A program made the translations under genes and the position numbers. From the UHGV virus genome UHGV-0134099: a stretch of DNA of 10,839 bases. One strand, 5' to 3'. Shown piece after piece: positions 1 through 10,839 of this stretch (positions within the stretch are counted from its first letter, which is position 1; each line of letters starts with the position of its first letter). Under the pieces are notes generated by a model. That model made no database searches, was not told where the DNA came from, and saw only the letters and a list, made by a program, of their open reading frames with translations. The stretch comes from a virus.

Positions 1-40
1 AAACAACTTTTTGTCTTTTTACCTTCCCGTTTCGCTCAAG
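1..40. other. Host chromosomal flank (bacterial B' side of the lambda attB locus)
   Basis: Reverse complement of 1-40 continues the remembered E. coli attB B' arm (cttgagcgaaacgggaaggtaaaaagac...). No ORF. Identity is from memory of the attB sequence, not a search. Confidence 0.6.
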
Positions 41-200
41 TTAGTATAAAAAAGCTGAACGTGAAACATTAAAAATCATTAATATCAATGCGTTATGATG
101 ATTTTTGTCTAAATAATAGACTACATAATACTGCAAAACACAGCATATGCAGTCACTATGAATCAACTACTTAGATGGCATTAGTGACCTGTAACAGAGC
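41..200. other. attR: Prophage attR (P-O-B' hybrid): 15-bp lambda-type core at 41-55 plus phage P arm with arm-type Int binding sites
   Basis: Positions 41-55 ttagtataaaaaagc are the reverse complement of the lambda core GCTTTTTTATACTAA. The left flank (31-40) matches the bacterial B' arm and the right flank (56 onward, ctgaacg...) matches the lambda P arm. Arm-type motifs cagtcactatg (150-160) and attagtgacct (180-190) match lambda P2/P1 Int arm sites. The intervening AT-rich sequence is diverged but collinear with the lambda P arm. Confidence 0.8.
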
Positions 201-241
201 ATTAGCGCAAGGTGATTTTTGTCTTCTTGCGCTAATTTTTT
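201..241 (+). terminator. sib: sib/tI-like intrinsic terminator and retroregulator hairpin in the P arm
   Basis: Perfect 11-bp inverted repeat attagcgcaag (201-211) / cttgcgctaat (226-236) followed by a T6 run (236-241) on the + strand. Position distal to the core on the P-arm side and orientation match lambda sib/tI. Confidence 0.6.
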
Positions 242-361
242 GTCAACATACTGGGTTATCTGAATTTACAACCATGCTCAGTATCTCGATAAGCGCAGAG
301 AAATGATGCAGTGGTGGGCGGACTGGCTGGACGAAAAGGCAAAATAAAGTGTTCCTAGCAA

Positions 362-1135
362 TTAGATGGGCTTGAATTTCTCCCCCCACGACTTTGCCTG
401 TTCTTTAAACCTGGCGCTGACATCACGAGACCATATTTTTCCGGCAACACTCCTGGCTGTTGCCGGAACGCCGCTAAGCATGCTAAATCTTTCGCACGAT
501 TTTGTGACGACAGCGCCTGCAGCAACTATAGAACACGCTCCAATGCTTACATTTTTTGTTATGCATACATTTTGTCCTATCCAGCAGTGTGGTTCTATAA
601 CTATAGGTTTCGATGGTGAATTAACTATTTCCATTGAGTCAATGTCATAAATAGGGTGGCCATCAGTCGCGCGGATTGTGATGCCAAAAGAAAACATGCA
701 GTCATCGCCAATAATTATTGACTTATTGGTATTTGAATTAAAACCCGTTGTCCATAAATTACTTGATGTTGTTGTGACGCCATTACCTACAAAAACGGCG
801 TCTCCACTTTCAACAACTGAAATATTCACGTTAATCAATTTACAAAAATTCCCAACATATGCCACCCCATCATTGCCATACATTTGGATCTTTGTGTTTC
901 TGCAAAGCGTCTTTTCACCTATGTAAACTCTTGAGTTCTTTGAGTTTCCCATAAATGTTACAGCAATACCATTTGGTATTTCAGAGCAACCATTAAGATA
1001 AATTAAATTGCTATCATCGCCATTAACGCCAAGCTCAGAGGGTTTATATGCAGTAAATGATTCCAAATTAAAATCAGAAATGCATGTTTTTATTATTTGG
1101 AAGTTATCTTCAATAACTTTGTTTGCCTGGCTCAC
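362..1135 (-). CDS. Hexapeptide-repeat (left-handed beta-helix) acetyltransferase, LacA/Mac/WcaF/NeuO-like; candidate lysogenic-conversion enzyme
   Basis: The C-terminal half carries tandem hexapeptide motifs (IIIGDDCMFSFGITIRATDGHPIY ... IVIEPHCWIGQNVCITKNVSIGACSIVAAGAVVTKS) with the catalytic-His context (TDGHP) typical of sugar O-acetyltransferases. The ORF track starts at a TTG at 1150; I prefer the GTG at 1135, which has an AGGAG Shine-Dalgarno 6 nt upstream (1142-1146). The gene is AT-rich compared with neighbouring phage genes. Confidence 0.8.
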   Translation of the reverse strand: MSQANKVIEDNFQIIKTCISDFNLESFTAYKPSELGVNGDDSNLIYLNGCSEIPNGIAVTFMGNSKNSRVYIGEKTLCRNTKIQMYGNDGVAYVGNFCKLINVNISVVESGDAVFVGNGVTTTSSNLWTTGFNSNTNKSIIIGDDCMFSFGITIRATDGHPIYDIDSMEIVNSPSKPIVIEPHCWIGQNVCITKNVSIGACSIVAAGAVVTKSCERFSMLSGVPATARSVAGKIWSRDVSARFKEQAKSWGEKFKPI

Positions 1136-1166
1136 AATTGACTCCTGCAATTATTTAAATAAACAT

Positions 1167-1188
1167 GCGCCTTTACAAAAAAAGGCGC
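1167..1188 (-). terminator. Hairpin downstream of the tailspike gene (possible weak terminator or 5'UTR structure of the acetyltransferase gene)
   Basis: 8-bp stem gcgccttt / aaaggcgc with a 6-nt loop. On the - strand it is followed by aTGTTTATTT, an imperfect U-tract. It lies between the tailspike stop and the acetyltransferase start. Confidence 0.35.
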
Positions 1189-1224
1189 AATGATTATATG
1201 ATGGTATATGCGTCTCCTTTCACA

Positions 1225-1253
1225 TTAATATCACAGTATGTCCGAGTTTTCAA
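1225..1253 (-). promoter_or_regulatory. Candidate sigma70 promoter for the acetyltransferase moron (-35 TTGAAA, 17-bp spacer, -10 TATTAA)
   Basis: On the - strand, TTGAAA (complement of 1248-1253) and TATTAA (complement of 1225-1230) are separated by 17 bp, immediately after the tailspike stop. Sequence inspection only. Confidence 0.3.
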
Positions 1254-1264
1254 AACATAGCTTC

Positions 1265-3352
1265 TTATGACAGATTTACGTTAACTCTGAGGTTAGCCCT
1301 GTCAGGGTTACTGTCTCCAGTATCAACGCGGTAACCAACCACAACATCGGTGGCGGTGACGTCCTTCACCCACGTCCGAACTGTTGACGTGGTTGGAGTA
1401 GACCTGTCATCTATCGTTAACTGTACTTGCCTGAAAGCTGGCGTATACAGAAATCGATGAGGGATGCTGACGGTCTTGTCTCCAGCTGTTGATATATCCA
1501 GGTTTGCGCTTAATCGCTGGCTTGTTGAATACCCAACGTTATTTACAGACGCAGAAATATTCCAGTTTTGACTCTTGCCAAGATCCGGTGAGTCGCCTGT
1601 GAATGGAACCTGCCCGGTTAACATTTCCATGGTCAGATTCACGTTTTCTGATGCAGGTTGCCCGGTAGAAACAAACCCAGTTGTGCAGCGATAAATAGAG
1701 CCGGTAATGTTGTTCCCGCGCAACGAGTTCGTTGGCGATACGCGCCTCAAACCAACTGTGCACGTTCTGGCGTTAAATATTACCGTCTGTCCTGCTCCAG
1801 CCAGATGCACCAAATCACCATTGCAGTTTTTGCCGGACACCTTCAACATGCCACCCACCGATGATGATGAGTACAGACCAATCCCTGAATACAGACTCCC
1901 TGCCTCAGTATCACCTGATGGTGCCGTTGAGTTGGAGTAGTTCAGGTCAACCTGGGCGTCATTTGTTACTACCACTGCTGTTGAGCCAACAACCCTGGCT
2001 ACCTGGGTTATCGTCCGTTTACAGGTGACACGGCAAACAAACCCGGCAGATGCCGCAATTGTAACACCATCAAAAGAGGCGTTTGGTAGCGAGTATGTCG
2101 GAATCGCACCCTTCCAGTTTGGATGTAACAGACTCAGGTTACGAATATCGAAAAATGCAGAGCCATAAGTATTGGCGCTAATGTTTACCTGCGACCTGGA
2201 GCTTTCAGCGATAATCCTACCGCCTTCTGATAATCGCACAGTGTTCCGTGTTCTGAACGCTGTACCAGACCAGGCAGCGTACGTGTGAACATCACCTATT
2301 TCAATATTTGCTCCATCAATAACAATACCGTCTACCTCTTCACCAGGGTACACAACTGATGTCGCCGCGGCTGTTTCTGCTGCCGGACGCGGCAGTATTC
2401 CGGCTCGTCCGATCCAAGCTTTTCTCAGCATCCCGTCGTTCGGCCCCTGGATGATAATTCCCTCCCCACCGAAATCACGACCAACAATACTGATGTCATA
2501 AACCGCAATTCTTGATGCGCTGTTTTCTGCACCAGGATTTTTGAACCACGCCCCCACGCCAGCAACGTTGTTTAGTAGAATATCGATAGTGAACCCGAAT
2601 CCCTGCACCTCAAGCCCATTGCCAGTGGTATTACCAAGTGTACCGGATGCAGAATTCCAGGCGCTGGTGAAGTAATTGCAATCGATGCCAAGTTTTGTTA
2701 TTTCGAAATTATTCGCATTTGCTATTACAGCAGTAGCATTTGTCCCTACTATTTGTTTTAAAGTAGTTTGCGTGTATCCAGATCCATTAATAATACATCC
2801 ATCTGGTATTGTTAGCGTGCTAAATAAATATATCCCAGGAGGTATGTGGACGTCCAGCGTATTTATTGCCGCTTGTAATGCGGATGTATCATCGTTTACT
2901 CCATCACCTTTTGCTCCGTAATACTGCGGTGTCTTTCTTAATGCTTCGTAAACACTTGACTCACCATAACCAATATTTTTAGAACCACCAGGTGAAGACA
3001 ATCGTTGCTCCAACTGATCAGGGTCATACTTCAGCACATTCGGGTAATAAAACTGCTGCACACCATACGCATCGTATACAGCCATAGAATGGCCTTGCAC
3101 AGTTACGAACTTGGCAATCTGCCCGTTATATACAGGGTAACCAGCAGCGTTAATGATGATTGGCTGTGCAACAGGAACGTGAGAACCGTCTTCGTTCTCC
3201 ACATAAACCTGGATCTGGTTTTCAGTATTTACCGGATCAGTGTCAATTTTTCCGATATAAATCTTTCCATTAGCTACGGCTTTAAAAGAACGAGCCATAG
3301 TGAAGAGTTGCGAAGGCATCGATACGATCACATTGGCTGTAATGTCTGTCAT
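1265..3352 (-). CDS. P22-type tailspike protein (gene 9 homolog): conserved head-binding N-domain, divergent receptor-binding beta-helix domain
   Basis: The N-terminus [13 protein letters not shown]...[20 protein letters not shown]...[15 protein letters not shown]...NVLKYDPDQ matches the P22/Sf6/HK620 tailspike head-binding domain and YDPDQ hinge as I remember them. The remaining roughly 580 aa are Gly/Ser/Thr/Asn-rich with repetitive beta-helix character and unlike the P22 endorhamnosidase. AGGAG-like Shine-Dalgarno (GGAG) 9 nt upstream of the ATG. Confidence 0.9.
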
Positions 3353-3408
3353 TTAATTTGCTCCAGATACAAGGAATCGCCGCAGCATGGCTACGGTGAA
3401 TTTTGGGC

Positions 3409-3436
3409 ATAAAAAAACCCAGCCGAAGCTGGGTTG
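3409..3436 (-). terminator. Rho-independent terminator downstream of ant
   Basis: On the - strand: aacccagc-TTCG-gctgggtt (8-bp stem, UUCG tetraloop) followed by TTTTTTTAT. It sits between the ant stop (3453) and the tailspike start (3352). Confidence 0.75.
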
Positions 3437-3452
3437 TCGCGTTGGTTATCTG

Positions 3453-4331
3453 TCAGTAGTTATGTACTGAAGGAGGTAATTCTTTATTCTTAAGTCTCAT
3501 CCATGCGGAAAGATTCGTTGGTCCGTCTGGCTCATTGATATCAACATCTCGTGAGTGATTGATTAAAACGTCTCTCGCTATATCGATAATACGGGAGAAC
3601 TCATAACCGCAGTCATGACATCTGCCGGAATAGTTCGATTGAATTTGTTTTAGCGCCGGATACAGTTCGCGGAATAATGCCTGTGAACGGTTGGCATAAT
3701 CCCATAGCCATACAAGGCTGTTTGCTTCTTTTGCAGAAAGCTCGTTTGCTTTCTTCTCTTGTTTGCCGATAAACTCGCCTTCAAGCACTACCCTGTGGAT
3801 GTACTCTACGGCCAGCGGGATTTGTTCAATTGAAAGTTCATCAATGCTGTCAATACCAAAACGCTGATGAACCATATTGTATGCATCGTCATAGCGAAGT
3901 CCTTTCTTTCCTACCAGCATGTTTACTGCATCGCGTAGCGGCGTTCTTTCCTCAACAGTGGTTTTCTTGCCTTTCACATACTCGCCATGTTTGCGAATTG
4001 AAGGTAGAACTTCTGCTGTTACCCACTTGCGGAATTTGTGCGGGACCGAACCTTTATTGACAGCATCGCGGCAGCGCAGAACCAATGTATACATACCTGA
4101 TTCGCTAACAATGCTTAGATTCTGCTCACCACCAAGGGTGTAACTTAAAGTTACTCCCTTTTCATCGTCATCAAGTGCAGTAAGCGCCTTGCGTGAGTTA
4201 GTCAGGGTTAAAGCATCACAAACATCTTTTGCTACAAACCACGGCTCACCGCATTTGTTGATGACGCGGATTTCACTGTCGCCGAATTTGAAGATGGTGA
4301 AATCGTTTTGTGCCTTTGCTATACTTTTCAT
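3453..4331 (-). CDS. ant: Antirepressor Ant (P22 immI region)
   Basis: Position immediately downstream of arc, about 290 aa, with conserved motifs shared with P22 Ant as remembered ([34 protein letters not shown]). I chose the ATG at 4331 (MKSIAKAQ...), which has an AGGAAA Shine-Dalgarno 7 nt upstream; the ORF-track start at 4397 is an upstream in-frame extension through the arc-ant spacer. Confidence 0.85.
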
Positions 4332-4400
4332 GTCAATATTTCCTAATCCGATTTGTTGATACCGAAGCCCTGACTGTTCCCGCAGTTGGGGCTTCAACTT
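4332..4400 (+). ncRNA. sar: Candidate sar antisense RNA (about 69 nt) complementary to the ant translation-initiation region
   Basis: An extended -10 promoter (TGcTATACT, 4317-4325) on the + strand inside the 5' end of ant would start transcription near 4332. A hairpin gaagccc (4364-4370) / gggcttc (4389-4395) lies at the 3' end. The implied length of about 69 nt, and the location in the arc-ant spacer opposite the ant RBS, match P22 sar as I recall it. Confidence 0.5.
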
Positions 4401-4561
4401 TACGCGCCAATGCGCCCTTCCTTCTTAAAGCTTTCCATTACTCTCTGATAAATCTCAGAGTTAACAGACCGACCATTCTCTTCCGCCACCTTGCGTACCA
4501 AATCCAATACTTCTTTAGGCCACCGCAAATTGAACTGCGGCATCTTGCTCATTCCTTTCAT
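4400..4561 (-). CDS. arc: Arc repressor (ribbon-helix-helix), essentially identical to P22 Arc
   Basis: Translation from the ATG at 4561 gives [53 protein letters not shown], 53 aa, differing from remembered P22 Arc at one position (R16K). The ORF-track N-terminal extension to 4624 is rejected because it would read through the operators and promoter. Confidence 0.95.
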
Positions 4562-4577
4562 ATTCACCTCACAATAT

Positions 4578-4594
4578 AGGTCCACCGTGGACCT
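4578..4594. promoter_or_regulatory. Mnt operator (Omnt), 17-bp palindrome
   Basis: aggtccaccgtggacct is a perfect palindrome about the central base. It matches the P22 mnt operator AGGTCCACGGTGGACCT as remembered, apart from the central base, and lies between arc and mnt. Confidence 0.85.
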
Positions 4595-4600
4595 ATTGAG

Positions 4601-4629
4601 AATATAGTAGAGTGCTTCTATCATGTCAA
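4601..4629 (-). promoter_or_regulatory. Pant promoter (-35 TTGACA, 17-bp spacer, -10 TATATT) driving arc-ant
   Basis: On the - strand, TTGACA is the complement of 4624-4629 and TATATT the complement of 4601-4606. The Arc operator occupies the spacer and the predicted start falls inside Omnt, as in P22 immI. Confidence 0.65.
4604..4624. promoter_or_regulatory. Arc operator (Oarc), 21 bp
   Basis: atagtagagtgcttctatcat is the exact reverse complement of the P22 arc operator ATGATAGAAGCACTCTACTAT as remembered. Confidence 0.9.
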
Positions 4630-4651
4630 TACACTAACTTGGAGTGATGGC

Positions 4652-4906
4652 ATGGCTAGAGATGATCCGCACTTTAACTTCCGTATGCCTTTGGAAGTAA
4701 GAGAAAAATTGAAATTAAGAGCCGAGGCTAACGGAAGGTCAATGAACTCTGAGTTATTACAAATCGTTCAGGATGCACTATCAAAACCATCACCGATTAC
4801 AGGATATCGCGACGAAGCTGAACGCTTGGCTGATCAGCAGGCTGAGCAGTTCAAGGCTATAGTGTTTGAGACACTTAAAAAGATTTATGAAAAGGATTTG
4901 AAATGA
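4652..4906 (+). CDS. mnt: Mnt repressor (maintenance of lysogeny; represses Pant)
   Basis: MARDDPHFNFRMPLEVREKLKLRAEANGRSMNSELLQIVQDALSKPSP... matches P22 Mnt as remembered, with a ribbon-helix-helix N-terminus. GGAG Shine-Dalgarno 7 nt upstream. The stop codon overlaps the next gene's start (ATGA at 4903-4906). Confidence 0.95.
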   Translation: MARDDPHFNFRMPLEVREKLKLRAEANGRSMNSELLQIVQDALSKPSPITGYRDEAERLADQQAEQFKAIVFETLKKIYEKDLK

Positions 4907-5238
4907 GATTTCTATCACTGTTCTTGTTAGCAGTTGTCTCTTCTTCCAGTGCTGAGCTGCGCGAGCTTCAAACGGGTAATGACCTTCTTTACAACATTCA
5001 ACAAGGTAAAAAGGGTGATGATTTTTCATCGCTTTACATTACTGGATATTTGCGCGGAGTAACTGACTCATTGATACTAATTGGTTCTCTATGTCCTCCT
5101 GATGGCGTTGACATGTATCAATACACCGATATCGTTGAGAAATATCTAAACAAAAACCCAGAATCAAGAAATGAGAGTGCAGTTATACTAACCGCCCTAG
5201 CAGTAGGAAAAACATTTCCGTGCAAAAAGAATCAATAA
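4903..5238 (+). CDS. Small secreted (signal-peptide) protein, function unknown; translationally coupled to mnt
   Basis: N-terminal signal peptide MRFLSLFLLAVVSSSSA with a predicted cleavage site before ELRE. Mature protein is about 94 aa with two Cys (possible disulfide). AAGGA Shine-Dalgarno 6 nt upstream; ATG overlaps the mnt stop. It occupies the locus between gene 16 and immI where P22 has sieA. Confidence 0.7.
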   Translation: MRFLSLFLLAVVSSSSAELRELQTGNDLLYNIQQGKKGDDFSSLYITGYLRGVTDSLILIGSLCPPDGVDMYQYTDIVEKYLNKNPESRNESAVILTALAVGKTFPCKKNQ

Positions 5239-5253
5239 CAATAAGGGCTTAAA

Positions 5254-5643
5254 ATGAAATTGATTATAGCAATGGCTTTCCTTGTCTTCTCGTTTTCTGT
5301 CTCAGCAGAGTGCTGGGTCGTTGGAGATATGCACGGAATAAGCTATTCAGAACGAAATAATTTTCAACCGGAAGAAGATGGTTTTAGTGGAACATTCATC
5401 ATTAAGACAAACGGTGAAGATGCCAGTATCACATATTCTGGGACGGATGCGGGCGGCATGGCTTACAAAGCATTGTCTAAAAACTCCATCATTGGAATCG
5501 GCGCGAATGGCGAAACTCAACGAGTTATCGACTCATGGGTAATACATCCTAATGGAACAGTTTTAATGTCGAAAACCATTTCTGGTTATGGGAATATGGA
5601 TTCAACCAAAGCTTTTGTTGGAAAAGTAAAAAGAAAATGTTAA
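5254..5643 (+). CDS. Small secreted (signal-peptide) protein, function unknown; second gene of the mnt-coupled cassette
   Basis: Signal peptide MKLIIAMAFLVFSFSVSA followed by ECWVV. Mature protein is about 111 aa, Gly/Ser/Thr-rich, with Cys near both ends. AAGGG Shine-Dalgarno 6 nt upstream; 15-bp gap from the preceding gene. Confidence 0.7.
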   Translation: MKLIIAMAFLVFSFSVSAECWVVGDMHGISYSERNNFQPEEDGFSGTFIIKTNGEDASITYSGTDAGGMAYKALSKNSIIGIGANGETQRVIDSWVIHPNGTVLMSKTISGYGNMDSTKAFVGKVKRKC

Positions 5644-5667
5644 CGATTGAATCCAATTCCCCATACG

Positions 5668-7509
5668 TTACTGCTGTGTTGCCTCAGTAGCAAGCAGCGG
5701 CCTGATGGCATTTGCAGCGTTACTCAACGCTCTTTCATAGGCTGGCGTTCCAGCTTTAGTGTTTGCCAGACGTAAGAGAGCATTCCTTGCTGCTTTGGAC
5801 TCATACAAACGCATCATTGCACCAAAGCCAGCCTCAAGCCCCATTGATACACCAAGAGTCGCAGTTGCGCCAATCGTCCTTATCCTGTTGGCTTGTGATT
5901 GCCCCGTCTGAGTTACTACATTTGCGGTGTCTGACCTTGCTGTTTGCTGTAGAACTTCATGAAGAGCATCAAGCTCTTTCATGTGCTTTCCAGAAAAAAT
6001 AGTGTTGTAAATTTCACCGCCTGACTGAGATTTCAGCTTATTAACTTCAGTGATGAACTTGGCTGGAGAGTCACCGGCCTTTTCCGCTATTTTGCTGACG
6101 TAAGCTGCACGCATAGCATCTTTCCCTTTATCATCCAGGGCGCTCCATATTCGTTTCACGTCAGATGGTTTTCTGCTTAATACAACGGTATTTATAAGTT
6201 CAGGACTGGCTTCACTGCTTGCCTTGTTGAGTTTGTTAGCAATGTTTTTATTAAGCACCTTATTATAAACGTTTGCATAATCGGAATTTGCTTTAAGGTA
6301 TTTTGCTGCGTCTGATGCACCGAGGTTTTTAGCAACTGCGTTACGAAGGTCTTTTGACATTGCATTCTCTACCATATTGGTAGCTGCTTTTGCCTGGTTG
6401 GGGAAGACCATAGCATCTCCCTGAACATTAGATCTAAATGCTGTTCTGTGCTGACGCAAGAGATCAAACGTAACATCCAAATCAGTTGCAGGGTTTGCTA
6501 ATTCTTCACGTAGGTTACGCAAGGATGTAAGCAGGCTTTGATTGGCAGACGTCCCAAGTCGTTCCTGTCTTGCGATCGCTGTATTCAGAGCATTCATGGT
6601 ATTTGTGGTATCAACTGCGGCATTACCCATTTTATTGGTGACGTCATTGATAACAGCGCCAGCGGCATCCTTCCTCCCCCTTAACGTGGTGGTCAGAGAT
6701 TTCACCACATCATCAGGGTTGTACTCACCAAAACGGTCAAAATAATTACTTACCAGCTTACTACGCGTTGCATATTGCTCCGCTCGCTTTGAGCCTGTCC
6801 CGAGCAAAGCCCCCTCGGCATCCTGAGTAAGGCCGCGAGTGAAAGCATTTTTCGGCGGGATAACATCAGATGTCATTGGTGTCACGCCCATCGATTCTGA
6901 TGTGGCAATTTTCTTCGCCACTTCTGGCGCAATATCACCTTTTATAGCCGTTATTCCACGCCCTATTCCCTTTGCTGCGGCGGAAAGAACACCCTGAGCG
7001 GCAAGGTTAACTCCGGCATTTTTAGCTGCATTTTGTGCGAAATCGCCTTTCTGATTTGCGGCCTCTGCCAATGATCCAATAGCCATGCTTCCTGCCGTTC
7101 CAACTCCTGGAACTAAATACCCACCAATTGTTTCACCGGCTTGTGCGTAGGGGTCTGTCGGTCTGTCTACTGGACGATAAACATCATCCAAAACCTTGGG
7201 TCCACCAAGCCCCTGGCTGATTGCATTAATCAGACTTGCGCCGCCCTGCAATACGTCAAATGGTATGTTTACCAGACCACGACCAGCCTGTTCTGCAATT
7301 TGCCCTGCACTTTGACCACCAGTGAGCCAATCGCCAGCTTGTTGCATCAATGATGGTTCTTCCCGTGTTGGTGCATTATTGGCCTGATTAACTGTTTGTT
7401 GCTGAACAGCCTGACCAGCAAAATACTCATCAATGGCGGTGCCAATATCTTCGGTGCTCGTACCATCAGGAAAGGTAAATGTCTTACCGTTTGCAGTTAC
7501 TTTCATCAT
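5668..7509 (-). CDS. Ejection (injection) protein gp16 homolog, P22-like
   Basis: 613 aa (P22 gp16 is about 609 aa). Gene order 7-20-16 upstream of immI matches P22. Ala/Gly/Gln-rich. Start overlaps the gp20 stop (ATGA, 7506-7509). Confidence 0.75.
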
Positions 7510-8921
7510 TCCACCGTAAATTGAATGCCTGATTTTGAGGTATATGATCCAACCTGATTCCGTGGTTCTCCTGAAGGTGTCGAATCTTGTGCTGGCGCTG
7601 CGTCAGTATTCATTGACATATACCGCTTAACGGCACTCCCCAATGATTCACCTTTTTTAACATCCAACCCCAATATCTGACCGCCATTACGCGATTGTCC
7701 TGGATTGCCATTCGCGCTCATCCACTCGGCTTTAAACTCATTAAACTGCGCGTTTCGTCGCTCAAGGTTTGCCATCGCATCAAGCCATCTTGCGACCGTC
7801 TCAGGGTTATCCATGTCAGTTGGTGCACCCTGCCGAACGATCTCAACGTCTTTATCCGTTGCGGGGCCGGGAGGTAGGAATTTAAGAACCTGACTGTTAA
7901 CAAGGGCATTTTGGCGGATGCGCAAATCACGCAATGTTGTATCGCTTCCGGTAAGTTTTGCGAACATGTTCTGTGCGTTACCGAACAAACCTGTCGTTGG
8001 TTTTTCTGCTCTGAACTGTTGAGCAAGCGCACTCATAGAATTGGCTGAGTTTGATGATGCTGTAGCATTGTTTACAGCCGTCTCGATGCCTTTTTCCATG
8101 TTTACTGACAGCTTAGGTGCTTCGCTAATCAACTGCTGAGCCTTTTCCTGTGCTTGCTGCATCTTAAACCCGAACTCTTGCTGATCCAGAGCCAAGCGTT
8201 GTGCTGCGATATTGTGTCCAGTCATTGCTGACTGATAGGAAAGGTTTTGCCCTCTCGCCTGAAGTGCTTCTCCAGCCTGATTGCTGCGGATTGTCTCTGC
8301 CAGCCTGCCTCGGTCAATTTCACGACCAGCCATCTTATCCTGAACAGCAAACGCCTTTTCTGGTCCAAGCGCACCGAGAGACATAGTAGTCAGCATGTGT
8401 GATAGCTGCTCTGGATTCTGGATACCTGTCTGAATCATCCAGTCAGCATTCGCCCCCACGCGATTTAACCCGTCCTTGTTGTCAGTAATGAATTTACTGT
8501 AGGCTTCCGGTCCCTGAGAAAGAGCGACGTTAGCCCTCATGGCTAACTCGCCCATATCGTTGCGTTGCTGCTCATTAAGACCGGAAAACGCCTGTTGTGC
8601 CTGTGCAACAAACGCTGGATTTTCCTGGGCAAACTTAAATAGTCCAGATGGATCACCAGAAGCCCATGCATCAGCGTGAACCTTATTGAACGCACTAATA
8701 GCTTTCTGTTGCTGTTCCTGATTGTAAATATCAGCAACTCCAGCCAGACCACGTAACGCGGTCAGACCAACGTTATTTGCACCTGAGCGAGCCAGTTCAT
8801 TGTTTTCGCGGATCAGGCCAAGCGTTGCGTTAATGTCGCTTGCCTTTGGCGCATTCTCATTTTGCGTACCGATGCCAGCAAGAAAACCACCAGAATTAAT
8901 ACCCTGTTGCCACGTAGCCAT
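7506..8921 (-). CDS. Ejection (injection) protein gp20 homolog, P22-like
   Basis: 471 aa, the same length as P22 gp20 as I recall. Sits between the gp7 and gp16 homologs. AAGGGG Shine-Dalgarno upstream of the ATG. Confidence 0.75.
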
Positions 8922-8930
8922 GATTACCCC

Positions 8931-9593
8931 TTAATAAAGCAGTGAACCAAGCAGACCGATACCAGCACCGATACCAGCACCCCACGGAGTTGATGAACCA
9001 ATTAATTTCGCAAGTCCAGCCCCAGCAATAGCACCAGACGCACCTCCGCCAATAGCAGATTGCATTGCTGATGGTCTGTTGGCATTTGCCGCTGCAAGAG
9101 CCGCACTTTGCTGCGAAATCTGACTCATGTTGTTGGCATATGTCTGCCCGGCGTTTGCCTGACCTTGCAGTGCGCCAAGACCAATGTTTGCCAGATTCTG
9201 GTAGTTGTTCATCTGACCAGACAGCCACTGCTGACCAAGCGTTGGTGCGATTGTTGCTAACTGATTACCGGTTGCGGTGGAACCCAATCCACCTGTTGCT
9301 TCCGCTGCCGCCAGACTCTGATAGCGAGCCTGACCAGCAAGATCTTTGTACTGCTGAGAGTTGTAATACTGGTTAAGTGCCTGACCTTGCCCTTCCAGAG
9401 ACGATAAGTTCTCGAGGCTGCCGACATACTTATCAGCCAGAGGAGTAAACGGCTTTAGGTTATTCATGATGGTGTTGAACTGCTGATTTTGCAGGTCTGC
9501 TGCATACTTCGTAAGCGTCGTCTCAGCACCGTCTGGCAGATCCTGATATTCCTGAGAGGATAGTGGACACCAAATATGGTGGACGCTATCCAT
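8931..9593 (-). CDS. Ejection protein gp7 homolog, 5' end interrupted by the IS66-family insertion (ORF as drawn is probably a truncated or chimeric gene)
   Basis: Gly/Ala/Gln-rich C-terminal region and position match P22 gp7. The ORF's ATG (9593) overlaps the IS tnpA start (9592) on the opposite strand, so the first codons are encoded by IS DNA. The native gp7 5' end and the upstream late genes must lie beyond the IS, outside the window. Confidence 0.6.
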   Translation of the reverse strand: MDSVHHIWCPLSSQEYQDLPDGAETTLTKYAADLQNQQFNTIMNNLKPFTPLADKYVGSLENLSSLEGQGQALNQYYNSQQYKDLAGQARYQSLAAAEATGGLGSTATGNQLATIAPTLGQQWLSGQMNNYQNLANIGLGALQGQANAGQTYANNMSQISQQSAALAAANANRPSAMQSAIGGGASGAIAGAGLAKLIGSSTPWGAGIGAGIGLLGSLLY

Positions 9594-9996
9594 GAAATCA
9601 TTAACCGCAGTGCGTAAAAAAAGCCCTAATTATCCCGTTGAGTTCAAAATCAAAATGGTTGAACTCTCGCATCGACCAGAGATCTCCGTAGCGCAACTCG
9701 CTCGTGAGCATGGGATCAACGATAATTTGCTGTTCAAGTGGCGCCAGTACTGGCGCGAAGGAAAACTACGTCCTCCTTCAACAACAGAAAACAACGTGCC
9801 TGAGCTGCTCCCGATAACACTTGATACCGAAGATGTTGTCCCTGCAACCTCCCCCCGGTCACAACCTGTAGCTGCTGCGGCACCTGAATCACTCAATATC
9901 AGCTGTGAAGTGACGTTCCGGCACGGATCACTCCGTCTGAATGGTGCCATCAGCGAAAATATCCTGAACCTGCTGATACGGGAGCTCAAACGTTGA
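9592..9996 (+). CDS. tnpA: IS66-family accessory protein TnpA (orf1)
   Basis: 134 aa with a helix-turn-helix-like segment (SVAQLAREHGINDNLLFKWRQYW) typical of IS66 orf1. Stop overlaps the tnpB start (TTGA). Confidence 0.8.
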   Translation: MKSLTAVRKKSPNYPVEFKIKMVELSHRPEISVAQLAREHGINDNLLFKWRQYWREGKLRPPSTTENNVPELLPITLDTEDVVPATSPRSQPVAAAAPESLNISCEVTFRHGSLRLNGAISENILNLLIRELKR

Positions 9997-10340
9997 TCCC
10001 ATTACCATCAGGGACCAAAATCTGGCTGGTTGCCGGCATTACCGACATGCGAAACGGCTTCAATGGTCTGGCCGCAAAGGTGCAGACGACGCTGAAAGAC
10101 GATCCGATGTCAGGTCACGTTTTTATCTTCCGTGGGCGTAATGGCAGTCAGGTAAAGCTCCTCTGGTCTACCGGCGATGGACTGTGTCTGCTGACCAAAC
10201 GGCTGGAGCGCGGCCGCTTCGCCTGGCCGTCAGCCCGGGATGGCAAAGTGTTCCTCACACCGGCACAGCTGGCGATGCTCCTTGAAGGTATCGACTGGCG
10301 GCAGCCTAAAAGACTGCTTACGTCACTGACTATGTTGTAG
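9993..10340 (+). CDS. tnpB: IS66-family accessory protein TnpB (orf2)
   Basis: MIPLPSGTKIWLVAGITDMRNGFNGLAAKVQ...FIFRGRNGSQVKLLW...GLCLLTKRLE matches the highly conserved IS66 Orf2 family. Apparent TTG start overlapping the tnpA stop. Confidence 0.85.
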   Translation: MIPLPSGTKIWLVAGITDMRNGFNGLAAKVQTTLKDDPMSGHVFIFRGRNGSQVKLLWSTGDGLCLLTKRLERGRFAWPSARDGKVFLTPAQLAMLLEGIDWRQPKRLLTSLTML

Positions 10341-10388
10341 GCCTCTTTATCCTGGTCGACGCTGAATGAGCCTGGTAATATACCCGGT

Positions 10389-10839
10389 ATGAACAGCTTA
10401 CTTCCTGACGATATCGATGAACTGAAACGTCTCCTTGCCGAACAGGAGGCGCTGAACCGTGCCCTTCTGGAAAAGCTGAACGAGCGTGAACGCGAAATAG
10501 ATCACCTGCAGGCGCAACTGGATAAGCTGCGCCGGATGAACTTCGGCAGCCGCTCCGAAAAAGTCTCCCGCCGTATCGCGCAGATGGAAGCCGACCTTAA
10601 GCAGTTGCAGAAAGAAAGCGATACCCTTACCGGCCGGGTGGATGACCCGGCCGTGCAGCGCCCGCTGCGGCAGACCCGTACCCGCAAACCGTTCCCTGAA
10701 TCACTTCCCCGTGACGAAAAACGGCTGCTGCCGGCAGCGTCATGCTGCCCGGAATGTGGTGGTGCGCTGAGTTACCTGGGTGAAGATGCCGCCGAACAGC
10801 TGGAGCTGATGCGCAGCGCCTTCCGGGTTATCCGGACAG
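10389..10839 (+). CDS. tnpC: IS66-family transposase TnpC (orf3), N-terminal 150 aa only; continues beyond the window
   Basis: Open frame from the ATG at 10389 to the window end: MNSLLPDDIDELKRLLAEQEALNRALLEKLNEREREIDHLQAQL (leucine-zipper-like coiled coil), then CCPECGG zinc-ribbon motif, typical of IS66 transposase N-termini. Absent from the ORF track because no stop is reached. Confidence 0.8.
   Translation, partial: MNSLLPDDIDELKRLLAEQEALNRALLEKLNEREREIDHLQAQLDKLRRMNFGSRSEKVSRRIAQMEADLKQLQKESDTLTGRVDDPAVQRPLRQTRTRKPFPESLPRDEKRLLPAASCCPECGGALSYLGEDAAEQLELMRSAFRVIRT

Follow-up and report, generated by a model that had tools for sequence, protein, structure and literature searches.

The first 241 nts of the window (the whole 10,839-nt stretch of viral DNA under study) are almost certainly attR, in the reverse-complemented order B′-O-P, of one lambdoid prophage, 41 kb long and P22-like (Lederbergvirus-type), that carries a lambda-type integration cassette and is inserted at the canonical lambda attB. 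The joining of lambda-type integration to a P22-like virion is already known and is an ordinary, recurrent mosaic. The only additions that this prophage makes to what is known are an intS scar, a strain-specific acyltransferase and tailspike cassette, and an IS element in gene 7.

The window is 100% identical to positions 3167401–3178239 of the chromosome of E. coli 1368KP (NZ_CM173843.1). There uvrB, bioDCFB, bioA and ybhB lie upstream of attR, and downstream of the window the phage genes continue, to about 41 kb in all, before xis, int and ybhC are reached. The prophage is thus flanked by ybhB on its bio side and ybhC on its gal side, two genes that are adjacent in K-12 MG1655, where their intergenic sequence contains an empty lambda attB. 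Judged on its sequence, the junction in the window is P-O-B′ on the bio side, i.e. attR by the lambda convention.

An earlier note made from the letters of the window had proposed an exact lambda 15-bp core, a bacterial B′ arm, a lambda-like P arm with arm-type Int sites and a sib/tI hairpin, with the core as the boundary of the prophage, and each of these elements is borne out (Table 1). The core occurs exactly, once, on the minus strand; even when 2 mismatches are allowed, a scan of the window would be expected to give 0.04 chance matches. The same 15 nts are found in lambda, 434, Huey and 720R6. To one side, with bioA and ybhB upstream, is host DNA that matches the empty K-12 attB throughout, and to the other the phage P arm begins. 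When set against lambda attP and attB and the E. coli locus, P arm, core and B′ all find their counterparts. From the core to the end of the sib T-run (41–241), the alignment to lambda attP (NC_001416) is gap-free, with 177 of 201 positions identical (88%), and it is through this map that the footprints annotated in lambda were transferred to give the individual sites. A scan with the arm-site consensus (MAGTCACTAT, up to 2 mismatches) found 16 occurrences where 15.95 were expected. Since that count is at chance level, support for the arm sites comes from their in-register homology with lambda and not from counting.

Table 1. Features of the window, in order of position, with the comparison or match on which each assignment is based
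Feature	Position	Strand	Basis
Host B′ arm of lambda attB (ybhB/bio side)	1–40	.	40/40 vs K-12 MG1655 right of core
Core O GCTTTTTTATACTAA, crossover region of attR	41–55	-	single exact match in window
Lambda-type P arm	56–198	-	gap-free colinearity with lambda attP
H2/Xis/Fis stretch	56–139		62/84 (74%) vs lambda
H2 (IHF)	83–95		WATCAANNNNTTR consensus kept; spacer differs from lambda; same position
X2 (Xis)	112–128		15/17 vs lambda; predicted site by position
X1 (Xis)	134–148		13/15 vs lambda; predicted site by position
P2-H1-P1 stretch	140–198		57/59 vs lambda
P2 (lambda 'int 2' footprint)	145–164		20/20; arm site CAGTCACTAT at 150–159
H1 (IHF)	161–173		WATCAANNNNTTR match; identical to lambda; same position
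P1 (lambda 'int 1' footprint)	177–196		19/20; arm site 181–190
sib/tI hairpin and T-run	199–241	+	43/43 vs lambda
intS remnant (argW-type integrase), last 27 codons and stop	264–347	+	25/27 aa vs IntS C-terminus, strain 631
Hexapeptide-repeat acyltransferase gene	362–1135	-	Pfam Hexapep
Tailspike, P22-type	1265–3352	-	Pfam Head_binding PF09008, 1e-65, residues 1–113
Ant, antirepressor (immI)	3453–4331	-	Pfam Bro-N and P22_AR_C
sar antisense RNA (immI)	4333–4399	+	Rfam RF00262, 71.6 bits vs gathering score 43
arc (immI)	4400–4561	-	Pfam Arc 1e-30, 53 aa
mnt (immI)	4652–4906	+	Pfam Arc and Repressor_Mnt
Ejection protein, gp16 position, 613 aa	5668–7506 (ORF to 7509)	-	position of P22 gene 16
Ejection protein gp20	7506–8921	-	Pfam Inj_translocase PF16928, 4.5e-117
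Ejection gene 7, 5′ end cut off by IS	8931–9509	-	Pfam P22_gp7 PF25688, profile 37–229
IS66-family element, ISKpn24-like (tnpA, tnpB, transposase start)	9510–10839	+	RefSeq; extends beyond window

In lambda sib/tI is the retroregulator of int and a terminator for pI transcripts. Its counterpart here folds stably: the plus-strand RNA of 150–262 has a predicted free energy of −35.9 kcal/mol (z = −4.4), a stability reached by none of 200 shuffled sequences, and the sib region of phage 434 is annotated as a terminator. One could ask whether an AT-rich intergenic stretch has come to look like lambda att by chance. The AT-richness is real (the GC content of the att region is 0.34) and is the sole point in favor of such an origin, to which we give no credence in view of the length and gap-free nature of the 201-bp alignment at 88% identity, the exact 15-mer, the matching attL and the cognate Int and Xis.

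The latter come from the other end of the prophage, where the earlier note had suggested looking for a matching attL and int. Both are present in 1368KP. In a 50-kb region of its chromosome (L001) a second exact copy of the core is at 48190–48204, 41,149 bp from the first measured core to core. The P′ arm of this attL is identical to that of lambda at 94 of 95 positions and its B arm to K-12 at 40 of 40. The adjoining Int, the cognate heterobivalent tyrosine integrase, matches lambda Int at 354 of 356 residues (99%) and Xis its lambda counterpart at 70 of 72 (97%). An exact-core scan of the 50-kb region gave no copy besides those of attR and attL, and a tRNA gene search of the same region found none. 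RefSeq annotation places between the two cores one non-redundant set of lambdoid early, lysis and P22-type late genes. The early genes include N, cI-like, cro-like and cII genes, O/P-type replication genes, the nin region and Q, and the same annotation puts head genes of P22 type (for coat, scaffold, portal, gp4 and gp10) within the prophage but outside the window. Together the two cores show that the prophage is one element and explain why int and xis are some 40 kb distant from attR. The core in the window sets the bio-side boundary of the prophage, which is useful mainly for annotation.

Lambda-family integration and a P22-like virion are therefore combined in one prophage as had been proposed, with cognate Int and Xis, the lambda locus and P22-type late genes all in evidence. 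The tailspike, ant-arc-mnt and ejection genes named in the earlier note are present by their Pfam and Rfam matches. Their description as being directly next to att is slightly loose: between sib and the tailspike gene are the remnant of intS and then the 774-bp acyltransferase gene. The ORF at the position of P22 gene 16 gave no Pfam or NCBIfam match in profile searches; the genes that match it elsewhere are labelled P22-gp16 family phage DNA ejection protein in RefSeq. [A gene of the Rap1a/Tai family (type VI secretion immunity-like; 4903–5238, plus strand) is directly downstream of mnt, whose stop codon it overlaps, and is followed by a 104-aa ORF (5329–5643) for which there was no family match. 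The pair is found in several other P22-like prophages, pointing to a moron that is conserved within immI.]

The earlier note carried an implication that the combination is rare. It is not: sequenced genomes show it repeatedly, and one phage that has been isolated and published has it too. That phage is Huey (PQ850609, Lederbergvirus), which was isolated in the BASEL completion study and forms turbid plaques on K-12, indicative of lysogeny (PMC11990801). Like the 1368KP prophage, Huey has a lambda Int (353/356), the exact core, the variant P arm (182/201) and sib, followed by the tail of intS and then the tailspike region, and its genome of about 38.6 kb corresponds to the 1368KP prophage minus the IS. 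It differs in having a UmuD-like gene between att and tailspike, where the 1368KP prophage has the acyltransferase, in its tailspike, in the lack of an IS, and in having no ant-arc-mnt between att and tailspike. A second deposited sequence, vB_EcoP-720R6 (ON470605), is given as a prophage at bioA-ybhB. It and the prophages of E. coli OkiPb01694, numer 3, GB089, UPEC_U013 and HB37 have bioA-ybhB-attR-intS remnant-tailspike-immI-ejection in the same order and orientation as 1368KP, the likeness in the case of OkiPb01694 being 98% identity over 71% of the window. Yet 720R6 and the other P22-like prophages at lambda attB each have their own receptor-binding part of the tailspike and their own cargo between att and tailspike, and none has the acyltransferase of 1368KP. 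[In UPEC_U013 and HB37 an InsQ/TnpB-family RNA-guided endonuclease gene is situated between bioA and ybhB, just outside attB-lambda; no such gene is present between bioA and ybhB in 1368KP or K-12.]

At least 11 complete E. coli genomes other than 1368KP have the ybhB-attR-remnant-tailspike-immI layout, which was verified individually in 12 genomes with the source included. At least 80% of bases 1–339 is carried by 695 of 5,426 complete E. coli genomes, a figure that takes in non-P22 lambdoids (O157:H7, strain B) and so does not count P22-like prophages alone. About 1,200 others have bases 1–243 only.

Lambda itself shares with the 1368KP prophage the core, the host locus (ybhC-ybhB) and the register of P1, H1, P2, X1, X2 and H2, but its virion module is siphoviral and not of the podoviral P22 type. 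Phage 434 (OL657226) has the same core, a P arm that matches at 181 of 201 positions, the sib terminator and the intS tail after sib. It too is a siphovirus, and has NleC/NleH-like effector genes after the att region where the 1368KP prophage has the tailspike. From the other side, the P22-like prophages of argW/IntS type (that of strain 631, and relatives of CUS-3, HK620 and Sf6) have the same late-gene and immI modules but an integrase of another family, with the argW tRNA gene as host site. Gally, an active P22-like phage with an HK022-type cassette of the lambda Int family, was considered as a further attB-lambda case and ruled out: it is inserted at the HK022 site, torS/torT, and is a relative only.

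That P22-like phages interchange integration modules is established, with thrW used by P22 and argU by epsilon34 (PMC2629481), and P22-like prophages are known at about five sites in E. coli, where the lambda site is acknowledged to be a hotspot (PMC3603311). Searches of the literature yielded no paper stating outright that P22-like prophages reside at attB-lambda. The precedent is therefore provided by deposited sequences (Huey, 720R6 and the genomes) together with the statements on swappable modules (PMC2629481, PMC3603311).

It is conceivable that the locus is composite, with attR, sib and the intS remnant left by an older lambda-like siphovirus prophage and the P22-type genes belonging to a second element beside or inside it. 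The lambda attB is indeed busy (a lambda-type attR of some kind was present at the locus in 21 of 60 evenly spaced rows, i.e. in about one third of genomes), and the same P arm and remnant do occur in the non-P22 lambdoids 434, O157:H7 and strain B. However, there are just two exact cores, at the spacing given above, with neither a third att nor a tRNA gene, and what lies between them is a single non-redundant set of lambdoid early and P22 late genes. Furthermore, the identical order of int, attP, sib, remnant and tailspike in the circular genome of Huey means that the cassette belongs to P22-like phages. A composite origin is accordingly very improbable, and a single prophage is the reading kept in what follows.

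If the cassette works as that of lambda does, Int and IHF would recombine phage POP′ with host BOB′ inside the 15-bp core to give attL, next to int and xis, and attR. For excision, Int, Xis, IHF and Fis would assemble on the P arm of attR, which would act with attL. The position of sib would matter too. In the circular phage it would be downstream of int, such that RNase III would cut the int message derived from pL and degradation would follow, and in the prophage, where sib is apart from int, induction would be expected to permit joint expression of Int and Xis. With cis sites, Int and Xis intact, function of the site is plausible.

Though genuine in origin, the att site might be dead and the prophage grounded, whether through divergence of the Xis/Fis region or through regulatory decay. 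Decay of the prophage has begun, as seen from the IS66-family element in gene 7, and the stretch of the P arm from 56 to 139 is only 74% identical to lambda. With 62 of its 84 positions shared, binding of Xis and Fis to the P arm of attR is taken here as an assumption. But P-arm divergence of the same degree in this region is found in 434 and Huey, which are viable phages; P1, P2, H1, the core, the P′ arm and sib have hardly changed; and Int and Xis are intact and 97–99% identical to those of lambda. The IS66-family element, whose transposase gene is completed beyond the window, ends at L001:18984 and is bordered by a clean 8-bp target duplication, GCATACTT, at L001:16502–16509 and 18985–18992, which suggests simple transposition with no later rearrangement. 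Homology to other prophages ends at 9510, and RefSeq gives gene 7 as two partial pieces, one on each side of the IS. We consider a dead site unlikely. A distinction is needed between excision and the making of virions: because gene 7 is interrupted, production of infectious virions is unlikely and the prophage is probably defective, without infectious particles, while with all cis sites and Int and Xis intact it can probably still excise.

Sequence shared with other prophages ends at about 340–347 and resumes at about 3012. The intervening stretch, consisting of the acyltransferase gene and the receptor-binding part of the tailspike, is present in one of the 5,426 complete E. coli genomes, as is the acyltransferase gene considered by itself. 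That gene is of low GC content (0.33–0.37). Its product has sub-threshold NCBIfam matches to the Maa, WbbJ, WcaF and NeuD families and is a distant relative, at 31% identity, of NeuO, the O-acetyltransferase for the K1 capsule that P22-like phage CUS-3 carries, all of which makes it a candidate surface-polysaccharide O-acetyltransferase and lysogenic conversion moron. A NeuO-style heptanucleotide phase-variation repeat was sought at the 5′ end of the gene and not seen. A hairpin with a T-run, TGCGCCTTTTTTTGTAAAGGCGCA (1170–1200, minus strand), separates the stop codon of the tailspike gene from the start of the acyltransferase gene. It is likely a terminator, which would make the acyltransferase a separately expressed unit. 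The receptor-binding part of the tailspike (1265–3012) has 81% protein identity to a tailspike, annotated as an endo-alpha-sialidase, from Shigella phage SF1-1 (146 kb); as read from these comparisons, the P22 head-binding domain has been conserved and the receptor-binding domain exchanged.

The match to lambda gives out just beyond the sib T-run, at about 243. A linker of about 20 nts then joins sib to the intS tail in 434, Huey, 720R6 and other lambda-attB prophages. In 1368KP the DNA identity over 264–339 is 97%, and RefSeq has the remnant as a partial gene with the N-terminus missing. P22-like prophages of argW type have a complete intS in this place, oriented likewise, with argW on one side and the tailspike region on the other, and to the right of the joint HB37 (lambda-attB-type) and strain 631 (argW-type) are colinear, with 97% identity over 421 bp. 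Lambda is without the intS tail but retains the segment that lies beyond the stop codon of intS. The intS tail has the appearance of a scar of integration-module replacement, and on the simplest reading attP and the greater part of intS in an IntS-type P22-like ancestor gave way to a lambda-type xis-int-attP-sib cassette. For the direction and order of this replacement we infer from present-day sequences alone. More tentatively, the scar may be datable. The cassette may have entered an argW/IntS-type P22-like backbone, with cassette and scar only then spreading across lambdoid morphotypes (the carriers include P22-like Huey and 720R6 and the siphovirus 434), a sequence of events in which our confidence falls a little short of the halfway mark.

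For the host strain, the strain-specific cassette of acyltransferase and tailspike receptor-binding part may inform on the surface polysaccharide of 1368KP. Lateral transduction has been described for P22 and Gally (PMC8575938; PMC9928086), and by this route the adjoining chromosome could be mobilised by a prophage at attB-lambda that is P22-like and of pac type, though in 1368KP infectious particles are probably prevented by the IS in gene 7. For the family, the prophage is one more case of lambdoid modular exchange and raises no new question. If the scar reading is true, the surroundings of lambda's own attP would descend from an IntS-type context, and the intS scar could serve as a mark of integration-module exchange between podoviral and siphoviral lambdoids.

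Follow-up and report, generated by a model that had tools for sequence, protein, structure and literature searches.

In phages of the P22 type, the slot between the tailspike gene and the integrase gene or att site carries conversion genes. In P22 itself, this slot is occupied by gtrABC, and GtrABC acts by glucosylation. Among the soluble hexapeptide-repeat (LbH) enzymes, WbbJ and WcaF are able to acetylate Und-PP-linked repeat units. The closest described counterpart of the gene analyzed here is neuO of the CUS-3 prophage, whose product modifies the polysialic acid of the K1 capsule. Deletion of neuO raises killing by a K1 phage, and CUS-3-like prophages carrying neuO occur also at the pgl-bioA (att-lambda) site (PMC9659370). 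The active site of NeuO comprises, in the numbering of 3jqy, the catalytic residues His147 and Trp171, together with Met134, Arg174, Trp220 and Arg222 (PMC3046976). More generally, a survey of Klebsiella prophages reports, for each K locus, putative acetyltransferases in 5-30% of the prophages (PMC13123978), and recent work on capsule typing identifies as a gap those acetyltransferases that are not part of the capsule locus (PMC13171606).

The window analyzed here is a stretch of 10,839 nucleotides of virus DNA (UHGV-0134099), in which the gene of a predicted acetyltransferase (AT) follows a tailspike gene near the end of a prophage (Table 1). By analogy with NeuO, AT would be a cytoplasmic, receptor-modifying enzyme of lysogenic conversion that acetylates a surface polysaccharide of its host, the O86 unit being the leading guess; we give this reading a probability of roughly 0.55.

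Table 1. Features of the window around the acetyltransferase gene
Feature	Position	Strand	Details
Lambda-type attR	1..200		B' arm 1-40, core 41-55, P arm 56-~200
3' integrase remnant, CUS-3/Louie/CPS-53-type	264..347	+	84 bp; last 27 codons and stop codon
Inserted moron, by comparison with AT-less relatives	340..1275	-	138-bp spacer in the relatives
Acetyltransferase (AT) CDS	362..1135	-	257 aa; GTG 1135-1133, TAA 364-362
Tailspike-AT intergenic region	1136..1264	-	33% GC; SD AGGAG 1146-1142
Promoter-like hexamers	TTGTAA 1178-1173, 17 nt, AATAAT 1155-1150	-	consensus-level match
Terminator-like hairpin	1189-1166	-	T-rich run after the hairpin
Promoter-like hexamers	TTGAAA 1253-1248, 17 nt, TATTAA 1230-1225	-	relaxed scan; TG upstream
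Tailspike, 695 aa	1265..3352	-	Pfam Head_binding E=1e-65

The acetyltransferase gene and its product

The AT ORF is intact, with a maximal extent of 362-1150 on the minus strand if the TTG start of the ORF call is used. The likely start is the GTG codon, which lies 6 nt downstream of the AGGAG motif, and PGAP (NCBI) annotates an identical 257-aa product as "acyltransferase" (WP_052435017.1), in agreement with the Shine-Dalgarno sequence and GTG start given in an earlier note on this DNA. The AT gene has a GC content of 39.0% (GC3 34.9%), compared to 46.9% for the tailspike gene and 46.2% for the remaining phage DNA. Its product matches the Pfam family Hexapep (PF00132) with 28.3 bits for a cut-off of 27 (E=1.2e-6), while PF14602, at 26.8 bits, is marginally short of its cut-off of 27; the acyltransferase-3 domain (PF01757) gave no Pfam match in AT. 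The description of an AT-rich hexapeptide acetyltransferase gene after the tailspike, made in the same note, is thus borne out. The note had also reported that the heptanucleotide tandem repeats of neuO are absent, and a tandem repeat scan of positions 1-1400 (score threshold 30) was indeed empty. Phase-variation tracts were not found, the longest homopolymer being a G6. Hydropathy analysis of the protein revealed no signal peptide and no convincing membrane segment: the maximum over 19 residues (1.59) falls within the beta-helix, and the protein has a hydrophilic N-terminus. Judging from the Hexapep score, from the matches to the NeuO and OatWY structures and from the records of the exact protein, which an index of public assemblies lists in 144 blocks (for example GCA_023424705.1, GCA_043368495.1, GCA_018027895.1, GCA_900448915.1, GCA_016775035.1 and GCA_026211405.1), the ORF is a real gene and not a chance reading frame.

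Among the solved structures, the best sequence matches of AT are NeuO (3jqy, E=2.2e-21) and OatWY (2wlc, E=3.1e-17), and the maltose and galactoside acetyltransferases come as the next family at 1e-9. In the AlphaFold2 model of the monomer (pLDDT 88.8), a ladder of short strands extends over residues 44-235. A Foldseek search with this model returned OatWY, as the top match, and NeuO as the only matches at E<=1e-3; all the named acyltransferases in the list are LbH enzymes (OatWY, NeuO, LpxD, LpxA, AntD and GlmU), and the remaining matches are LbH-type carbonic-anhydrase-like proteins. In the alignment with NeuO, H160 of AT, which sits in a DGHP motif, corresponds to His147, W185 to Trp171, M147 to Met134, W235 to Trp220 and R237 to Arg222. 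Five of the six active-site residues common to NeuO and OatWY are kept in AT, the sixth, Arg174, being replaced by Gln188. Across the 22 family members aligned, conservation is complete for H160, W185 and W235 and reaches at least 90% for M147 and R237. By analogy, AT would form a trimer in which His160 acts as the general base and Trp185 is provided by the neighbouring subunit.

On the basis of these sequence and fold comparisons, AT is a hexapeptide-repeat (LbH) acetyltransferase of the LacA/WcaF/NeuO class named in the earlier note, and more specifically a NeuO/OatWY-like member of it. The cut-offs of the WcaF and LacA equivalogs are not reached, as seen from the NCBIfam scores and cut-offs for Maa (44/314), WbbJ (41.5/243), the WcaF family (39.3/192), LacA (38.9/347) and Vat (30.2/300). 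Membership in the same superfamily, along with the weak matches to Maa, LacA, Vat and CatB, could indicate an enzyme acetylating small molecules or xenobiotics, with a metabolic or resistance benefit to the lysogen. This is extremely improbable, as the scores against these four families are 5- to 15-fold under the cut-offs, NeuO and OatWY match better by about 10 orders of magnitude, and the genes of the family are found in the context of tailspikes and capsule loci.

The prophage and its host

The host is E. coli 1368KP, of serogroup O86, in which a 41-kb P22-like prophage is integrated at lambda attB. The window contains the att core of lambda (GCTTTTTTATACTAA) and, after it, sequence of the lambda P arm, and the host genes flanking attR are ybhB and bioA; at the opposite end of the prophage, lambda-type xis/int genes adjoin ybhC. 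The tailspike gene lies upstream of AT, with 129 bp between its stop and the AT start, so that the position at a prophage terminus, with the tailspike upstream and attR beyond, is as the earlier note had described. Between AT and attR, the 3' remnant of an integrase gene is convergent with AT and ends 14 bp from the AT stop. This remnant travels with the AT cassette, and the gene is full-length in the Enterobacter-linked copy described below (L090). The prophage is probably defective and has an IS66-family element inserted in one of its DNA-transfer genes.

No kps or neu genes were found at pheV of 1368KP, where an integrase gene and an IS26-bounded deletion are located. In the related O86 strain 1217KP, gspC-M lies directly beside pheV and no kps genes are present there; hence, the host lineage looks natively kps-negative.

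The tailspike and its association with the acetyltransferase

The tailspike consists of a P22 head-binding domain (aa 1-113) and of a receptor-binding or enzymatic domain (RBD, about aa 114-695, window 1265-3013), which is a right-handed beta-helix. A fold search with the RBD model returned only generic beta-helix tailspikes and lyases, and therefore no substrate can be inferred from it. The widest PHROG match of the RBD, "tail spike with colanic acid degradation activity" (E=7e-8), is weak and generic. An endosialidase was ruled out by sequence and fold, and the label "Endo-alpha-sialidase" carried by an 81% RBD relative in Shigella phage SF1-1 is likewise unsupported by either.

In relatives lacking AT, a 138-bp spacer connects the tailspike stop straight to the convergent integrase gene. 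The moron inserted at this junction in the window has a GC content of 37.9%, versus 46%. The exact AT adjoins the same RBD family in ten of the ten places listed, of which seven are P22-like prophages that occupy att-lambda and differ in their immunity regions and three are GpJ-type siphovirus prophages. Between the P22-like (podovirus-type) and the siphovirus-type contexts, about 1.2 kb (window ~300-1500) is 100% identical, and the RBD is elsewhere a mosaic of 60-99% identity (86% for the RBD protein). A third backbone, the Enterobacter-linked contig L090, carries an AT of 99.1% identity after an 86% RBD and before the full-length integrase gene, and its tailspike bears the NCBI name Enterobacter asburiae. 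AT and the same RBD family thus recur in two phage backbones of E. coli prophages and in a third that is represented by the Enterobacter-linked contig, and AT moves together with the tailspike RBD between phage types. The AT genes of the window and of the Enterobacter-linked contig differ by 7 nucleotides (4 synonymous and 3 non-synonymous codons), too few for an analysis of selection by dN/dS to be meaningful. A copy of AT is recorded in E. roggenkampii (P0082).

The association is nevertheless not obligatory. RBDs of 83-89% identity exist without AT, and are then followed directly by the integrase gene or by other cargo such as umuDC-like genes. Consequently, AT is optional, and its location beside the RBD could simply reflect a recombination hotspot. 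Such a junction between tailspike and integrase would be a standard site for morons, and AT might then modify a glycan unrelated to the tailspike receptor, such as colanic acid, the enterobacterial common antigen, the LPS core or a protein glycan. The near identity of AT in E. coli and Enterobacter would fit a glycan common to both genera, and this reading can further draw on the colanic acid match of the RBD and on a homologue of 43% identity that adjoins flagellar genes. We regard it as rather improbable, given that the exact AT always accompanies one RBD family in three phage backbones, that distant family members again lie directly after tailspikes and that the PHROG and fold matches of the RBD are generic.

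Expression

The earlier note had proposed that AT possesses its own promoter. Promoter-like hexamers are present in the intergenic region, but their number does not exceed expectation, as a promoter consensus scan of positions 1-1500 returned 2 sites against 4.4 +/- 2.1 in shuffles. The terminator-like hairpin falls between the distal promoter-like site (1253-1225) and the AT start codon, and the fold of positions 1136-1264 is not exceptional for a structured RNA (z=-1.34). The siphovirus-type context shows 100% conservation of this intergenic region, and the Enterobacter-linked copy departs from it by a single T. AT could be expressed by antiterminated read-through of the late operon.

The unexceptional promoter-like sites and the hairpin upstream of AT would also be compatible with a silent or inactive passenger in a decaying prophage, as would the IS66-family insertion, the splitting of the tailspike gene by an IS3-family element in one assembly and the substitutions too few to measure selection. 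This is very improbable in view of the intact ORF, which is maintained even beside the disrupted tailspike, of the 144 index blocks with the exact protein and of the invariant catalytic residues across the family; moreover, read-through transcription with the late operon could provide expression.

The wider family and its genomic contexts

More distant members of the family recur in two types of context. Homologues of 50% and 47% identity lie directly downstream of unrelated tailspikes. Others belong to region 2 of capsule loci of the group-2 type, together with KpsC/S/D and TagF-like polymerases, in a metagenomic contig (L002, 50%), in Enterobacter ludwigii (L028, 40%) and in Pantoea (L029, 38%). 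An assignment of L002 to E. coli was ruled out, since only an IS5 element matched. In Vibrio, a homologue is found beside genes for a probable CMP-Kdo synthase (KpsU/KdsB-like) and KdsA, both assigned from N-terminal sequences only. The closest homologues thus lie behind tailspikes or in capsule loci, rather than being metabolic enzymes in a conserved non-phage context, which the earlier note had named as grounds against its proposal. In eight of nine loci, the family genes have a GC content of 37-40% whatever that of the locus, with 30.5% in the GC-poor Vibrio locus, and such a constant low GC is typical of serotype-specific sugar genes. A scan of IMG/VR with the family profile yielded only homologues of 28-37% identity and no close relatives; the nearer of these (L059-L069) show the identity level expected for NeuO.

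These capsule contexts raise another reading, in which AT acetylates an ABC-transporter-dependent K antigen of the group 2/3 kps type, the tailspike is the matching depolymerase and AT is an orphan, deprived of a substrate, in the kps-negative strain 1368KP. The capsule polymers modified by NeuO and OatWY, the homologues in region 2 of kps-like loci and the Vibrio homologue near Kdo genes all point in this direction, and the integrase and the IS26-bounded deletion at pheV could be traces of the removal of a kps island. In its extreme form, AT would belong to the "out-of-locus" acetyltransferases thought to distinguish K18/K22-like pairs and would be one of those still missing for such pairs; this form is less likely. 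The cassette has no specific link to K18/K22, and the reference assemblies of these K types were not among the ten places listed for AT. As a whole, a capsule-specific pair is possible but unlikely. The prophage integrated in a strain with no kps genes at pheV and, from 1217KP, of an apparently natively kps-negative lineage, and the 5,425 other complete genomes, which include many encapsulated ExPEC, contain neither the RBD nor AT.

Conversion of K2a to the acetylated K2ab (the old "K62") by AT was ruled out because the 1368KP lineage is without kps genes at pheV and because a frameshifted acetyltransferase gene within the kps locus itself explains how K2a and K2ab differ (PMC13171606). The K62 idea arose from classical O86 strains typed as K62.

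The putative acceptor

In the reading that we prefer, AT would belong to the NeuO/OatWY branch and act in the cytoplasm as a soluble O-acetyltransferase that depends on acetyl-CoA; its gene would be a lysogenic-conversion moron inserted between the tailspike and integrase genes. Produced from the prophage, the enzyme would O-acetylate a polymer, or an undecaprenyl-linked repeat unit, at the cytoplasmic face of the membrane, and its target would most likely be the glycan that is bound and cleaved by the adjacent tailspike. We infer that lysogens would become poorer receptors for phages of the same tailspike specificity and would be antigenically altered, as is the case for NeuO with the K1 capsule.

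For 1368KP, the O86 O-antigen unit is the leading guess for the acceptor because of the serogroup of the host and of the lack of kps genes at pheV. Among 5,426 complete E. coli genomes, searched for RBD relatives with megablast and blastn, only 1368KP itself carries the RBD or AT; the O86 genomes in this set number 80, 1368KP included, and placement in an O86 genome by chance would be expected at about 1.5%, for what is a single observation. The published O86 structures are without O-acetyl groups (PMC7685785), which counts against this acceptor. In addition, the near-identical Enterobacter copies speak against a target confined strictly to O86, except if the glycan is present in those hosts too. 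To our knowledge, the characterised relatives NeuO and OatWY modify capsule polymers of the ABC-transporter pathway and none acts on Wzy-dependent O units. The homologues in capsule loci belong to the same type of pathway, and at pheV of 1368KP a locus of this type is absent.

A bolder proposal is that AT might be the first soluble LbH-type phage acetyltransferase converting an O-antigen. The Und-PP-linked O86 repeat would be acetylated before its export, giving rise to an unrecognised O-acetylated O86 subtype, and AT and its cognate RBD would constitute a two-gene "recognise-and-mask" cassette that passes as a unit between podovirus and siphovirus prophages as well as between E. coli and Enterobacter. 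We advance it as a speculation that is more probably wrong than right by a wide measure.

Implications

Acetylation by prophage-borne enzymes alters serotype and phage susceptibility while being invisible to O- or K-locus typing. AT is a concrete candidate beyond NeuO, being small, soluble and having a known receptor-binding partner. The natural lysogen 1368KP and the non-lysogen 1217KP, which share the serogroup and come from the same hospital, allow a comparison. That RBD and AT move jointly between morphotypes and genera is of use when host range and immunity to superinfection are to be predicted from sequence data. Furthermore, acetylation could block therapeutic phages or depolymerases, which matters for choosing them.

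Comparison with known systems

The closest system is that of CUS-3. NeuO and AT are both LbH enzymes and are 31% identical across 75% of the protein. In CUS-3, the gene order is ant(-), tailspike(-), neuO(-), int(+), and the window shows ant(-), tailspike(-), AT(-) and the int remnant(+); slot, strand and order are thus the same, in line with the conversion-gene position that the earlier note had assigned by reference to P22-like phages. The two differ in several respects. While neuO of CUS-3 contains 19 copies of the poly-psi heptanucleotide AAGACTC, the AT gene contains none, hence no phase variation and no RLKTQDS heptads. The N-terminal region of AT, about 45 aa, is helical, unlike that of NeuO, and Gln188 stands in place of Arg174. 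The partner of NeuO is an endosialidase and its system is the K1 capsule, whereas the partner of AT is a beta-helix enzyme and its host is an O86 strain with no kps genes at pheV; for these reasons, the acceptor of AT is almost certainly not polysialic acid.

OatWY of Neisseria meningitidis W/Y is the second-best match by sequence and the best by structure, with a catalytic set common with AT. However, its gene is part of a capsule locus on the chromosome and its substrates are sialic-acid-containing heteropolymers, whereas the AT gene is phage-borne. Similarly, the homologues of L002, L028 and L029 resemble AT from end to end, N-terminal region included, and have a similarly low GC, but their genes lie in the chromosome and have homologues of kpsT and kpsC/S/D on their flanks, where AT is flanked by the tailspike gene. 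WcaF, WbbJ, LacA and Maa belong to the same superfamily and share the C-terminal acetyl-CoA-binding turns, only the last 55-110 residues being aligned.

The oac gene of Sf6 occupies the same slot between tailspike and integrase/att as AT, in the opposite direction of transcription. Oac is an integral-membrane acyltransferase-3 acting on the periplasmic side, of a family that also comprises OafA and GtrC family II and has about 10 transmembrane helices, whereas AT, as a soluble LbH enzyme, would have to act in the cytoplasm. The role presumed for Oac of Sf6 and GtrABC of P22, modification of the receptor of the phage's own tailspike, is the one presumed here for AT, and a prophage acetyltransferase gene beside a tailspike gene is a fresh instance of this already known receptor-modification strategy.

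Position and origin of the acetyltransferase gene

Escherichia coli 1368KP, isolated from a human at Motol, Czech Republic, has a genome (NZ_CM173843.1) that contains a sequence identical to the window. This sequence covers the right end of a P22-like prophage of 41 kb which occupies the lambda attachment site. At the opposite prophage end, genes for an excisionase and an integrase of lambda type lie next to ybhC. The late region runs on the minus strand from the DNA-transfer genes through the immI region (mnt/arc/ant) to the tailspike gene and the gene of a 257-aa hexapeptide-repeat acetyltransferase, AT. AT lies between the tailspike gene and the lambda att core at the prophage terminus, as the earlier note had placed it. 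The integrase remnant beyond it is 95-96% identical to the integrase 3′ ends of CUS-3, phiv205-1 and phage Louie. Since this argW-type remnant is joined to an attR of lambda type, this end of the prophage arose by recombination between an argW-integrating phage and a lambda-att module.

Features of the prophage right end (window positions)
Feature	Position	Strand	Remark
Lambda core GCTTTTTTATACTAA	41-55		Lies between bacterial DNA (ybhB/bioA) and lambda P-arm sequence
Integrase 3′ remnant, last 84 bases	264-347	+	Starts 14 bases past the AT stop; CUS-3/CPS-53-type (argW)
AT	362-1135	-	GTG start 6 bases downstream of AGGAG
Terminator-like hairpin	1189-1166		In the 129-bp spacer upstream of AT
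Tailspike gene	1265-3352	-	P22-type
Two small genes	4903-5238, 5254-5643	+	Between mnt and the gp16-like gene
IS66-family element (tnpA, tnpB, ISKpn24-like transposase)	9592-10839	+	Interrupts ORF 8931-9593 (-)

The Shine-Dalgarno-GTG start of AT is also the one called by PGAP (WP_052435017.1), and the gene is AT-rich as previously described (39.0% GC vs 46.9% in the tailspike gene and 46.2% in the remaining phage DNA). A search for tandem repeats, the heptanucleotides already said to be missing among them, found none in the gene; its longest homopolymer is G6. The promoter attributed to AT stands as a candidate only: the spacer contains two consensus-level sequences, but no more than shuffled sequence does. 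The remaining features of the earlier note lie where it placed them. In argW-integrated P22-like prophages whose receptor-binding domain (RBD, ~aa 114-695 of the window tailspike) is 83% identical, the tailspike stop is followed by a 138-bp spacer and a convergent integrase, with no AT. Aligned to these, the window departs at 1275 and rejoins at 339, which delimits an insert of ~0.94 kb (37.9% GC), and AT is a discrete insertion.

Elsewhere in the prophage, the IS66-family element disrupts a P22 gp7-like DNA-transfer gene, both halves of which PGAP labels partial, and the 1368KP prophage can probably not produce infectious particles. The two small genes are additional morons at the position of P22 sieA; one is annotated as Rap1a/Tai-family (type VI effector immunity-like), while the product of the other has 129 aa and an N-terminus resembling a signal peptide. 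Three loci with the same tailspike (L017, L018, L024) have different cargo in this interval.

Family, fold and active site

Pfam detects hexapeptide repeats alone in the AT protein, and NCBIfam matches to Maa, WbbJ, WcaF, LacA, Vat and CatB cover the C-terminal turns only, several-fold under cut-offs. Among solved structures, the best matches are NeuO, the K1 polysialic-acid O-acetyltransferase of prophage CUS-3 (E=2.2e-21), and OatWY, the W/Y capsule O-acetyltransferase of Neisseria meningitidis (3.1e-17), the next family following at 1e-9. CUS-3 neuO is also the best match among deposited phage genomes (31% identity, covering 75% of the protein). An AlphaFold2 model from 22 homologues (pLDDT 88.8) consists of a left-handed beta-helix (LbH) with helical N- and C-terminal elements, for which Foldseek returned only OatWY and NeuO at E<=1e-3. 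The proposed hexapeptide acetyltransferase identity is thus upheld, with NeuO and OatWY as the closest characterised sugar O-acetyltransferases.

Six active-site residues are common to NeuO and OatWY (PMC3046976). In a HMMER alignment, AT keeps five of them: His160, Trp185 and Trp235, which are invariant in the family, and Met147 and Arg237, which are conserved to at least 90%; the sixth, Arg174, corresponds to Gln188. Neither a signal peptide nor a convincing membrane segment was found in the protein, which, as an acetyl-CoA user, must act in the cytoplasm.

A word-indexed search returned only ~22 relatives at E<1e-35 (best identity 50%), and 285 of 1.84 billion cluster representatives reached E<=1e-30 in an exhaustive profile search; the family is real but small. 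Homologues of 50% and 47% identity directly follow phage tailspikes unrelated in sequence to that of the window. Others (50%, 40% and 38%) occupy region 2 of group-2-type capsule loci, adjoining TagF-like polymerases and KpsC/S/D homologues, one locus being metagenomic and the others from Enterobacter ludwigii and Pantoea. A Vibrio homologue adjoins probable KpsU/KdsB-like and KdsA genes, recognised from N-terminal sequences only, and remoter members have varied environmental contexts. The original proposal would have been refuted by metabolic homologues with a conserved setting outside phages; the closest relatives instead lie behind tailspikes or in capsule loci. The family genes have 37-40% GC irrespective of their surroundings in eight of nine loci checked; the Vibrio copy has 30.5% within a 32.6% GC locus. 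This is the pattern of a polysaccharide-tailoring enzyme which temperate phages have recruited repeatedly.

The metagenomic capsule locus L002 (7107-8786) contains two tandem paralogues, of 271 aa (38%) and 261 aa (50% to the window protein), which may point to acetylation of one capsule polymer at two sites.

Linkage to the receptor-binding domain

Residues 1-113 of the tailspike are the P22 head-binding domain, and the PDB offers no sequence match for the rest. The RBD model (pLDDT 91.9) is a right-handed beta-helix resembling many O-antigen/capsule depolymerases, including phi297 gp61, LKA1 gp49 and Sf6; as modelled, the tailspike is not an endosialidase. The tailspike of the virulent 146-kb Shigella phage SF1-1 (PQ571307.1; L073, 4782-6659) is 81% identical to the RBD, and no acetyltransferase follows its gene. 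Its label 'Endo-alpha-sialidase' looks wrong, as neither sequence nor predicted fold backs a sialidase.

The exact AT protein is recorded in 144 index blocks and follows the same RBD family in all ten places listed. Seven of them, at att-lambda, belong to P22-like prophages that differ in their immI regions, and three are in prophages with a lambda-J-like tail protein, whose tailspike bears a 'Tail_spike_N' adaptor. Between these podovirus- and siphovirus-type contexts, window ~300-1500 is 100% identical, a stretch that runs from the last 235 bp of the tailspike gene through the spacer and AT into the integrase remnant. The remaining RBD is a mosaic of 60-99% blocks (86% protein identity), and the N-terminal adaptors are unrelated. 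This mosaic suggests repeated recombination inside the RBD, which at least four adaptor types carry. In the compared locus L019 (4165-5871), blocks of 99-100% nucleotide identity to window 1265-2971 alternate with blocks of 60-79%. The integrase remnant accompanies the cassette into the siphovirus-type prophages.

A third backbone (L090) combines an 86% RBD with a 99.1%-identical AT and the same spacer; its tailspike protein bears the NCBI name Enterobacter asburiae, and its full-length integrase (8041-9198) shows the ancestral arrangement. Enterobacter roggenkampii and E. asburiae have annotated AT copies with one and three residue differences. AT is absent beside RBDs of 89%, 83% and 53% identity, and the linkage is one-way only.

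In L022 (GCA_900448915.1), from another E. coli assembly, a 1.3-kb IS3-family element (3890-5195; orfA 113 aa and orfB 295 aa) splits the tailspike gene, with an overlap of 4 bp, at ~window 1938-1941, the downstream AT being intact. Four contigs with a 753-aa tailspike (P0141), another adaptor variant (L079-L082), stop 55-151 bp past the tailspike stop, which may reflect an assembly break at repeated sequence.

Candidate acceptor

The O-antigen cluster of 1368KP is O86. Its pheV locus contains an integrase, IS26 and a truncated gsp operon, and no kps genes were found there. The O86 strain 1217KP, a relative isolated in the same hospital, has gspC-M directly beside pheV in an intact region without an island; hence the lineage appears natively free of group 2/3 capsule. 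O86 accounts for 80 of the 5,426 complete E. coli genomes, and the only one with this RBD or AT is an O86 genome, a placement with a chance of ~1.5%, albeit a single case.

In the 1368KP pheV region (788,793-798,645; L015), yghO-glc-sslE-pppA-gspS (IS1 junction) and gspI-M (IS26 junction) are lost, and the integrase adjoins tRNA-Phe. In 1217KP, ybhB is directly followed by ybhC (NZ_CM173879.1, 3,183,675-3,185,586; L089); with this empty att-lambda, the strain is a natural non-lysogen of the same serogroup, although not isogenic (several bio proteins differ).

We consider a receptor-modifying polysaccharide O-acetyltransferase the somewhat favoured role of AT, with a probability of about 0.55. 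Within this general mechanism, the O-antigen cluster, the apparently kps-free lineage and the O86 placement make the O86 unit the leading acceptor. WbbJ and WcaF, which are soluble LbH enzymes, acetylate lipid-carrier-linked units, and AT could likewise acetylate the O86 unit on its carrier. Against this acceptor, the cassette is nearly identical in Enterobacter, and the substrates of the characterised relatives are capsule polymers of ABC-transporter pathways, the capsule-locus homologues being in loci of that type. The published O86 structures also have no O-acetyl groups (PMC7685785). The same relatives would suit a capsule-specific AT, which is nevertheless unlikely, the lineage being apparently free of such capsule.

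Comparison with known conversion genes

The order ant(-), tailspike(-), AT(-) and integrase remnant(+) matches that of CUS-3, with ant(-), endosialidase tailspike(-), neuO(-) and integrase(+). Sf6 also fills the tailspike-integrase slot with an O-antigen acetylase gene, oac, but this is read from the opposite strand and belongs to the membrane acyltransferase-3 family; in P22 the slot holds gtrABC. NeuO shields K1 strains from a K1 phage (PMC9659370), and acetyltransferases are reported to be common in Klebsiella prophages (PMC13123978). The principle of such conversion is already known, and AT, although a good candidate for experiment, would not surprise a specialist. What this case adds is a second NeuO-like lineage without phase variation, partnered with a non-sialidase tailspike, with an uncharacterised acceptor and an RBD-AT unit that moves across genera and between prophages of podovirus and siphovirus type.

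Follow-up and report, generated by a model that had tools for sequence, protein, structure and literature searches.

The window, by which we mean the whole stretch of 10,839 nucleotides analysed here, carries a tailspike gene at 1265..3352 (minus strand) that joins the head-binding domain of P22-like phages to a different receptor module and, past its stop codon, a gene for a soluble O-acetyltransferase at 362..1135 (minus strand). Taking the evidence as a whole, we consider it probable, without great confidence, that the two genes encode a P22-like tailspike with an exchanged depolymerase module, for which the O86 O-antigen is the best candidate target, and an enzyme that modifies the same polysaccharide. 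The domain architecture, the fold and family assignments, the genomic context and the boundaries of recombination were established by the analysis. That the protein trimerizes and acts as an enzyme, which glycan it recognizes, and that the acetyltransferase acts on the tailspike receptor are deductions.

The tailspike was recognized from the ORF list, from the RefSeq record of the same CDS (WP_236924235.1), which is labelled 'phage head-binding domain-containing protein', and from the PHROG tail families. In the ORF list the gene begins with ATG, ends with a stop codon at 1265-1267 and encodes 695 aa. Residues 1-113, encoded at 3014..3352 (minus strand), cover the full 113-position Pfam Head_binding profile PF09008 (E value 1e-65; 219 bits, with a cut-off of 24 bits); the match is complete and above threshold. 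This virion-attachment domain, which is present in 186 phage records, ends in the hinge YDPDQ at residues 109-113. Matches to solved structures are confined to the N-terminus, where Sf6 gp14 aligns with residues 1-116 (E value 8e-61) and the P22 gp9 structures align with residues 1-114 only (E values ~1e-47 to 1e-49). Up to the hinge, the sequence shares 89% identity with Sf6 and 75% with P22, and past the hinge the identity to both collapses. The first-pass annotation had taken the N-terminal ~115 residues for the P22/Sf6/HK620 head-binding module up to YDPDQ, and for P22 and Sf6 these values bear it out; the PDB entries of HK620 do not include the domain.

Residues 114-695, encoded at 1268..3013 (minus strand), make up an exchangeable module with a predicted function in receptor binding and depolymerization. 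A confident AlphaFold model has the right-handed beta-helix depolymerase fold, and a close solved relative is absent. In the prediction, a short neck of helices leads into an extended right-handed parallel beta-helix (approximately residues 150-600), which is followed by a small C-terminal beta domain; a separate model of the C-terminal 250 aa returned only beta-helix neighbours and no distinct lectin or chaperone domain. Gly, Ser, Thr and Asn together account for 37.8% of residues 117-695, compared with 22.4% of residues 1-116. Both the composition and the model agree with the earlier description of the remaining ~580 residues as a Gly/Ser/Thr/Asn-rich domain of the beta-helix type. Past the hinge, a sequence search of the solved structures found no similarity to solved tailspikes, and no alignment of residues 117-695 with the solved receptor domains of P22, Sf6 and HK620 was found. 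When a profile of 49 family members was compared with the PDB, only the generic N-terminal cap motif GAxGDGxxDD of pectate-lyase-like beta-helices was matched; Sf6 is touched solely in this motif and P22 is unmatched. A search of NCBIfam likewise yielded no family for the tailspike. Sequence homology to the endorhamnosidase receptor domain of P22 gp9 (C-terminal ~550 aa) was not found, and the alignment of P22 chains to residues 1-114 alone upholds the proposal that the C-terminal domain is distinct from it. Since the N-terminus aligns with P22 gp9 and the C-terminal domain does not align with that of P22, the observation in the first-pass annotation is confirmed.

The most conserved stretch of the module, by column conservation in the 49-sequence alignment (identity range 36-93%), comprises residues 297-428 (2069..2464, minus strand). 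Within it E297, D306, E351, H356, R373, E383, R404, H410, Y420 and D428 are invariant, and the stretch is a putative active or substrate site. The conserved carboxylates are only suggestive of endoglycosidase activity. The module might instead bind its glycan without catalysis, the activity having been lost or never present, or it might employ another chemistry, that of a lyase or an epimerase-like enzyme; we regard this as improbable. The sequence similarity to AlgE4 is limited to the N-terminal cap motif, and the invariant carboxylates (E297, D306, E351, E383, D428) are of the kind commonly seen in tailspikes that act as hydrolases. Moreover, the O86 structure contains no uronic acid on which a lyase could act (PMC7685785), so that the enzyme would be a hydrolase and not a lyase if O86 is its substrate.

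Two other identities hinted at by database labels were rejected. The label 'Endo-alpha-sialidase' carried by a homologue from Shigella phage SF1-1 suggested a GH58 endosialidase. The fold found for the module is a beta-helix and does not support the label, there are no Pfam matches to a beta-propeller sialidase or to Peptidase_S74, and endosialidases are absent among the sequence and fold matches of the module. A PHROG label suggested a colanidase, but the solved colanidase of phi92 (PDB: 6e0v) has no homology to the module in sequence (E value >1) and resembles it poorly in fold (TM 0.27). The 'colanic acid' wording of PHROG 8280 is an inherited annotation string that has been propagated.

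The receptor module has 90 homologues, is combined with five or more N-terminal adaptors, and is found in at least three phage types and in another genus. Versions with 77-93% identity follow the P22 head-binding domain or the Tail_spike_N adaptor (PF18668), the latter in two different siphovirus-type prophages; further versions in the same range of identity follow two other N-termini (in proteins of 753 aa and 963 aa) and the short adaptor of a 146-kb phage. Shigella phage SF1-1 (81% aa identity) is the sole sequenced phage with the module, and a sensitive blastn search found it in one of 5,426 complete E. coli genomes. The tailspike itself, in identical or near-identical form, is also carried by the assemblies GCA_043368495.1, ERR5311682, SRR14011846, SRR1314499, GCA_023705405.1, GCA_015561905.1, GCA_903972055.1, GCA_902841825.1, GCA_025714925.1, GCA_000700585.1 and GCA_047312485.1. 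To judge from this distribution, the receptor module is promiscuous and horizontally exchanged.

The neighbouring gene (362..1135, minus strand) encodes a protein of 257 aa belonging to the NeuO/OatWY family of hexapeptide-repeat O-acetyltransferases, which form a left-handed beta-helix. The assignment was made from Pfam Hexapep matches (PF00132 and PF14602) and from PDB matches, the nearest solved relatives being the polysialic-acid O-acetyltransferases NeuO (PDB: 3jqy; E value 2e-21) and OatWY (PDB: 2wlc; E value 3e-17); in NCBIfam it has only generic matches below threshold. NeuO and OatWY have six active-site residues in common (PMC3046976). Five of these are kept as H160, W185, M147, W235 and R237, the equivalents of the catalytic H147 and W171 of NeuO and of its Met134, Trp220 and Arg222. 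At the sixth position, the Arg that forms an inter-subunit salt bridge (R174 in NeuO, R148 in OatWY) is replaced with Gln188. Other members of the family are located beside tail spike or tail fibre genes in prophages, or inside ABC-transporter capsule loci.

Several features suggest that the acetyltransferase gene has its own expression signals. A hairpin followed by a T-run and resembling an intrinsic terminator (1166..1189, minus strand; consensus scan and direct reading) lies ~75 nt past the tailspike stop. Upstream of the acetyltransferase there is a sigma-70 promoter-like site, TTGTAA-17-AATAAT (1150..1178, minus strand; consensus match only), and a consensus AGGAG Shine-Dalgarno element is located 6 nt ahead of its GTG start at 1135. 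The GC content of the gene is 39%, compared with 48% for the receptor module. The putative terminator, promoter and Shine-Dalgarno signals, together with the low GC content, correspond to the usual layout of a prophage 'moron'. Tandem repeats, including the 5' heptanucleotide (poly-psi) repeats responsible for phase variation of the NeuO type, were not found in 362-1264.

The acetyltransferase gene is carried by a ~0.94-kb insert at 340..1275 (minus strand), the boundaries of which were set by blastn against the related loci L010 and L030. In the P22-type copies lacking the gene, homology is lost at window position 1276 and returns at position 339, where those copies are already within the 3' end of their integrase gene, with only 138 nt in place of the 0.94 kb. 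The right conserved flank (262..339, minus strand; blastn) is what is left of an IntS/CUS-3-type integrase gene at its 3' end, sharing 96% identity with positions 8219-8296 of L010, which lie inside its integrase gene, and 95% with the 3' end of CUS-3 int. The module and the acetyltransferase lie between two conserved homology arms, with the head-binding domain on one side and the 3' portion of the integrase gene on the other.

An identical tailspike is followed by the acetyltransferase in all five P22-type places shown, despite differing immI and gp16 modules upstream. The same gene comes next (5/5 places) to an 88%-identical module on the PF18668 adaptor in a GpJ-type siphovirus prophage. 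It also follows an 86%-identical module in a prophage labelled Enterobacter, where the acetyltransferase is 98.8% identical and the chromosomal flank just 78% identical to E. coli, in agreement with the label. The DNA in common is one 2.7-kb mosaic block (window 2971 to 267). From 1571 to 372 the identity is ~100% with the siphovirus-type locus L015 and ~99% with the Enterobacter locus L025; this last ~1.2 kb of the block covers the tailspike gene from ~100 codons before its end, the intergenic region and the acetyltransferase gene in full. Upstream of it, segments of 96-100% identity alternate with segments of 67-75%.

This pattern bears on whether the two genes act on one glycan. It might be argued that their adjacency is incidental, and that the acetyltransferase gene was inserted independently and serves fitness or virulence, for instance through immune evasion, without acting on the tailspike receptor. 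Such a reading would account for the absence of the gene from three of the six close tailspike lineages, for its different GC content and its own consensus expression signals, and for a conservation of 99-100%, compared with 67-100% in patches for the module. The end of the late operon is a hotspot for inserts of this kind, such as P22 gtr and Sf6 oac. We nevertheless judge it unlikely, as in every case seen the acetyltransferase is linked to this particular receptor module, at its 3' end, and never to a tailspike of another type, members of its family recur beside other tail spike and fibre genes, and the pairing of NeuO with an endosialidase provides a functional precedent. Because the acetyltransferase is far more conserved than most of the module, is optional, and in each case found is attached to the module 3' end, it is a recently spread insert, disseminated after the module had diverged. 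The first-pass annotation had proposed a candidate receptor and receptor-modification pair, and as a deduction this is supported by the NeuO/OatWY family assignment, by the co-travel of the gene with the module 3' end into unrelated prophage types and another genus, and by the pair's position in the slot that endosialidase and neuO take up in CUS-3, within the limits set by its being optional.

Over its whole length the window matches, at 100% identity, the chromosome of E. coli 1368KP, which was isolated from a human in the Czech Republic, and represents the right end of a P22-like prophage at the lambda attB. According to Pfam, PHROG and RefSeq, the genes run from portal, scaffold, capsid, gp4 and gp10 to the gp7/gp20/gp16 ejection proteins, followed by the mnt/arc/ant immI region, the tailspike, the acetyltransferase and ybhB-bioA. 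Direct reading and blastn identified a lambda-type attR at 1..261 (minus strand), in which the core GCTTTTTTATACTAA (41-55) separates the P-arm of attP from the B' arm of attB. The same segment matches lambda-like phages, including a feature annotated 'attR site', and ybhB and bioA adjoin it in the record; hence the P22-like prophage is inserted at the lambda attB, with its junction beside ybhB-bioA. An IS66-family element interrupts gp7, so this copy of the prophage is probably defective and no longer infectious. In other lysogens with the same tailspike, gp7, where called, is not interrupted by an IS in the part shown.

The O-antigen cluster of 1368KP is that of O86, with O86-family wzx and wzy, wbnI, an alpha-1,2-fucosyltransferase and the GDP-fucose pathway, and the strain also has a colanic-acid cluster. 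No kps genes were found at the canonical gsp-pheV capsule site, which holds gspC-H, IS26, an integrase and pheV instead; a group 2/3 capsule is thereby ruled out at that site. By analogy with the prophage of E. coli O104:H4, in which a tailspike is likewise followed by a putative acetylase (PMC3303846), the O-antigen of the lysogen would be the most likely receptor, and O86 is our best guess, held tentatively and at somewhat less than an even chance. The link to O86 comes from one complete genome, in that 79 of the 5,426 genomes are O86 and only 1368KP carries the module. The module is missing from the sibling O86 strain 1217KP (NZ_CM173879.1). The supplements of a serogroup-tailspike study (PMC10408124) contain no O86 entry and neither of the accessions queried. 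The host of SF1-1, which infects Shigella flexneri, does not fix the specificity of the module, since that phage has several tailspikes.

In another reading, the tailspike would recognize a capsular K antigen, or else an exopolysaccharide that is widely shared (colanic acid, for example), instead of the O86 O-antigen, with the acetyltransferase modifying that polymer in the manner of NeuO on the K1 capsule. The nearest characterized relatives of the acetyltransferase, NeuO and OatWY, are capsule enzymes, and these as well as the chromosomal relatives belong to ABC-transporter capsule pathways rather than to Wzy-dependent O-antigen pathways. Of its homologues, one with 50% identity is located in a capsule locus of the KpsC/S/D/T type, and another, from E. 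coli and only distantly related, belongs to a kps-type locus that also has a glycerophosphotransferase. That the cassette is found on an Enterobacter-like chromosome (98.8% for the acetyltransferase, 86% for the module) fits a cross-genus glycan better than a single E. coli O-type, the host does have a colanic-acid cluster, and CUS-3 demonstrates that a P22-like tailspike can be capsule-specific. On the other hand, the gsp-pheV site of the host is devoid of kps genes, although the IS26 found there may mark a deletion, and the colanidase comparison and PHROG wording described above weaken the case for colanic acid. Hexapeptide acetyltransferases are also found in Wzy-dependent pathways, the WbbJ and WcaF families being among the matches of the acetyltransferase. 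Because the enzyme has a capsule-type pedigree and the cassette is also found in a second genus, this reading stays a live rival, which we hold to be possible but on balance doubtful; the remaining probability falls to something else.

We propose the following sequence of events, with O86 as the favoured substrate. The tailspike belongs to a temperate podovirus of the P22-like (Lederbergvirus) type, in which the adaptor formed by residues 1-113 would dock the trimer onto the tail hub. The module past YDPDQ most likely binds and endolytically cleaves a surface polysaccharide of the host, most likely the O86 O-antigen of the lysogen itself, so that the virion reaches the outer membrane. The soluble acetyltransferase is probably expressed from the prophage and would acetylate the same polysaccharide in the cytoplasm. 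Acetylation would then blunt binding or cleavage by the tailspike, leading to lysogenic conversion and superinfection exclusion. Recombination within the arms (the head-binding domain and the 3' end of the integrase gene) and within the module moves the cassette between phage types.

More speculatively, the 3' end of the module and the NeuO-family acetyltransferase may constitute a mobile 'receptor / anti-receptor' unit, which circulates among podovirus and siphovirus prophages and across genera and modifies the Wzy-dependent, blood-group-B-like O86 antigen. The unit would be exchanged by homologous recombination between conserved arms, with the head-binding or another adaptor on one side and the integrase 3' end on the other. 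O-antigen conversion by phages normally proceeds via membrane acyltransferase-3 or Gtr proteins, and a soluble enzyme of the capsule type would be an unusual route. We consider this extended proposal unlikely.

If the specificity of the tailspike were determined, residues ~114-695 could be used as an O86- or glycan-specific reagent, as a part for retargeting pyocins or phages, or as a depolymerase; the O104 prophage tailspike has already been put to such use, through fusion to an R-type pyocin fibre (PMC3303846). The acetyltransferase would then predict a serotype-modifying change in lysogens that confers phage resistance. The mosaic pattern provides a clean natural example of receptor modules and cognate modification genes being shuffled between phage types. 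Current understanding is unchanged, as P22-like tailspikes of modular build that neighbour a gene for glycan modification are well documented, with P22 gtr, Sf6 oac, CUS-3 neuO and the O104 prophage as examples. Two mildly interesting additions are the clean evidence that the cassette is exchanged between phage types and between genera, and the use of a soluble enzyme of the NeuO family where the host apparently offers only an O-antigen.

Among known systems, Sf6 gp14 and P22 gp9 have the same overall design of an adaptor followed by a beta-helix, but their receptor domains reach a Foldseek TM of just 0.3-0.4 with the module, and likeness in sequence is limited to the generic cap motif. Both phages carry O-antigen-modifying genes near the tailspike (gtrABC in P22, oac in Sf6). 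The Oac protein of Sf6 is a membrane acyltransferase-3 protein, unlike the soluble hexapeptide enzyme described here. TSP2 of CBA120, which is specific for O157 (PDB: 5w6p and 6w4q), shares only 12% identity with the module; many unrelated beta-helix enzymes score nearly as high, so this similarity indicates the class of fold and not the specificity. The nearest module in sequenced phages is that of gp257 (XPO97728.1) from Shigella phage SF1-1, with 81% aa identity over 95% of its length and 76-77% identity in DNA. It differs in having another short N-terminal adaptor, in belonging to a lytic phage of 146 kb that encodes several tailspikes, and in the lack of an adjoining acetyltransferase; a literature search found no paper on this phage.

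The P22-like tailspike of the E. coli O104:H4 prophage has been demonstrated experimentally to be specific for the O-antigen of its own lysogen (Scholl et al. 2012, PMC3303846). There too, a conserved head-binding domain of ~113 aa is joined to a C-terminal domain that was novel, and the gene just downstream encodes a putative acetylase of the O-antigen (PMC3303846). The receptor module and the serogroup are different, and the specificity that was proven in that case is proposed by analogy in ours.

The closest parallel in gene organization is CUS-3. Both are P22-like prophages, and in CUS-3, too, the order is ant, tailspike and acetyltransferase, then int, with the acetyltransferase in both cases belonging to the NeuO/OatWY family. 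The enzyme of the window is only 31% identical to CUS-3 NeuO, and CUS-3 neuO has 19 copies of the heptanucleotide, whereas the acetyltransferase gene here has none. The tailspikes are also dissimilar, that of CUS-3 being a GH58 endosialidase with a Peptidase_S74 chaperone and ours a beta-helix from which Peptidase_S74 is absent. CUS-3 is specific for K1, whereas 1368KP shows no K1/kps locus at gsp-pheV. Acetylation by NeuO shields K1 strains from K1 phage (PMC13001214), which is the kind of protection that we propose for the present pair. At the head-binding domain/ant end the DNA of CUS-3 is 92% identical to the window, and at the int 3' flank it is 95% identical, which places the variable segments in the same slot. 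Judged by these flanks, the endosialidase (siaK1) and neuO of CUS-3 and the beta-helix module and acetyltransferase of the window are allelic cassettes of one slot.

At window positions 1–261, beside ybhB-bioA, the end of the P22-like prophage is formed by a lambda-type attR that consists of the attP P-arm, the core GCTTTTTTATACTAA at positions 41–55, and the attB B' arm. Thus, the attachment of this prophage is at the lambda site and not at a tRNA site. Between the lambda-type att arm and the acyltransferase gene lies a 78-nt remnant of the 3'-end of an IntS/CUS-3-type integrase gene (262–339), which in the RefSeq annotation appears as a partial hypothetical protein. The presence of this integrase remnant indicates that the segment containing the tailspike and acyltransferase genes was imported from an argW-type prophage.

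The receptor module of the tailspike is itself mosaic within positions 1572–2971. Its identity to the siphovirus-type allele, taken in 100-nt windows, switches between 96–100% and 66–75%. Such alternating blocks imply that the module has undergone repeated intragenic recombination between at least two allele types. Between ant and the start codon of the tailspike gene, the minus strand contains a strong terminator-like hairpin (3416–3435), with a T-run after AACCCAGCTTCGGCTGGGTT.

Two additional genes, both on the plus strand, are located in the immI region at positions 4903–5238 and 5254–5643. One of the products is a Rap1a/Tai-type protein similar to type VI secretion immunity proteins (PF18602; E value 1e-14), while the other is a protein of 129 aa with a signal-peptide-like N-terminus that belongs to phrog_2651, a family of unknown function. 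By carrying an orphan type VI secretion immunity gene, a prophage could shield its lysogen from neighbours. The gp7 ejection-protein gene is split by an IS66-family element comprising tnpA, tnpB and an ISKpn24-like transposase (window 8931–9593, minus strand, and 9592–10839; positions 28931–32088 of record L001), and the copy of the prophage in the window is therefore probably defective.

In the host, the type II secretion operon ends at gspH (L024; NZ_CM173843.1, 789500–799500); next come IS26, a pseudogene fragment, an integrase, and tRNA-Phe (pheV). The position usually occupied by the kps capsule locus is empty in this interval, possibly as the result of an IS26-mediated deletion.

A distinct tailspike of 830 aa is encoded in a siphovirus-type prophage (L022, 4348–7864); in this protein, a PF18668 adaptor and a Peptidase_S74 chaperone end flank an unknown central domain. 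The next gene encodes a NeuO-family acetyltransferase with 50% identity, which suggests that tailspike/acetyltransferase pairs of this kind are recurrent. A separate kps-type capsule locus of E. coli (L037; NZ_CP033635.1, 516551–530685) encodes a CDP-glycerol glycerophosphotransferase, a galactosyltransferase, and an acyltransferase of 829 aa; part of the gene for the latter, a stretch of 135 nt, shares approximately 70% DNA identity with the acyltransferase gene of the window.

Follow-up and report, generated by a model that had tools for sequence, protein, structure and literature searches.

The P22/HK620-like (Lederbergvirus-type) prophage of E. coli 1368KP has very probably (we would put it at about 93%) been grounded by a recent insertion of an IS66-family element in gene 7. 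The insertion, the two ends of the element, the breakpoint and a gp7 that can be restored in silico are all directly observed, and the phenotype is predicted by analogy with P22. In the scenario that we favour, a complete element recently transposed into codons 40-42 of gene 7, antisense to the late operon, making the usual 8-bp target duplication and leaving gp7 in two pieces, a 41-codon 5' stub and a 192-codon 3' fragment. The prophage would in effect be grounded, with its lysogen-expressed genes intact.

The window analysed here is the whole 10,839-nucleotide stretch of virus genome UHGV-0134099, which is 100% identical over its full length to the E. coli 1368KP chromosome (NZ_CM173843.1). 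Positions beyond its end are given on a stretch of the source chromosome, L001, in which the position equals the window position plus 11070. The prophage lies between ybhB and ybhC, beside the bio operon (about 3167400-3208600 of NZ_CM173843.1), the neighbourhood of the lambda attachment region, and it carries a tyrosine integrase and an excisionase at its far end. On the late-operon strand, from right to left, the RefSeq order is gp14 (DUF2824), a gp7 5' pseudogene, the IS, a gp7 3' pseudogene, gp20, gp16, the mnt/arc/ant region, the tailspike and an acyltransferase, while tnpA, tnpB and an IS66-like ISKpn24-family transposase are annotated on the opposite strand. The small and large terminase, portal, scaffold, coat, gp4, gp10, gp26, gp14, gp20, gp16 and tailspike genes are all annotated as intact. 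Besides the IS, the prophage has two minor lesions, both in non-morphogenetic genes: a stop inside a theta-subunit-like gene and the truncation of a hypothetical gene.

The features that define the insertion in the window are the following:

8931..9510, minus strand: gp7 C-terminal fragment, residues 40-231 and, at 8931-8933, the stop codon; a pseudogene missing its N-terminus in RefSeq
9503..9510, no strand assigned: left copy of the target duplication CATACTTC; the right copy, L001 23035-23042 (window coordinate 11965-11972), is outside the window
9511..9532, plus strand: IS left terminal inverted repeat GTAAGCGTCGTCTCAGCACCGT, matching the right end at 8/8 of the first 8 nt and 15/22 of the whole
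9511..10839, plus strand: left 1329 bp of the 2454-bp IS66-family (ISKpn24-like) element, which ends at L001 23034 (window coordinate 11964)
9592..9996, plus strand: tnpA, IS66 accessory protein of 134 aa (HTH_Tnp_1, PF01527; NCBIfam IS66 TnpA models)
9993..10340, plus strand: tnpB, IS66 Orf2-like accessory protein of 115 aa (PF05717, E=1.6e-38; NF033819), with a 4-nt overlap with the end of tnpA
10389..10839, plus strand: 5' portion of the DDE transposase gene tnpC, which is intact over its full length (512 aa, L001 21459-22997; PF03050, E=3.1e-104)

The left boundary of the IS falls at 9510|9511, to the left of 9593 rather than to its right. Homology to P22-like phages and prophages reaches as far as window 9510 (query position 580) and no further, with 97.3% identity to UPF_BP1 and 95.7% to HK620, the latter figure over the 580 nt of gp7, and IS copies found elsewhere are matched from window 9511 (query position 581) onward. 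From its first base there (GTAAGCG) to its last base past the window end, the element measures 2454 bp. It starts with GTAAGCGTCGTC... and ends with ...GCACGCTTAC; its terminal sequences are GTAAGCGT/ACGCTTAC, and both ends open with GTAAGCGT. Terminal inverted repeats starting 5'-GTAAGCG are a hallmark of the IS66 family. By direct alignment of the two ends, those of the present element are imperfect, and an automatic repeat finder did not report terminal inverted repeats, the perfect stretch being just 8 nt. The target duplication on the two flanks is itself perfect over its 8 bp. An 8-bp direct repeat (Table 2) and a multi-ORF structure are described for IS66-family elements (PMC3281130).

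The three-ORF layout of the IS66 family is present in full, with tnpA, an overlapping tnpB and a large tnpC, all intact. The product of tnpC matches DDE_Tnp_IS66 (PF03050), PF13005 (E=7.9e-14), PF13007 (E=1.2e-13) and PF13817 (E=7.4e-17), carries zf-IS66, LZ_Tnp_IS66 and the IS66 C-terminal element, and scores 460 bits on NF033517 (cutoff 180). On these sequence features the element is a complete member of the IS66 family. The name ISKpn24 is taken from the RefSeq/PGAP annotation, and refers to a group of tnpA-tnpB-tnpC elements that are common on enterobacterial chromosomes and plasmids. With this group the 1368KP element shares three intact ORFs with IS66 Pfam/NCBIfam domains, GTAAGCG termini, imperfect inverted repeats and the 8-bp duplication. 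Plasmid copies so annotated, from Cronobacter, Enterobacter and Klebsiella, align exactly to positions 1-2454 with 99.3-99.6% identity; there is no structural difference, and the insertion site alone is peculiar to 1368KP.

The IS query found five matching places in the 1368KP chromosome. One of these is a second copy at NZ_CM173843.1 257783-260236 (L005 1501-3954), which is identical at 2454/2454 positions and is flanked by an 8-bp duplication of its own, GAAGCCCC. Identity between the two loci ends at the proposed termini, apart from 1 nt of chance extension at the left end; at the right end there is none. An identical sister copy, each copy with its own 8-bp duplication, points to recent transposition, and judging from the sequence the element is apparently active. 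The second copy adjoins silE and copM in a silver/copper resistance region, where it truncates a hypothetical gene. A further IS-disrupted gene in strain 1368KP was seen about 4 kb outside the prophage (L004 14613-16823), where an anion permease gene has been broken in two by an IS1A, each half now a pseudogene.

On the gene strand the duplication reads GAAGTATG and lies inside codons K40-Y41-A42 of gp7. When the IS and one copy of the duplication were deleted in silico, the reading frame was exactly restored, yielding a 696-nt ORF for a gp7 of 231 aa. The reconstructed protein matches WP_000964865.1, an intact gp7 of E. coli MBT-5, at 100% identity and the gp7 of HK620 at 97%; its residues 1-229 fall on profile positions 1-229 of 230 of the Pfam model P22_gp7 (PF25688, E=2.6e-132). 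The alignment of the fragment to intact gp7 proteins, which the preliminary description had proposed as a way of finding the breakpoint, places it at codons 40-42, and its proposed search for inverted repeats and an 8-bp duplication was likewise successful. The boundary, the duplication, the three IS proteins and the restoration of gp7 by excision together bear out its central claim of an IS66-family insertion inside gp7.

Like gene 7 of P22, HK620 and other Lederbergvirus members, the reconstructed gene encodes a protein spanning the P22_gp7 model and stands in the order 14-7-20-16, as in HK620; the 1368KP gene differs in being split at codons 40-42, with neither piece complete. The 5' stub comprises 41 codons plus 1 nt and runs into the right end of the IS, for a predicted product of 84 aa. 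The 3' fragment has 192 codons (residues 40-231); it has lost the native start with its ribosome-binding site, and with them the propeptide (20 residues) and the first 19 residues of mature gp7. RefSeq lists the halves, on either side of tnpA-tnpB-tnpC, as a 'DNA transfer protein' missing its C-terminus and one missing its N-terminus.

Of 5426 complete E. coli genomes, 819 have the empty site when an 800-nt query across the uninterrupted junction is counted at >=80% coverage, as do 101 phage records; among the matches listed, the query was colinear in one piece with 100% coverage. The filled junction is carried by strain 1368KP alone. Gene 7 also has an internal near-repeat, KYAAEAQKYAAD (TCTGCTGCATACTT + TCTGCGGCATACTT), found at window 9496-9509 and L001 23049-23062; the IS entered its promoter-distal unit, and CATACTT now occurs three times around the insertion.

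The sequence could in principle look this way if contigs had been mis-joined over a repeated IS, with gp7 uninterrupted in the actual genome. The five matching places, at least two of them identical copies, and the labelling of the record as whole genome shotgun lend themselves to such an artefact. However, a mis-join would create no target duplication, whereas here the gp7 halves flank the IS, correctly ordered and oriented, the 8-bp duplication is perfect, removal of the IS restores the reading frame exactly, and the other copy has different flanks with a duplication of its own. Given the perfect duplication and the exact restoration of the frame, we reject an assembly artefact as extremely unlikely.

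What the insertion would do to the phage can be judged from the P22 literature. P22 particles can be assembled without the ejection proteins, but DNA delivery is absolutely dependent on them; deletion of gene 7 halves the gp16 content of particles and strongly lowers that of gp20, and residues 1-20 of gp7 are cut off by a host protease before assembly (PMC4992974). Mature gp7 forms a dodecameric channel, extracellular and in the outer membrane, in which residues 29-229 are resolved (bioRxiv 10.64898/2026.09.03.749273). By analogy with P22 genetics, loss of gp7 in 1368KP would cause DNA delivery to fail and would impair the loading of gp20 and gp16 into the virion, so that induction would be followed by cell lysis and the release, probably, of DNA-filled but non-infectious particles. 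The preliminary description had expected a prophage defective for virion production, a wording that is imprecise since the P22 ejection proteins are not needed for assembly, and non-infectious particles are the expected outcome (PMC4992974). A packaging defect caused by the extra 2.46 kb was also considered and rejected as a likely limit. The ybhB-ybhC interval measures about 41.3 kb with the IS counted in, and the P22 headful is about 43.5 kb; since the former is the smaller, the DNA can probably still be packaged. Rare cells might regain gp7 through precise excision of the IS via the 8-bp repeats.

The annotation of the window includes one further reading frame across the left end of the IS:

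8931..9593, minus strand: chimeric ORF of 220 aa, made of 28 IS-encoded residues (MDSVHHIWCPLSSQEYQDLPDGAETTLT) followed by gp7 residues 40-231, without a Shine-Dalgarno sequence

The annotated N-terminus (MDSVHHIWCPLSS...) comes from the left end of the IS, which contributes the first 83 nt of the frame (27 full codons and 2 nt of the next), and the peptide across the IS-gp7 junction reads ...GAETTLTKYAADLQ.... The preliminary description was right that this N-terminus is IS-encoded and that the true 5' end of gp7 is displaced; codons 1-41 now lie about 2.45 kb away, beyond the IS. It was also right that tnpA starts at 9592 on the plus strand and the gp7-like ORF at the ATG at 9593 on the minus strand, the two sharing the palindrome CATG (9591-9594). 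This ATG is the first past an in-frame TAA at 9702-9704. The pattern as a whole did not arise by chance; its single coincidental element is the shared start, the ORF finder having extended the gp7 frame into the IS, and the chimeric ORF is probably not a real gene.

The IS left end could nevertheless be imagined to provide a promoter, a start codon or both for a functional gp7 in which the 28 IS residues are joined to residues 40-231, with a viable phage as the result. An ATG-started frame is indeed open over 8931-9593, and the residues that it retains include most of the structurally resolved part of the channel (29-229 or 35-181; bioRxiv 10.64898/2026.09.03.749273). Against this, a scan for sigma-70-like sites found none on either strand over 8800-10839 and the entire IS with its flanks, where 1.4-1.7 were expected in shuffled sequences; the scan is a crude consensus match, and its result is an absence of support and not a proof of absence. 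Shine-Dalgarno pairing at the ATG at 9593 amounts to -2.9 kcal/mol, compared with -7.4 at the native gp7 start, -8.5 for gp20 and -6.2 for gp16. The first 80 codons of the 220-aa ORF offer just one more in-frame start, an ATG at 9467 (0.0 kcal/mol), and neither of the two has a Shine-Dalgarno sequence. In addition, the fusion ATG arises by accident, as the reverse complement of the tnpA start, and the fusion is without the propeptide and 19 residues of mature gp7 (processing as in PMC4992974). We therefore regard a functional substituted gp7 as very improbable, and the outward promoter and start codon that the preliminary description had suggested found no backing. The more specific idea that the 28-residue leader takes the place of the gp7 propeptide and N-terminus, a fusion translated from late read-through transcripts being packaged and forming a working channel, seems to us just as improbable; if it were true, the prophage would be infectious with a 2.45-kb IS cargo, and gp7 residues 1-39 would be dispensable. 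Low-level synthesis of a chimeric or an internally initiated gp7 fragment is possible.

The remaining reading concerns the genes downstream of the insertion, of which two more encode ejection proteins:

7506..8921, minus strand: gp20 ejection-protein gene, intact (PF16928, E=4.5e-117); a strong Shine-Dalgarno sequence of its own, AAGGGG, lies 9 nt past the stop codon of gp7
5668..7509, minus strand: gp16 ejection-protein gene, intact (phrog_770 'DNA transfer protein', E=3.8e-280)

RefSeq calls the 613-aa gp16 homologue a 'hypothetical protein', and it has no match in Pfam. The preliminary description has gp7, gp20, gp16 and the tailspike separated by the IS from the late promoter and the genes upstream. 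Physically this holds, as 2.45 kb of IS now sit between the two groups, antisense to late transcription; taken as a polar block, the insertion would cut off all four genes from the late promoter, so that no complete virions are formed. Three weak terminator-like hairpins do occur within the IS on the late-transcript strand, but shuffled sequences give 2.5 +/- 1.5, and there is no excess. Late transcription in P22-like phages is antiterminated, a Q/gp23-type late antiterminator gene is present in the prophage, and an antiterminated polymerase suppresses IS polarity. Moreover, gp20 and gp16 each have their own ribosome-binding site, and all three ejection proteins are dispensable for assembly (PMC4992974); among the four genes, only the tailspike would, if lost, stop tail completion. 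Strong polarity on the downstream late genes is possible but not indicated, and we hold a polar block to be unlikely, if less remote than the readings discussed above. The grounding of the prophage by the loss of gp7 itself remains our preferred explanation.

As the preliminary description had stated, the lysogen-expressed genes are whole: the mnt/arc/ant cassette and the acyltransferase (its acetyltransferase) are intact ORFs, and so is the tailspike. Between mnt and gp16, downstream of mnt and on its strand, are two small genes:

4903-5238, plus strand: Rap1a/Tai-family immunity protein (PF18602, E=9.7e-15; phrog_3870, function unknown)
5254-5643, plus strand: protein of 129 aa, N-terminus signal-peptide-like by eye, no Pfam hit (phrog_2651, function unknown)

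Immunity proteins of the Rap1a/Tai type neutralise type VI secretion amidase effectors, and the interval between mnt and gp16 is the place of sieA in P22. The two genes may be lysogen-expressed protection genes. The tailspike (1265-3352, minus strand) has a P22 head-binding domain (residues 1-113) and the start of a pectate-lyase-like beta-helix. After it, at the very end of the prophage beside ybhB, comes a hexapeptide-repeat acyltransferase (362-1135, minus strand), which may serve as a conversion gene that modifies the O antigen and is paired with the specificity of the tailspike.

Enterobacterial prophages inactivated by an IS ('grounded' or cryptic prophages) are a known counterpart. Like them, the 1368KP prophage has one IS in an essential virion gene and is otherwise complete, and it has likewise kept its lysogenic-conversion and immunity genes. 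It differs in that the event looks very recent, the sister IS being identical and the morphogenetic genes not further decayed.

The insertion is already annotated in the public record, where RefSeq marks both gp7 halves as pseudogenes, and it is an ordinary event of little import beyond strain 1368KP. It does account for the foreign N-terminus of the gp7 ORF annotated in the window. It represents a clean and recent grounding of a prophage by an IS of which the chromosome has another copy in a silver/copper resistance island. By analogy with P22, the 1368KP prophage would be unable to spread as an infectious phage, while its lysogen-expressed genes, including the mnt/arc/ant region, the Rap1a-like immunity protein and the acyltransferase, persist. 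The strain might thereby be of use as a natural gene 7 knockout for studies of the ejection proteins.
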